This document shows positions 1-62,714 of a stretch of 62,714 nt of DNA, piece after piece. The notes under the pieces were generated by a model that did no database searches, was not told the origin of the DNA, and saw only the letters and a list, made by a program, of their open reading frames with translations. The DNA lies in NCBI GenBank assembly GCA_023261755.1, contig JAGDXS010000005.1:1-62714 (forward strand). Direction: 5' to 3'. Source of the stretch: Thermoplasmata archaeon (GTDB taxonomy: Archaea; Thermoplasmatota; Thermoplasmata; Thermoplasmatales; ARK-15). Position 1 is the stretch's first letter, and each line of letters begins with the position of its first letter. A program made the translations under genes and the position numbers.

Positions 1-181
1 CAAACTGTACAGAGGATCCTACAGTTGTGAGCTGTGTAGAAGGTGTAACTGAAACCAATGTAGGCGAAGTGGGTGTATTCTTTATTAATGTAGGTTTATA
101 TAGAATAACTGCAACCGCTGCTATGATAACTACTAACACTACAATTATTGTCAATATTGCGTATAAACTCTTTTTTTCCAA
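1..181 (-). CDS. N-terminal part of a membrane-anchored/secreted protein, possibly an ABC-transporter substrate-binding protein (runs off the window edge)
   Basis: Manual translation from TTG at 181 (GGTGA RBS at 187-191): MEKKSLYAILTIIVVLVVIIAAVAVILYKPTLIKNTPTSPTLVSVTPSTQLTTVGSSVQF; basic N-terminus, hydrophobic helix, Thr/Pro/Ser-rich linker. Not in the ORF track. Confidence 0.55.
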   Translation of the reverse strand, partial: MEKKSLYAILTIIVVLVVIIAAVAVILYKPTLIKNTPTSPTLVSVTPSTQLTTVGSSVQF

Positions 182-213
182 TGTAATCACCCAGTGGTTA
201 AATTAAGAAACAA

Positions 214-227
214 TATTTAACCTTTTT
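214..227 (-). promoter_or_regulatory. Probable archaeal BRE/TATA promoter of the 1..181 gene
   Basis: Minus strand reads AAAAAGG-TTAAATA about 33 nt upstream of the start codon. Confidence 0.45.
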
Positions 228-471
228 TATATTATATATAATAATAATATTTTCTAAAAAAATAATATTTTTTCTTTTTATTTTTTAATTTTCATCTAAA
301 AAATTTCAAATTTAATTAATCTTAAATTTTTAGATTAAAAAATTTTCAATCTTTTTTATTGTAATTTAAGAGGACTCTTTTAACCTAAGTATAAAAAGTA
401 AATCAAAAAAAAATTAATAGTTAATAAAAACTTTATAAAAAAGTTTATAAATAGGTTATTTAATTTAAATT

Positions 472-2295
472 GTGATGGAAAATTTAGATTTAAATAATAA
501 ATATGCAAACCTCGAATTGTTTCAAAAGGAGGCTATTGCATCAATAAGTTTAGATATTAAATTAAAAAATTTAAAATTTGTATTGAAAGGGAAAACAACT
601 TATTACGATTTTTTAACTGCTGAACACTTTTTTTCTATTTTTGAAAATGAACCTGGATATTCCAGATTAATTTTAGAAGGAAAGGATATAGGTTTAAAAT
701 TTAATAAAAAGGAGGATATTTACTGGGTTAGATTTTTTGGTGAGACCTTATTTAACGAGGAAATAAGGAAAATATTACAAAATAGAAATTTAAGAGAAAT
801 AGAAAAAGGTATGATTTTTCCTTTAATTTTAAACAAAAATGGTAGATTATTTTATCTCTTCCAATATTCCAATGATGTAATCGCAGATGCTTCAGCAGAT
901 TTAATATACATAATGAATGCTTATAATGAAACATATGGTCCAGGTACTTTTAAAATAGAGAAAATAAGTAATGCAGAAAGTTTTCTTAATTATTTTACTT
1001 ATGGAGATTTTGAACAAATATTTTATCAATTGAATTTAAATCTACCATACGAAGGACCAGATTTTGTAAGTATATTAAAACGATTATCTATGAAACCAGA
1101 GGAATATGAATTCTTAATAAAAATTAATAATGAATACAAAACAATGAAATTTCCAGAAGTTTTAAAACTTTCAAAAATAGATCCTGAAACCTATTTGAAT
1201 ATTATTTCTATTCTGCCAGAAAATTTTGTTTTCATGTCTTACTTTGACGGAATTTGTAAAAATAATATATGCACAATTAAATTAATTTTAGAGGAAAGAT
1301 TTATTCCTTTTTTGCTAAATGTTTTAAATAAATTAAAAAATGCTGGAATAGAATTTTCAATTGATAATTTAATTAAATTGAATTTAACTAAAATGCAAAA
1401 AGTGGATGTTAAAAATTTATTCAGTCCAGTTAATAAGGACTTTTTTAACAGAGAAATAACATACTCTAAAGATTTAAATTACTTTGGAGAAATAAAAGAT
1501 TTAATTGATAGTGCAATATGTTATAGTGATGATATTTCCTTTGATAAATTTTTAATAATAAACAAAGATGATCCAAATTTTGCAGAAATAAAGTACAAGG
1601 CTTTAAAAAATAACATTAAGATAAATGAAAATAAATTCTATTTATGGTTCAGTTTTCCAGAAACATCTAAAATTTATAAAGAAATAAAAGATGTAATGAA
1701 TGAGGGTAGGATGATTCAATCTATTGGTGTCTATCATTTTCCATTTTCAATCAGTTATAAGGGTCGTATGTACTATAAAATTCAATATGCAAGTGAAAGT
1801 GAATATGATGCAACTAGGCGTTTATTAAAAATTATTGATGCTCAATCAAAACTAATAGGGAAAGATGCTATTAAAATAGAAGAAATAGGCAATATAACGG
1901 ATCCAATTAGTTTTATTAATCAGTATGGTATAAAAGATAAAATAGTCTATCTAGAACTCGTTACTGATTACAATAAAAATATTAAAGGGTTAGTAAAAAA
2001 CAGCGGTACTGATATTAATCACATTCAAATATTGTACGATGAAGGAAATGGATTAAAACTTACTAATTTTTCAGATATACAAAAAAGAACCATAGGTGAT
2101 TTGACCAAGGAATTTTTTAAAAATTTGATAGATAACCTTAGCTTTTTCCTACATATAGATTTTAGATGTGAAAATGGAAAATGTTTATTTAATTTTCTTA
2201 TAGAGGAAAAAATGTTACCTGTTGTTTCATCGAGCCTTGCAGGTCTCATTGATTCTGGTACAAAGGTCAAAATTTCTAGGTTTATAATTTTTTAA
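472..2295 (+). CDS. Hypothetical protein built from two diverged ~300-aa repeats
   Basis: 607-aa ORF; FPLILNKNGRLFYLFQY matches FPFSISYKGRMYYKIQY and CKNNICTIKLILEERFIP matches CENGKCLFNFLIEEKMLP. Confidence 0.75.
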   Translation: MMENLDLNNKYANLELFQKEAIASISLDIKLKNLKFVLKGKTTYYDFLTAEHFFSIFENEPGYSRLILEGKDIGLKFNKKEDIYWVRFFGETLFNEEIRKILQNRNLREIEKGMIFPLILNKNGRLFYLFQYSNDVIADASADLIYIMNAYNETYGPGTFKIEKISNAESFLNYFTYGDFEQIFYQLNLNLPYEGPDFVSILKRLSMKPEEYEFLIKINNEYKTMKFPEVLKLSKIDPETYLNIISILPENFVFMSYFDGICKNNICTIKLILEERFIPFLLNVLNKLKNAGIEFSIDNLIKLNLTKMQKVDVKNLFSPVNKDFFNREITYSKDLNYFGEIKDLIDSAICYSDDISFDKFLIINKDDPNFAEIKYKALKNNIKINENKFYLWFSFPETSKIYKEIKDVMNEGRMIQSIGVYHFPFSISYKGRMYYKIQYASESEYDATRRLLKIIDAQSKLIGKDAIKIEEIGNITDPISFINQYGIKDKIVYLELVTDYNKNIKGLVKNSGTDINHIQILYDEGNGLKLTNFSDIQKRTIGDLTKEFFKNLIDNLSFFLHIDFRCENGKCLFNFLIEEKMLPVVSSSLAGLIDSGTKVKISRFIIF

Positions 2296-2324
2296 ATTAA
2301 GCCTGATCTTGGAATCAATAAAAA

Positions 2325-2369
2325 TATATAAAGTATATAAAGTAAATAAAATATATAATGTATATATAT
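2325..2369. repeat. Degenerate 9-bp tandem repeat (5 units)
   Basis: TATATAAAG TATATAAAG TAAATAAAA TATATAATG TATATATAT read directly. Confidence 0.55.
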
Positions 2370-2411
2370 TAAATAGGCAAGATATTTGTAAATTATTTTC
2401 TATTTAGAATT

Positions 2412-3817
2412 ATGAATCAGAAATTAGAAAGTAAATCTGCTATAAATAAAATAACTAAAAGATCCACATATACTGTGCTGTCCGCGATGGGATATTTTCT
2501 GGATGGGTATGACTTAAGCGTGATTTCAGTGTTTACATTTATTCTAGTAAATTACAAAATATACCCATACAACGTTTGGTTACTTGGTTGGGTAACAGGT
2601 TCTGCTCTTCTAGGAGCTATGGTTGGTGCAATACTATTCGGCCATTACTCAGACAAAATTGGAAGGAGATATCTTTACATATTCGATCTTCTATTTTCGT
2701 AATTTTTGCAATCCTGTCAGCATTATCAACTAATTTAATAGAAATGATAATATTCAGGTTTTTTGTCGGTTGGGGTGTAGGTGCAGATTATGCTTTAAGC
2801 CCAGTATATGCGTCGGAAATGTATCCGAATCTAGAGAGAGGTAAAGGATATGGATAGGTATACATATTCTGGAGTATTGGAGCAGCAATTGCATTCTTGC
2901 TAGGATATATATTTTATCTTGCAAATCCTATAACAGCGTGGAGATGGGCTTTAGGTCTTGGTGCTATTCCTGCAATTATTACATTATTGTTAAGAACAAG
3001 TATGCCTGAATCTTCAAGATGGAATCTAATTAGAAAAGGTGAAATTGCAATAGAAGAGGTAGAAATTGCTAAAATTCAGACAGGAATTACAAAAGAGGAT
3101 GTTGATAACTTAATCAAAGAAAAAAGAAATTATGAAAAAGTAAATGCAGGTTCAATTTTAGCCCTTTTCAAAGGAGAATGGAAAAAAAGGACCATGATAG
3201 TTTGGATTCAGTGGATAATATACGATATTGCATCATATGGCTTTGGTCTATATTCTCCAATAATAATCAGCTTGTTAGGCATAAAAGGATCATTGGCAAT
3301 ACTCTTTTCATCGCTGTTGTATATACCGGGTACGTTTGGAACTCTTGGAGCAGCATATCTAAATGATATTCTTGGAAGAAGAATATTGCAGTTGATAGGT
3401 TTTGGATTTATGGCAATAGGAATGGTTTTCGTGGCATTGGGTGCTCTAATTGGAGGCATAATAGCCATTGGATTGGGTATAACAGGTCTCATTTTGTGGT
3501 ATGGCATCGGTAACCTCGGCCCTGGAAATACGATGGGCCTATATGCTATAGAACTGTTTCCAACAAAATTAAGATCTACTTCTATGGGCTCTGCAACTGC
3601 AATTACTAGATTCGTTTCATTTTTGAGTGCTTTTGAATTTCCTATAATAGTTGAATCATTTGGTAAATTGCCATTTTTTGAAATACTTGTCATTTTCATG
3701 GTCATGGCATTCATATTTACATTGCTCTTTACACCTGAAACAAAAGGCCTTTCCTTGGAACAAATTTCAGAATATAAGTACCATAAAAGAAAACTTATTC
3801 CAGCAAATAATAAATAA
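2412..3817 (+). pseudogene. Disrupted MFS sugar-porter-family transporter (frameshift plus in-frame TAG)
   Basis: MFS motifs FLDGYD, DKIGRR, PESSRW, ELFPTKLRS and PETKG are spread over three ORFs; a T is missing at 2694-2697 (DLLF/FVIFA) and there is a TAG at 2855-2857 (GYG*VYIFWS). Confidence 0.85.
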
Positions 3818-3889
3818 ATTTTTTTCTTTTTTTATTTATTTGAAAATTAAACGCAAATAAATAAATAATTTGAATCATTTTCTTAACCT

Positions 3890-4480
3890 ATGGATTTTCT
3901 GATACTTGAAAATAATACAATTTCGGAGGGAGAGAAACTCATAGGAACTATAAATATAGAGAAAAAATCCATAAATATTCAGGGATCTGTTAATATTTCC
4001 ATAAAAAAAGAGAGAGGCTACTATTCAATTTTGGAAGATAATTTACCTCTTGGTCGAGTGGAAAGGGATCTTAAAATTATATACCAGGGAAAGGAATATG
4101 AACCACAAAGAAAAGATTTATACAATTTTATTTCAGGAAAAACTAATAAAATAGATATTTATTCTTTTGGGAGCATTTCAGGTACGATTGAAAGAGAAAA
4201 TCATAAACTTGTGGTTAAAAGTGATAATGCAATTGAAAAAACACCATTCATTATTTATCTGGCAATTTTTTCAAGGTACAAAATTCCTGTGAGAAGATCT
4301 CAGGCATTGAAATCACCTTACAGAGAAATTTATTACGGTTTGCTCGCACTATTTTTCATAGTTTTTATTTTGATGAATATTTTTTATCAGGACGAAGGCT
4401 TATATTCTCTGTTTGCTCTTTCTATCATAATTGCAGAATTTGCCGTATACATAATTGGAAGGAGGAAGATGAGTCAATGA
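3890..4480 (+). CDS. Hypothetical protein with two C-terminal TM helices
   Basis: 196-aa ORF; beta-rich soluble N-terminal part and a hydrophobic C-terminal hairpin. Confidence 0.65.
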   Translation: MDFLILENNTISEGEKLIGTINIEKKSINIQGSVNISIKKERGYYSILEDNLPLGRVERDLKIIYQGKEYEPQRKDLYNFISGKTNKIDIYSFGSISGTIERENHKLVVKSDNAIEKTPFIIYLAIFSRYKIPVRRSQALKSPYREIYYGLLALFFIVFILMNIFYQDEGLYSLFALSIIIAEFAVYIIGRRKMSQ

Positions 4481-4514
4481 TAAAATATAAATATTATTAC
4501 TCATTTGAGTAATT

Positions 4515-5723
4515 ATGACCCAGTATCCCACTAAAATAATTGCAATTTCTTTCATTTTTCTAGCGATAGCCTTTGTAATAAGAATAACTGGCTATTTATT
4601 TGGAAATAATGTAGCTCTTGGCATGGAAGCTGTTCATTTAATTGTAGATGTAGCTATAACATTTTTTATATTATTAACTTTAAAAATAATTTCAAGTAAT
4701 TATACAAAAAAATTTTCATATGGATTATTCAAGTTGGAGGATTTAATTTCTCTAGCTTTAGCAATCCTTGTTGCTTATACTGGAATAGAACTTTTCCTTT
4801 CAGGTTATTTATCAGAATCAAAAGCAAGTATTGAATCTGGAATATTCCAAGCTATTTCAATAATTCCACTATTTTTTGCTGGTAAACTAAAAATCATTGC
4901 CGGAAAAAGAATCAAATCACCTTCTCTGGAGGCAGATGGAAAACATACTTATACAGATTTTATAGAAGGAGCTGGTGTTTCTGCAGGATTAATTTTAACA
5001 GGTATATTCAATAATTATCTTTTTTTCATAGCTTCCATTTTAATTGCTTTTATTGCTCTATTGATCACTGCTTATTCAATTGGTAAAGAATCTATTTTAA
5101 GTTTGCTTGATCTTCCTAAGGATAAAAATATAAGTCAAAAAATAAGAGAATTGGGAAAAAATATAAAGGGAATAAAAGATATAAAAGAGATAAGAATAAG
5201 ATGGGCAGGACCAGTTATTTTTGTTGAGGCAATAATAGAAATGGACCCATTTTTGTCCATAGATGAGGCACATCCAATTACTGAAATATTTGAAAATGAA
5301 ATAAAAAATAATATTGAGGGTGTTTACTCAGTAACTGTACATGTTGAACCTGTTAGAAGAAAAAATTTTAAATTATTGATTCCATCAAAAAATAATAGCA
5401 TAACTTCAAATTTAGATGATAGGTTGGCAAAGTCCAATTATTTTGCTATAGTTGAAATAGATGATGAAATAAAATACAATTTTATTGAAAATCCGTTTAA
5501 AGAAAAAAGTGAATTGGCAGGACTTGAATTTAAACAATTCTTAATTAATTATGGAATAACGGATATCATTTGCAAAAATGTTGGGGAGATTACATTTGGC
5601 TTGATGCTTGCATATGGCATTTATTGTTGGCAATCAAATGAAGATACTATAAAAAATATAGTAAATAAGTTTTTAACAGGTAAAGTTGAGAGATTAAGAG
5701 AACCAACAAAACAGTCAAAATGA
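4515..5723 (+). CDS. Cation diffusion facilitator (CDF) transporter fused to a NifB/NifX-like domain
   Basis: About six TM helices with HLIVD and ADGKHTYTD metal sites, dimerisation domain VTVHVEP, C-terminal RLAKSNYFAIV...IENPF...IICKNVG. Confidence 0.85.
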   Translation: MTQYPTKIIAISFIFLAIAFVIRITGYLFGNNVALGMEAVHLIVDVAITFFILLTLKIISSNYTKKFSYGLFKLEDLISLALAILVAYTGIELFLSGYLSESKASIESGIFQAISIIPLFFAGKLKIIAGKRIKSPSLEADGKHTYTDFIEGAGVSAGLILTGIFNNYLFFIASILIAFIALLITAYSIGKESILSLLDLPKDKNISQKIRELGKNIKGIKDIKEIRIRWAGPVIFVEAIIEMDPFLSIDEAHPITEIFENEIKNNIEGVYSVTVHVEPVRRKNFKLLIPSKNNSITSNLDDRLAKSNYFAIVEIDDEIKYNFIENPFKEKSELAGLEFKQFLINYGITDIICKNVGEITFGLMLAYGIYCWQSNEDTIKNIVNKFLTGKVERLREPTKQSK

Positions 5724-8336
5724 TAGTGCCTTTTCAAATGCCTTTTCAGCGCCTTTAAGATTCAATGACTTTAATTGTTTTATTCCCTCTTCGAGAATAG
5801 TCCTGTCATTGAAATTTTTATTTAGATATAAGCCAAAAATTATCTTTAATCTACTGGACAGGAATTTTAGATCCTGATCATCTATGTTTTTAATATTTTC
5901 CTTAAATATTTCTAAACCATTTTTATCTTTTTTTTCTATCATTATTATTCCCTTGATTATATTGTTTCTCCACTTTACAAATTTAACATTCTCTATAAAT
6001 TCTATTTTATCAACTATTTCCACCAATTCCAAAAATCTATCGTCCAGGCCATTTTCAAAATATTTTTTATATCCCAATAATTCAATATAATCAATTATGT
6101 CCAGAAGATCTTCTGTGGTTGGATCTTTTATTTTATCTTTAATATATTCAAAACTTTCAATTGTTTTGTTTATATCACCTGAATATAAGTAATACATTGC
6201 CAGAGAAGCATTAGCATAATCTATATAGAATTTTATTTCAGAATTTTTTATTTTTTCTATATCTTGAATATAATTATCATCAATGCCCCTTATTTTATTT
6301 AATAATTTTTTAAAAATTTCCATTAAAATCTTTTCATTTTGTTTTCCTAGTTTTGTTGATAAATCGAGCCCAATGTTAACTAATTTTTCAGCTTCTTCTA
6401 TATTTCCCATTTTTACCAATGGATCTAAAATATTTAAAATTGAATTTAATGCTGTTGCAAAACTTTTATTGATTATCGAAATACCTAGCGCTCTTTTAAA
6501 CAAATCAACAGCCTCTTTTACATTTCCTTCATATTCACTTATTATAGCAAGGTTAATGGAAAGTGTTGGCAAAAATGATGGAAACCAGAATTTTTCAGAT
6601 ATTTCCTTTGCCTTCAAATAATAGAATTTTCCCTCCTTTAAATTTATTTCAGCAGAAACGTTACCTATGTTATTATAGGTTGATGCAAGATCATAATAAT
6701 TTCCTATGCTTTCGCATATTGTCTTAGACCTTTCATAATAGTATAAAGCCTTAGGAAAATTCCTTTTATCATATTCGATATTACCTAACAATCTAAATGC
6801 TTTTTCTTCTATATTATAATCACCCACTTCCCTAGCTATTTCTATTGCCTCATATAAGATCCTTTCACTTTCTTCTAGTTTTTCAACATAGTAATAATAC
6901 CTGCCCAAACCAAATTTTGCCATGGCCTTATGGTTTTCATTTTTAGCCTTTTTTAAAGCAAGATCATATCTAATTTTTGATTCTTCGTATTCGCTCAATT
7001 TAAATAATGAATCTGCCTGATTTAATATAGCATCCACATTTTCAGGATCTTTTTCCAGTATCTTCTTCGAGAGATTTAATATTCCTTCATAATCATCCTG
7101 AAGTCTTAAAATGTCAAATAAATAACGATTTATTTCATCGTCTTCAATTTTTATTGAGGTTGCAAGATTTAAAGCATTTTGTGCATTATAAAAATCTCCT
7201 GCCTGATAAAATATTTTGCCAACTTTTGATAGATTTTCATACGCTTTTTCTAAAATGTTTGCATAATAGTACTGGATTCCAGATCTGTATAGATCCCCCT
7301 TTTGTTCTAAATATTTTGCTATTTTTATCCTTGCATCCCTGATTCTCAAGTTTGAAAATGATTTTTCCACATAGATTTTCAAATTTTTATCTCTGATTTC
7401 TAGAAAATCTCCATCTTCCTTTACTATCTTTTTTCTAATCATTGCATCTACAGCATTTATAAAATTTTCCTCATTCAAATTTACTAAATCCATCAATTTC
7501 ATTGCCTCAATTTTTTCATTCAACAAAGATAAATAAATTAATACAATAATCTCATCTGGTGATAATTTCTCCAAAATTTTTTCTTCTGATTTTTCACTTA
7601 TTAATTCACTTATTTCATTTATTGTTTTTTCTGTTAAAGGCTTGATGAAAGTTTTTTCAATGATATAGTTCTGATCTTCAAGAATTTTGATGAAATTAAA
7701 GATATTTTTTATGCTTCCATTGGATCTTTCATAAATTATTGAAATTATTTTTTCTGGTATTTTATAATTCAATTCTTCAAATATTTTTTCAATGTTTTTT
7801 AAAGAATAAGGAGATAGGCCTATTTCTAAAGCACCCATACTTTTTAGAATATTAATCATATTTTCGAGTTCAGCATTAATTTTATCTTTTCTATATATTG
7901 CAATCATTCTTGCTTTGACATCCTCTTTTAAAAATTTGGAAGAAACATGGAAAAAAAGTGCTAGAAAATCCTTATCCATATTCTCTAAATCATCAATTAC
8001 GAAATAGAAATTTTCCTTATTTTTCAATTCATCAATTCTTGTCATTATTAAATAAATTAATAACTCATAAGTTTTTCTTGACTCTGATGGCGAAATTGCA
8101 CTAGTTAATGTAACGTATTTTTTAGCTGTATCACTTATGTCAAGGAGATCTAAAAGTTTCTGATAATTATCTTCTCCATTTTCATATTTAAAATATTTTA
8201 CAGTTGAATTTTTCTTTGATAATAAATTTTTTATAGTATGCGTTTTACCAATCCCTTCTGGACCATAAAAAATCAAAACTTTGGAATTTCTATTTGAAAT
8301 AATTTCTGAAATATTTTCTTTTAATTCAACATTCAT
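5715..8336 (-). CDS. STAND-like P-loop NTPase with a C-terminal TPR array
   Basis: Walker A GPEGIGKT, Walker B FVIDDLE, TPR-like repeats (AKFGLGRYYY, AFRLLGNIEY, TYNNIGNV). Confidence 0.8.
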   Translation of the reverse strand: MNVELKENISEIISNRNSKVLIFYGPEGIGKTHTIKNLLSKKNSTVKYFKYENGEDNYQKLLDLLDISDTAKKYVTLTSAISPSESRKTYELLIYLIMTRIDELKNKENFYFVIDDLENMDKDFLALFFHVSSKFLKEDVKARMIAIYRKDKINAELENMINILKSMGALEIGLSPYSLKNIEKIFEELNYKIPEKIISIIYERSNGSIKNIFNFIKILEDQNYIIEKTFIKPLTEKTINEISELISEKSEEKILEKLSPDEIIVLIYLSLLNEKIEAMKLMDLVNLNEENFINAVDAMIRKKIVKEDGDFLEIRDKNLKIYVEKSFSNLRIRDARIKIAKYLEQKGDLYRSGIQYYYANILEKAYENLSKVGKIFYQAGDFYNAQNALNLATSIKIEDDEINRYLFDILRLQDDYEGILNLSKKILEKDPENVDAILNQADSLFKLSEYEESKIRYDLALKKAKNENHKAMAKFGLGRYYYYVEKLEESERILYEAIEIAREVGDYNIEEKAFRLLGNIEYDKRNFPKALYYYERSKTICESIGNYYDLASTYNNIGNVSAEINLKEGKFYYLKAKEISEKFWFPSFLPTLSINLAIISEYEGNVKEAVDLFKRALGISIINKSFATALNSILNILDPLVKMGNIEEAEKLVNIGLDLSTKLGKQNEKILMEIFKKLLNKIRGIDDNYIQDIEKIKNSEIKFYIDYANASLAMYYLYSGDINKTIESFEYIKDKIKDPTTEDLLDIIDYIELLGYKKYFENGLDDRFLELVEIVDKIEFIENVKFVKWRNNIIKGIIMIEKKDKNGLEIFKENIKNIDDQDLKFLSSRLKIIFGLYLNKNFNDRTILEEGIKQLKSLNLKGAEKAFEKALSF

Positions 8337-8465
8337 TAATTTTTGGTATACATGGAAATTATTAAATTTTTTTATTGTTTTTATTGGAAATTTTTTAAAA
8401 GAGCAAAAAATCTGTTTTTAAGAATATTGAATAAAATTTATTTATATTGTAGAGTATTTAGGTTT

Positions 8466-9563
8466 ATGATACTGATAAAGAATGGAATATTGATAGATTC
8501 AGAAATAAAAGGTGAAAATGATATTTTAATAAGTGATAAAATTGAGGAAATTTCTGATGACATAGATACAAAATATGCAAAAGTTATTGATGCAGAAAAC
8601 ATGTTTATAACACCCGGTTTCATAGACTTGCATAATCATGTAAATGGTGCTGGCGGTGAGGGAGGCCCAGAAACAAGATCTATTCCAATACATGCTGATT
8701 CGCTCATGAAAAATGGTATAACTACTGTTGTAGGTTTATTGGGTACAGACGGATACACAAGATCTTTAATTGATTTATTAATGCATGTAAGAAAATTGCA
8801 GAACCAGGGAATAAGCGCCTATATGCTCACAGGATCTTATCAAGTTCCAGGACCGAGTATTACTGGAAGAGTTGCAAATGATATTATATTAATTAATGAA
8901 GTAGTCGGAGTTAAAATATCCCTATCCGACCATAGATCATCTTATCCTGAAAGGAGGGATTTAATTACATTGGCATCAGAGGCCAGGGTTGCAGGTATGC
9001 TATCTTCAAAACCTGGATTTATTATGGTGCATATGGGTGATGGAAAGGATATGTTCAATCCAATTCTAGATGTGGTAAACAACACAGAAATTCCTATTAC
9101 ACAGTTTATTCCTACACATATAGATAGAAATGAATCACTCTTAGATTCAGCAATTGAATTTGGAAAAAAGAATGGTTATCTTGATATTACAGGCCATGCT
9201 GAAGGAAAATATCCAAGAACAATAAGCTCAATAAAATATTTAATTTCACATGGAGTTAGTATAGATAATATTACTGTTACAACAGATGGAAATGGGTCAA
9301 TGCCAATGTTTGATGAAAATGGAAATTTATTAAAGATTGAAATAAGTGATTCTTCATCATTAATCAAATTATTTAAATATGTGATGGAAAATGATGAGGA
9401 TTTTGTCCAGAGTTATCTAAAAACTGTAACATTAAATCCAGCTAAAAGATTAAAATTGAAAAAAGGAAAAATTGAAAAGGGATATGATTCTGATCTTTTA
9501 ATATTTGATCAGGAACTTAATTTGATTTATGTTGTTTCAAAAGGAAACGTTTACAAAATATGA
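8466..9563 (+). CDS. iadA: Isoaspartyl dipeptidase (beta-aspartyl peptidase, amidohydrolase family)
   Basis: PGFIDLHNH..GGEGG, GLLGTDG, GVKISLSDHRSS, PTHIDRN, TDGNGSMP; start placed at MILIKNG (8466). Confidence 0.88.
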   Translation: MILIKNGILIDSEIKGENDILISDKIEEISDDIDTKYAKVIDAENMFITPGFIDLHNHVNGAGGEGGPETRSIPIHADSLMKNGITTVVGLLGTDGYTRSLIDLLMHVRKLQNQGISAYMLTGSYQVPGPSITGRVANDIILINEVVGVKISLSDHRSSYPERRDLITLASEARVAGMLSSKPGFIMVHMGDGKDMFNPILDVVNNTEIPITQFIPTHIDRNESLLDSAIEFGKKNGYLDITGHAEGKYPRTISSIKYLISHGVSIDNITVTTDGNGSMPMFDENGNLLKIEISDSSSLIKLFKYVMENDEDFVQSYLKTVTLNPAKRLKLKKGKIEKGYDSDLLIFDQELNLIYVVSKGNVYKI

Positions 9564-10207
9564 AACCCTTTGTAATAATCAATTTTGCAATGAGCTTAGA
9601 TGGTAAGATTGCCCTAGGTACAGGTGAACAGACGAAGTTATCAAATGAAGAAGATTTTAAGCGTGTCCATGAACTTAGGAATTCTGTAGATGGTATTTTA
9701 GTTGGAATAGGGACCGTTTTATCAGATAATCCATCATTGACTATAAAAGAAAAATATGTTAAAAATCCAAGGAACCCTGTAAGAATTGTTTTAGATTCAA
9801 AATTAAGGATTCCTGAAAATGCAAAGGTATTGGATGGAAGATCAAAGACAATTATTTATTCTACAGTAAACAATAAAAAGATACCGAATGCAGAAATAAG
9901 AGTTTGTGGTCAGGATAGAATAAATTTAAAATGTATGCTAGATGACCTTTATTCCATGGGCATAAAAAAATTAATGGTAGAAGGAGGATCAAGGATAATA
10001 GGATCCTTTATTAAAGAAAGTTTAGCAGATAAAATAATAATATTTGTTTCCCCTTATTTTATGGGACCTGATGCACCAAATGCGGCTTATTTTGAAACTG
10101 CAAAAAAATTGGAAGAAATGATAAAAATGAAAATAATATCTATTAGCAGGCTAGGAGATGGAATTTTATTAGAGCTAGAGCCAGATGCTATTACATATAA
10201 CCAATGA
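9560..10207 (+). CDS. arfC: 2,5-diamino-6-ribosylamino-4(3H)-pyrimidinone 5'-phosphate reductase (RibD C-terminal type)
   Basis: AMSLDGKIA, GIGTVLSDNPSL, LMVEGG motifs. Confidence 0.85.
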   Translation: MKPFVIINFAMSLDGKIALGTGEQTKLSNEEDFKRVHELRNSVDGILVGIGTVLSDNPSLTIKEKYVKNPRNPVRIVLDSKLRIPENAKVLDGRSKTIIYSTVNNKKIPNAEIRVCGQDRINLKCMLDDLYSMGIKKLMVEGGSRIIGSFIKESLADKIIIFVSPYFMGPDAPNAAYFETAKKLEEMIKMKIISISRLGDGILLELEPDAITYNQ

Positions 10208-10901
10208 GAGAGCGATGTTCGAAGACGAGCATAAATATTTAATTATTTCAGATTTGCATTTGGGAATAGAAAAATCCCTTGAAGGAAAAGGATTTAGAAT
10301 TCCAGATCAGTATGGTTTTTTATTGGACAGTATATTGAAACTTAAAAATATAACAGATGCCGAGGGAATTATAATATTGGGGGATGTAAAGCATGACATT
10401 GGCTTACCATTTGAAATTAAAAAATTCCAGAATTTTTTTAAAACTCTTTCAAATGAATTAAAAATAATTATTGTAAAGGGAAACCATGATGGAGGCATAG
10501 AAAATTTAATTGATGCTGAAATACATTCACCTAGAGGAATTCTGAAATGGGGAATATATTTTTCACACGGTCATACTTGGCCTTCACAATCCTTGAACAG
10601 GGCTGAATATTTATTAATGGGCCATATTCATCCTGAAATCAGAATTTTGGACGAAAAAACAAAAAAAATGTACAACAGTTGCTGGCTTAAAACTCATCCA
10701 GGTAAAAATTTTAAAAAACATTACCCTGATTTTAGTGGAGAAATCATAATTTTTCCAGCTTTTAATCCATTGGTTGGGATGGCGATAATGGATGTTATTC
10801 CAGGTCCTTTGTTCAATAACGGGTTAATTAACATAAAAAATTTAGATGTTTATCTATTAGATTCCACTTATCTGGGTAAATTTGGTAAAATAAAAAAATA
10901 A
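10185..10901 (+). CDS. Calcineurin-like metallophosphoesterase
   Basis: SDLHLG, LGDVKH, KGNHD, SHGH, MGHIHP, PAFNPL motifs. Confidence 0.88.
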   Translation: MLLHITNERAMFEDEHKYLIISDLHLGIEKSLEGKGFRIPDQYGFLLDSILKLKNITDAEGIIILGDVKHDIGLPFEIKKFQNFFKTLSNELKIIIVKGNHDGGIENLIDAEIHSPRGILKWGIYFSHGHTWPSQSLNRAEYLLMGHIHPEIRILDEKTKKMYNSCWLKTHPGKNFKKHYPDFSGEIIIFPAFNPLVGMAIMDVIPGPLFNNGLINIKNLDVYLLDSTYLGKFGKIKK

Positions 10902-10956
10902 AAGTTAAATATGCAGATTATGTTAAGTTTATTTAGAAAAAAGGGAGGTATAAAAT

Positions 10957-13900
10957 TTGTCACCGCCAGGTATTAGCCCTTATAAATTAACGAAAGACTT
11001 GGAAGAGAAGGTAAAGGAAGCGAAACAAAAAAAAGAGGAATTTGATTTAATATATCCAAAATATAAATTTTTACAATCAATATTATTAAAAAATGGTATT
11101 GATAAATTCAATGATGTATTCAAAAAAATTGATGATCTATACAATGATAAAAAATTTGTGGATGCTTATGATCTCCTATTAAATTATAAAGAAAACATAG
11201 ACAATGAAATTATTAACTTAATTGAAAGTTACAAGAACGATTTTAAAGCAAATTTGGAAAAATTGCAAAACCTAGGTTTTAATGTTTCCAAATTCAAAGA
11301 GGATATTGAAAAATCACCAATTGATAAGGAAGAATTTTTCAAATTTTATGATAAATTAAATGAAAACCTTAAAATTTTCATTAAGAATCAATTAAAAGAA
11401 GAAATTTCTAAATTAAATTCCGAAAATAAAATTAAATTAGAAATGGCATATGGTAAGCAGATTGAAAATTTAGAGAAATTAAGCAAAGAAGAATTTTTTT
11501 CCGTAATTGAGGAAATTAAAAAAATAATTACTGAATATTACATGCAAAAAATTAACGTTGAAATGGAAAGAATGGATAGGCTCAGATCTTTATATGAAAA
11601 AATGAAATTGAATCTTTCAAAATTTAAGGAGCTTGATGAATTTGCCTTAAATGCAATTAAAACAGAAAATTATGATCTTGCAATCAAAAAAATAAAAGAA
11701 TTTAATGATGAAACTGAAATTTCAGTCAGAAGAATACTCAGGGAAATTATTAATAATTTAATGAAGAATATTGAGGAAGCAAAAAATCTTAATATTAATA
11801 TAAAAGATTACTTGAACGATTTGAAAAAAATAGAGGAAACTTTTGATAAAAATGATTTTTCATCCACAATAGATTTGGTAAAGGGATTAAATTTAACTAT
11901 TGAAGAAATAAAGATAAAAATATTGAGCGAGAAATTAGAAGAGGTGAGGAGGCATATACAAGAACTCAGGAATCAGGGCATGAATGTGGAAAAATTTTTA
12001 AAATCATTTGATATTGCTAAAAATCTCATTAATTCCAAAAAATTTAATGATGCTATGAAAGTCTTGGACCTCCTTTTAAAGCAAGCATCATCAATATTAA
12101 ATCTTAAGGAAGAGGTTCTAAGAGATATTGATAATTTTGAAAAAAATTTTGTAGATTTTCCTGAATTAGGTATTATCATAGATAAAAATTATTTGGATGA
12201 ACTGAAAAGACTTGCAAATGAAAATCCATCCAAAGCAAAAAGTGAATTTGAAAAATATGAATCTGTAATCGCTAAAAAAATGGAAAATAACAAAACTAAG
12301 TATATTGATCAAATGAAAGATATTGTTAATACATTAAAAAGGATGAGTGCAGATACCTCAGACCTTGATAATATTTTGAAAGGGAATATAAATGGCACAA
12401 ATTTTTTAAATATTATAAAATCTTTTAAAAATCAGCTTCTAGATCATTTTTCAAACATGAATTATTTAAAAAGCATTTTAAGAGATTTAGACAATGAAAG
12501 AATAAACAGAGATCTAAAGCCATTAATTGAAAACATAAAGGAATCAATAGAAAAATACGACTTTTTCGCAGTGTCGTCCGGAATTAAAAGGTTAAGGGAA
12601 AGTTCAATGGATTTAAAAAATGCTTTCATCAATGAAAAATTTAATAACTTGAAAAAATCCATATTAAATTTGAATGCAATAGGACTCGATTTAAAACCCA
12701 TATTAAATGATTTGGATATGCTTGAGAGTGAAAAAATATTATCAGATGATAAAAAAATTGAATTAATTAATTTACTTGAAAATGAAATTTATAACGATGC
12801 ACAAAATTTCATAAAGCCAAGGCTTGAATTTGGAGATTCTGTAATAAAGAATATTAAAATAAGAAATTTAAGAATTGATACTGAAATAATTTCAAAGAGA
12901 TTAGGTGATTTGAAAAATTATAAGAAATTAAACGATCTTCCAGATGCGTTTAAGATTTCAATGGATATTGAAAATATGGCAAAAAATAAGCAATTTAATG
13001 CCATGAATTATTTAGCAAGCACATCATTTATAAATAATAAACTTTCAAAGTACATAGAAAATATTTCAGAATATTTGGATGAGTATAAGGAAAATCCAGA
13101 AGATTTTGAACAATTTAAAAAAATAATGGGTACTGTGGATCAATACTATGGTCTTCAAAGTTTTAAGTATTTAAGATCCTTAATTAGGGAAGTTAGTGAA
13201 ATAATTGAAATATCAGGTTTGTACCAAGATAAAGGCAAATTGCTTGATTTAAAAAATATAGATTTAATGTCATTGGAACCATTGTACATAGAATTGGAAA
13301 AAATAAGAAATGATTTTAGGGATAAGGTTTACCAAAAGTTGCAGGAGTTGGTCATAAACATTTCAAATATTTCTATAAGTGAATTAAAAAATCAAATTGA
13401 TAATGCGATTAATGAGTTTTTAAATTATAATTATTTAGAAGCCTGGAAAAAATCGAATGAATTAGAAAATGAACTAAAAGCTATAAATAAAAAATACCAG
13501 GAAGTAACATCACAATTAAAATCTTTAGAAGAGAGGGTAAGATTCTTCACAAATATTGGTTTTGAATTAGAAGAAACGAAGGAAATTTTTGAAAAATTGA
13601 ATTCATTAATTCTGAAAGGTAATTTAGAAGAGTTTATGAATATTTACAAAGAAAGCTATATCACCATAAAAGATGAAATTTATTTAAAAGTGGATGAATT
13701 TTTAAGCAATGCTGAGAAACTAATAATCCAGAAAAAAAATAAAATTAATACATTAATTGCTGAAAGCAACATCACGAACGCTAGAAGGTCATTAAAATTA
13801 GATAATGCCATAGAAGCTATAAGATTAGGCATGCTTGCGTTGGAAGGCATACAGGAATATGATATCCTTAAGGGCATAACTGAAAAACTCATAAGAAGAA

Positions 13901-15663
13901 TGAAACTGTCACAAGAAAAATTTGGTACAAATGCACCAAAGGAGTTTACAACAGGTTTTGAAAAAGTGCAAATATTGATACACCAGGGGAATTATACAAA
14001 CGCAATATTCGAAATGCACAACCTTCTTTCAAAATTTGAGGAACTTTCTGAAAGCATTTCCATAATAAAAAAGAAGATAGAAGAAATTAAAGAAAAAATT
14101 TCTGTGGGTGTTGTATTTGGTGTAAAAACACAAAATGTTTTAGATCTTTATCAAAAGGCAAGATTATCTTTTCAATCTCTTGATGTAGACAAATCAATAA
14201 ATTTATTGAATGAAGCTCTTAAAGTAATCAATATTGAAATAGAAAAAATATTAAGTTATTATATGAATACAATAAATTATTTATTCACAATCTCACAAGA
14301 ACTTAAATTAGAATTAAAAACTGAAATGAAAAATATAAATGATCTAATTCTAGAAATAATTAAATATAGTTTCAATAAAAATAGTAATAAGAATACAATA
14401 ACAAATGTTGCAAATGAATTAAAGAAAAGATTGGATGAATTTGAAAATTTGGTAGTTCCAAAAATAAATGAGACTTTCCAGGCAAAATTAATTAATTTAG
14501 AATTAGCAATAAAAAATACAGGTATGGAAAATACAAGCGATCTAAAGCTTTTAAATGAGAATTGGTCCAAAAAGCTTTATTCAATGATTATAGACATGTT
14601 ACCAATGGTTGATTATAAAATTACAAAATATTATATAATCCACATGATGGATTATTCAAAAAATACATTTTTAGAAATTACAGATATGGTTGTTTTTACA
14701 GGAAAGATAGAAAATTCAGTGAATGAATCTTTTAAACTAACTGAAAATGCTGGAAATATTGAATTTGAAAATTATATTCAAATAAATGATAAATTTATTA
14801 ATGATCTTAGAAATTCTATAAACAGAAATTTTGATGAAAAAATAACACTTTTAAAAAATTTTTTAAAAGAAAATGAAATAGCCATGTTGAAGGATTTGTT
14901 ATTCAAAAAGGATTATAGAACTTTAGAAGTTTCTTTAATAAATATTAACATAATGAATTACTGGTCAAAAAATGTGGAGAAATTTATTAAAGAAAAAATT
15001 AATTATATAGAAGAAAAAATTGAAAAACTTCAGAATCTTGGCATAAATTTAAGTGATGAAAAATCAAGGTTGGAAGGAATAAAAGGTAAAAGCTATGCCG
15101 AATCAATAATGATATTAGATCAAGTTAACCAGATGATTTCTGCAAAGGAATCCTCAATACCTATTTCATTTAAAATAAAATTAAATGCAAAAATAGGAAA
15201 AGATGAAATTCCAGCGAAAGTTACCATAAACTATGATGGAAAAATTGCATTAAAGAATGTAAAACTAAAAATATTAGGATCATTAAATGAAACCACATTT
15301 AATTTTGATTTAATTAATCCAATGCAATCTCTTGAAAGGGATTTTATTTCTAAAATTGGTAAAGGAAATACTCTAGACTTTGAAATTTCCTATATCCTGG
15401 ATAATGAGAATAGGGTCTCCAAAAAATCTGTATTATTTTTGCCAGTAATAGAAAGGGGATTCATCAAGAAAAAAGCTACGGGTGATGAAAAGTGCATGCT
15501 ATGCAAGGGAAAAATATTCAAAGATCTTGACATGGTAATATGCAATAAATGCGGATCTACTTACCATTACCAGTGTGCCCAGAGAGTTAAAAAATGCATA
15601 AATTGCGGAAATGCATTCGATTTTTCTGAATACAAAGATGTGGAGGTTTCATTAACACTATGA
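10957..15663 (+). CDS. Giant helical-repeat protein with a C-terminal beta domain and a RING-like Zn finger
   Basis: 1568 aa, GGAGG RBS before the TTG; recurring helix-G-hydrophobic-helix units; C-terminal CMLC-x12-CNKC-x4-H-x2-C-x6-CINC. Confidence 0.8.
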   Translation: MSPPGISPYKLTKDLEEKVKEAKQKKEEFDLIYPKYKFLQSILLKNGIDKFNDVFKKIDDLYNDKKFVDAYDLLLNYKENIDNEIINLIESYKNDFKANLEKLQNLGFNVSKFKEDIEKSPIDKEEFFKFYDKLNENLKIFIKNQLKEEISKLNSENKIKLEMAYGKQIENLEKLSKEEFFSVIEEIKKIITEYYMQKINVEMERMDRLRSLYEKMKLNLSKFKELDEFALNAIKTENYDLAIKKIKEFNDETEISVRRILREIINNLMKNIEEAKNLNINIKDYLNDLKKIEETFDKNDFSSTIDLVKGLNLTIEEIKIKILSEKLEEVRRHIQELRNQGMNVEKFLKSFDIAKNLINSKKFNDAMKVLDLLLKQASSILNLKEEVLRDIDNFEKNFVDFPELGIIIDKNYLDELKRLANENPSKAKSEFEKYESVIAKKMENNKTKYIDQMKDIVNTLKRMSADTSDLDNILKGNINGTNFLNIIKSFKNQLLDHFSNMNYLKSILRDLDNERINRDLKPLIENIKESIEKYDFFAVSSGIKRLRESSMDLKNAFINEKFNNLKKSILNLNAIGLDLKPILNDLDMLESEKILSDDKKIELINLLENEIYNDAQNFIKPRLEFGDSVIKNIKIRNLRIDTEIISKRLGDLKNYKKLNDLPDAFKISMDIENMAKNKQFNAMNYLASTSFINNKLSKYIENISEYLDEYKENPEDFEQFKKIMGTVDQYYGLQSFKYLRSLIREVSEIIEISGLYQDKGKLLDLKNIDLMSLEPLYIELEKIRNDFRDKVYQKLQELVINISNISISELKNQIDNAINEFLNYNYLEAWKKSNELENELKAINKKYQEVTSQLKSLEERVRFFTNIGFELEETKEIFEKLNSLILKGNLEEFMNIYKESYITIKDEIYLKVDEFLSNAEKLIIQKKNKINTLIAESNITNARRSLKLDNAIEAIRLGMLALEGIQEYDILKGITEKLIRRMKLSQEKFGTNAPKEFTTGFEKVQILIHQGNYTNAIFEMHNLLSKFEELSESISIIKKKIEEIKEKISVGVVFGVKTQNVLDLYQKARLSFQSLDVDKSINLLNEALKVINIEIEKILSYYMNTINYLFTISQELKLELKTEMKNINDLILEIIKYSFNKNSNKNTITNVANELKKRLDEFENLVVPKINETFQAKLINLELAIKNTGMENTSDLKLLNENWSKKLYSMIIDMLPMVDYKITKYYIIHMMDYSKNTFLEITDMVVFTGKIENSVNESFKLTENAGNIEFENYIQINDKFINDLRNSINRNFDEKITLLKNFLKENEIAMLKDLLFKKDYRTLEVSLININIMNYWSKNVEKFIKEKINYIEEKIEKLQNLGINLSDEKSRLEGIKGKSYAESIMILDQVNQMISAKESSIPISFKIKLNAKIGKDEIPAKVTINYDGKIALKNVKLKILGSLNETTFNFDLINPMQSLERDFISKIGKGNTLDFEISYILDNENRVSKKSVLFLPVIERGFIKKKATGDEKCMLCKGKIFKDLDMVICNKCGSTYHYQCAQRVKKCINCGNAFDFSEYKDVEVSLTL

Positions 15664-17180
15664 TAGACTTTAAAAAAAGGTCCGGTCTATCTAGACTGGC
15701 CAAGTATGAAAATTTTACTTTACCTAGCATAATTTTCCATAATAAAATAAATAATGAAAATATTATTGAAAAAAATTGGAATAAAGTTAAAATTCTAAAT
15801 AAGGAAATAGAATTGCCTTCATTAAAAGAATTGCAGGAAATAGAAATTGAAGATAAAATTTTGTTAAGGGATGATATTGTAATTATTCCTGGTCTCATAA
15901 CCCTTGAAAAAAGACCTAAAGAATTAATAAGAAAAATATTCAAAGCTAGGAAAGATTTTGGTTACAGGAGAATTTTTTATGCTCCTTTTATTGCTAAATA
16001 TTTAAATCTTCCAATCTTACATTATTTGGGGATAGATCTTCTTGATGATCTGAGATGTAGTTCAAATGAATGCTCCATAGAATTATTTAACATGGAAAAA
16101 ATGGTTTTAAAAGCCATAGAAAAGAATTATTTTAGAGTGTTTGTTGAATCTATACCTGATCCATTATCTAAAACATTGCTGAGGATCTCAGACATGGATT
16201 ATTTTTCAACAATGGAAATTTTTTATCCTGTTACAGGATCATTTTTAAATGCATCACATTTTGAAAGCCTTTTCAGGCCTGATATACAGAGATGGATAAA
16301 GAGAATTACGGAAAATTATGAAAAACCTTATCACGAAATATACGCATTTTTGATTCCTTGTTCAGCTACTAAACCATATTCTAAATCAAGGTCTCATAGA
16401 TTTTTTAAATCAATTATAGAGCAATCAGGTAAACATGTGCATGAAATAATAGTAACATCACCCCTAGGAATCGTTCCTAGAGAATTGGAATTCACATATC
16501 CTGCAAAGAATTATGACATACCTGTAACAGGATATTGGTACGAGGATGAGAAAAAAATGCTTATAGAAACGATGGAAAAATTTTTCTCAAAAAATAAATA
16601 CAGAAAAATTTTAGCATATCTACCAGATGATTTAGCATTTCTTGAGCCTTACCTTAAAAAATTGAATGCAGATTATGTAATAGGTAACCTTAGGGATGAA
16701 ATTAATGTTAAAAGAATACTTGATTTATTAGGATCATTAGAAAATATCTCAATAAACAAAAATATTTTTTTGGCCGATGCCTTAAATAGCATAGCCTCTT
16801 TCCAATTCAATGAAAAATTTCCTTTAGAGAATAAAAAGATAAGAAGGAAATTTGATGAAATTTTTGTTTATGATGATAAGGAAACATATCTCTATTTTTC
16901 ACCTCTAAATGGTAATTTATTACTTTATAAAAAGTCCGCAGAGTATTTAATGCAAAAAAATAAAAAAATAATAGAGATTGATAATTTCATACCTAAGGGT
17001 AGTATATTCGCTGCTGGAATAATAAACGCTTCGGATGATATTAGAGAGGGTGATGAAGTAATTGTCCATAACAATGGAAGATTAATAGCCACAGGAACAG
17101 CACTAATGTCATATAAGGATATGCTTGAACAGGGAAGGGGTGAGGCAGTAAAAGTAAGGCATACGTTCACCTCTTCATGA
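15660..17180 (+). CDS. arcS: Archaeosine synthase subunit alpha (TgtA2) with PUA domain
   Basis: PCSATKPYSKSRSH, TSPLGIVPRELE, YPAKNYDIPVTG and a C-terminal PUA domain. Confidence 0.88.
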   Translation: MIDFKKRSGLSRLAKYENFTLPSIIFHNKINNENIIEKNWNKVKILNKEIELPSLKELQEIEIEDKILLRDDIVIIPGLITLEKRPKELIRKIFKARKDFGYRRIFYAPFIAKYLNLPILHYLGIDLLDDLRCSSNECSIELFNMEKMVLKAIEKNYFRVFVESIPDPLSKTLLRISDMDYFSTMEIFYPVTGSFLNASHFESLFRPDIQRWIKRITENYEKPYHEIYAFLIPCSATKPYSKSRSHRFFKSIIEQSGKHVHEIIVTSPLGIVPRELEFTYPAKNYDIPVTGYWYEDEKKMLIETMEKFFSKNKYRKILAYLPDDLAFLEPYLKKLNADYVIGNLRDEINVKRILDLLGSLENISINKNIFLADALNSIASFQFNEKFPLENKKIRRKFDEIFVYDDKETYLYFSPLNGNLLLYKKSAEYLMQKNKKIIEIDNFIPKGSIFAAGIINASDDIREGDEVIVHNNGRLIATGTALMSYKDMLEQGRGEAVKVRHTFTSS

Positions 17181-18417
17181 ATATTTGCACATCCATCACA
17201 TTTGTACCAGTAGGTCCTGTAAAAATTAAAGTTCCTTTTTTCTTGAAAAAATTGTATGAATCATTGTTTTCTAAATAATTCTTTATTTCATCCATTGTAG
17301 ATTTTGTAGAAAAATCTGCAGCTGCTCCTGCTGCATCTGTTGGTCCATCTATTCCATCCGTACCAAATGATGCTATTACCTCATTTTCTTTAATTTCACC
17401 CAATAATGAGAGAACAAATTCCTGGTTCCTTCCTCCCTTTCCTTTACCTTTTACAGTTACAACAGTTTCTCCACCAGAAACAAGGACTGAATTATTTTCC
17501 AGGTCCTCAAATTTCCTGTAAATTTCTTTTGATACTATTTTTGCTTCACCTGACACTGTAGTGCCTATATTCAGGACGTTGAAACCCAATTCATTTCCCT
17601 TTTTTTCCACGGCCTTTAGAGATTTTTCATTGTTGCAAATAATTTTATTCCAAACCCTCCAGCTTGGAAACTCATTTTTCTTTATTGTTTCTAATAAAGA
17701 ATATTTAGCAGGATTATTCAAAATTTCTATTATCTTTTCATATTTTTTATCAAGTTTAAATTTTTTAATAACTTCAATTGCATCTATAAAGCTACTATTA
17801 TCATAGTATGTTGGTCCCGAACCTATTATGGATAGATCATCGCGCATTACATCAGATATTATTAGTGAAAGTATTTTTGATTTTGTTATTTTTGCCATTC
17901 TCCCACCCTTTAAAAATGATAGATGTTTTCTTACAGTGTTAAGGTCAAAAATATCTGCACCATTTTTCATTAAATCAGAAAAGAGCGAATTTAAAATATC
18001 TATGGGAATAACATAATCAGCGAGGAGGGATGACGCTCCACCCGAAAGAAGGAATAAAATAAGATCATTTTCTTTTGTATTTTTCAATAAATTCTCTATT
18101 TCTTTTGCTCCAAAATAACCATTTTCATTGGAAAATGGATGTGATGAAATAATTACATCATTCAGGCCATAGCTTTCATTGGAAATTATAATTCTCTTTT
18201 TAAACTTGTAATTTAAAAATGGTTTAGACATTGATGGAGCGGCCTTGCCAACAGCTATTAAATATATGTTTTCAAAATCAATTAAAAGATCCTTGTAATT
18301 TAAATATTTATTACTTAAACGGACTTCATTGAGATATTGCTCAGGTAATGCTGCTTGAATAGCGCTTTCTATTAAAGGTATTATGCTTTTATTCTCTTGC
18401 AATATGTTTATATTCAT
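17167..18417 (-). CDS. Glycerate 2-kinase (MOFRL family)
   Basis: GKAA, LSGGASSL, RKHLSFLKGG, GGETVV, GGRNQE, GTDGIDG, TGTNVMD. Confidence 0.9.
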   Translation of the reverse strand: MNINILQENKSIIPLIESAIQAALPEQYLNEVRLSNKYLNYKDLLIDFENIYLIAVGKAAPSMSKPFLNYKFKKRIIISNESYGLNDVIISSHPFSNENGYFGAKEIENLLKNTKENDLILFLLSGGASSLLADYVIPIDILNSLFSDLMKNGADIFDLNTVRKHLSFLKGGRMAKITKSKILSLIISDVMRDDLSIIGSGPTYYDNSSFIDAIEVIKKFKLDKKYEKIIEILNNPAKYSLLETIKKNEFPSWRVWNKIICNNEKSLKAVEKKGNELGFNVLNIGTTVSGEAKIVSKEIYRKFEDLENNSVLVSGGETVVTVKGKGKGGRNQEFVLSLLGEIKENEVIASFGTDGIDGPTDAAGAAADFSTKSTMDEIKNYLENNDSYNFFKKKGTLIFTGPTGTNVMDVQIFMKR

Positions 18418-18474
18418 TAATAATGTAATCCATTTTAAAATGAAAAAGTTTATGATCAGTTTTTCAATTACATA

Positions 18475-20520
18475 TTGATGATTTCTAACCTCTTGCTTAC
18501 TACCATAGAAAGACCAAATTTGTTTGAAATTCCAAGGTGGGAATTAGATATCCATTATACAATTACAATTATTGTTGTAGCGCTTTACATTTACTGGGCT
18601 TACAGAACTTATAAAAAGCTTGGCCTTACTTGGCCCAAATTAAGGGATTTAGTTAAAAATAACTGGAGCTGGAAGAATCTATTTCTATACGGTATATTTC
18701 AAAGAAAGCACGTAAGGGATAAATATGCTGGCCTAATGCACATTTTAATATCATGGGGCATTATTTTTCTTACAATATCCACGGCTCTTGTAGCACTGGA
18801 CAACGATATTTTATCACCCCATGGAATTAGAATCCTTGTAGGACCATTCTACCTTGCATTTGAAGTATGGTCAGATACGGGCGGAATAATGCTTTTATCA
18901 GGCTTGACCATGGCACTGTGGAGAAGGTTGAGGAAAAAGGTTTTACTTGAAACTGTCTGGGATGATTATATTGTTATAGGATCATTATATTTAATAGCCT
19001 TTGAAGGCTTCTTCCTTGAAGGTTTGAATATTTTTCTTGAAAATTATTATCTTAATTATCAGTTTGTAAATCAATACAGGTATTTGGGTTCAATATTTTC
19101 ATTGTTCTGGAAATTTTTGTTCAATGGGAATCCTGCAGCTGGAATAACTGTATATCAAGTTTTATGGGCAATTCATTTTTCAACAGTCTTTATAGTTCTA
19201 GGTTATGCGTTAATTTCTAAACTATCGCATGTTATTTTATCTCCTATATACATTACATTAAAACCTAAAAAAGTAAGGGGTGAAATGTCCACTCCTTTTA
19301 AACTTGAAGATCTTCTTCAGAGCGGAACATTTGATATAAAATTAGGTATGAAAACACCAAAGGATTTGGTACCCATACAGAGATTGGAAAATTTGGCTTG
19401 CACTAACTGCGGAAGATGTGAAAGAGCATGTCCAGCTGTGGCAGCTGGAAGAGATCTAAGCCCAAGAGTATTGATGCAAACATTGAAGAAAAATGTAGAT
19501 CAGGATGTTGAGCTAGTGCCAATGAAATTCAGCGAAGATTTTATTTGGTCTTGTACAACTTGCCAGGCCTGCGTGGAAGAATGCCCAGTTTTGATCGATC
19601 CTCAAAGTTATGTTCTTGAAATGAGAAGAAACCTAGTTTTTGAGAGTAAATTGGACAAGCAAAAAGTTCAATTTTTGAACAATTTAACTTATACAAGAAA
19701 TCCCTTGGGTAATTCTCCAAGTGAAAGAAATGTTTGGGTCGAAAAATCTAAAAAGTATGAAAATGAAGAATATCTTCTCTGGATAGGATGCATGGCAAGC
19801 TTTGATCCTAGAACAAAAAATGTAGCTGAAAGTGTTATCAAAATTTTAAAGGAGGCTAATGTAAGTTTTGGCGTCTTGGGAGAAGAGGAAGCTTGTTGCG
19901 GTGAATCTGCGAGAAGGCTTGGAGAAGAGAGCAGATTCCAGGAACTTGTAATGCAAAACGTACAAACATTTAAAAATTACAATGTTAAGAAAATTATCAC
20001 ATTCTGCCCCCATGGATACAATACATTCAAGAATGAATATTCAAAATTCATTCAGGGTCTTGAAGTTTACCACCATTCAGAATTCATTGAAAAATTATTA
20101 AAAGAAAATAAAATAAAAATAGAAAAGGGAAATGAAACTTATACATTCCATGATCCCTGTTACCTCGGAAGGATAAATGGTAAGTATGACCCTCCAAGAT
20201 TCGTTCTTACAAAAGCTGCTAACTTAAATGAAATGGAAAGAAGCAAGGATAAAAGCTTTTGTTGTGGAGGTGGTGGAGCAAATTATTGGTACAAAGTGAA
20301 TGAAAAGGAACCGATATCTCAGATAAGAATAAAGGAAGCGTCTGGAAAGAGTAAGAATGTGGCAGTGGCCTGTCCATTTTGTCTTGGTATGCTTGAAGAT
20401 GCAGCAAGAACGTTAAACATGGAAGACGTTAAGGTCAAGGATATTTCAGAAATTATAGCAGAGAAAATTCAAGGTCGGTCTGGTAAAGAATCTGAATCTA
20501 TGAGCTCCAAACCTGCTTGA
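18475..20520 (+). CDS. Membrane-bound Fe-S oxidoreductase (HdrD/FadF-like: TM domain, two 4Fe-4S motifs, two CCG domains)
   Basis: CTNCGRCERACP, CTTCQACVEECP, ACCG, HDPCYLGR, FCCGGGG. Confidence 0.88.
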   Translation: MMISNLLLTTIERPNLFEIPRWELDIHYTITIIVVALYIYWAYRTYKKLGLTWPKLRDLVKNNWSWKNLFLYGIFQRKHVRDKYAGLMHILISWGIIFLTISTALVALDNDILSPHGIRILVGPFYLAFEVWSDTGGIMLLSGLTMALWRRLRKKVLLETVWDDYIVIGSLYLIAFEGFFLEGLNIFLENYYLNYQFVNQYRYLGSIFSLFWKFLFNGNPAAGITVYQVLWAIHFSTVFIVLGYALISKLSHVILSPIYITLKPKKVRGEMSTPFKLEDLLQSGTFDIKLGMKTPKDLVPIQRLENLACTNCGRCERACPAVAAGRDLSPRVLMQTLKKNVDQDVELVPMKFSEDFIWSCTTCQACVEECPVLIDPQSYVLEMRRNLVFESKLDKQKVQFLNNLTYTRNPLGNSPSERNVWVEKSKKYENEEYLLWIGCMASFDPRTKNVAESVIKILKEANVSFGVLGEEEACCGESARRLGEESRFQELVMQNVQTFKNYNVKKIITFCPHGYNTFKNEYSKFIQGLEVYHHSEFIEKLLKENKIKIEKGNETYTFHDPCYLGRINGKYDPPRFVLTKAANLNEMERSKDKSFCCGGGGANYWYKVNEKEPISQIRIKEASGKSKNVAVACPFCLGMLEDAARTLNMEDVKVKDISEIIAEKIQGRSGKESESMSSKPA

Positions 20521-21290
20521 TCCAGCAGATCCTCAATTCTCTTTCTTTCTTTTCCAGAAAGATCCTTTTTTTCCATAATTAGATATTTGGCGTTGCATTT
20601 TTCCTTCATCTGTAAAAGCATTTCCAAATCGATTTTTTCTGCTGCATATTTAGGTGCCATGTGACCAAAAGAAATCTTTTTTGTTAGAGCTAATTTTGTG
20701 AATCTAGGAGTATAGTGGCCCCCACCAATTCCTATGGCAATTTCATCATTAGTTTTTTCTGTTTTAATTATCGTCTCTGCAATAATTTTTCCTGAATTTT
20801 GATCATTCCATTCTTCATAATTGCTTCCAATTTCTATAAAAAAAGTAGGTGTTGATAAATATGGTCCATGGTGCGTGGCTTCGTAGGAAATATTGTAATT
20901 TATATCCTTTCCAATCTCATTTAATTTTAACAAAGCTCCGGTCATGTAATTGGCATTCACACTTACTAAAGTTTTGTCTTTACCTCCTAAATCCGCTCGG
21001 CCAAAATTTCCAATTGGATGAACAGTAAGGCTTCTCATCCCAGATTCACTTCTGTGCTTTGAAGCTACTATTATATTTTCAAAATTAATGCTTAAGCTAT
21101 TTTTTATTTTGATATCTATATTCTCTGCCCTTACCTTTTCCTGATCTATTATGATTACATAGAATTTATTGAATTTATAGTATTCATTATTCTCGAATTT
21201 ACCCAAATATTCGAAATTTACTAAATTTTTTAGATTATTTAATATGTTCAATGATGCATCGTCATCATTTGAAAATAAAATTAGATCCAT
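20469..21290 (-). CDS. dtdA: Archaeal D-aminoacyl-tRNA deacylase
   Basis: SKHRS, LTVHPIGN, EATHHGP, FIEIGS, GGGHY. Confidence 0.9.
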   Translation of the reverse strand: MDLILFSNDDDASLNILNNLKNLVNFEYLGKFENNEYYKFNKFYVIIIDQEKVRAENIDIKIKNSLSINFENIIVASKHRSESGMRSLTVHPIGNFGRADLGGKDKTLVSVNANYMTGALLKLNEIGKDINYNISYEATHHGPYLSTPTFFIEIGSNYEEWNDQNSGKIIAETIIKTEKTNDEIAIGIGGGHYTPRFTKLALTKKISFGHMAPKYAAEKIDLEMLLQMKEKCNAKYLIMEKKDLSGKERKRIEDLLDQAGLELIDSDSLPDRP

Positions 21291-21386
21291 AATCAGGCAT
21301 GATTTTTTTCTTATTTAAATTATGGTATTTTAAAGATTAATTTTAAATATTTGTATGATATTTGTCATACAAAGAGGTGACTTTTA

Positions 21387-21929
21387 ATGAAAGAATCACA
21401 GTTCGCTTTAAACATTTTATTGGGATTTCTTCTATTAGGCCTATTATGGTGGCTACCTATTTTCGGACCAATGATATCAGGTTATGTGGTTGGAAAAAGA
21501 AGTGAAAGTGCGAAAATGGGTGCATTAATTTCAGCAATTCCTGCAATTACAATTTTTCTAATCGTATTTTCAGTAAAACAGGGTTATTTGTATATTCCAC
21601 ACCTTTATTTGAAGGCTCCCTGGGACTTTTCAGGCCTTGTTGTTTTTATTTTTAATTCAGTAAATACATTCACTTTAATACTTAATAATTATATTTATTT
21701 TATACATTACGCTCCCCCTTACTTTGTTATTATGATAATCTTCGGAATCATTGGAGGATCTTTAGCTAAAAAAGAGCCAGAACAGAAAAAATTTAGGAAG
21801 AATGTTGAAAATAAACTAAAGCATGAATATGTCCAGGTACCAAAGCAAAGCCCATTGATTAAAAGAGCTATTAAGGAAAAGAAACATAGTTCTAAAGAGA
21901 TAGATGATGAAATTCCAGAATACATGTGA
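21387..21929 (+). CDS. Hypothetical membrane protein
   Basis: LPIFGPMISGYVVG motif, 3-4 TM segments, charged C-terminal tail. Confidence 0.7.
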   Translation: MKESQFALNILLGFLLLGLLWWLPIFGPMISGYVVGKRSESAKMGALISAIPAITIFLIVFSVKQGYLYIPHLYLKAPWDFSGLVVFIFNSVNTFTLILNNYIYFIHYAPPYFVIMIIFGIIGGSLAKKEPEQKKFRKNVENKLKHEYVQVPKQSPLIKRAIKEKKHSSKEIDDEIPEYM

Positions 21930-21962
21930 AAAATCTTTAAATAATTTTTTTATTTTTAATTT

Positions 21963-22532
21963 ATGAAAAATCAAATCAGGGCAATAGGTATTGATGATTC
22001 ACCCTTTAAAAGGTATAACAAGAGAACACATATAATTGGAACAATCATGAGATATGCAAATTATATTGAAGGTATTTCAATAGAAAACATTAAAGTTGAT
22101 GGGAATGATTCAACTGAAAAAATTTTAAAAATTTTAAAAGGTAAATTTAATAAACAAATAAAAATTATATTTTTGAGCGGAATAACATTTGCAGGATTTA
22201 ATATTGTCGATATTGAATCAATTTATGATGAAATGAAAATTCCTGTAATTACTGTAACTAGAAAAAATCCGAACTTTGAAAAAATATATTCTGCGCTAAA
22301 AAAATATTTTGATGATTATGAAAAAAGATATGAATTAATGACAAAGTATAAAATTTATAGAATGGATTTTGAAAATTATAAAATATATTCACAGTTCGTA
22401 GGTATCGATTTAAAGGATGCTAAAAATATTATCAAAAAATTTACAATAAGGGGCAATATACCTGAACCTATAAGAATTTCACACATGGTTGGAAGCGCAA
22501 TTAAATTCGGTTGTTCAAAGGGGAAAGCTTAA
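21963..22532 (+). CDS. DUF99/UPF0215 endonuclease V-like protein
   Basis: GIDDSPF, VDGNDST, GITFAGFNIVD, IPEPIRISH. Confidence 0.88.
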   Translation: MKNQIRAIGIDDSPFKRYNKRTHIIGTIMRYANYIEGISIENIKVDGNDSTEKILKILKGKFNKQIKIIFLSGITFAGFNIVDIESIYDEMKIPVITVTRKNPNFEKIYSALKKYFDDYEKRYELMTKYKIYRMDFENYKIYSQFVGIDLKDAKNIIKKFTIRGNIPEPIRISHMVGSAIKFGCSKGKA

Positions 22533-23068
22533 TATGAATCCAATGAACTGAATCTTGATTCTCTCCTTTTTTCTGCAAGGAATTTATATATTGTTGAATG
22601 CTTACTTCCCTGCAAAAGCATTTCTATGGATTTTCTTGCTATTTCCATTTCTTCGTAATTACCTATTATTGAAACAGTGTTTCCATATACAGATATATAT
22701 GTTCCTGTAAAATCTTCAATAGTTTTTCTAGCTTTACCCTCAGTCCCTATAATTCTACCCCTGGCTATTCTTATTCTGTTCTCCTTCTTGCCATAGTAAT
22801 CCTTCAGGTCTATTATTTCAAATATTACATCATCTTCCCAGAGCCTAAAGGCCCTTTTAGGTGAAAAGCCCCTACCAATTGCCTTTACAACCTGCTCTGC
22901 TTTTAAGGAGCTTACAGCATCCGTCTTCGTATCATCAATAATTACCTCCCCCGATTCAGAATCTATTGTTAGTTTCACATTTGCAGTCCTTTCAATAGAT
23001 TCTTTCGTCTCCCCATCTTTTCCTATTAATGCACCTATTCTTGCCTTTGGAATTGTTTGGTATTTCAT
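22529..23068 (-). CDS. KH-domain rRNA-processing protein (Dim2/Pno1 family)
   Basis: RIGALIGKDG, KAIGRGFSP, GRIIGTEGK; ATG at 23068 overlaps the RIO1 stop (ATGA). Confidence 0.9.
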   Translation of the reverse strand: MKYQTIPKARIGALIGKDGETKESIERTANVKLTIDSESGEVIIDDTKTDAVSSLKAEQVVKAIGRGFSPKRAFRLWEDDVIFEIIDLKDYYGKKENRIRIARGRIIGTEGKARKTIEDFTGTYISVYGNTVSIIGNYEEMEIARKSIEMLLQGSKHSTIYKFLAEKRRESRFSSLDSY

Positions 23069-23841
23069 CCAAACAACCTCCATTCTATACCATCTAGCAT
23101 GTCTTTTTCATTTATCTTCAAACCGTGCTTATTAAAAAACCTTACTATATTCTTAACATCTCTTAATAAAAGTTCTCTTGAATTTGGATGCTTTACTGGA
23201 AGTGCTTGTGAAACATCTATAATGTATGGCTTTTCTTTGAAAAAGACTATGTTGTATTCACTTAAATCACCATGAACTAAATTTGCAATGTTCACCATTC
23301 TTATTAGATTGTCCCTAATTTCATAAAAGGTTTTTTCTAAATTTTCTATGGAAGCATCCTTAAGAATAGGAGCAATGTTCGTCTTTGTTCCTAGATATTG
23401 CATTAAAATTACATTTTGTTTAAATGTAATGGGTTTTGGAACATTGACTCCAGCCTCAAAACAATCTGTTAAATTTCTAAACTCCTTTTGTGCCCATATT
23501 GAAATTAATCCTGATTTAGTTCTCTTTATGTGCTCAAATCTGTAATCTCCTTCTATGTATTTTATAATAGAGTTAAAATTCAATGTTGATGTTCTGTATA
23601 TTTTCAATGCATAATATCTTCTTCCTTTTTTAACTCTGAAAATATTCGCTTCCTTCCCTATTTTTATAGGAAAATCAATAATGTCCATGTAACCGTGGGA
23701 AAATAACTCGTATATGATCATCACAGTTTTTCTGTCAAATACATCTTCTTCTGCTTTTCTCTTCTCATAATCATTTTCAATCCTTTCATATTTAATCCTT
23801 TCATTTAAGAATTCATAAATATTTTCTAAATTATCATTCAT
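23065..23841 (-). CDS. rio1: RIO1-family protein kinase
   Basis: GKEANIF, ALKIYR, WAQKEFRNL, LVHGDLSEYNI, IIDVSQA. Confidence 0.92.
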   Translation of the reverse strand: MNDNLENIYEFLNERIKYERIENDYEKRKAEEDVFDRKTVMIIYELFSHGYMDIIDFPIKIGKEANIFRVKKGRRYYALKIYRTSTLNFNSIIKYIEGDYRFEHIKRTKSGLISIWAQKEFRNLTDCFEAGVNVPKPITFKQNVILMQYLGTKTNIAPILKDASIENLEKTFYEIRDNLIRMVNIANLVHGDLSEYNIVFFKEKPYIIDVSQALPVKHPNSRELLLRDVKNIVRFFNKHGLKINEKDMLDGIEWRLFG

Positions 23842-24161
23842 GCTTTTCCAAACACATCAAGAATTTCAGGAAGAATTTTATTTCTGCTCAAATATGATGT
23901 TTGGGTTGGTGTATACCTATAAACAATATCTGCCTTTTCATCCTGAAAATCCCAGGGTTTAATAATTACTAAATCACCCTCTTTAACCCAAATCCTTTTC
24001 TTTATTTTGCCGGGTACCCTGCATTGCCTAGATTTTCCATCTTCACACATTACTACCATTCTTGCAGCTCCCAACATTTTATCAACTATTCCAAACATTT
24101 CTCCATTATTCCGATTAGGTAAAGGTACCCTGCCTACTTTTTCTTCTTCATTATTATCCAT
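23838..24161 (-). CDS. eif1a: Translation initiation factor aIF-1A
   Basis: CEDGKSRQCRVPGKIKKRIWVKEGDLV, PWDFQDEKADIVYRY. Confidence 0.95.
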   Translation of the reverse strand: MDNNEEEKVGRVPLPNRNNGEMFGIVDKMLGAARMVVMCEDGKSRQCRVPGKIKKRIWVKEGDLVIIKPWDFQDEKADIVYRYTPTQTSYLSRNKILPEILDVFGKA

Positions 24162-24215
24162 ACAAATTCAAGACAATAATATTAATTTCATATATAAATC
24201 CTTTTGAAACTGCTT

Positions 24216-25052
24216 TCAATAATGAGGTTTCGTCTTTTCATAAACTTCCTTAAGAGCATCTTCATCTACATGGGTATATATTTGAGTTGTAGCTATGGTT
24301 GAATGGCCTAGAATTTGTTGAATAAATCTTATGTCTGCTCCGTTTTTAAGGAGAATTGTGGCAAATGTATGCCTTATTGTGTGCGGTGTTACTTTTTTCT
24401 TTATTCCAGCTTTTTGGGCATAATATTTTACTATCCTTTCAATATGTGTTGACGTTATTTTTGTACCTTTTTGGCTTATAAATAAGTAGCCTTCACTTCT
24501 TTTTTCTTTATTTAAATAATTTTTTATTATTTTTAAAACATTTTCGTCTATTGCAACTAGCCTATCCTTATCCCCTTTACCTGATCTGACGTGAATGAAA
24601 TTATCATAAAAATCTATATCCTCTATTTTTAATGAACTGAGTTCGCTTACCCTTAAACCTGAGTAAGCAAGTGTAAGCAATATTATATAATTTCTTTCAT
24701 TTTCTTTTGCTGCGTTTAAAATATTCGCCATCTCCTTTTCATTTAAATAGGATGGTAATTTTCTTGATCTTTTTGGGGCCTGCAATTTATACAGATCTTT
24801 AATTTTTAAATATTTAAAAAAAGATTGAAGTGCCTTCATAGTAATATAAATGGTTTGTTTACTGTAATTTTTTTCAATTGCCAAATATTCCTTATATTTA
24901 TCTATATCCTCCATTGTCACTTCTCTAGGATCCTTTTTTAAAAATTCTAAAAATTGTTTAATTAAATTTGTGTATTCTTTGACTGTGTTAATACTTTTCT
25001 TCTCACCATTAAGATAATTAGCAAATTTTTCCACATAATTTAGTTCTGTCAT
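24216..25052 (-). CDS. xerA: Tyrosine recombinase XerA
   Basis: SGLRVSEL, GKGDKDR, TPHTIRHTFAT, LGHSTIATTQIYTH; 278 aa; flanked by core genes. Confidence 0.88.
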   Translation of the reverse strand: MTELNYVEKFANYLNGEKKSINTVKEYTNLIKQFLEFLKKDPREVTMEDIDKYKEYLAIEKNYSKQTIYITMKALQSFFKYLKIKDLYKLQAPKRSRKLPSYLNEKEMANILNAAKENERNYIILLTLAYSGLRVSELSSLKIEDIDFYDNFIHVRSGKGDKDRLVAIDENVLKIIKNYLNKEKRSEGYLFISQKGTKITSTHIERIVKYYAQKAGIKKKVTPHTIRHTFATILLKNGADIRFIQQILGHSTIATTQIYTHVDEDALKEVYEKTKPHY

Positions 25053-25135
25053 CTTTTTGTCATATTATTTAATTCTTATATAAACTTTTTCATTAAAAAA
25101 TCACCATTTTTTTATATTTAAAATATATATATAAT

Positions 25136-25223
25136 TTTTTTCGTAAAAACTATATATCGATAAATTTTCAATCTTTTGTGAAGAATTTAAAAAATGGATC
25201 TATTTTAATTTATTACGAAAAAA
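25136..25223. repeat. 11-bp perfect inverted repeat upstream of xerA
   Basis: TTTTTTCGTAA (25136-25146) and TTACGAAAAAA (25213-25223), 66-bp spacer. Confidence 0.5.
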
Positions 25224-25315
25224 GGAATTTTGCTTAAAAATAATATAATAAAATATTTTTTTTATTCTATTATAATTTCTATTTTATTTTCTTTTATTCT
25301 CATAGCTAATTCAAT

Positions 25316-25663
25316 TTGGATTTACATAATATCAATTATTACTCTTTTTTTATTGCTTTTATCTTGATTTATCCAGATAAAGAAAAGGATACATTTTCAT
25401 ATTTAATTGTCTCATTGGTGGTAATTTTTTTAATAATAATCAATATTTTAATTACTCTAATTCTGTCCTTTTTATATGTTTTTTTGGTAGTAGAGCTTAA
25501 TTTATTTTATCCCAATCCAATTACTATTGAGGAAAAAATTTTAGACTTATTAATTATTTTAATATTTTCAGTTCCGTTCATTTCTTTGTTTGTAATTTAT
25601 TCTAAAGTTAATTTAGAAAAAATAGTAGATTCTTTAGAGAGTAATAGCCTTGAAAGTACGCAG
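25316..25663 (+). pseudogene. Possible remnant of a membrane-protein gene abutting the tRNA-Leu 3' end
   Basis: Hydrophobic ORF with a TTG start and no obvious RBS; the frame has no stop before running antisense through the tRNA (stop at 25774). Confidence 0.3.
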
Positions 25664-25748
25664 TGCAGGGGGAGGGATTTGAACCCTCGTAGTCCTACGA
25701 CACGGGATCTTAAGTCCCGCTCCTTTGACCTGACTCGGATACCCCTGC
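25664..25748 (-). tRNA. tRNA-Leu (anticodon TAA)
   Basis: GCAGGGG acceptor stem, anticodon arm CGGGA-CTTAAGA-TCCCG, long variable arm, GGTTCAAATCC T-arm; 85 nt, CCA not encoded. Confidence 0.95.
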
Positions 25749-25753
25749 AACAT

Positions 25754-26617
25754 CTATTGAAGTTTCTTTTTTAGTAGAGATGGTATATCCTGTGGATACG
25801 CTGCTACTTCAACGCCCGCTTCGTTCAATGCCTTAATCTTGCTCTCTGCTGTTCCTTTTCCACGAGTTATTATTGCTCCTGCATGACCCATTCTTTTTCC
25901 TGGTGGAGCGCTTCTTCCAGCTATGTATGCAACAACTGGCTTATGAAATTCAGATTTAATATATTCAGCTGCCTCTTCTTCTGCTGTTCCGCCTATTTCT
26001 CCTACTAAAACTGCAGCCTTAGTTCTTCTTTCATTTTTTAATTCCTTGAGTACGTCTGTAAAGCTCAGGCCTACTATTGCATCTCCACCTAAACCTATTA
26101 CAGTGCTTTCCCCCATGCCACTGTCTGTTATAGCTTTTACTATTTCATATGTCAATGTTCCGCTTCTTGAAATAACAGCAACATTTCCCTTTCTAAATAT
26201 GTGGTTAGGCATGATTCCTATTTTTGAATCAAATGGTACTGTTATACCAGGCCCATTTGGGCCGATCACTATAACCCCCTTTGTTTTGGCAACACTAATC
26301 ATTTCCAAGGAGTCATGGACAGGCACATGTTCGGTAAGAACATAAATTAACTTAATTCCTGCGTCTAATGCTTCATAAAAAGCATCCTTAACATAGGGAG
26401 CCGGTACACTTATCATGGTTGCATTTGGTTCAAGGTGTAATGTTTCTTCAACAGAATCAAATACTGGTATACCATTAACATTTTGCCCTGCTTTACCTGG
26501 AGAAATTCCAGCAACAACATTTGTACCAAATTTCACCATTTCATTTGCATGAAATGCTCCTTGATGGCCTGTTATTCCTTGCACTATTACTTTTGTATTT
26601 TTATTTATAAAAACCAT
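25754..26617 (-). CDS. sucD: Succinyl-CoA synthetase alpha subunit
   Basis: VIVQGITG, GPNGPG, SRSGTLTYE, GKRMGHAGA. Confidence 0.95.
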   Translation of the reverse strand: MVFINKNTKVIVQGITGHQGAFHANEMVKFGTNVVAGISPGKAGQNVNGIPVFDSVEETLHLEPNATMISVPAPYVKDAFYEALDAGIKLIYVLTEHVPVHDSLEMISVAKTKGVIVIGPNGPGITVPFDSKIGIMPNHIFRKGNVAVISRSGTLTYEIVKAITDSGMGESTVIGLGGDAIVGLSFTDVLKELKNERRTKAAVLVGEIGGTAEEEAAEYIKSEFHKPVVAYIAGRSAPPGKRMGHAGAIITRGKGTAESKIKALNEAGVEVAAYPQDIPSLLKKKLQ

Positions 26618-26618
26618 T

Positions 26619-27728
26619 TTAATGCACCCCTTTATAAATTTCTGCTACCTTAGCAACACCTTCAGGCATTGTTGCAAAGGCATCAATTCCATTGTCCTTC
26701 AGGATTTGCCTACCCTCTTCTTCATGGACACCATTTAATCTTACTACTATTGGTAAATTAATATTGTATTCTTTTTTTGCGAGTACGATTCCTTGAGCCA
26801 CAGTATCACATTTTGTGACACCGCCGAAAATATTTACGAATATTATCTTTGGCTGTGCTTTTAAAACTAATGGAAAGGCATTTTTAACAATATCCACGCT
26901 GTCCGTACCACCCAAATCTAAGAAATTCCTTGGTTTAAGGCCGTGGAGTAATAATGAATCAAGTGTAGCCATGGTAAGGCCTGCACCATTTGCAATAACA
27001 CCAATATCTCCATCCAATTCCACAAATGAATAATCCTGCATTTTAGCAATCCTTTCAAGATCCGTAAGATCATCAAGATTTACAGGAACATCCTTGTGCC
27101 TGAAAAGTGAATCTGAATCAACAATTACTTTTGAATCTGCAGCAATTATATTTCCCTCTTTTGTTATTACCAATGGATTAATTTCCACCAATTCACAATC
27201 GTATGTTTGGAATAAAGTGTACATATTTTTCAATAAATTAGATAATTGTTTTGATTGTTCGGAATTTAGATTTAATTTCTTTGAAACCATCTTTGAAAGA
27301 TAAGGTGAATATCCAATGAGTGGATCTATCCAATGCATATATATTTTAGATTCCTCAACAGTTTCAATTTCAACGCCACCCTCTGCGCTAGCCATTACAA
27401 GTGGCCTCTTTTTACCTCTATCTATTGTAATTGAAATATAAAGCTCCTTATCAATATTCAACTTCCTCTCAACAAGGATATATTTTACCTTTGATCCTTT
27501 AATTGTTTGGGAAAATAATTCTGTTGCTTTAGCTATTGCATCATTTTTGTTATCTGCAAATTTAATTCCACCTGCTTTTCCTCTTCCGCCTACAAGTACC
27601 TGCGATTTCAATGCTACTGGAAAAATGTCATCTCTTATTTCCTTCGGATCCTGTATTACATATCCATCTGGTACTGGTATACCAAATTTTTTAAACAACT
27701 CTTTGCCTTGGAATTCATACAAATTCAT
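26619..27728 (-). CDS. sucC: Succinyl-CoA synthetase beta subunit
   Basis: MNLYEFQGKELF, GGRGKAGG, EINPL, NGAGLTMATLD, NFLDLGG; GGTGA RBS before the ATG at 27728. Confidence 0.95.
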   Translation of the reverse strand: MNLYEFQGKELFKKFGIPVPDGYVIQDPKEIRDDIFPVALKSQVLVGGRGKAGGIKFADNKNDAIAKATELFSQTIKGSKVKYILVERKLNIDKELYISITIDRGKKRPLVMASAEGGVEIETVEESKIYMHWIDPLIGYSPYLSKMVSKKLNLNSEQSKQLSNLLKNMYTLFQTYDCELVEINPLVITKEGNIIAADSKVIVDSDSLFRHKDVPVNLDDLTDLERIAKMQDYSFVELDGDIGVIANGAGLTMATLDSLLLHGLKPRNFLDLGGTDSVDIVKNAFPLVLKAQPKIIFVNIFGGVTKCDTVAQGIVLAKKEYNINLPIVVRLNGVHEEEGRQILKDNGIDAFATMPEGVAKVAEIYKGVH

Positions 27729-27789
27729 GCACATTCACCTTTTCATGGTAAAGGAAGATTTATTAAATAAATTTTTCATCATCCCTTAG

Positions 27790-28062
27790 ATGGTTGTAAA
27801 GGATAAAATTGGAAGAAAAAGATACGTAATTGTATATAATACAGATAATCTAAGCGATATTCTAAAGCACATACATTTGAAATTCCATATGAATCTTAGG
27901 TTTATTTTAAAGCTTGGTCATTACTCCATAATAAAAATTCCACATTATGAAAAGAATAAATTCTTGGAATTATTAATGGAATTTAATGTTCCAACTATGA
28001 AAACAACAGGAACTTTAAAAAAGGCAAAGGAAATAATAAAAAATAAGGAGCTAGGGCACTAA
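27790..28062 (+). CDS. Short Rpp14/Pop5-family RNase P protein
   Basis: N-terminal RKRYVIV and C-terminal TTGTLKKA match the Pop5/Rnp2 termini. Confidence 0.6.
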   Translation: MVVKDKIGRKRYVIVYNTDNLSDILKHIHLKFHMNLRFILKLGHYSIIKIPHYEKNKFLELLMEFNVPTMKTTGTLKKAKEIIKNKELGH

Positions 28063-29127
28063 ATTTTTCAATTTTTCAAGGGCAATTTTCCTATCTGAAT
28101 AGTCAAGGCCTTCAAGCATTTTTTCTAAAAAAGATATGGATTCATCATATGCTTTTCTATCTACAGGTTTAGGCACTCCATCTTTACCACCTAGAGCAAA
28201 TGAATATTTTACAGGATCTTTCCAAGATGGCTCTTTACCAAAAATTATGTTACCAATATAGGCCAATGCCCTTACAGTGGAAGGACCAACATTTTTTAAT
28301 GAAATTAATTCTTCATAATTTTTGGGTTGAAATTCATAAATGGATCTTAAATTTTCCCAATTTATTTTCCAGGGCATTGTAAAATATTTCATATTATTAA
28401 AATAGTCAAGTGTCCTGATACTTTTATTTTCTTGAATAAATAAATTTATATATTTTTCTGGATTTTCTTTTGCTATTTCCAAGGAAATTTTTCTTGTATC
28501 TTCACTTTCCTTTGCTGTGAGGTCTAATACTTTATCTAAAATTAGATCTGATGCAATTCCGGAATGTGGTTCTTCAACAAAAGATTTGATGTCGCCAAGC
28601 CAATGGTATCGTCTTGCATACCTTGTATCTGAATTCATTCCCTGTTGAATTACAGCCCAATCACCTTTTTCCGTAATAATCATGGTATGGAAATAAAGGT
28701 TAAAACCATCCTGAATTAATGTATTATCTACCTTAGCACTAATTCTTGAAGCATATATTAGGTTATCAACATATTTATCATTAATAAAAGAAATTTCACC
28801 TAACCTTCTAATTTCATTGGGTGTATTTAATGATATCTTTCCCTTGCCACCAACTACCTTTATGCCAATATCACTTTTACTGAGCGCTTCCTTTATTGCT
28901 CCCATTAATACTGTTGTTGTTCCTGATGAATGCCAGTCAAAGCCTACTACCATGGAAAATGCTTGGAAAAAATATGGATTGGAGAGTCTCCTTAAAACTT
29001 CAGTTTTACCATACTCATCATTGATAATTGTTATAATGGAGCCAGATAACTTTACCATTCTAGGAAAAAGCCATTTGGGAGCATGACCGTAATGCAAAGG
29101 TAAATTCGCATAACCAGTTTTTTGCAC
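28051..29127 (-). CDS. DUF763 domain protein
   Basis: LPLHYGHAPKWLF, GFDWHSSGTTT, QQGMN, ARRYHW, GGKDGVP; start placed at GTG 29127. Confidence 0.88.
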   Translation of the reverse strand: MQKTGYANLPLHYGHAPKWLFPRMVKLSGSIITIINDEYGKTEVLRRLSNPYFFQAFSMVVGFDWHSSGTTTVLMGAIKEALSKSDIGIKVVGGKGKISLNTPNEIRRLGEISFINDKYVDNLIYASRISAKVDNTLIQDGFNLYFHTMIITEKGDWAVIQQGMNSDTRYARRYHWLGDIKSFVEEPHSGIASDLILDKVLDLTAKESEDTRKISLEIAKENPEKYINLFIQENKSIRTLDYFNNMKYFTMPWKINWENLRSIYEFQPKNYEELISLKNVGPSTVRALAYIGNIIFGKEPSWKDPVKYSFALGGKDGVPKPVDRKAYDESISFLEKMLEGLDYSDRKIALEKLKNLVP

Positions 29128-29161
29128 AAAAAAATAAGTTATTTTTAAAAGATAAATTTTT

Positions 29162-29731
29162 TCATTCATTAAATTTGTATTTGAAAATGCTAAATATAAT
29201 TATCCATATGGATAGAACAATCGCCTCCCCCATTTCAGGAATAGCTTTTCCATTTCCTAATGGAAGATCAAGTATTATGCCAAGGGCTAATATTCCCATT
29301 AATAACGTTGTCAATCCGAAGTATAATTTTGCCTTGAAATAATGAATGCTCATTATAACCATTGCTAAAGGGAATAAAAGAAAGAAACCGTATGAAAAAA
29401 TTAAATGCAGATTATAAGGTGAATGTTCTGTAAAAACACCTATTAATGAAAAAGATATTGACCCGATTATCATGATTATTAAAGAAATTTTAGAAATAAT
29501 ATCTTTTGTTTCTATTTCCTTCAAAATGAAGAATATTGCCAATATAATGCCTCCTATTATTAAAGTAGAGTTGAACAAAAATTGTGGAAAAGTACCGAAC
29601 AATCCAGCACCTATATCACTTAAATAATTATTTACCCATGAAAAATTATGTGAAAAGAGGGTAGATAAAGATACAAAGATAAGGGCATATAAAGATCCTA
29701 CCAAACCTAGAACATTGAAAATCTTTTTCAT
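29162..29731 (-). CDS. DUF998-family membrane protein
   Basis: FSWVNNYLSDIG, FNSTLI, LIGVFTE, AIPE; about five TM helices. Confidence 0.75.
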   Translation of the reverse strand: MKKIFNVLGLVGSLYALIFVSLSTLFSHNFSWVNNYLSDIGAGLFGTFPQFLFNSTLIIGGIILAIFFILKEIETKDIISKISLIIMIIGSISFSLIGVFTEHSPYNLHLIFSYGFFLLFPLAMVIMSIHYFKAKLYFGLTTLLMGILALGIILDLPLGNGKAIPEMGEAIVLSIWIIIFSIFKYKFNE

Positions 29732-29880
29732 ATATATTTTGCAATTAAATCAATATATATAAAATTTATTTTTAAAAAAACCTAAATTTTTTAAAAAATT
29801 TTAAAATGATTTCAAATTTATATGCTCTATATATTTTTTTAGAGAAAATTTTTTAAAATAGTTATTTTTACCATGTTAAG

Positions 29881-30264
29881 GTGGCAGATAATTTAGAAAT
29901 TATAACTCGAGAGACTCTTTTCAAAGTGTTATTTAAGGTACTTTCAAAAAAAGGAATGGATAAAAATGAAATTTATGAATTGACAGAATATGTTCTAAGT
30001 TTTTTTGGATTTGATGATTATCTTGTGGATAATATTCTTACTCCTTTAGATAGGGATATTTTTTATTATCTTGAAGAATGTGGCATTTTTAAGGCAGAAT
30101 CTATGGAAGTAAATTTGCTCAAGGGAAGGCAATGGAGAATACATTTTTGGACATACAGGAAAGATAACATACAAAAAATAATTGAAACTGAGGACAACAT
30201 TGAAATAGAAAATCCAGAAAAACTATATGAAAAAATATTTAATGAGCATGATGAAGTAAAATGA
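29881..30264 (+). CDS. DUF6015-like small protein (probably winged helix)
   Basis: VLSFFGFDDYLVDNILTPLDRDIFYYLEECG...GRQWRIHFW resembles the Thermoplasmata DUF6015 signature as I recall it (not searched). Confidence 0.7.
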   Translation: MADNLEIITRETLFKVLFKVLSKKGMDKNEIYELTEYVLSFFGFDDYLVDNILTPLDRDIFYYLEECGIFKAESMEVNLLKGRQWRIHFWTYRKDNIQKIIETEDNIEIENPEKLYEKIFNEHDEVK

Positions 30265-31073
30265 GAGCAGTATGTGTAGTTGGATTGGGTAAAAATAGCA
30301 TAAATTTAGCTAGGAACATCTCTTTAAATTTAAAATTAAATAAATTGTTAATTAGCAATGAGCCGGGTAATGAAAACATATTCATAGAGAAAGAAAAAAT
30401 ATCATTTTTAGAATCTGAAAAGGTAAGTACAGAATACGATGAAATATTTGTAAATATTTTAAATAATTATAAAAATACTGAATTATTCATTGTAATTTCA
30501 GATATGTATGATATTTATTCAATTTCGCTAACAAAGATATTTGGAAGATTTGCCAAAAAATTTCATTTGAACAGTTTGGCTATTCTTTTATTACCATCGG
30601 CATCTGAAATAAATAAGTATGAGAATGCGGAAAAGCAGATTGAAAACTTTAAAGAAAATTATAATTTAATAATAAGGATAGGTAAAGATGGAATATTCAA
30701 GGAATTCAAAGATTTACCAATTAAATTTATTGATAAGGTAGAATATGAAATTACATTATTGCTAATTAAAAACTTAGCAGAAGTATTTTCAATTCAGGAA
30801 ATAATAAATATTTCAAGTGTATCAAAAGAGTTGGGTTTTGGTTTAAGCATCACTGAAAGAATGGATAAACTTGTCGAGGCATTTCAGGAAGCAGAATCAT
30901 CACCCTGGCTAAATAATGGTAAAAATAATTATATAATAAGTTTTAATGGTATTGTTGAATATGGTGATATAACTCAAATAGAGAAAATTATCAAATTCAA
31001 AAATTTTAATATAAAAATAAATAAGAACTTAAATCAAGGTAGGAAAATAGAAATTTTAATTTTAAATTACTAA
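30261..31073 (+). CDS. Highly divergent FtsZ/tubulin-fold protein lacking GTPase motifs
   Basis: Collinear with FtsZ: VVGLG..[63 protein letters not shown]; no GGGTGTG or NxDxxD. Confidence 0.65.
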   Translation: [270 protein letters not shown]

Positions 31074-31173
31074 AAAATTTTTATTTAAAGGAATCCATAC
31101 TGTTTTTAAAAAAATACATTATTAAAATATTTCATAGAAAAAATTATTACCTAGTATTTGATATTTAATATTA

Positions 31174-32019
31174 ATGGAGGACATTTTAGATTTAGGGAAA
31201 ATAAATAGAATTTTGATACCGACTAACAAAAATCCGCTTATGGAAAAGTCTATTGATTATATAACAAATATTTTCCCAGATGCGACCTATTATACAATAG
31301 GTGTTGTAGATATAAGCGGTGAAGCTATTATGCTTTATACGAGCTATTCTTCAGACTATCTTGATATAATGGAATCTCTTGAAAAGGATGCAATAAACGA
31401 GGCAGTCGAATTATTAAAGAAAAAAAATGTTAAAATGGGTGATTCTTGCATTGCTAAGGGATTCCCAGCAAAAACAATTCTAGACTATTCAAAAAAAAAT
31501 AATATTAATTTGATAGTTCTAACAACAAGTTCAAAGCTGGGAACGGAAGGTTTTAAACTTGGATCAACTGTTAAAAGGATAATAGAAAAAAGTAAGATAC
31601 CTACATTATTGATTACACCGGTTTCAAAATGTGGTAAAATTGAAAAAGTATTTAATCCATCAAGTGGGAGTAAATATTCATTTAGGGCAAGCATGCTTTC
31701 TATTAGTTTTGCTAAGCATTTTAATGCTTCAGTAAAAATGTTGCATTTCGGAAAAATAAAAAACCAGAATTTAATAAATACACTGGAAAATTATGCTCAA
31801 TCTTTGGGAGTTAAATTCGAAATAGAAGAATATGAGGGAAATTATCTTCTCAAAAAAATTGTTGATGAAACTGAAAAATATGACATAATGATCGCATCGA
31901 GAGGAAGAAAGGGCTTTTCATATAAGTTTAGATATTTTTCACCAGAATTGGCTTTGGGTAAATTGGAAAAAGAAGTGATCGAACTCTCCAAGATTCCAAT
32001 AATGCTAATAAATGAATAA
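31174..32019 (+). CDS. Universal stress protein with two UspA domains
   Basis: RILIPT, GFPAKTILDY, LGSTVKRIIEKSKIPTLLI; second domain with ASRGRKG...KIPIMLI. Confidence 0.88.
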   Translation: MEDILDLGKINRILIPTNKNPLMEKSIDYITNIFPDATYYTIGVVDISGEAIMLYTSYSSDYLDIMESLEKDAINEAVELLKKKNVKMGDSCIAKGFPAKTILDYSKKNNINLIVLTTSSKLGTEGFKLGSTVKRIIEKSKIPTLLITPVSKCGKIEKVFNPSSGSKYSFRASMLSISFAKHFNASVKMLHFGKIKNQNLINTLENYAQSLGVKFEIEEYEGNYLLKKIVDETEKYDIMIASRGRKGFSYKFRYFSPELALGKLEKEVIELSKIPIMLINE

Positions 32020-32068
32020 TAAAATATTTTAAAAATGTTTTTATAAGTTTTTTATTTTAACATAACAA

Positions 32069-33112
32069 ATGAAAGTTGCCTTTGCCGTCTGTTCACTTGG
32101 TCTTGGTCATGCGTCTCGTTCATTGCCGTTAATAAATGCACTAATTAAAGAAGGCAACGAAGTGACCGTTATTGCACATGGAAGATCAAAAAACTATATT
32201 GAAAAATCTTTGGAAAATATAAATATAATAGATCTGCCTGATTATCCCTTAGAGTATACTAAAACAAGGGCATCATTTTTTCCAAATATAATATTGAAAT
32301 CACCTGCCATTGTTAGCTCTTTCATAGAAGAGCATAAGGAATTTTTAAATCTGCAAAAAAAACATAACTTTGATTTAATAATTTCCGATAACAGGTACGG
32401 TATTTTCGATCCCAATGTCCCTTCTTATATTATTACTCATCAATTGAGAATCATGAATCCGTTCAGGATTAGAACGCTTGAAACATTGAGTATGGTTTAT
32501 AACAATTATGTAAGCAAATTTTTCAGGAAAATTTTTGTACCAGATTTTGAAGATAATTCATTATCTGGAAATTTATCTCATGAGATAAAATTCATAGAGA
32601 AGAATAAAATAAAATACATAGGCCCTTTGTCAAATTTTAGGAAATTGGATATGCCTAAGGATATAGACATACTTTTTACAATATCAGGGCCGGAGCCCCA
32701 GAGAACAATATTTGAAGAAATTATTTTAAGGGAAATAAAAAAATTTGATGGAAAATATTATATTGTTTTAGGAAGGCCTGATAAAAATAAAAATGATGGA
32801 AATATCATTAGTTTCGCTTCACATGAAGAAATGGAAAAACTTTACAACAGGGCTAAGATAATAATTTCCAGGTCAGGATATTCAACTATTATGGACATAT
32901 TTTACATAGGAGGGAAAGCCTTTTTTATACCAACACCATCTCAGCCTGAGCAGGAATACCTAGCTGAGTATCTTTACAATAAAAATGTAAGCGGATATTC
33001 AAAACAGGAAGAGTTTGAATTAAATTTAATAACAACTGAAAATTTCACAGGTTTCGATGGAGGATACAATAAAGAAGATAGTGTAAAAAAATTCATGGAT
33101 GAAGTGATGTAA
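32069..33112 (+). CDS. GT-B glycosyltransferase (GT28/MurG-like)
   Basis: GLGHASR, IISDNRY, ISRSGYSTIMD, PTPSQPEQEYLA. Confidence 0.85.
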   Translation: MKVAFAVCSLGLGHASRSLPLINALIKEGNEVTVIAHGRSKNYIEKSLENINIIDLPDYPLEYTKTRASFFPNIILKSPAIVSSFIEEHKEFLNLQKKHNFDLIISDNRYGIFDPNVPSYIITHQLRIMNPFRIRTLETLSMVYNNYVSKFFRKIFVPDFEDNSLSGNLSHEIKFIEKNKIKYIGPLSNFRKLDMPKDIDILFTISGPEPQRTIFEEIILREIKKFDGKYYIVLGRPDKNKNDGNIISFASHEEMEKLYNRAKIIISRSGYSTIMDIFYIGGKAFFIPTPSQPEQEYLAEYLYNKNVSGYSKQEEFELNLITTENFTGFDGGYNKEDSVKKFMDEVM

Positions 33113-33114
33113 TA

Positions 33115-34119
33115 ATGAAGGGAGGATGGAGTACCAAGGTTCTGATCATTTCCGTTATAATAAGTGTAGTAGTTATAGCAATAATAATTTCAGGAACTTA
33201 TTCAAGTGATACAATTAAAGAGATTCTTTCAATTGACCCAACATTAATTTTGGTGGCATTGGGTCTTCATTTAGTATATTGGTTTTCATGGGCAGGAAGG
33301 ATTAAGGTTCTTGCTAAAAGCTTGAATTATAAAATCACTTATTTTCAATCTTTGAATATAGTAGTTTTGAATGTTTTAGCCGCATCTGTAACGCCATCAA
33401 ATGCAGGGGGTGAACCTGTAAGGATAAAAATGCTAAATGATCTTGGAGTAAGGGGTGGAGATGCAACTGCAATAGTTATTGGTGAAAGGGTCTCCGATGC
33501 AATATTTTTGCTCTCTCTTTTTCCCATATTATTGATATTTTTTAGTTTCATGCTCTCAGGACTACTCGGATATTTGCTTTTCATTGCAGTTATTCTTCTA
33601 GGTTCTCTTTTGTTGATAGTCTTTATAATAGTATGGAAACATAAAAATTTTGAAAAGTTAATAGAAAAATTGGAGCCTCTGGTAAAAATTTTTATCAGAA
33701 AACCTGAGAAAAGATTCAAAATAATGGAGAAATTAAAACAGGAATTCAAATATTTTTATCAGGGTCTGCATATACTGATCATGAGAAGAAAAATAAATTT
33801 TGTAATAGTGATTCTGCTCAGTGCAATATTATGGATTTCAGATTTTATAATTTTCTCAGTTGTTTTACTTGCATTTCATCAAAATCCACTTTGGGCTTAT
33901 TCAATCCTGGCCCAAATTTTCATAGTTCTATTAACAATAATTCCAATTTCACCAGGCGGAAGTGGTATTGTTGAATTAGCAGCAGCATTTCTATATGGCC
34001 CATTTATCCCTAAGGATATAATAGGCGTTGTAATTCTAATTTGGAGATTTATAGTATTCTATTTGAATATTATAATAGGGCTCATTTTCACAATAAGGCA
34101 TGTGGTAAAAAATTATTAG
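33115..34119 (+). CDS. Lysylphosphatidylglycerol-synthase TM region / flippase-like protein (UPF0104)
   Basis: TPSNAGGEPVR, IPISPGGSGIVE, IWRF; multiple TM helices. Confidence 0.85.
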   Translation: MKGGWSTKVLIISVIISVVVIAIIISGTYSSDTIKEILSIDPTLILVALGLHLVYWFSWAGRIKVLAKSLNYKITYFQSLNIVVLNVLAASVTPSNAGGEPVRIKMLNDLGVRGGDATAIVIGERVSDAIFLLSLFPILLIFFSFMLSGLLGYLLFIAVILLGSLLLIVFIIVWKHKNFEKLIEKLEPLVKIFIRKPEKRFKIMEKLKQEFKYFYQGLHILIMRRKINFVIVILLSAILWISDFIIFSVVLLAFHQNPLWAYSILAQIFIVLLTIIPISPGGSGIVELAAAFLYGPFIPKDIIGVVILIWRFIVFYLNIIIGLIFTIRHVVKNY

Positions 34120-34155
34120 TAATTTTTTTATAAAAGTAATCTATTCTATAAAATA

Positions 34156-34335
34156 ATGAAAATTCAAATTTGTCCAGTATGCGGAAGCACAGATATTTAT
34201 TACGAAGCTGGAATGATCACTGGAGAAAAATACAAGTGCAACAATTGCGGTTATGTGGGATCATTCATCCTTGAAATAGAGGAAAAGGATTATGAAGAAT
34301 TTTTAAAAACTATAAAGAATAACCAGCATAAATAG
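34156..34335 (+). CDS. Small Zn-ribbon protein (59 aa; missing from the ORF track)
   Basis: Manual translation MKIQICPVCGSTDIYYEAGMITGEKYKCNNCGYVGSFILEIEEKDYEEFLKTIKNNQHK*; fills the intergenic gap. Confidence 0.8.
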   Translation: MKIQICPVCGSTDIYYEAGMITGEKYKCNNCGYVGSFILEIEEKDYEEFLKTIKNNQHK

Positions 34336-34828
34336 CCTTGATATCCTCATCCAAAAATCTCTTTGAAACATACATTCTTACGCTTTTTTCAAGAGCCTCA
34401 ATAGGTATGTGGCCCGTAATTTTTGCATATGCACCTAAAAGTACCATGTTTGATATCCTGGGATTTGATATCTTTTCTGCTATCTCTGAAGCGTTTATTT
34501 TATAAATATTCTTCAATTCCTCAGGTATGTTTTTTACCATTGTTGAATCTATGATCACATGATCGCTTTTTTTAATTAAATCTATGTACCTGTCAAATGT
34601 TTTTTGGTACATAATGATCATAACATTTGGTTCCGTGATCATTAAATCATAAATGTAATCATCATCAACAATGATATCAGAAGTTGTTACACCTGACCTT
34701 ACTGCTGCAGTATAAGACCTAGTCATAACAACATTCTTTTTAAGTACGGTAGAAAAGGTTTGTGAGAGAATCGTACCTGCTAAAACAACACCTTGACCGG
34801 CCCAGCCACCTATTCTTATCTGAATCAT
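34310..34828 (-). CDS. 2-oxoacid:ferredoxin oxidoreductase gamma subunit
   Basis: IRIGGWAGQGVVLAG, SYTAAVRSG, NMVLLGA. Confidence 0.9.
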   Translation of the reverse strand: MIQIRIGGWAGQGVVLAGTILSQTFSTVLKKNVVMTRSYTAAVRSGVTTSDIIVDDDYIYDLMITEPNVMIIMYQKTFDRYIDLIKKSDHVIIDSTMVKNIPEELKNIYKINASEIAEKISNPRISNMVLLGAYAKITGHIPIEALEKSVRMYVSKRFLDEDIKAIYAGYSL

Positions 34829-35610
34829 TTTCTCACCTTTTCAATAATTTTCTGAAGCTCATCTGTGAGCTCAGGTTTTTCAATATCCACAAATTCACCT
34901 ATTCTGAAAACACCCTTTTCATCAGTTTTGAATTTATCCCTGAACCAATGCAACATCTGTATGTGATCCATGTTCAATATTCTACCTTCATATGTAGGGC
35001 ATTGGGAAATTACCTCTATGAATGAGAAACCCTTTTTCGTTAATCCCTTCTCTATGGATCTTATCAATTGATTCATGTGCCAGGTAGTCCATCTTGCAAC
35101 ATAGGATGCACCTGCTGCTGCAACAACCTCTGAAACATTTAATGCGAATGCTGGATTACCATATGGTGTAGTAACAGTTTTGTATTCATGCTCAGTTGTT
35201 GGTGCAACCTGGCCTCCTGTCATGGCATAAACGCCGTTGTTTACCATGATCACAGTAATGCCAACATTGGACCTTGCAGCATGCAATAAATGGTTGCCAC
35301 CTATGCCCGTGCAATCTCCGTCGCCGCTTACAACAAGAACTTTAAGTTTTGGATTTGCCACCTTTAAACCTGTTGCAAATGCAATAGGCCTTCCATGCGT
35401 TGTATGAAGAGAATCCACCCTGAGATATGGTGATGGTATCCAGGCCGAACAGCCAATGCCTGAAACTGCTGCGATCTCATTTCTAGGTAATTTTAAATGA
35501 TCAATGGCCCTTGCTATCGCATTTAAAATTTGGCCATCGCCACAACCAGGGCAAAAAGCCGAAGGCATTCTCCTTATGTATTCGTTTTTAATATAATTTG
35601 CAGTGATCAT
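34825..35610 (-). CDS. 2-oxoacid:ferredoxin oxidoreductase beta subunit (TPP-binding)
   Basis: FCPGCG, SGIGCS, HGR, GDGD, NNGVYAMTGGQ. Confidence 0.92.
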   Translation of the reverse strand: MITANYIKNEYIRRMPSAFCPGCGDGQILNAIARAIDHLKLPRNEIAAVSGIGCSAWIPSPYLRVDSLHTTHGRPIAFATGLKVANPKLKVLVVSGDGDCTGIGGNHLLHAARSNVGITVIMVNNGVYAMTGGQVAPTTEHEYKTVTTPYGNPAFALNVSEVVAAAGASYVARWTTWHMNQLIRSIEKGLTKKGFSFIEVISQCPTYEGRILNMDHIQMLHWFRDKFKTDEKGVFRIGEFVDIEKPELTDELQKIIEKVRK

Positions 35611-36725
35611 CTTAATTCCTCCTCTATCTTTTTTAATATTTCAGATACAGTATGAACGTTTCCAGTAACCTTTGGAAAATGAACAAATTTTCCTGGAAAC
35701 ATTTTTTCTATTTCCATTGAATAACCTCTCAAGGACATTTCTGGCAGTATTACCTTTTTAATATTTTTTAACTTGGACATCCTGTTTTCAGGTGCTGGCC
35801 ACAAAACTTTTGGCCTGAAATACCCAGCCTTTATTCCCTTTTCCCTTGCCTTAATCACCGCGCCTTTAGCAGGCCTTGATGTTGCCCCGTATGAAATTAC
35901 CAATATTTCTGCATCCTCTGTAAACATCTCCTCCCAGTCCTCAATATCTTTCCTATTTTTGTTAATTTTTTCCACCAACCTTGTAACCAAGCTGGATTGA
36001 ATTTCAGGAGATCCAGTATCTCTTGTTCCATCTGGTTTATGTGTAGATCCTGTTACCATCAGTTCCAAACCATCTCCGAATCTTCCCATGGGTGGAACTA
36101 GATCATCACCATACTTTGTTGCCTCATCAAAAGTTTTTGCATATTTTCTTTCAATTATGTTAATACTTTCAGGAACAACAAGCCTTTCCATCATATGACC
36201 TATTTCAGCATCTGATAATAAAATAACTGGGACCCTGTACCTTTCAGCTAGATTAAAAGATTTAACAGTAAACTCAAACATTTCTTGTACTGAATTTGGA
36301 GACAAAACAATATTTTCATAATCGCCATGTGAACCAAATCTTGATTGCATAACATCACCCTGTGCTGCCCTTGTTGCCTGGCCTATTGATGGCCCAGCTC
36401 TTTGAACATCTATAACAACAATGGGCGTTTCTGTCATAGCAGCATATCCAATATTTTCCTGCATTAAAGAAAATCCTGGGCCTGATGTAGCTGTCATTGA
36501 TTTAATGCCTGCCCATGATGCTCCAATTATAGCCGAAATGGATGCAAGCTCGTCCTCCATCTGTAAAAATTTACCTCCTACCTGTGGCAATAACTCTGCC
36601 ATTGCCTGGGTAATTTCACTTGCTGGAGTGATAGGATAACCAGCAAAGAACTTGCAACCTGCTTTTATGGCACCATATGCGGCTGCCAAATCACCTTCAA
36701 CAAAATATTCACCAGGTTCAATCAT
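35607..36725 (-). CDS. 2-oxoacid:ferredoxin oxidoreductase alpha subunit
   Basis: AGYPITPASE, QMEDE, TATSGPGFSLMQE, QRAGPS. Confidence 0.92.
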   Translation of the reverse strand: MIEPGEYFVEGDLAAAYGAIKAGCKFFAGYPITPASEITQAMAELLPQVGGKFLQMEDELASISAIIGASWAGIKSMTATSGPGFSLMQENIGYAAMTETPIVVIDVQRAGPSIGQATRAAQGDVMQSRFGSHGDYENIVLSPNSVQEMFEFTVKSFNLAERYRVPVILLSDAEIGHMMERLVVPESINIIERKYAKTFDEATKYGDDLVPPMGRFGDGLELMVTGSTHKPDGTRDTGSPEIQSSLVTRLVEKINKNRKDIEDWEEMFTEDAEILVISYGATSRPAKGAVIKAREKGIKAGYFRPKVLWPAPENRMSKLKNIKKVILPEMSLRGYSMEIEKMFPGKFVHFPKVTGNVHTVSEILKKIEEELR

Positions 36726-36934
36726 TTCTCTTTCACCTCAATTGCAAAATCTGGGCAATAAAGTTCGCATAGTCTGCAAACTATGCATGAATCAAGATCC
36801 CTTACCCTTGGATAAAAAAGTGCATATTCATTAACTTCATTTGAACTTTCAAGCGTGTTTTTTGGACAGACATCTACGCATATGCCACATCCTTTACACA
36901 AATTCTTATCTATTTTAATCTCTAAGGCCTTCAT
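36722..36934 (-). CDS. 2-oxoacid:ferredoxin oxidoreductase delta subunit (2x4Fe-4S ferredoxin)
   Basis: CKGCGICVDVCP and CIVCRLCELYCPDFAI; first gene of a delta-alpha-beta-gamma operon. Confidence 0.92.
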   Translation of the reverse strand: MKALEIKIDKNLCKGCGICVDVCPKNTLESSNEVNEYALFYPRVRDLDSCIVCRLCELYCPDFAIEVKEK

Positions 36935-37052
36935 TGTTTAGGTAAATATTTTCAATTATTTAAGTTTAATAAATAAAAATTTTAATTTTTTTATTAAACT
37001 ATTAATTTAAAGATAGAAAAATTTATTAACCAATTGTTGTATTTATGGAACT

Positions 37053-37328
37053 ATGGCATCAGTAATAGTAGTACATAGCTGGGATGATTCCCAAAAAGAG
37101 CAGGTAATGGATTTTGCAAATAGGGTAATGACAATGGCCAAGGAAAAGAAACTGCCTGCAGGATTAAAACTAATAAGTATTGATCTAGCTGAAAACAAAA
37201 ATATGGCAGTATGCCACTGGGAAGTGGACAGCCTGGATCATCTTATGCAGGTAGCCGGTTCTCTAAAACCAACCTGGAAGATAGATGCCTTTGTAGCAAA
37301 AAATGTTTATAAAAAAGGCCTGCTTTAA
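37053..37328 (+). CDS. Small hypothetical protein, possibly a ferredoxin-like alpha+beta barrel
   Basis: 91 aa, TATA-like TTTATTAA upstream, AVCHWEVDSLDHL segment. Confidence 0.65.
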   Translation: MASVIVVHSWDDSQKEQVMDFANRVMTMAKEKKLPAGLKLISIDLAENKNMAVCHWEVDSLDHLMQVAGSLKPTWKIDAFVAKNVYKKGLL

Positions 37329-37348
37329 ACCCCTTTTTCTTTTTTTTT

Positions 37349-37433
37349 GCGGAGGTTACCGAGCCAGGCCAAAGGTGGTGGATTTAGGGTCCACTTCCGA
37401 AGGGATCCGAGGGTTCAAATCCCTCCCTCCGCA
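37349..37433 (+). tRNA. tRNA-Leu (anticodon TAG)
   Basis: GCGGAGG/CCTCCGC acceptor stem, GTGGA-TTTAGGG-TCCAC anticodon arm, long variable arm, GGTTCAAATCC; 85 nt. Confidence 0.95.
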
Positions 37434-37439
37434 TTTTTC

Positions 37440-38366
37440 CTATGTAATTTCTGGCCTATTTTTAACCTGGTTTTTAATGTTCTTTATTTCATAGTAACTT
37501 TTTATCAGGCTCCAAGCTCCTATTATACCAACAACAAATATTACCAGTAAAAAACCAATGTCTATGGCATTAAGATTTGGTATTGAAACTCCTGTGGATA
37601 ATGCAAAATTATCTATTGAAGGTAATAGAATTATCAATAAGCCTATGAATGCAAAAGCCAATCCTCCATAGTATAATGTTCTTCCTGCAGTAGATTTTCC
37701 TATATACTTTATGTCTTCATCACTCATTTTCATTTTTCTTAATAAAGATCCAAATACTGCACCAATTATAATCTGCATTACCATCGTACCCAGACCGAAC
37801 ATTAGACCCGGCAACGGTGAATATATAACGCTAGGTACCTGCGGCGCAAGTACAAAGGTAATTATGGTTGCATAAGCACCAAAACCGAATCCTGCTATAA
37901 GGCCATGAACGATTGTCATTTTTAATGGTATCTCCTTTGGATGAACTTCCTTTGGTGATAATCTTGTTGCATTTTCTGTATGGTGTGCCTTTCCTCCTAA
38001 TAATTTATCAAATGGAAGATGGAAATATTTCCCTCTTAAAACATAAGAACCCGCTATTGCCATTACTATACCTACAACCATGTAAACTGGTCCATCCAAA
38101 TTGTATGTTCTGTATATATATGCAAGGCCAATAAAACCCAAAAATGTTAAAAATGCCCTTTGAAGTGTGAATCCCAAAGAAAATAGAAAGCCTGCCTTCA
38201 TACCACCTTTTGTACTATAGGACCCTATGGCATAGCTGAATGTAATTGGCCAAGTATGCTCATCCGGTGTAATGCCATGTAAAATTCCCAATATGAACGA
38301 TATTACAAGTATTTCCCAAAGGAATAGATTATTTGGTGGATTTAAAAGTAATGATAATATATCCAT
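37440..38366 (-). CDS. Putative transition-metal transporter (NiCoT/RcnA/UreH-like)
   Basis: GILHGITPDEH motif, His-containing loop, VHGLIAGFG, FGLGTM; multiple TM helices; downstream of a DtxR-family gene. Confidence 0.65.
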   Translation of the reverse strand: MDILSLLLNPPNNLFLWEILVISFILGILHGITPDEHTWPITFSYAIGSYSTKGGMKAGFLFSLGFTLQRAFLTFLGFIGLAYIYRTYNLDGPVYMVVGIVMAIAGSYVLRGKYFHLPFDKLLGGKAHHTENATRLSPKEVHPKEIPLKMTIVHGLIAGFGFGAYATIITFVLAPQVPSVIYSPLPGLMFGLGTMVMQIIIGAVFGSLLRKMKMSDEDIKYIGKSTAGRTLYYGGLAFAFIGLLIILLPSIDNFALSTGVSIPNLNAIDIGFLLVIFVVGIIGAWSLIKSYYEIKNIKNQVKNRPEIT

Positions 38367-38372
38367 ATAAAA

Positions 38373-38831
38373 TCACCTCTTGCTTACAAGCTCCAACTTG
38401 CAAAGATCCCTACAATTGTTTTCATGCGGTATTTCTTTACCATGTGGGCAAGTGGATGGATGTCCCATCAATTCACATACTGAATCAATAAAATCTTCTG
38501 TAACATGGTATTCCATTATCTTAGCGCTTTTGCATGAATTTTCCAAATCCAAACCAAGTTTATATAGAAATGTTTCAACTATTCTGTGATTTCTTTTGAT
38601 TGTTCTGACTACTTCCAAACCTTTTTCTGACAACTTTATGTTTCCATTTTTTTTCATGATATATCCCTTTTCCTTTAAATTATTCAAATATTCCTCTGAT
38701 GTTGAAGGCTTCACACTTAAAGCATTTGAAACCTGAGTAACGTTGGGGAACCATCCTTCCTGGGAAAGATCATAAATAATTTGGAGGAAATCCAATTCTC
38801 TTTCGGTAAGACCTAAATTATTTAGATTCAT
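38373..38831 (-). CDS. DtxR/MntR-family metal-dependent transcriptional regulator
   Basis: HTH LSVKPSTSEEYL, RNHRIVETFL, MEYH, PSTCPHGKEIP. Confidence 0.9.
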   Translation of the reverse strand: MNLNNLGLTERELDFLQIIYDLSQEGWFPNVTQVSNALSVKPSTSEEYLNNLKEKGYIMKKNGNIKLSEKGLEVVRTIKRNHRIVETFLYKLGLDLENSCKSAKIMEYHVTEDFIDSVCELMGHPSTCPHGKEIPHENNCRDLCKLELVSKR

Positions 38832-38916
38832 ACGAACCTTTTATACCAACTAATATTTAAACCTTGTTGATGAATTAAAAACAAAATTAATATAAAAAAA
38901 TACATTATTAACAAAC

Positions 38917-39981
38917 ATGAAAATAAAAGATATAGCTCTTCAAGAGATTAAAATACCATTAAAAAGGGTATTTACAATTGCATCAGGATCATCAGAATAT
39001 GCTAACAATTTAATAGTCAAGGTTCTAACGGATGAATATATAGGATACGGTGAATCATCACCATCCCTCCATGTTTTAGGAGAAAATGCTGGAACTGTGA
39101 AAGAAATATTTCCTAAGATAAAAGAAAAAATAAATGATCTTGAAGTTGAGGATATTAGAGAGATATCAAAAATATTAAAAAAAATTCCAAATAATCAAAG
39201 TGCTAAGGCAGGATTAGATATTGCCCTATACGATCTTCTTGGAAAAAAATATAAGGTACCTTTGAATGAAATTCTTGGCACATCAAAAGTGAGCAAGGAT
39301 ACGGATATAACAATTGGTATTATGGAAAATAATGAGGCTGTAAATCTTGCCTATGAATATGTAAATGATGGATTTAAATCATTAAAAATTAAAGTAGGAA
39401 AAAATTTAAAAAATGATATTGAAAGGGTAAGGATGATAAGAGATTCTATTGGAAACAAAATTGAACTTCGTGTTGATGCTAATCAAGGATACAATTTTCA
39501 TGAGGCAAGAGAATTTATAAATGCAATAAATAAATTTGAAATTGAATTTATTGAACAACCATTACCCTATTACTTATTAGATAAATTATCGGAATTAAGA
39601 TTACAATCTAGCATTCCAATAATGCTTGATGAAAGTCTTAAAAGTATTAGGGATCTTAATGAAATAATAAGCAAGAAAGCCGCAGATATGATTAACATAA
39701 AATTGATGAAAACATCTGGAATAACGGATGCACTAGCAATAGCGGATCTTGCTAGGGCATATGACTTAAAAATAATGGTAGGCTGTATGTCAGAAACTTC
39801 ATTAGGAATTGCAGCCTCTATGCATTTCGCTCTAGCTATAGATGCAGACTACGTTGATTTAGATTCTCATTTTAATTTAAAAGAGGACATTGCAGAAAAT
39901 CCAATTAAAAATGTATTCGGAATGAATTATGTTAATAATGATCCAGGTCTTGGCATATACCTAAAGGATGAATATCTATGA
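38917..39981 (+). CDS. Dipeptide (L-Ala-D/L-Glu-type) epimerase, enolase superfamily
   Basis: FTIASGS, KIKVG, RVDANQG, EQP, DES, NIKLMK, GCMSE and the DLD motif of dipeptide epimerases. Confidence 0.85.
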   Translation: MKIKDIALQEIKIPLKRVFTIASGSSEYANNLIVKVLTDEYIGYGESSPSLHVLGENAGTVKEIFPKIKEKINDLEVEDIREISKILKKIPNNQSAKAGLDIALYDLLGKKYKVPLNEILGTSKVSKDTDITIGIMENNEAVNLAYEYVNDGFKSLKIKVGKNLKNDIERVRMIRDSIGNKIELRVDANQGYNFHEAREFINAINKFEIEFIEQPLPYYLLDKLSELRLQSSIPIMLDESLKSIRDLNEIISKKAADMINIKLMKTSGITDALAIADLARAYDLKIMVGCMSETSLGIAASMHFALAIDADYVDLDSHFNLKEDIAENPIKNVFGMNYVNNDPGLGIYLKDEYL

Positions 39982-40529
39982 AAATTATAATTGGCGTAAC
40001 TGGTGCTTCGGGAATTTCATATGCATTAAGGTTAATAGATCTACTTAAAGAAGAAAAATACTTGATAATTACAGAGAACGCAAAGAAAATCATGAAATAC
40101 GAAACTGGCATGGACTATAAAATATTGGAAAAGAAAGTAAAAAAAATATACGATGATAACGATCTTTTTGCACCTGTTGCATCAGGAAGTACCAAATTCG
40201 ATGCTTTTGTTGTTATTCCAGCTTCAATGAATACAATTGCCAAATTTGCAGGGGGTATTTCAGATACATTAATTACTAGAGTTTTTTCAGTATCATTAAA
40301 AGAAAAAAGAAAAATTATAATTGTACCAAGGGAAACACCATTGAATTCAATTAACCTTGAAAATATGAAAAAGTTATCCGACCTTGGTGTAGTTGTAATG
40401 CCTGCTTCACCTGGATTCTATCTTAAACCTAAAACCATAGATGATCTTTTAGACTTTATAGTTTTCAGGATTCTTGACCATTTGGGAATTGAAGGTGATT
40501 ATCCAAGATGGGAAAAAAATACATTCTAG
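39978..40529 (+). CDS. ubiX: Flavin prenyltransferase
   Basis: GVTGASG, ASGS, PASMNT, PRETP, PASPGFY. Confidence 0.92.
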   Translation: MKIIIGVTGASGISYALRLIDLLKEEKYLIITENAKKIMKYETGMDYKILEKKVKKIYDDNDLFAPVASGSTKFDAFVVIPASMNTIAKFAGGISDTLITRVFSVSLKEKRKIIIVPRETPLNSINLENMKKLSDLGVVVMPASPGFYLKPKTIDDLLDFIVFRILDHLGIEGDYPRWEKNTF

Positions 40530-40975
40530 ACACATCAGTATTCCTTTCAGGAAAATCATTTCCACTGGACAATGAAATTATAATACCTGAAAGTGTTCTG
40601 GAAGAATTAAAAAATATAGAAAAATATTCAATATTAATAGAAAGATCCAAAATTATTCAACCTTCAGAACTGAGTTTAAAGATAGCTATTGAAGCAGCAG
40701 AAAAAACTGGAGATATAAATAAGCTTTCAAAAACGGATCTTGATATAATTGCACTATCACAGGAATTCGATGCAGTTGTTATAACAGATGATTATGCAAT
40801 ACAGAATGTTTTAAAATTTTTAAAAAAACCATATTCTGGAATGGCAATAAAAGAAATTAAACAGAATTTTAAATGGGTATACAGGTGCACAGGATGTAAA
40901 ATATACTTTGAAAAATATTACGAATCCTGTCCTGTATGCGGATCTCCCTTAAAATTAGTAAAGAAGAAGCTTTAA
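40508..40975 (+). CDS. nob1: Nob1-family PIN endonuclease with Zn ribbon
   Basis: ILDTS, LSKTD, TDDYAIQN, CTGC...CPVCGS. Confidence 0.88.
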   Translation: MGKKYILDTSVFLSGKSFPLDNEIIIPESVLEELKNIEKYSILIERSKIIQPSELSLKIAIEAAEKTGDINKLSKTDLDIIALSQEFDAVVITDDYAIQNVLKFLKKPYSGMAIKEIKQNFKWVYRCTGCKIYFEKYYESCPVCGSPLKLVKKKL

Positions 40976-40978
40976 ATA
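40964..40978 (+). promoter_or_regulatory. Probable BRE/TATA promoter of tRNA-Cys, overlapping the nob1 stop codon
   Basis: AAGAAGC-TTTAAATA ends 22 nt before the tRNA 5' end. Confidence 0.5.
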
Positions 40979-40999
40979 ATATTTAACAATTTGAGTGTC

Positions 41000-41071
41000 G
41001 GGTAGGTGGCAGAGTGGTGATGCGCGAGACTGCAGATCTCGTTTATTGGGGTTCGATTCCCCACCTACCCT
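41000..41071 (+). tRNA. tRNA-Cys (anticodon GCA)
   Basis: GGGTAGG/CCTACCC acceptor stem, CGAGA-CTGCAGA-TCTCG anticodon arm, GGTTCGATTCC, U discriminator; 72 nt. Confidence 0.95.
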
Positions 41072-41792
41072 CTGAAATTTTATTAAATTCCCTGTAAATG
41101 AAAAGTGATGTTCTTATCTTCCAATAATCCTTTAAAAAGTTTTTATTAACTGGCAATGTTTTGAAATTGAAATCATAAATAACATCCATTAATACGAGAT
41201 TTTCTGCAGGTACAATATATCTACTTACATTTGAATATGGATCGCCTTCACCGTATGCTAAGAATCCAATAATTCTTCTTACCATGTTCCACAAAAAGCT
41301 TTGACCCCTGACATCTATAATAATGAAATCATCATCACTTTTTATTTCTATTTTAAAAATTTTTCTCACTGATTTCCTTTCATCTTTCCTAGAAAAATTT
41401 GAAAAATCATGCTCCCCAATAAATTGCGTAGCCTTTTTTTCCATTTCATCAATATTGAAATTTCTATTAAAAAGAAAGTACCTGTACCATCTTTCCTTCG
41501 CATACCTTGGCTTAAAATCATTTTCAACGATAGCATATGAATGGAACAACATGTATTTTGTTTTTGAATTTAATATGCCCATTATTTTATTTATATTGTC
41601 AGATGATATTATTCCAATTACATTTCCTATGGCACTAACATTCCTGTCCGTCCTGCTTGAAGTATAAACATTATCTGAAATATTATATTCCTTTAAAATT
41701 TTTAAAATTTCACCCAACACAGTATATCTATTTTTTTCAAATGAAAATGAATCAAATTTTGTTCCGTCGTATCCAAATTTTAAAAGATACAC
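41043..41792 (-). CDS. truA: tRNA pseudouridine(38-40) synthase
   Basis: GYDGTKF, SRTDRNVSA, FIGEHDFSNF, FLWNMVRRI. Confidence 0.9.
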   Translation of the reverse strand: MYLLKFGYDGTKFDSFSFEKNRYTVLGEILKILKEYNISDNVYTSSRTDRNVSAIGNVIGIISSDNINKIMGILNSKTKYMLFHSYAIVENDFKPRYAKERWYRYFLFNRNFNIDEMEKKATQFIGEHDFSNFSRKDERKSVRKIFKIEIKSDDDFIIIDVRGQSFLWNMVRRIIGFLAYGEGDPYSNVSRYIVPAENLVLMDVIYDFNFKTLPVNKNFLKDYWKIRTSLFIYREFNKISEGRWGIEPQ

Positions 41793-41831
41793 AAATATGA
41801 AATCTTTTTATAGTATTTAAGCATTTATTAT

Positions 41832-42269
41832 ATGATGAGTTATAAAATTCCAGACAATAAATTATTATCATTCATAATTAAAAAAGTAATTAAAGAAAAA
41901 AAGGTAATTAAATCACAAAAAAATTTTTTAAACTATGTTCTTGAAGAATTAAGGTCATCTGGCATTGATTATAGATTGGATGGAAAAAGGTTAAGAAAAA
42001 TTGCAATAAACGATTTGAAATTGAAAGTGGATATAGAATATAGGGAAAGTAATGAAGAATCAAAAGATTTAAAAATATGCCCAGTATGCGGTAATAAGCT
42101 TATGGACATAAAAAATTTGACATTAGACGGTAAAACGGTGTTTACAGGAAAAAAATGTACAAAATGTTCATATTGGACAGGTCTTAAAAAAAGAATTCCG
42201 AAAAAGTATACATTCTATGGGGATGGTGAATATGATAAGCAAAAAAAGCGGAAATATGATAGTAGCTAA
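41832..42269 (+). CDS. Basic hypothetical protein with a C-terminal Zn ribbon
   Basis: CPVCG...CTKCSYW; Lys/Arg-rich. Confidence 0.75.
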   Translation: MMSYKIPDNKLLSFIIKKVIKEKKVIKSQKNFLNYVLEELRSSGIDYRLDGKRLRKIAINDLKLKVDIEYRESNEESKDLKICPVCGNKLMDIKNLTLDGKTVFTGKKCTKCSYWTGLKKRIPKKYTFYGDGEYDKQKKRKYDSS

Positions 42270-42642
42270 AATAGAAAAGGATGAAGATATATTCCAGAGC
42301 ATAGAGGACTTGATTAAAAAATATGGAATAAAGGGTGGAATTATAGTTACAGGCGTAGGGATGCTGAAGAATTTTGAAATTGGATATTGGAATGGAAAAG
42401 AATATGAAACGAAAAAATTTGAAAAAAATCACGAACTAGTTGCGATGCACGGAAGTATTGCAGAAAATGATCCTAAAATTCATGTGCACGTTGGATTGGC
42501 AGGATCGGACCATATAATAATAGGGGGTCACCTTATAAGTGCAAAGGCAGATCCAATGGTAGAACTTACAATTATGGATACAGGATTTTCTATGCAAAGA
42601 TCATATAATGAAAAAACATCTCTTAAAGAATTGAATTTTTAA
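42232..42642 (+). CDS. PPC/DUF296 domain protein
   Basis: GVGML, HVHVGLA, GGHL; start placed at MISKK. Confidence 0.88.
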   Translation: MISKKSGNMIVAKIEKDEDIFQSIEDLIKKYGIKGGIIVTGVGMLKNFEIGYWNGKEYETKKFEKNHELVAMHGSIAENDPKIHVHVGLAGSDHIIIGGHLISAKADPMVELTIMDTGFSMQRSYNEKTSLKELNF

Positions 42643-42645
42643 ATT

Positions 42646-43326
42646 ATGTTTATTTTTTATTTGATTCTATTTTTAATAGTCCTTTTTCTTTTTTCTTTTA
42701 TATTGAAAATTTTAGATCTGCTAGGTTCAATTTTTGCTTTTATTCAGGGATTGATTGTTTCAATTTTTGGATCCATCTATTTTTTATTCCTTCTAATAAT
42801 TTTTGTTGCAATTTCCTTTATTGCTACACATTATAAACATTCAAAAAAGGAAGGAATTTCAGGATTTGAAAATACAAGATCCTGGAAAAGTGTATTTTCT
42901 AAAGGAATAATTCCATTTATTGTTGTTTTTTTGCCATTAAGCTTTTTCAATAAAGAATTATTTTTCTCAATTGCAGTTGCTGCAGCAACATCAGATACAA
43001 TTTCTGGAGAACTTGGTGTCCTATCTAATAGGGCATTTTACATAACAAACTTAAAAAAGGCAAGGCCTGGTGATAATGGGGCAATATCAATCTTGGGTGA
43101 AATTTGGGCTATTGTTGGTTCCCTTATAATAGCAATTTTTTCATACATTTTTTTTAATTTAAACATTTTTGAATTTATTTTGATTGTAATTTTAGGATTT
43201 GTGGGAAGCCAAATAGATAGCCTTATGGGTGCGTTATTGGAAAACAAGGGAAAAATGAAAAAATATACTGTAAACATAGTTGCAATAGGATTAAGTATTC
43301 TTTTGGCATATATCTTTTTGCTATGA
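42646..43326 (+). CDS. DUF92/TMEM19-family membrane protein
   Basis: RSWKSV, SDTISGELG, PGDNGAIS, DSLMGALLE. Confidence 0.85.
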   Translation: MFIFYLILFLIVLFLFSFILKILDLLGSIFAFIQGLIVSIFGSIYFLFLLIIFVAISFIATHYKHSKKEGISGFENTRSWKSVFSKGIIPFIVVFLPLSFFNKELFFSIAVAAATSDTISGELGVLSNRAFYITNLKKARPGDNGAISILGEIWAIVGSLIIAIFSYIFFNLNIFEFILIVILGFVGSQIDSLMGALLENKGKMKKYTVNIVAIGLSILLAYIFLL

Positions 43327-44537
43327 AAAAGATTCTACTCATAATATTGGATGGATTGGGGGACAGACCTTCAAAGGACCTAGGAAATAAAACTCCATTG
43401 CAGGCGGCAAACAAAAAAAATTTGAATTATTTAGCTTCCAAGGGAATGGTTGGCCTTTTTGATCCAATTTCTCCAGGCATCAGACCTGGAAGTGATACAG
43501 CACACCTTTCAATACTTGGATATGATCCTTATAAAACTTATACTGGGAGAGGGCCGTTCGAAGCACTTGGTCTTGGAATGGATCTTAAGCCAGGGGATGT
43601 GGCATTCAGAGGAAATTTTGCGACTGTTAATGATAATTTCATCGTTGTTGACAGAAGGGCAGGAAGGATTGATAATGGTACAGATGAACTAGCAAAATCC
43701 CTTAACATGAAAATAGGTGATGTGGAAATTCTGGTCAAGGAGGGTGTAGAGCACAGAGCAGCTGTTGTTCTTAGAGGAAAAAACCTCTCTTCAAAAATAA
43801 CGGATGTTGATCCTCACCAGGAAAATGCATCTGTAAAAGAATCAAAACCTCTTGATGAAAAGGCAAAATTAACTTCGGATTTAATTAATGAATTTACAAG
43901 GAGAAGTTACAAAATTCTAGATTCCCATCCCATTAATATAGAAAGGAAAAAAAGTGGAAAAAATCCAGCAAACATTCTTCTTGTGAGAGGTGCAGGCATA
44001 GTTCCAGAATTGGAGGATTTTAACAAAAAATTTAATTTGAAAGCAGCGTGCATAGTAGGTGTACCCCTAATTTCAGGCATATGCAAATTGGCAGGCATCA
44101 AGCCTATTTCAGTTCCTGGTGCTACTGGCACATTAAACACCAATATGGAAAATAAAATTAAGTATGCAATAGAAAATCTAAAAGAATTCGATTTTATTCT
44201 TATGAATATAAAGGCTACAGATATTGCAGGGCACGATGGCAATGCAATATTAAAAAAAGAAGTAATTGAAAGGGCGGACAAAGCATTCGAACCATTGTTG
44301 GAGCATCTTGATGAATATACAATCATGATTACAGGAGATCATTCCACACCCTGCTCTGTAAAGGATCATACTGGGGATCCATTGCCAGTATTAATTTCCA
44401 CATCGGGCATAAGATCCGATGGAATAGATGAGTGGAATGAAATTTCTGCTGCAAAAGGTTCCTTAAGGATTTCTGGAAAGGATGTAATAAATGTACTTTT
44501 AAATTACAGTGATAGGGCGGAGAAATTCGGCGCATGA
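43323..44537 (+). CDS. apgM: 2,3-bisphosphoglycerate-independent phosphoglycerate mutase (archaeal type)
   Basis: DGLGDRP, PGSDTAHL, GRGPFEA, DIAGHDG, TGDHSTP. Confidence 0.93.
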   Translation: MKKILLIILDGLGDRPSKDLGNKTPLQAANKKNLNYLASKGMVGLFDPISPGIRPGSDTAHLSILGYDPYKTYTGRGPFEALGLGMDLKPGDVAFRGNFATVNDNFIVVDRRAGRIDNGTDELAKSLNMKIGDVEILVKEGVEHRAAVVLRGKNLSSKITDVDPHQENASVKESKPLDEKAKLTSDLINEFTRRSYKILDSHPINIERKKSGKNPANILLVRGAGIVPELEDFNKKFNLKAACIVGVPLISGICKLAGIKPISVPGATGTLNTNMENKIKYAIENLKEFDFILMNIKATDIAGHDGNAILKKEVIERADKAFEPLLEHLDEYTIMITGDHSTPCSVKDHTGDPLPVLISTSGIRSDGIDEWNEISAAKGSLRISGKDVINVLLNYSDRAEKFGA

Positions 44538-45361
44538 TTGAGTACCTGATCCTCATATTAATTATTTTTTTCATTTTTTATTCATATTACAGAAATAAGC
44601 ATGCTGTATTTTTTATTGTACTAGCAAATTTAATTATATTTGCCATAGAAATGTATTATATATATAACAATATTAATATTTATGAAATTCTAGGATTCAG
44701 CACAAACAATATATTATCAATTCAACTAATCACAGGAATTTTTACACATTATGATTACATTCACATACTTTCAAATATGGTCGTCCTTTTATTCATAGGT
44801 TATCCGTTCGAGATGAAAGTTGGGGCTAGAAAATTCATAATTATTTATTTAATAACAGGAATAATTGCTGAGATAATATATGCTCTTGTGCACATAAATG
44901 AATATTATATCCTCCTTGGTGCTTCAGGTTCAATTTTCGGCATTATGGGAGCCTATTTGAAATTATATCCGGAAGACGAAATATCTATGTTCCTCGGTTT
45001 TATATTTTTCCCAAAAATAAAAGTAAAGTTTGCTGTCTTCTTTGCTGCACTTATAGAATTACTTGCCATGGTACTTTCATATGAAGATAATGTGGCACAC
45101 CTTGTACATATTTCAGCCTTTATAATAGGATTTTTTATAGCGCCAATATTCATGATAACTAGGAAAAAGGAATTTAGCAATGACGATTTGAAGAATCTTG
45201 TAAAGGATGAAAAATCTAAAGAAATGCTAGAAAAAATTGAAAAAGAAAAGATAGAAATCGTAAGAAAAATATTGATTGAGGAATATCTTAAATATGTGTG
45301 TGAAAAATTTGAAAAGAAAGGTGAAAATATTTATTGCAATGGAAAAAAATATAAATTATGA
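44534..45361 (+). CDS. Rhomboid intramembrane serine protease
   Basis: HILSNM, GASGSIFG, AHLVH. Confidence 0.9.
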   Translation: MIEYLILILIIFFIFYSYYRNKHAVFFIVLANLIIFAIEMYYIYNNINIYEILGFSTNNILSIQLITGIFTHYDYIHILSNMVVLLFIGYPFEMKVGARKFIIIYLITGIIAEIIYALVHINEYYILLGASGSIFGIMGAYLKLYPEDEISMFLGFIFFPKIKVKFAVFFAALIELLAMVLSYEDNVAHLVHISAFIIGFFIAPIFMITRKKEFSNDDLKNLVKDEKSKEMLEKIEKEKIEIVRKILIEEYLKYVCEKFEKKGENIYCNGKKYKL

Positions 45362-48091
45362 TTTCCAGAATTTTTTATTCTTTGCAAAATTAAGTTCAGC
45401 TTCAGCAATATCTTTAACGAGGTACAGTTCATCTGAATGTGGTGTTTTAAGAATCCTGAGGGCAGTTTCATAGCCTACACCTCTTCCAGCGAGTGCGATT
45501 ATAGCATCCTTTTTGTAAGTTCTTATCAATGTGGATATATTTTGAGCTTTCTTATAGAATTCATTTTCTTCCTTTGTTTTTGGACCATTTTTTATAATGC
45601 TTACCTTATCCCTCTCATATTTTCTTAAAACTGTTACCCTTACTGAGCCACAATAAATGCATCTTACATCTGATACATCTGAAATCTTTTTTGTCCAAGA
45701 ACTTTTGCAGTCCATGCAGACAAATATCATTTCCTGGCTTAATAGTCTGTTTCTTATTGCATTCAGTACAGTAGGTGTGAGCCTTGTCCTTCCAGATTTA
45801 TTTTCTATATAGGTTAAATATGAATCCATTGTTTTATCAAAATTTACAATATCAACTGAAATCAAACCCTTTCTTATTGCGTCAAGGATCTGTTTTGTAT
45901 TCTCTAAATCAAGATAATCCCATATTGATTTATTTATCGCCTCTTGAAAGATTAATGAATCCTTGTACAAATCCGTGATTTTTTCTATTTTAAGTGATGA
46001 AAAATCCGCACCCTTTGAAATTATTCCAAATTTTTTACCTACATATATGAAGACCCTTGTAAAAAATCTTGAATTGGGTAATGCGTATTGAATATCCCTC
46101 TCCATATTTATATCAGAAAGAAGAATTTCTTTTATGGACTTTTCATCTATAGGAATGCTATTTGTTGATAAAAGTATTGTATAGGGAGTAATGCTTAAAC
46201 TTACATTGTAACCCCTTTCCTTTAGAGCTGTCATTATTATTAGGCCTAATGTTTCATTTATTTTAGTCCCAAACCAGTTTTCTATTATGGTGTCTTGACC
46301 TTTTCTTGATATCCTTATTCTCCTTGATGATGAATGATCCTGATTCCACCATGAAATTAACTTATTTTTTGCCGCTTCATTTAGATAATCTGGCAATTCC
46401 TTCGATTCTCTTATTTTTACAACATTCTTAGCAACTTCAAAAGGAACAGGTATGTCTTCCCCTACCCATTTAGGGGGTGTTGCAATTTCTTCAACAAAAT
46501 CAACAAGTATCGTATCATCCTTTATATCAATTACCCTCCATGTTATACCCTTCATCACAAATGTCTGTCCTTCAGATATTTCCTGCGAAACAAAGCTCTC
46601 ATCTAGAGTTCCTATAAACCTTTTTGTTGAAAATTCAATAACACGATATATTTTTTCATCAGGTATCATGGATGGATTATCATAGAAATATTCAAGTGAT
46701 TTTGATCCCCTGTGGATGTAATCACCATCAAATCTTACCATTTTTATTTCTGTCATGAAATTAAGAAAATTTAAAAATTCTTCTTCAGTAAGATCATTGA
46801 AGGCGTAAGATCTTTTAATAGTTTCATAGGCAAAATCAAATTTAATTGATCCTTCGGTGTATACCCATGATGTGATCTGGTTTGCAAGTACAACATAAGG
46901 TTTTTTTCTAACTTCCAGTTTTTCTATTAAACCCCTCTTCGATAAATCAACTATGCTTACAGCCTCTTCTATTTCAACAGGATCTCCTGAAATTATTGCA
47001 CCCTTAGAGATATGGCCTAAGCGGTGGCCTGCTCTGCCTATCCTCTGCATTAACCTGTATACTTGCCTAGGTGAATTAAATTGTACAACAAAATCGGCTC
47101 CTCCAATATCTATGCCAAGTTCAAGCGACGATGTACAAATTAGCGCCTTTAATTTACCCTCTTTTAAAAGTTGTTCATTCTGTGTCCTTATTTCCTTTGA
47201 AAGTGATCCATGGTGTACACCTATTCTATCATCCATTTTTATTTTGTTTAATCTCATTGCAATATCTTCAGCTGTAAATCTTGTATTCACGAAAATCAAA
47301 GATTGATTATAATTGTTAACAAGATTTACGGTGTGCATTATAGCTGAACCATAATCTGGGTCGCATAACATTTCTTCACTCTCTTTTTCATATACCCTAT
47401 CGGGAGATTCAATTGAAACTGAAAATTCTTTGAATAGAGAACTTTTTATAACCCTTACATTCTTTTTTGGAGAAAGGAATTTTGCAATTTCATTTTCATT
47501 TCCAACTGTAGCAGATAAACCTATTCTTTGGATATTCCCTGAATAATTTTCTAAACGTTCTATTGCTATGGCCAACTGCCATCCCCTTTCATCCTGAACC
47601 AATTCATGAATCTCATCTATTATGACAGTTGTTATATTTTTCAAATGCTCTCTTAACTTTTTGCCAGAAAAGAGTATCTGCAATGTTTCAGGCGTTGTTA
47701 TCAATAAATCAGGTGGTGTTTCGCTTACTACCCTCCTTTCAGTTTCTGAAGAATCACCATGGCGAATGTTAATTGTTACCCCTAAAGCTTCACCATATTT
47801 TTTTATTCTTTCAAAAAGATCCCTGTTTAGAGCCCTTAATGGTGTAATATATATGGCATGTATTTTCCTTGGCTTTTCATTTGCAATTCTTGCAAGAATT
47901 GGTATTATAGATGCCTCCGTTTTACCACTTCCAGTGGGTGCAATAAGTAGAACATTTTCCTTGTTGTATATGGAATCATATACCTCCTGCTGATCACTTG
48001 TTAATTCATTTATACCAAAGTTTTTTAGAACCGATAATATGTTATCATCAATCACAGGAAGGTTAAAATTTAGCATTATAAAAAATTTCAC
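45356..48091 (-). CDS. lhr: Lhr-family SF2 helicase with a C-terminal Cys motif
   Basis: APTGSGKT, PLRALNRD, DEIH, SAT, HHGSL, SSLELGID, QRIGRAGH; CMDC...CIYC. Confidence 0.9.
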   Translation of the reverse strand: MKFFIMLNFNLPVIDDNILSVLKNFGINELTSDQQEVYDSIYNKENVLLIAPTGSGKTEASIIPILARIANEKPRKIHAIYITPLRALNRDLFERIKKYGEALGVTINIRHGDSSETERRVVSETPPDLLITTPETLQILFSGKKLREHLKNITTVIIDEIHELVQDERGWQLAIAIERLENYSGNIQRIGLSATVGNENEIAKFLSPKKNVRVIKSSLFKEFSVSIESPDRVYEKESEEMLCDPDYGSAIMHTVNLVNNYNQSLIFVNTRFTAEDIAMRLNKIKMDDRIGVHHGSLSKEIRTQNEQLLKEGKLKALICTSSLELGIDIGGADFVVQFNSPRQVYRLMQRIGRAGHRLGHISKGAIISGDPVEIEEAVSIVDLSKRGLIEKLEVRKKPYVVLANQITSWVYTEGSIKFDFAYETIKRSYAFNDLTEEEFLNFLNFMTEIKMVRFDGDYIHRGSKSLEYFYDNPSMIPDEKIYRVIEFSTKRFIGTLDESFVSQEISEGQTFVMKGITWRVIDIKDDTILVDFVEEIATPPKWVGEDIPVPFEVAKNVVKIRESKELPDYLNEAAKNKLISWWNQDHSSSRRIRISRKGQDTIIENWFGTKINETLGLIIMTALKERGYNVSLSITPYTILLSTNSIPIDEKSIKEILLSDINMERDIQYALPNSRFFTRVFIYVGKKFGIISKGADFSSLKIEKITDLYKDSLIFQEAINKSIWDYLDLENTKQILDAIRKGLISVDIVNFDKTMDSYLTYIENKSGRTRLTPTVLNAIRNRLLSQEMIFVCMDCKSSWTKKISDVSDVRCIYCGSVRVTVLRKYERDKVSIIKNGPKTKEENEFYKKAQNISTLIRTYKKDAIIALAGRGVGYETALRILKTPHSDELYLVKDIAEAELNFAKNKKFWKS

Positions 48092-49752
48092 ATTTTAAAA
48101 AAATTGTATGATTTATAAAAAACATAATATTCGAGTATCAAAATCACGAAAAATGCAATAAATGTAATTGGCATTAAAATTTGAAAAGTATAAAGCTCAA
48201 TGATCATTAGAAATAGAATTAGAAAAATACCAAACAGTGTAAAATTTACATGGAATATGATTTTTTTCGACTGTTTATTTCCTGTAAATGAATATGGTAT
48301 TCCACTTACCTTGTATGATATGAAGTTTCTAAGAAATATGTATGATAAAATTAATATTATCAATGTAATAATTAACAAATAATAATTTTTATAAAAAATG
48401 TCAAGAAGTAAAAATAGTGAATATGCTGATAAAAATATTCCAGGCATATAATGCTTTTCTGTAATTGGTATGGGCCTATAAAAGAATATTGATCTAAGTG
48501 TTCTGGAAATTACACTTGCTGAAAATTTCAAATATTCAGGAATTAGGTTTGTCAAAACCCTAGTAAACCTAGTGGACATCTTAAGCAAAAATGGCGTAAT
48601 TAATGTTGTAATTATAACAATAGCCCCTGTAATACTAAAAAGAACATTAGAATATGGTAAGACTGAATGGTTCGTTTCTTCAGAAATACTGTTTGCTATG
48701 TTTGCGAATATTAGTGAATCCTCATTCCTTGGTACAAGACCAGAACCTATGAATAATGAACCTTTGCCTGAAAAACCGACCAAATAGCAAACAGTTGACA
48801 TGATAAACACTTCACCTAAAATAATTGTTAACACTGAAATTAAAATCAGATATGCATATTTAACAAACGCAAATAGGTTTACACTTATTCCATATGTAAC
48901 AAAGAATAGGGCTGCGAATGCATATTTAAAACCACTCAATTTTGATTCTATTTCCTTGGATAAATCTGTTTCTGAAAATAACATGCCAGCAAAGAATGCA
49001 CCAATTGCAGGAGTTATATTAAAAATTTCAAGCAATGCACTAATAAGAAATATTACCATTAAAACAAAAATTACAAACAGTTCCTCATTCTTTTTTGTGA
49101 ATATTCTCTTTTTTATTGATGGCATGAATACTCTAGTTAATACGATAATGAATGCAATAAATGAACCGACACCTATGTACTCTATATTCAATAACTGAGG
49201 TAAATTTGTTTTTGTAACAAGGAAGCCAGAAAATATTACAATCATGAAAATTGAAATTATATCTTCCATGATGAGCATGTTTAAAAGTGCCTCAGCTTCC
49301 ATTGCTGATAATTTTCTTAAATCATCTACACTTTTTGCTGTAACAATTACACTACTTGCAGATATTATAAAAGCAAGGAATAGTGAATCAAAAATGTCCC
49401 AATGAAAGAATAAGCCAATTAAGAAGCCTAAAACAAACATTACAGAAATATCTGTTATACCTAAAACAGTTGCAACAAGGGTTGTTTTTTTAAATTTTTG
49501 TGGTGCAATATTCAAACCTATAAAAAATAGAAGGATAACAAGACCGAGCTGTGAAAATATTGTTGGTATTTGACTATTTTGCATTATACTAGAATAATGA
49601 AAACCTAATATCGTAAATGATATGGATGGGCTTAGTATAAGTCCTATGATTAAGTATCCAATCATATTTGGTTGCTTTATTTTTGTTGCTAAAAGACCAC
49701 CTATTAATGCAATTAAGAACAAAATACCTAAATCAAGGAATAGAAAATCCAT
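48088..49752 (-). CDS. CPA2 cation:proton antiporter (KhtU/KefB-like) with extra C-terminal TM helices
   Basis: LLFFIGL, LIMEDI, GAFFAG, VPRNE; multiple TM helices. Confidence 0.85.
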   Translation of the reverse strand: MDFLFLDLGILFLIALIGGLLATKIKQPNMIGYLIIGLILSPSISFTILGFHYSSIMQNSQIPTIFSQLGLVILLFFIGLNIAPQKFKKTTLVATVLGITDISVMFVLGFLIGLFFHWDIFDSLFLAFIISASSVIVTAKSVDDLRKLSAMEAEALLNMLIMEDIISIFMIVIFSGFLVTKTNLPQLLNIEYIGVGSFIAFIIVLTRVFMPSIKKRIFTKKNEELFVIFVLMVIFLISALLEIFNITPAIGAFFAGMLFSETDLSKEIESKLSGFKYAFAALFFVTYGISVNLFAFVKYAYLILISVLTIILGEVFIMSTVCYLVGFSGKGSLFIGSGLVPRNEDSLIFANIANSISEETNHSVLPYSNVLFSITGAIVIITTLITPFLLKMSTRFTRVLTNLIPEYLKFSASVISRTLRSIFFYRPIPITEKHYMPGIFLSAYSLFLLLDIFYKNYYLLIITLIILILSYIFLRNFISYKVSGIPYSFTGNKQSKKIIFHVNFTLFGIFLILFLMIIELYTFQILMPITFIAFFVILILEYYVFYKSYNFFKM

Positions 49753-49755
49753 TTT

Positions 49756-50145
49756 TTATTCTCCTGAAAGTATGATATCACCTGCTCTAGCTATTGCACT
49801 AAGATCCCTTTCGATCTTTCCATTTCTTATAAAGAATAATGCATTTTTTTCTATCTTTGATATTTCCACATTTTTATCCTCGTTCACATAAGTCCATTTT
49901 AATATGGATTTACCCAATTTGAGAAACTCTTCACCTTTCTTAAATTCAATATTAATTTCCATGAGAAGCATTGACAATGTTTTTGCATCTTCCTCAGATA
50001 ACGGGATAACAAAGAAATTTGAATCTTCAGCAAAATATATTTCTTTTGTGCCGTCGGTTTTGATCACCACGGATATTGGACCGTAGCTACCCTGGAATGT
50101 GTATTTTATTCCTATCCCTGGCATCAGTGATTCTACCACATCCAT
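49756..50145 (-). CDS. KhtT-like antiporter regulatory subunit
   Basis: N-terminal ESLMPGIGIKY, short RCK_C-like tail (AGDIILSG); directly upstream of the CPA2 gene. Confidence 0.75.
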   Translation of the reverse strand: MDVVESLMPGIGIKYTFQGSYGPISVVIKTDGTKEIYFAEDSNFFVIPLSEEDAKTLSMLLMEINIEFKKGEEFLKLGKSILKWTYVNEDKNVEISKIEKNALFFIRNGKIERDLSAIARAGDIILSGE

Positions 50146-50241
50146 GTTTATAAGATATTACATTCATTTTATTAATTTTTGTGAAATATTTAATAAAAAA
50201 TTCGGATAAAAAATAAATAAACTATTTGTTTATCAGATACT

Positions 50242-52731
50242 ATGAAAAATGAAATAGATAATGAATATAGGTCTTTTCCTTTTCCAGATTACAAGAAAAA
50301 ATATGAAAGGGACAGGCAGTTCAAACAGATACACATAAAAGCTGAAATATTTCCAAATTTTGAAAAAAAGGAATTTTCAGCAATTGAAGAAATATTTCTT
50401 GAAGCAATATATGCAGATTTAGATGAAATAGGATTAGATGCAAAAGAAATTGAAATAAAAAAATTGTACTTCAATGAAAAAGAAATAACATATAATTATG
50501 ATGGAGAGATCATTAAAATAATTTTTTCTCAGAAGGTTAGAAAAGGAGAAAAATTTAGTATAAAAATAGAATATAAATCTAAACCTGTAAGGGGAATATT
50601 TTTCATTGCACCGGATGAAAATTATCCAAACAAACCATACCAGTTATGGACACAGGGTGAGGATGAGGATACCAGGTATTGGCTACCATCCTACGATTAC
50701 CCAAATGAGAGAACAACAACAGAAATGGTTGTCCATGTGCCATTAAATTATTATGTTGTTTCAAATGGTAAATTAATTTCAAAAGAAAAAAAGGAAAATG
50801 AAATTATTTACCATTATATGGAAGATTTCCCACATGCAATATATTTAACATCTATTGCGGCTGGAAATTTCTTTGTTTATGATGATGAAATAGATTCAGT
50901 CAAGCTTGAATATATAGTGCCTTATGAAATGAAGGATTACATAAAGAAAAGTTTTCTGAATACTCCAGATATGATAAGGCATTTTTCAAGACTCTTCAAT
51001 TTTAAATATCCATATGGTAAATATTCCCAGGTTGTGGTCAAAGATTTCATATTCGGAGGTATGGAAAATATTAATGCTACAACACTTACAGAATATACCC
51101 TTCATGACGATAGAGCGCATAATGATTACATAAGTGAAGGTTTAATATCTCACGAACTAGCTCATCAATGGTTTGGTGATTTCATAACCTGCAGGGACTG
51201 GTCACATGCATGGTTAAATGAAGGCTTCGCAACATATATGAATGCTGTATATTTTGACCATTTTCTCGGCCATGAAGATTTCCTTTATGAATTGTATCAG
51301 GATGAACAAGCTTACAAAAGGGAAGATTCACAAGATTATAGAAGGCCTATAGTAACAAATATTTACAAATACCCAGGTGAATTATTTGACAGGCACTTGT
51401 ATGAAAAAGCATCACGTGTTTTGCATATGCTGAGAAATGAAGCTGGTGAATCATCATTCTGGAATTTTATTCAAAATTATTTAGAATTGAACGGTGGAAA
51501 AAGTATTGAAACTCATGATTTGATATCCGTTCTTCAAAATGTGACGGGAAAATCATGGGAACAATTTTTCGATCAATGGATATACCATGCAGGGCATCCT
51601 GAATTCAATGTAACTTATTCCTACGAAAACAATAAGGTAAAAATAAAATTTGAACAAACACAGAAGGGAATAGATACACCAGAAACATTTTCAGTTCCAA
51701 TGGAAATAGCTTTCTATGCTAATAATAAAAGAATTGTTCATTTGGTTAGGATAAAGGATAAAATTGAACAATTTACATTTCAAATGGATGAACCGGAGGC
51801 AATTTCAATAGACCCTGAAAATATTATTCTAAAGAATATAAAATTTGAGAGACCAAAAAAAATGGTTATCAAACAGTTAGAACTGGGAAAAACGGTAATG
51901 GAAAAAATTAATGCTATTAATGATCTTAAAAAATTATCTGGCCAGGATGTAATAGATGCCTTGAAAAATGCAATTTTAAATGATAATTTCTATGGTGTGA
52001 AAATAGAAGCTCTCCATGCTCTGAGTGAAATTGGCACAACGAGTGCCTTTAATGCATTGAAAGAAATAGGTAAATATATAATTGGAAACTGGGATGTAGA
52101 TTCTAGGGTAAGGGCAGCTTATGCAGAAAGCTTAGGTAATTTCTATAGGGAAAATGATGCATTGGAAATCTTAGAAAAGTTCCTAAGGGTTGAGAAGAAA
52201 TATGTACCTATATCAAAAGCACTTGAAAGTATTGGTAAAATAGAGCTGGAAACAGGATTAGATATTCTAGTAGAATTCAAAAATGAAATATCCTGGTCAG
52301 AAATTGTAAGAAGGGGCATGGTTAACGGTTTAGCAAATTTAAAGGATAGACGTGCTAAGGAAATCATTTACGAATTTACAAAACTTGGTTATGATCAAAG
52401 GCTCAGAGCAACTTCAATAATAGCAATGGGTAAGATTTACGAACATGATAAGAATGTTTTACCTTATCTTTACAAGGCATTGAAGGATAATTATTTTCAG
52501 GTAAGGGCAGCAGCTGTTCAGGCAATACAGAATGTGGATGAAAAGGATGCAATACCAGAACTGGAACTTTCATATGATCGTGAAGTTGATGCACATATTA
52601 AAAGATCCATAAGAAATGCTGTCACAAGCATCATTCAGGGGAAAAAAGAAACGGATGAATTAAAGAACCTCAGAGAAGAAATAGAAGATTTAAAAAGAAA
52701 ATACAAGGAATTGAGTGAAAAGATTAAATGA
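50242..52731 (+). CDS. M1-family aminopeptidase with HEAT repeats
   Basis: GGMEN, HELAHQWFG, WLNEGFATY; C-terminal HEAT-like repeats and coiled coil. Confidence 0.92.
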   Translation: MKNEIDNEYRSFPFPDYKKKYERDRQFKQIHIKAEIFPNFEKKEFSAIEEIFLEAIYADLDEIGLDAKEIEIKKLYFNEKEITYNYDGEIIKIIFSQKVRKGEKFSIKIEYKSKPVRGIFFIAPDENYPNKPYQLWTQGEDEDTRYWLPSYDYPNERTTTEMVVHVPLNYYVVSNGKLISKEKKENEIIYHYMEDFPHAIYLTSIAAGNFFVYDDEIDSVKLEYIVPYEMKDYIKKSFLNTPDMIRHFSRLFNFKYPYGKYSQVVVKDFIFGGMENINATTLTEYTLHDDRAHNDYISEGLISHELAHQWFGDFITCRDWSHAWLNEGFATYMNAVYFDHFLGHEDFLYELYQDEQAYKREDSQDYRRPIVTNIYKYPGELFDRHLYEKASRVLHMLRNEAGESSFWNFIQNYLELNGGKSIETHDLISVLQNVTGKSWEQFFDQWIYHAGHPEFNVTYSYENNKVKIKFEQTQKGIDTPETFSVPMEIAFYANNKRIVHLVRIKDKIEQFTFQMDEPEAISIDPENIILKNIKFERPKKMVIKQLELGKTVMEKINAINDLKKLSGQDVIDALKNAILNDNFYGVKIEALHALSEIGTTSAFNALKEIGKYIIGNWDVDSRVRAAYAESLGNFYRENDALEILEKFLRVEKKYVPISKALESIGKIELETGLDILVEFKNEISWSEIVRRGMVNGLANLKDRRAKEIIYEFTKLGYDQRLRATSIIAMGKIYEHDKNVLPYLYKALKDNYFQVRAAAVQAIQNVDEKDAIPELELSYDREVDAHIKRSIRNAVTSIIQGKKETDELKNLREEIEDLKRKYKELSEKIK

Positions 52732-53732
52732 TAGATAAAATAATAAATTTAAGGAATAATGTAAAAAGAGAAAACAGGCCAGACCAGTACGTTTCATTGT
52801 GGTTTGAAGATGAGCCCTATAAGAATAAAAGAGAAAAATCTATGGTACTAGTCCTTAGGACAAGGGGATGTTTCTGGTTCTACCATTCAGGATGCACCAT
52901 GTGCGGTTATTACAACGATACTAATCCTACAAATGTTACGGATGAGGATTTATTAAAACAGGTCGAAAGGGCAAAGGAAAAATACAGTGGTGAAAAAATT
53001 GTTAAGATATACAATTCAGGAAGCTTCTTTGACAGAAACGAAATTTCCCAAGAAATGCAATTAAAAATTCTGAACACATTTTCAGATGCAGAGAGGATCA
53101 TTGTTGAAACTAGACCTGAATTTATTAATGAACGTATGCTTGAAAATTTCTATGAGTTTAAAAATAAGATCATGATAGCCATAGGCCTTGAAAGCTCAAA
53201 TGATGAAATTCTTGAAAATTCAATCAATAAGGGCTTTAAAGTGGATAATTACAAAAGAGCTGCTGAATTGCTCCTTGAAAAAAATTTTGCCCTAAAAACT
53301 TATGTCCTTCTCAAACCACCTTTTTTATCAGAGAAAAAGTCTATTGATGATGCAATAAGCTCCATAGAATTCGCATCACAATATTCTGAAATAATATCAT
53401 TAAATCCCGTAAATATTCAGAATAATACTCTGGTTGAGTATCTATGGAGGAAAGGATACTATAGATCACCCTGGTTATGGTCCGTTGTAGAAGTGCTTAA
53501 AAGAACTGCCTATTTGAAAAAGGTAGTTTCTTTCCCAACAGGACCAGGTAAAGAAAGAGGGGCACATAATTGCGGTAAATGCGATGATGAAATCATCCAT
53601 GCAATAGAGGAATTTTCATTCAAACAGGATATAGATATTTTAAATAATATAAAGGAATGCGATTGCAAAAAAAATTGGAAATATATTATTGAAATGGAGG
53701 ATCTTACATTTTCCACAATAGGCGTTCAATGA
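52728..53732 (+). CDS. Archaeosine biosynthesis radical SAM protein RaSEA
   Basis: RTRGCFW...GCTMCGY (CX7CX2C), SGSFFD, ETRPEF, LLKPPFL, PWLWS, GAHNCGKCD. Confidence 0.88.
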   Translation: MIDKIINLRNNVKRENRPDQYVSLWFEDEPYKNKREKSMVLVLRTRGCFWFYHSGCTMCGYYNDTNPTNVTDEDLLKQVERAKEKYSGEKIVKIYNSGSFFDRNEISQEMQLKILNTFSDAERIIVETRPEFINERMLENFYEFKNKIMIAIGLESSNDEILENSINKGFKVDNYKRAAELLLEKNFALKTYVLLKPPFLSEKKSIDDAISSIEFASQYSEIISLNPVNIQNNTLVEYLWRKGYYRSPWLWSVVEVLKRTAYLKKVVSFPTGPGKERGAHNCGKCDDEIIHAIEEFSFKQDIDILNNIKECDCKKNWKYIIEMEDLTFSTIGVQ

Positions 53733-55588
53733 CCTACCCCTATTTCATTTGCAATATCCTCCAGATCTAGCTCGAATAATTTCACCTTTGTTGGTATGCC
53801 ATCTGCGCTCCATCCTCTAGCCTGGTAATATTCATCAAGCATGTTTTCAAGTTCCTCTTTTTTAACATATGACCCCTTAGAGACACCCTTAGGTATTGGG
53901 TCCTTCATGACACGTTCAGGCAAATAATCATCCTTCCTTGTAAAACCTTCCCTAGCATTGAAAGATCTTTCAACATTGTATATCCTTTCACCTATATATG
54001 CCAATTCTCCAATGGACATATCAAATCCAGTATAAGCTTTTATTATGTCAATAAAACCTTCAAGGAAAAACATGTGCCTAGAAAATTTGCAGACACCAAG
54101 GGCATCGTATAAGCTCATTAAATCTTCGTGCACCTTTACTTCGAATCCCTTGCCCTTTGCGCTTAATCTATCAACACCTTCAAATTTCCACCATTTTCCT
54201 ACAAGTTCAGTTCCATAAACACCCGCTGTAAGATGACAGGCACCTCTTACAGACACAGCTTCTGCCAATGCCATACCCTTTATTCCTCTTATATCATAAG
54301 CAGGCGGCTCTAGACCTTTGATTTCAAGTGCGAACTCTTGGCCCTTGCCCAATGACCTATATGCATTTCTTACTCCATCTGAAAGCAATTTTCCTAAATC
54401 ACCTTTTTTGTAAGCCATATCCTTTAGGACCTTGGCAACAGAATCAGGATCTCCAAATTTTAAATCCCCTTTGAGTATATTTTTCTCTATTGCTTCCATT
54501 GCCCAAGATATTGTTACTCCAGCAGAAATTGTATCCATACCATAAAGATCGCAAAGCATGCTCAAATATGCAACAGCTTCTGGATCATCTATTTCAAGGT
54601 TTCCTCCCAATGAATACATTGTTTCATATTCTAGACCATCTACATATGTACCAGCATATTTACCAGTTTTGACCTCGAATATGTGGCCGCATGGTTTTGT
54701 GCAGTTTGGGCATGGATGGTACCCAGTAACATATTTTTGTGCCCAGTTGTAAGGGTCTATGCCTGAAAGCTGCCCTTCCTTGAGATTATCGAATGCCTTC
54801 TCAAAATATCCCTGCTGCCAGTTCCTTGATGGGAATGTACCCTTTTGAGTATTCATCCAGGCATAAAATTCACCTGTTCCATATTTCATATCATCCCTCG
54901 AGGCTGGATGATCCTTCATAATGTTAACCCATTTCTTTATTTGTTCAAGCATCATTTTATGGTCAAATTCGGGTACTTTTTTTGTTCCCCTTATTGCTAT
55001 GGCCTTCAATTTTTTTGAACCCATTACTGCCCCTAGACCTGTTCTTGCAGCCTGCCTTTCTTCACAGTCTATTATGGATATTCTTAACAAATTTTCACCC
55101 GCTGGACCTATAGCAGCTGTGGCAAATCCTTGATATTTTTCTTTCAGCCTCTTCTGCGTTTCCCTTGTATCCAAACCCCACAGATCAGTTTCCTCAATTT
55201 TTATTTTATCATCTTCAATTATTACAATGGAAGGCTTTTCAGCCTTGCCTTTTATAATTACCATATCATATCCAGATTTCTTAATTTCCGGGCCTATCGT
55301 AGCTCCGGCTACAGCCCTTCCAAATGCACCTGTTTGTGGTGATTTAGAAACAAAAGTAGTTTTAGATGCAGTTGGAATTCCGCTTGAAACCAGCATACCT
55401 GGTGAAATTATAAGAACATTCTTTTCATCTAATGGATCTGTATTTTTAGGTACCTCCTTGTAAAGGTAATAAGCAGCCAAACCTACTCCACCTAAAAATT
55501 TCCTCATTATTGATTCATTAACATTTTTAATTTCGCTCGACTTCTTTGAAAGATCTATTTCAAGTATTTTTCCCCAAAATCCGTTCAT
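53726..55588 (-). CDS. Tungsten-dependent aldehyde:ferredoxin oxidoreductase family protein
   Basis: KSPQTG, IGPAGEN, GAVMGSKKLKA, CPNCTKPC, EYET, DTIS, RGACH. Confidence 0.92.
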   Translation of the reverse strand: MNGFWGKILEIDLSKKSSEIKNVNESIMRKFLGGVGLAAYYLYKEVPKNTDPLDEKNVLIISPGMLVSSGIPTASKTTFVSKSPQTGAFGRAVAGATIGPEIKKSGYDMVIIKGKAEKPSIVIIEDDKIKIEETDLWGLDTRETQKRLKEKYQGFATAAIGPAGENLLRISIIDCEERQAARTGLGAVMGSKKLKAIAIRGTKKVPEFDHKMMLEQIKKWVNIMKDHPASRDDMKYGTGEFYAWMNTQKGTFPSRNWQQGYFEKAFDNLKEGQLSGIDPYNWAQKYVTGYHPCPNCTKPCGHIFEVKTGKYAGTYVDGLEYETMYSLGGNLEIDDPEAVAYLSMLCDLYGMDTISAGVTISWAMEAIEKNILKGDLKFGDPDSVAKVLKDMAYKKGDLGKLLSDGVRNAYRSLGKGQEFALEIKGLEPPAYDIRGIKGMALAEAVSVRGACHLTAGVYGTELVGKWWKFEGVDRLSAKGKGFEVKVHEDLMSLYDALGVCKFSRHMFFLEGFIDIIKAYTGFDMSIGELAYIGERIYNVERSFNAREGFTRKDDYLPERVMKDPIPKGVSKGSYVKKEELENMLDEYYQARGWSADGIPTKVKLFELDLEDIANEIGVGH

Positions 55589-55650
55589 AGAAAGGAAAAA
55601 ACATATTATTTTATAAATTTATTTATGCAAAGATGAGCATAATGGCCATT

Positions 55651-56892
55651 TCAAAAGATTAACTTAGCTTGCTTTGCATAGTTATAATTTTTTAGTTTTG
55701 AAAGATTTTCATCCTCAAGAATAATTTTCTTCGTTTCTGAACTGTTAATAGATAATTCTATGATTTTTGTTCTTCCATATCTACCCATTGATTTTACTTT
55801 GGCGGATATTATGCCTAACATATCCAAGTCGGAGAGCATATCTGTTATTCTCCTTGGTGTAAGTATAGGTATTCCAGCACTTGAAGCTAAATTTCTATAT
55901 GCATCGAATACATCACCTGTACTTGCCTGTGCTATTCCTGATTCCTTTAACAAAGCTATGGAAAGAACTAGGACCTTAGTTTGGAGAGGTAATGTTTTTA
56001 GTGTTTCAGCAACCGCATCATACTCAAGTTTATTCTTGGCTATGAAAACATGCCTTTCTTCAACTGTATTATCATTGTTTGATATTGCAAGCTGAATCGA
56101 TGTTTTCATTAGTTCTATGGCCTTCCTCGCATCACCATTTTCCTGTGATGCAAGCGTAGAGATTAAACGCACAGCACCTTCTGTGACAAAATTAGATACA
56201 TTTGCCAGTTTCAACCTATCATTGAGAATATCCGTAATATCATCAGAGGAATATGGTGTAAATACTATCTTTTCCTCATTCAACCTGCTTTTAACCCTTG
56301 GATCTAGAAATTCTGAAAACTTTAAATCGTTTGTTATTCCAACAATCGTTATGGATGAGTTTTGAAGCTCTGAATTCATTAACATTATTTGATAGAGAAG
56401 ATCATCACCATTTTTAATTACAAACCTATCTATTTCATCTAAAACGACTATAATGCTACCATTCCATCTATCTATATTGTTTCTGGCAGTGGTATAAACC
56501 TTATCCATCGACCAGCCAGTGAAGGGAATTTGTTCACCCTTCACTGCATTTCCTATGGATTCTATTACTGAATAGGCATTATCCTTTACCTGGCAATTTA
56601 AATAAATAAATTCAACATTTTTTTTACCGTGCGAAATTTCTTTTAATTCCCTTCCAAGGAACTTTATCACTGCGGTTTTACCTGTGCCCGATTTACCATA
56701 AATAATTTCATTTTTGGGACTTGCGCCGATGAATATTTTAGCAAAATTATCTGCAATCAGCGTCATTTCCTTTTCTCTGTGTGGCATCCTTGATGGAACG
56801 AAACTTGGTTCGAAGACCTTTAAGTCAAATGTATTCAATTCCGTTCTTTCAAGGTATTTATTAAATATGTTTTCCATATCAGGTCCCTGCAA
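55651..56892 (-). CDS. cdc6: Orc1/Cdc6 replication initiator
   Basis: MPHRE, GKSGTGKT, VLDEID, GDARKA, C-terminal wHTH with GRYGRT. Confidence 0.92.
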   Translation of the reverse strand: MQGPDMENIFNKYLERTELNTFDLKVFEPSFVPSRMPHREKEMTLIADNFAKIFIGASPKNEIIYGKSGTGKTAVIKFLGRELKEISHGKKNVEFIYLNCQVKDNAYSVIESIGNAVKGEQIPFTGWSMDKVYTTARNNIDRWNGSIIVVLDEIDRFVIKNGDDLLYQIMLMNSELQNSSITIVGITNDLKFSEFLDPRVKSRLNEEKIVFTPYSSDDITDILNDRLKLANVSNFVTEGAVRLISTLASQENGDARKAIELMKTSIQLAISNNDNTVEERHVFIAKNKLEYDAVAETLKTLPLQTKVLVLSIALLKESGIAQASTGDVFDAYRNLASSAGIPILTPRRITDMLSDLDMLGIISAKVKSMGRYGRTKIIELSINSSETKKIILEDENLSKLKNYNYAKQAKLIF

Positions 56893-56982
56893 CCAAAGTA
56901 ATATTCTAGAATGTTAAAAAAGATTTCTTTACCTAATTTTTTATCAAAAAATTTATACCTTTTTTAAAAATGAATGTTAATT

Positions 56983-58203
56983 TTAACTGTTTAATAATTG
57001 AATGAATTTTCTTATTTCTCCGGTAAATCTTGAGTTTATTTTGAAAACAATATTTATTTTATTTCCCTCTTCCATCTTTTCTATTTCACCAAATTCATAA
57101 ATAAAAGATAATAAAGGCATGTAATCCTTTTCAGGGGAAATTGAAATATTGAATTCCCTATCATACTTTAAGGATTCAGTAATTTTCTTTATTAGATTGT
57201 CTATGCCTGCTCCTGTTTTTGCAGAAATGAGAACAGGATCTGATAAGTTTTCTTTAACAAAATTAATTTTCTCTTCAAGTTTGTCTATTTGAAGATCAAT
57301 TTTGTTAAGCACAGGAAGTATGTTTGATCTTGATTCATTTTTTAAAATTTCAAGTGAAGTGATAAATTTTTCTTTGAATATTTCGTATTCATCATGCGCG
57401 TCTATTAAAAGAAGTATTAAATCGGAATTGAATATGTCCTCTAGGGTAGCGTAAAAAGCCTCTATTATCCAGGGTGGTAGATTTCTTATGAATCCTACTG
57501 TATCAGTTATCAATATTCTCTTTTTTATTCCCTGTATTCTCGATGTTTTTGAAGCCAATGTTGAAAACATTCTATTATCCACGAGAACATTTTCACCTGA
57601 AATTGTATGCATTAGCTGGCTTTTACCACTGTTCGTATAACCAGCTATGCTCACAAGGTAAAAACCATTTCTTATTCTTAATTTTCTTCTTTCATTTCTT
57701 TCTTCCCTTATCCTTTCAAGCTCTTTTTTTATATTTTTTATTCTCCTCTGAACAAGGAAATAATACTGGTCTATGTCGTATTCACCACCGGCCATAAATC
57801 CTGGATGTTCACCCTTTTTAGACCTGTGTATCCATTCCTTTAGCAATGGAATTTGATAATTAAGTTTTGCAAGTTCTACTTCAAGAACAGCTTCTTTACT
57901 TTTAGCCCGGTTTGAAAATAATTCCAAAATTAGCATTATCCTATCGTATATGCTTGTTTTAAGCGCTTTTTCCAAATTGTACCATTGTACAGATTTTAGG
58001 ACAGCATTAAAGAGGATTTTGTCTATTTTGTTACTTTCAAGAAATAATTCTATTTCTAGTAATTTGCCTTCACCAATGAAATATTTGGAAGAATAATGCC
58101 TGAAATAAAAAATTCTCTCTATCTTGTAATTTAATGATTCAGCAAGCTGAACAAACTCCTCATCTTCTCTCTGCATTATCAAAATGACTTTTTCTTGAAC
58201 CAT
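56983..58203 (-). CDS. hflX: GTPase HflX
   Basis: DRIMLILELF, AGYTNSGKS, DTVGFI, NKID, ISAKTG. Confidence 0.92.
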   Translation of the reverse strand: MVQEKVILIMQREDEEFVQLAESLNYKIERIFYFRHYSSKYFIGEGKLLEIELFLESNKIDKILFNAVLKSVQWYNLEKALKTSIYDRIMLILELFSNRAKSKEAVLEVELAKLNYQIPLLKEWIHRSKKGEHPGFMAGGEYDIDQYYFLVQRRIKNIKKELERIREERNERRKLRIRNGFYLVSIAGYTNSGKSQLMHTISGENVLVDNRMFSTLASKTSRIQGIKKRILITDTVGFIRNLPPWIIEAFYATLEDIFNSDLILLLIDAHDEYEIFKEKFITSLEILKNESRSNILPVLNKIDLQIDKLEEKINFVKENLSDPVLISAKTGAGIDNLIKKITESLKYDREFNISISPEKDYMPLLSFIYEFGEIEKMEEGNKINIVFKINSRFTGEIRKFIQLLNS

Positions 58204-59450
58204 TCTTCAAATTCACCTAAAAGGTAAAGTGAGCCAGTAACAATGATAAAATCTGATTCATTTATTGCCATTTCAAATGCTTTGTTAGAATCTCTCTGAA
58301 CTTGAACATTATCTATAAACATTCTTGCTTCCTGGGCAAGAATTTCTGCATCCTTTCTCCTGTCCTCTTTCACTTCTGTCACTATAATATGATCTGCTAT
58401 TTCACCTAATCTTCTAAAGAATTCTATTGAATTTTTATCCTTCAATTGTGTAGCAACTATCAGAGGCCTCCTTGTGAATAATTCTTTAACAGTCTTTACC
58501 AAACTTTCTGCTGCCTCTGGGTTATGGGCAGCGTCCGTAATGATCAAAGGTTTTTCAGATTTAATTTCAAACCTTCCAGGAAATTTCACATTTGATATAT
58601 TTTTATAATCAAGTTTTGGGTCAAAAATTTCTGCCATGGTAATTGCAACAAGTGCGTTCTTTATTTGGTGCCTTCCTATAAGGGGTATTTTTACATCATA
58701 AATTTTATCATCTTTCTTTGCCTTAAATTTCGTTCCATTTAAATTTATTTCTACATCGCTTACTTCATAAAGATCGTTAATATTGTAAAATGGAGCATTC
58801 CTTTCCTTTGCTAAATTCTCTAGGACCTTCAAAGGTTCATCTTTGTTTTCGCCTACAACAACAGGTGTATTCTTTTTAATTATACCACCTTTTTCAAATG
58901 CAATTTGAGATAACGTATTTCCTAACCTATCAGTATGTTCAAGAGAAATTGTAACTATGCCGCTGACAGATGATTTTATTATATTTGTGGCATCTAGCCT
59001 ACCTCCCAGACCTACCTCAATTATTGCCGTCTGAATATTTTTATGTTTAAAATAATCGAAAGCCATTGCAGTTGTTACCTCAAAGAATGTTGGTTGATTA
59101 CCTTCTCCGGCCATGATTTCAATGATCTTTCTTTTTTCCCTAATCCAATCTTTCATGAATTCATCTTCAATTTCTTTATCCAATGCTATTATCCTTTCAT
59201 TGAACCTTTCAATGTGTGGACTTGTATACAAACCTGCCCTGTATTTGCTCTTTATAATTGTATATAACATTGCACTTGTAGACCCTTTACCATTTGTACC
59301 AGTAATATGCAGAGATTTGAATGAATCTTGTGGATTTCCTATCCTTGATGAAAATTCATACATTACATCAAGGCCTAATTTTACACCAAATCTTGATAAC
59401 GAATACAAATATTCAAGTTCATCCATGCCATTATTCATATTCTGTACCAT
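58179..59450 (-). CDS. folC: Folylpolyglutamate synthase/dihydrofolate synthase
   Basis: ITGTNGKGS, YTSPH, EVGLGGRLDATN, DAAHNP, GSLYL; the real start may be a few codons downstream. Confidence 0.9.
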   Translation of the reverse strand: MVQNMNNGMDELEYLYSLSRFGVKLGLDVMYEFSSRIGNPQDSFKSLHITGTNGKGSTSAMLYTIIKSKYRAGLYTSPHIERFNERIIALDKEIEDEFMKDWIREKRKIIEIMAGEGNQPTFFEVTTAMAFDYFKHKNIQTAIIEVGLGGRLDATNIIKSSVSGIVTISLEHTDRLGNTLSQIAFEKGGIIKKNTPVVVGENKDEPLKVLENLAKERNAPFYNINDLYEVSDVEINLNGTKFKAKKDDKIYDVKIPLIGRHQIKNALVAITMAEIFDPKLDYKNISNVKFPGRFEIKSEKPLIITDAAHNPEAAESLVKTVKELFTRRPLIVATQLKDKNSIEFFRRLGEIADHIIVTEVKEDRRKDAEILAQEARMFIDNVQVQRDSNKAFEMAINESDFIIVTGSLYLLGEFEEWFKKKSF

Positions 59451-60808
59451 ATCTGACCCTCTGATGTATCTTCAACAGCAATTCCATTTTCCCTTAATTT
59501 TAATCTTATGTAATCTGAAATTTCAAACAATTTTTTTTCCTTTGTTAATTTTCTTGTATCCAATAAAATTTCAATAAATTTCTCAACTGAGGAATCATTT
59601 CTAGGTAATATTTTCATAATTCTGTCAATGTCCTCTAGAAATGTTAATGCTGATTCTTTATCCAGGTTTGAGAATTTCTCCATATTTTTGTTTACAAATG
59701 CTATGAAACTCTGAATTACACTTATTGCTAAAGGAGTATTCATATCATCATCCATAGCATTTTCAAACTCTTTTCTGAACCTATTAATTTCAGCAACAAA
59801 AACAGGCTCTGATTCTTTTGCATTCAACGACTTTAGTTTTGAATGTGAAATAACAATCTTTTCCCAGCTCTGTTTTGCAAGATCTAATGATTCTGGCGAA
59901 TAATCAACAGGAGATCTATAATGTGATGATAAAAGGAAAAACCTCAATAATTCAGGCCTAACCTCTTTTAAAATCTCCCTTATGTTTATCACATTTCCCA
60001 TGGATTTGCCCATCCTTTCCTGCCTAACTGTTAGAAGACCTGTATGGAGCCAATAATTGACCATAGGTTTCTTTCCACTTACACTTTCCATCTGCGCTAT
60101 TTCGCATTCGTGGTGTGGAAATATTAAATCCGACCCCCCTCCATGAACATCATACTGGGGACCGAAATGAAATTCTGTTATGGCCGTGTCTTCAATGTGC
60201 CAGCCAGGTCTTCCATCCCCCCAAGGGGATGGCCAAAAAGGTTCACCCTCCTTCCTTTTCTTCCATAATGCAAAATCTGCGGGATTTTTTTTATTTTCAT
60301 TTATGTCCACTCTTGCTCCAGCTTTTATTGAATCAAGAGACTGGTGTGATAGTTTGCCATATTCAGGGAATTTTGATATGTCAAAATATACACCATCATT
60401 GGTCACATAAGCATAACCCTTTTCAAGTAAACGCTTGACTTGATCAATTATTTCATTTATGTAAAATGTAGCTGGTGCGTAAAGGTTTACTCCATTCACC
60501 CTTAATTTAAGCATATCTTGAATGTATTCATTGTAATATTTCTTAGATATTTCAAATGGATCCACACCAAGATCATTTGCTTTTTTTATTATTTTATCGT
60601 CAACATCAGTTATATTTTGCAAATAAAATACTTCATAACCTTTATATCTTAGATATTCTGAAAATGTATCAAAAAATATGTATGTTCTTGCATGGCCTAT
60701 ATGAGAATAATCATATACAGTTGGACCGCAGACGAAAATATTTACCCTTTTACCATAAATTGGTTTGAATTCTTTCTTTTCCCTGTTTAAGGTATCATAC
60801 AGCTTCAT
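59435..60808 (-). CDS. cysS: Cysteine--tRNA ligase
   Basis: CGPTVYD, HIGH, GRPGWHIE, FPHHE, RMGKS (KMSKS variant). Confidence 0.95.
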   Translation of the reverse strand: MKLYDTLNREKKEFKPIYGKRVNIFVCGPTVYDYSHIGHARTYIFFDTFSEYLRYKGYEVFYLQNITDVDDKIIKKANDLGVDPFEISKKYYNEYIQDMLKLRVNGVNLYAPATFYINEIIDQVKRLLEKGYAYVTNDGVYFDISKFPEYGKLSHQSLDSIKAGARVDINENKKNPADFALWKKRKEGEPFWPSPWGDGRPGWHIEDTAITEFHFGPQYDVHGGGSDLIFPHHECEIAQMESVSGKKPMVNYWLHTGLLTVRQERMGKSMGNVINIREILKEVRPELLRFFLLSSHYRSPVDYSPESLDLAKQSWEKIVISHSKLKSLNAKESEPVFVAEINRFRKEFENAMDDDMNTPLAISVIQSFIAFVNKNMEKFSNLDKESALTFLEDIDRIMKILPRNDSSVEKFIEILLDTRKLTKEKKLFEISDYIRLKLRENGIAVEDTSEGQIWYRI

Positions 60809-61003
60809 GCTAGGGAGATAAATTTTTTTAGTATATAATTATTAATGATTTTCATTTTTAAAAATTTTCATAATAATAAAAAATAGCTTGATTTAAATAA
60901 TATTTTTTAAAATCGTGTATTTTATAAATAAAAACTAAATTCAAAAAAGGAAAATTTTATTATTTCATTTCATTTATTAAAAATTGCCCTAGAGTGAAAG
61001 ATC

Positions 61004-61462
61004 ATGAAATTTATTGTCGATAGCATGCTTGGTAAACTCGCAAAATATTTAAGATTTCTCGGATACGATACACTATATCCTGATAATAAAGTTACTGATA
61101 ATGAAATAATAGAAACTGCAAAAAAGGAAAATAGAATCCTTATCACAAGGGATAGGGAAATGGCTTCAAGATATGAAAAATCATTTTTGATAAGATCGTT
61201 AGATAGCATGGAACAGTTGAAAATAATTGTAAAAACATTTAATCTTAATAGTGATCATTTGCTTTCAAGATGCAGTATTTGCAATACAGAATTGATTAAA
61301 ATAAACAAGGAAAAGGTAAAGGGGAAAGTTCCAGAAAATGTGTACAAAAATTTTAATGAATTTTTTGTATGCCCATCATGTGGGCGATACTATTGGTTCG
61401 GTTCCCATGCGCAAAAAATTGAAAATACATTAAAAATGGTGGAAAAAAATGAAAATATATGA
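61004..61462 (+). CDS. Mut7-C RNase domain protein
   Basis: DSMLGKLAKYLRFLGYDT, LITRD, SRCSICN, CPSCGRYYWFGSH. Confidence 0.9.
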   Translation: MKFIVDSMLGKLAKYLRFLGYDTLYPDNKVTDNEIIETAKKENRILITRDREMASRYEKSFLIRSLDSMEQLKIIVKTFNLNSDHLLSRCSICNTELIKINKEKVKGKVPENVYKNFNEFFVCPSCGRYYWFGSHAQKIENTLKMVEKNENI

Positions 61463-62486
61463 AATTGATGAAAAAACAAAAAAAATTTCTCTGAAAATTA
61501 CTAATATGGATGACCTGTGGTTTTTGAATAATTTTTTAGAACAGGGTGATATTGTTTTTGGACAAATTTTCAGGAAGGAAGATGAAAGGAATGATTCAGT
61601 AAGATCAAAAAAAACTGAAAGGATTAGAATAAATGTAGGAATAGAATTGGAACATACTGAATTTCAGGATTTTTCAAATAGATTAAGAATTATGGGAATA
61701 ATTAAATTTGGCCCAGAGGAATATATAGGATTTCATCAAAGTCTGAATATTGATGTAGGCACAGACATTGAAATTATAAAAAAAGATTGGAAAAAGTATT
61801 ACATTGAAGAATTGAAAAGGGCAGAAGAAACATCACAATTGGTGATGTTTATTTCAATGGATGATGAAGAAGCTACTATTGCATTTTTAAGGGATTATGC
61901 AATTCAAATTTTTGCTGATATAAAATTAAAAAAGCCTTCAAAGGAAAGTGATGAAAAATTTGAAAATAATTATTCTGAAATTATCTCAAAGATAAAGCAA
62001 TACTGGATTGAAAACATGCCAATAATACTTGTAGGCCCAGGATTTTTTAAGGAAAATTTTTACAATGCAATTCCAGAACAGGAAAAATTCAAAAAATTAA
62101 TTGTAATTGTAAATACATCATATGCAGGTGAAAGGGGCATATATGAAGCATTGAACTCAGGTACTCTAGATACATTGCTTAAGGAACAACGTTTAAAAAT
62201 TGAAATTTCACTTGTCAATGAACTATTGGATGAAATTGGAAAGAATGGTAATTTTGCCTATGGATATGAAAATATAAAAAATGCAATTGACTATGGAGCT
62301 GTAAAGAAATTGCTTGTAGTGGATAAAAAAATTAGAGATGAAAAAATAATAACTTTAATGAAAGAGGCTGAAAAGCAAAATGCTGAAATCCATATAATCA
62401 GTTCAAGCCACGAATATGGTAAAATATTGGAAAATTTAGGAGGTATTGCTGCTGTTTTAAGGTTCAGTATTTCTAACCATCCCTGA
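61449..62486 (+). CDS. pelA: Pelota (ribosome rescue factor)
   Basis: [31 protein letters not shown]. Confidence 0.93.
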
Positions 62487-62714
62487 CTCCTTCTGAATTA
62501 ATTACTATTACTACCTCACCTTCTGGATATGCGGGTGAATCTATTAATCTGGCAATCCTTTTATCACCCTTGGATTTTCTCAGTGAAATTCTGAATGTAG
62601 CTGTATGACCAACGATATTTCCACCTATTGGTTGATTTGGATCACCAAAAAATACATCCGGCCTTGATGAAACTTGGTTTGTCACAGCAACAACCGCATT
62701 GTATATGTCTGCAA
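62473..62714 (-). CDS. radA: RadA recombinase, C-terminal part (5' end outside the window)
   Basis: [28 protein letters not shown]...RIARLIDSP. Confidence 0.93.

Follow-up and report, generated by a model that had tools for sequence, protein, structure and literature searches.

The window analysed here, 62,714 bases of contig JAGDXS010000005.1 from a Thermoplasmata archaeon (assembly GCA_023261755.1), belongs to a genome of 1.22 Mb with an extreme base composition (27% GC). On its forward strand a gene for a DUF6015 protein (Pfam PF19479, E 2.6e-17) is followed by a gene whose 270-aa product is very probably a genuine FtsZ-fold protein, maintained by selection, that lacks canonical GTP binding. 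A preliminary description of this DNA had placed an FtsZ-like open reading frame at the latter position, and the ORF map agrees. As read from the sequence, the TGA stop codon of the DUF6015 gene and the ATG start codon of the FtsZ-fold gene share four bases (ATGA). The AT-rich gap in front of the DUF6015 gene, bordered on its other side by a divergent DUF998 gene, is presumed to be the shared promoter region of this two-gene unit.

29732..29880: AT-rich gap of 149 bases separating the divergent DUF998 gene (minus strand) from the DUF6015 gene (ORF map and sequence)
29881..30264, plus strand: upstream DUF6015 gene, 127 aa, GTG start
30261..31073, plus strand: FtsZ-fold gene without G-loops, a derived member of the mini-FtsZ clade, ATG start, 270 aa (ORF map)

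The DUF6015 gene adjoins the FtsZ-fold gene in all 11 orthologue-holding loci of the window's family and, besides this adjacent gene, the FtsZ-fold gene has no conserved partner.

The FtsZ core fold

In searches with the 270-aa protein alone, no Pfam family, Tubulin_2 included, was matched at E<=1, and the NCBIfam ftsZ model (TIGR00065) was matched with E 0.023 and 14 bits, below its curated cut-off of 295.2. As a single sequence against the PDB it gave three matches, all to M. jannaschii FtsZ (E ~7e-4, residues 93-186). The profile of its family matched 50 distinct PDB sequences at E<=1e-3, of which 49 are named FtsZ and one tubulin/FtsZ GTPase, with a best E value of 1.7e-25. An AlphaFold2 (AF2) model of the protein was confident over its whole length (pLDDT 91, pTM 0.90, no segment with pLDDT below 50), and only FtsZ was found among the Foldseek matches listed for it, with E values down to 3.6e-17 and TMq of 0.74-0.82 over both domains. 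The alignment given to AF2 included relatives that bear the FtsZ motifs. An artefact of that alignment as the source of the fold was rejected, since the single-sequence model of the ESM Atlas (pTM 0.85) has the same fold and reaches TM 0.82-0.85 to tubulin/FtsZ clusters. The likeness to FtsZ is more than chance because the PDB, NCBIfam, family-profile, Foldseek and ESM Atlas results all bear it out. According to the models, then, the protein has the two-domain FtsZ core, with GTPase domain, H7 and C-terminal domain; the retention of the whole core, proposed from inspection of the letters together with a profile and Foldseek comparison as the way to examine it, is borne out by the family profile and by both models.

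Erased and replaced loops

Family members were aligned by MAFFT with two intact FtsZ proteins of the same genome, and all five correspondences to FtsZ that had been drawn by eye were reproduced. The elements of the FtsZ-fold gene defined in this way are as follows.

30282..30305, plus strand: erased T1 loop, GLGKNSIN (residues 8-15) under FtsZ GCGGGGSN
30411..30440, plus strand: acidic motif specific to the genus, [10 protein letters not shown] (residues 51-60), where FtsZ T3 has no counterpart
30495..30527, plus strand: erased T4 tubulin-signature loop, [11 protein letters not shown] (residues 79-89) under GLGGGTGTGS
30591..30608, plus strand: T5 remnant LPSASE (residues 111-116) under FtsZ LPFTSEG
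30678..30695, plus strand: T6 remnant IGKDGI (residues 140-145) under FtsZ IPNDKL
30783..30803, plus strand: shortened T7 region VFSIQEI (residues 175-181), with the Asn and first Asp of NxDxxD absent and E180 under the second Asp
30900..30911, plus strand: SPWL (residues 214-217), the clade version of FtsZ SPLL, with P215 and W216 invariant

T1, T4 (GGGTG(T/S)G) and the T7 NxDxxD loop had all been described as replaced. This stands for T1 and T4, whose canonical residues are gone; T7 is not simply substituted, being shortened by 8-9 residues with E180 remaining. Every aligned family member has an H7-H8 link shortened by 8-9 residues, and in the AF2 model a helix at residues 154-174 and another at 178-187 are joined by a three-residue link. 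A loss beyond those listed before is that of the T3 motif GLGAG, whose columns are gapped in all nine aligned family members. At the C-terminus KIEILI aligns under the last FtsZ strand and the protein ends three residues past the last core strand, so that, as had been stated, there is no tail; both the FtsZ C-terminal linker and the tail peptide for membrane anchors are absent. The loss of T3, the shortening of T7 and the loss of the tail are common to the whole clade; the window's genus is set apart only by having T1, T4, T5 and T6 erased as well.

The lost G-loops have been replaced by newly conserved motifs and not by random residues. SDxxDxxSxS, at the old T4, and ESEKxxTxYD are each kept in at least six of the seven genomes of the window's genus, and both motifs span both of its subclades. 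Within the T5 remnant, P112 and E116 are invariant across all 21 family sequences. The acidic-motif block at residues 51-60 is the lowest-confidence part of the AF2 model (pLDDT 68).

The mini-FtsZ clade and the other FtsZ proteins of the genome

The protein belongs to a small Thermoplasmata clade of paralogues of 246-295 aa, characterized by the SPW motif, the absence of T3, a T7 link shorter by 8-9 residues and the absence of a tail. We call them mini-FtsZ, a name coined in this analysis; no published one was found. In the accessible parts of the literature on archaeal FtsZ, including PMC9871819 and PMC9856176, no short T7-less Thermoplasmata FtsZ group is named, and the supplements may list such proteins under "non-canonical". 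In a tree of 27 rows, with the six FtsZ proteins of the window genome as the only outgroup, the 21 family rows stand apart from those six paralogues with support 100/100. The seven rows of the window's genus (99/96) are sister to a genus, g4, that bears the motifs, within a clade supported at 100/99. Family f5, of the Aciduliprofundum/DHVE2 type, has GCGGAG at T1 and GLGGxxGT at T4, and g4 has GLGGLG and GLGGRMGT; neither G-loop is found in any of the seven genomes of the window's genus. Within the mini-FtsZ clade, the G-loops were therefore lost on the branch leading to this genus. Pfam Tubulin is matched by 16 of the 21 family members at E<=0.01 and Tubulin_2 by none; in the window's genus five of the seven proteins have no Tubulin match and two fall below the cut-off.

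The gene is dispensable in close kin. No orthologue was found in two sister genera (0/2 and 0/3 genomes) and, in the one of these genera where the syntenic site was examined, a g2 genome has the DUF6015-USP-glycosyltransferase block intact without a mini-FtsZ gene. Names are scarce among database relatives: "cell division protein FtsZ" is a source name in two of 28 clusters, and none of 10 members listed in three sequence clusters is named. For a 99%-identical variant, P0001, protein scans of genome and metagenome contigs found no relative.

A search for canonical ftsZ elsewhere in the genome, proposed in the preliminary description, yielded six full-length paralogues of 346-389 aa with intact GTP-binding motifs; the one on contig C11 has a degenerate T7. 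A short FtsZ-like gene, L007 on contig C21, was considered as a paralogue of the mini-FtsZ clade and rejected, as the A1 profile did not match it at E<=1e-3.

Selection and rate of change

The FtsZ-fold gene is under purifying selection, its frame is kept and it is not decaying. The orthologous frame is open in all seven genomes of the genus at identities of 31-55%, with pN 0.26-0.32 against pS 0.61-0.71, in agreement with the intact frame noted originally. In one of these genomes (G006) the conserved ATG start reads ATT/ATA, and the first ATG, GTG or TTG lies 17 codons into the open frame. Estimates of dN/dS by NG86, a comparison also suggested at the outset, were 0.26, 0.19 and 0.22 for three pairs in the window's subclade, which speaks for purifying and not neutral evolution, 0.07 for the L016-L017 pair, 0.10-0.16 in g4 and 0.05 for one f5 pair; these values are rough because dS was near saturation in most pairs (saturated in three of 11) and the base composition is extreme.

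The gene changes 2-4 times faster than its neighbours, and the motif-bearing orthologues do likewise. When its dN is divided by that of the neighbouring DUF6015 gene for matching genome pairs, the ratios are 2.3 and 3.3 within the window's subclade, 2.0 and 4.3 within the other one, and 4.5 in the motif-bearing g4. The relative rate was thus not raised after the motifs were lost, which suggests that the function of the clade probably never relied on a GTP cycle.

Possible function of the FtsZ-fold protein

A GTP cycle is what defines FtsZ and tubulin, and to our knowledge it is very rare for a natural member to maintain the fold under selection without any nucleotide-binding loop. With the GTPase fold kept, the nucleotide-binding motifs lost and purifying selection acting on the gene, the 270-aa protein is, as judged from its sequence and models, a putative pseudoGTPase; our literature search on pseudoGTPase together with FtsZ found no paper. 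It would not hold GTP in the manner of FtsZ and, as in the rest of the clade, would have no T7 catalytic loop to supply to a neighbouring subunit and would not bind a tail-dependent membrane anchor. A protein with these three properties would not polymerise as a GTPase or work as a division motor. The 270-aa protein probably acts as a helper or regulator that does not depend on nucleotide. Its retained FtsZ surfaces may bind other proteins, the most obvious candidates being the genome's six intact FtsZ proteins, and it could serve as an end-cap or modulator of FtsZ assembly. Taken as a whole, we think that the protein most likely serves as an FtsZ-fold subunit which needs no nucleotide and binds other proteins, a candidate end-cap or modulator of FtsZ assembly, and we favour this reading with some confidence. 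Capping or modulating of FtsZ filaments is plausible; that the protein acts on FtsZ filaments specifically is a tentative and somewhat doubtful part of the proposal. A bolder version, which we think quite unlikely, is that the side chains of SDxxDxxSxS and ESEKxxTxYD would fill the old GTP pocket as a nucleotide mimic locking one conformation, and that the nucleotide-free subunit would dock on the filaments of the six FtsZ paralogues and cap or tune them. If so, Thermoplasmata would encode their own FtsZ-fold regulator for a division apparatus with several FtsZ proteins.

The alternative that survives best, and which we still regard as rather unlikely, gives the central place to the neighbouring gene: the protein would be the co-transcribed partner of DUF6015 in a process unrelated to FtsZ filaments, with the FtsZ fold as a mere scaffold and DUF6015 as a small factor, possibly akin to a winged helix, that binds nucleic acid or protein. 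The four-base overlap implies one transcript and coupled translation, the adjacency of the pair is constant in the window's family, and DUF6015 is strongly conserved there (65-77% identity, dN/dS 0.03-0.08). The nearest Foldseek neighbours of its AF2 model (pLDDT 78) are the extended winged helices of TFIIE-alpha/TFE-alpha, which are not significant (best E 0.03, TMq 0.46); the model had no PDB match at E<=0.001, the DUF6015 profile found nothing in the PDB below E 0.11, and a literature search on DUF6015 found no paper. However, DUF6015 also occurs without mini-FtsZ, and the DUF6015 paralogue of this pair is found even in genomes with no mini-FtsZ at all: DUF6015 is present, mostly in two copies, in 61 of the 61 genomes of the order searched, in all 61 also without mini-FtsZ, and none of eight further DUF6015 loci examined has an adjoining mini-FtsZ gene. 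Furthermore, the f5 mini-FtsZ genes have other neighbours, being flanked by genes for a GCD14-type tRNA methyltransferase and an enolase-superfamily protein, with no adjacent DUF6015 in any of nine loci. The linkage of the two genes is consequently lineage-specific. A complex prediction for the 270-aa protein and DUF6015 (score 0.02, mark 0.32) was counted neither way.

It is also conceivable, and in our judgement very unlikely, that the old pocket binds a nucleotide, another anionic ligand or a metal through non-canonical residues, the Ser/Asp motif and ESEK..T.YD, and works as a ligand-regulated switch. The residues that replace T4 and the T2-T3 region are conserved in both subclades of the genus, which favours a specific role for the pocket region, and the invariant P112 and E116 of T5 point the same way. 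In FtsZ, however, the glycines hold the phosphates through their backbone, and here bulky and acidic side chains stand in their place; the Asn of T6 is gone as well. Finally, that the gene is on its way out, a relaxed and functionless remnant of a redundant FtsZ paralogue, would fit its loss from two sister genera, its fast change relative to neighbouring genes, the disappearance of every canonical functional motif and the non-ATG start position of one orthologue, yet this is most improbable given a frame open in every genome of the genus, the excess of pS over pN, the new motifs conserved in the replaced loops, an equally fast motif-bearing sister genus and a model that is confident over the full length.

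Returning to the putative pseudoGTPase subunit that we favour, the preliminary description went too far in presenting the gene as the best candidate for an undescribed cytoskeletal or division system, since the gene represents a single derived offshoot within a small clade of FtsZ paralogues, the rest of which have G-loops, is absent from two sister genera and has DUF6015 as its only conserved neighbour. What close kin do offer is an evolutionary series, with full G-loops in f5, partial ones in the sister genus and none in the window's genus, and with the gene deleted in two other genera. This series permits a direct test of what the FtsZ fold is capable of without GTP, and also of a possible action of the T7-less mini-FtsZ clade on the FtsZ paralogues that these small genomes carry in unusual number.

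Comparison with known systems

The 270-aa protein shares with canonical archaeal FtsZ (M. jannaschii, PDB 1fsz/1w5e; TIGR00065) the two-domain core over its whole length (TMq 0.80 to 1w58, 2vap and 1fsz), the full succession of secondary-structure elements and the SPxL motif. It differs in lacking the glycine motifs of T1, T3 and T4, in its altered T5 and T6 and shortened T7 link, and in the absence of N-terminal extension, C-terminal linker and tail. The FtsZ proteins of its own genome exceed it in length by about 100 residues. With the motif-bearing mini-FtsZ proteins of the Aciduliprofundum/DHVE2 type and other Thermoplasmata it shares the clade (100/100), length, SPW, the missing T3, the short T7 and the lack of a tail. 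Unlike it, those proteins retain GCGGAG and GLGGxxGT, pass the cut-off of Pfam Tubulin and are not encoded beside DUF6015; their identity to the window's protein is 16-22%.

CetZ and FtsZl proteins keep their nucleotide-binding motifs. Like the 270-aa protein they are lineage-restricted archaeal FtsZ offshoots with changed C-termini; CetZ is treated with other "non-canonical tubulin-superfamily proteins" of archaea in PMC9856176, and FtsZl-1/FtsZl-2 belong to Tubulin_2 (PMC2875224, as described in PMC9871819). The window's protein is not closer to CetZ, as its family profile matches the CetZ-type structure 3zid with E 3.1e-6 against 1.7e-25 for FtsZ, and it differs from FtsZl-1 in that Tubulin_2 (PF13809) matches neither the protein itself (E<=1) nor any of the 21 family members (E<=0.01).

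The FtsZ-like domain of plant ARC3 is not known to bind GTP. It provides an analogy of working, being an FtsZ-derived module that is not a ring-builder and acts on genuine FtsZ: ARC3, with this domain, is described as a direct inhibitor of chloroplast Z-ring assembly (10.1101/2024.01.08.574726; PMC12232670). ARC3 differs in being eukaryotic and multi-domain, with middle and MORN domains, and the comparison is one of analogy on top of a shared FtsZ ancestry. If the 270-aa protein caps or tunes FtsZ filaments, it would be an archaeal counterpart of such FtsZ-derived inhibitors; if it does not, it would be a case of the FtsZ fold reused as a plain scaffold.

Results

Homology and fold of the mini-FtsZ protein

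The window is AT-rich (GC 0.23-0.37, and 0.27 near the gene considered here). Mini-FtsZ, its member of a clade of short FtsZ-fold paralogues of Thermoplasmata, starts within the stop codon region of the DUF6015 gene, the TGA stop and the ATG start overlapping in the sequence ATGA.

Features of the mini-FtsZ locus
Upstream, opposite strand: DUF998 and DUF763 genes (Pfam scan)
29881-30264, upstream of mini-FtsZ: DUF6015 gene, 127 aa (Pfam E 2.6e-17)
30261-31073, + strand: mini-FtsZ ORF, 270 aa, ATG start
Downstream of mini-FtsZ: a tandem universal-stress-protein (USP) gene, a glycosyltransferase gene and an LPG_synthase_TM membrane protein gene (Pfam scan)
34156-34335, + strand: zinc-ribbon-like ORF of 59 aa with two CxxC pairs (CPVCGS ... 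CNNCGY), between the LPG_synthase_TM and 2-oxoacid:ferredoxin oxidoreductase genes

Taken singly, the protein matched no Pfam family at E<=1, scored 14 bits with the NCBIfam ftsZ model (cut-off 295.2), and gave three matches among all PDB sequences, all of them M. jannaschii FtsZ (E ~7e-4; residues 93-186 on FtsZ 142-236). A profile of 21 family members (alignment A1) matched 50 distinct PDB sequences at E<=1e-3, 49 named FtsZ and one tubulin/FtsZ GTPase, with a best E of 1.7e-25 and profile positions 3-241 covered. The AlphaFold2 model obtained from A1 had pLDDT 91 and pTM 0.90, and Foldseek against PDB returned FtsZ chains throughout among the matches listed, with E as low as 3.6e-17 and TMq 0.74-0.82 over both domains. 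The ESM Atlas single-sequence model (pTM 0.85) also matched tubulin/FtsZ clusters (TM 0.82-0.85), and therefore the fold is independent of the alignment given to AlphaFold2. Every residue correspondence to FtsZ drawn by eye in the preliminary description was recovered by MAFFT against two intact FtsZ of the same genome. Mini-FtsZ has the FtsZ fold and descends from FtsZ.

Other FtsZ genes of the genome

The ftsZ model matched the genome (1.22 Mb, 93% complete) seven times, with four scores above the cut-off, two slightly below and one weak. The six strong matches answer the question of a canonical ftsZ elsewhere, being full-length (346-389 aa) with both the T1 and the T4 motif intact.

Contigs C33, C23, C37, C4, C35, C11 (loci L001-L006): six FtsZ paralogues

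The C37 and C4 copies lie very near one another in the tree (branch lengths 0.06-0.07), and the T7 loop of the C11 copy is degenerate, with HISYSE where NxDxxD is expected. Contig C21, outside the window, carries a three-gene row (locus L007, 1020-3028). One gene encodes 143 aa and matches RHH_8 weakly (E 0.0015); another, overlapping it, encodes a 270-aa tubulin/FtsZ-domain protein (Pfam Tubulin 6.1e-10) with FGGAGA and FGGGMGTGG intact; the third product is an N6/N4 DNA methylase. The row resembles a mobile-element module of the TubZ-like or partition type, and the mini-FtsZ profile did not match its short tubulin/FtsZ protein.

Distribution and phylogeny

Mini-FtsZ is rare in databases. A word-indexed search with the window protein found two clusters, and a second search, of 1.84 billion proteins, found nine representatives at E<=1e-3; the family profile, scored on the 8000 candidates with most words in common, found at least 28 clusters at E<=1e-30, two of these 28 bearing a name, in both cases 'cell division protein FtsZ'. 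Within the order, 37 of 61 genomes had a match at E<=1e-3, many of them ordinary FtsZ of 344-411 aa. Short-frame orthologues were present in all seven genomes of the window's genus (g1), its own included, in 4/4 of g4, a genus of the same family (f1), in one genome of family f4, and in family f5, where 12 of the 14 genomes had frames of 259-295 aa and the other two, with the window protein as query, gave nothing but full-length FtsZ matches. Relatives of f5 type are recorded as Aciduliprofundum sp., DHVE2 group and Thermoplasmata archaeon MAGs. None was found in genera g2 (0/2) and g3 (0/3). The genomes compared are kin, and these counts are not independent observations. A class-wide profile search of 201 genomes (G149, flagged unpublished, is included in the tallies, and no claim is based on it) added more distant short forms, of 266-268 aa in family f16, with GSGGAGRN, SGLGGFYGT and SPWL, of 309-349 aa in f21, and of 246 aa in f4 (described below).

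The tree (IQ-TREE, LG+C20) comprised 27 rows, 21 from A1 and the six FtsZ paralogues of the genome, on which the root was placed; L023, with a long N-terminal extension in its ORF call, and P0003-P0007, duplicates of loci or fragments, were left out. The family was split from the six paralogues with 100/100 support. Genus g1 (99/96) was the sister of g4 within a 100/99 clade, and f5 formed a separate clade (100/99).

Loss of nucleotide-binding and catalytic motifs

Some losses are common to the clade. In an alignment (A4) of two FtsZ of the genome with nine family members, all nine lacked a counterpart of the T3 GLGAG stretch, had an H7-H8 link 8-9 residues shorter, so that T7 is without its Gly-Leu-x-Asn part, had a C-terminal domain about 10 residues short, and were missing the linker and tail. 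The aligned f1 members still have an acidic residue at the position of the second T7 Asp (E180 in the window), and f5 does not.

Other losses concern g1. T1 reads GCGGAG in f5, GLGGLG in g4 and GLGKNS or ALGDSA-type in g1; T4 reads GLGGxxGT, GLGGRMGT and SD(M/I/F/L)xDxxSxS, respectively. In the window protein, T5 has changed from PFSSE to PSASE and T6 from NDGL to KDGI. Pfam Tubulin was matched at E<=0.01 by 16/21 family members; two g4 members and one f5 member, each scanned singly, reached its 33-bit cut-off, and in g1 five of seven had no hit and two fell below it (22-24 bits). The observation of the preliminary description, an FtsZ core from which the canonical nucleotide and T7 residues are absent, is confirmed. 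The simplest reading is one loss of the G-loops on the g1 stem, since motif-bearing g4 and f5 fall outside g1. An f4 member (L065 1497-2237, genome G018; 246 aa, no Pfam hit) has partly degraded G-loops (GCGSAARR, GYLGGSYGH) and INAHWF in place of SPW, which hints that nucleotide motifs were lost more than once within the clade.

At least six of the seven g1 genomes keep ESEK..T.YD (51-60) and SD..D..S.S (80-89), and also LGFG, RMD, SPW, FNG, KN...KIN and GR. Conserved sequence, and not drift, has taken the place of the loops. Non-canonical binding of a ligand by mini-FtsZ is, in our opinion, improbable.

Selection on the gene

Nei-Gojobori estimates were made for 11 pairs, three of which have no dS because pS > 0.75. 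The comparison across orthologues suggested in the preliminary description gave dN/dS of 0.05-0.26 in the pairs with dS: 0.26 for window-L013 (pN 0.26, pS 0.61), 0.19 for window-L014, 0.22 for L013-L014, 0.07 for L016-L017, 0.10-0.16 for g4 pairs and 0.05 for one f5 pair. The gene is under purifying selection. In matched genome pairs dN was 0.20-0.41 for mini-FtsZ, 0.05-0.14 for DUF6015 and 0.10-0.13 for USP. The rate of mini-FtsZ relative to DUF6015 was 2.0-4.3x in g1 and 4.5 in motif-bearing g4; as it is no lower in g4, the G-loops were lost without visible further relaxation. The absence from g2 and g3 counts against the full health of the gene, as does the start of the G006 orthologue, where ATT/ATA occupies the place of the conserved ATG and one must go 17 codons into the open frame to reach another ordinary start. 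Decay of the gene we regard as very improbable.

Genomic context and DUF6015

DUF6015 lies directly 5' of mini-FtsZ in 11/11 f1 loci (g1 and g4) and in 0/9 f5 loci; in f5, mini-FtsZ lies between genes for a GCD14-type tRNA methyltransferase and an enolase-superfamily protein. It occurs in 61/61 genomes of the order, mostly in two copies, and in 0/14 control genomes; at eight of eight further loci examined, no mini-FtsZ stood beside the DUF6015 paralogue that the window carries. In one g2 genome (L045 1968-4358, genome G007) the order DUF6015, USP, glycosyltransferase, LPG_synthase_TM is as in the window, with DUF6015 overlapping USP directly and mini-FtsZ cleanly missing. A role linked to DUF6015 is an alternative that we consider unlikely. 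The DUF6015 model (pLDDT 78) had no significant structural neighbour in PDB, the nearest being the extended winged helices of TFIIE-alpha/TFE-alpha (E 0.03, TMq 0.46), a modelled likeness that we take as a lead only. In four f5 genomes (L035, L036, L040 and L042 in G032, G041, G023 and G050) the better-scoring DUF6015 paralogue falls within a 727-740-aa open frame, interrupted in two cases by a single in-frame TGA; this may be a fusion or read-through of adjacent genes.

Discussion

The phosphates of the FtsZ nucleotide are held by backbone amides of the T1 and T4 glycines, the active site is completed by the T7 loop of the adjoining subunit, and the C-terminal peptide binds membrane anchors, e.g. 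SepF. On these grounds, mini-FtsZ of the window would not be expected, from its sequence, to bind GTP in the usual way, to activate the GTPase of a neighbouring subunit, or to be tethered through a tail. It co-occurs with six intact FtsZ paralogues, and a subunit in which FtsZ surfaces are kept and an interface is defective would classically make an end-cap or assembly modulator. Such a function is our leading, and tentative, guess. The preliminary interpretation of a nucleotide-independent protein acting on filaments thus stands in part: the FtsZ fold devoid of canonical nucleotide and T7 residues and the purifying selection are supported, and the action on filaments is the guess just stated.

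Searching the literature, we found no named group of short T7-less Thermoplasmata FtsZ and no G-loop-free FtsZ paralogue, although supplementary tables of surveys may list such proteins as 'non-canonical'. Among known systems, Tubulin_2/FtsZl was rejected, as neither the window protein nor the 21 family members matched Tubulin_2 in Pfam. FtsZ proper was also rejected, because none of the four defining sequence features tested was found, and so was CetZ, the family profile preferring FtsZ.
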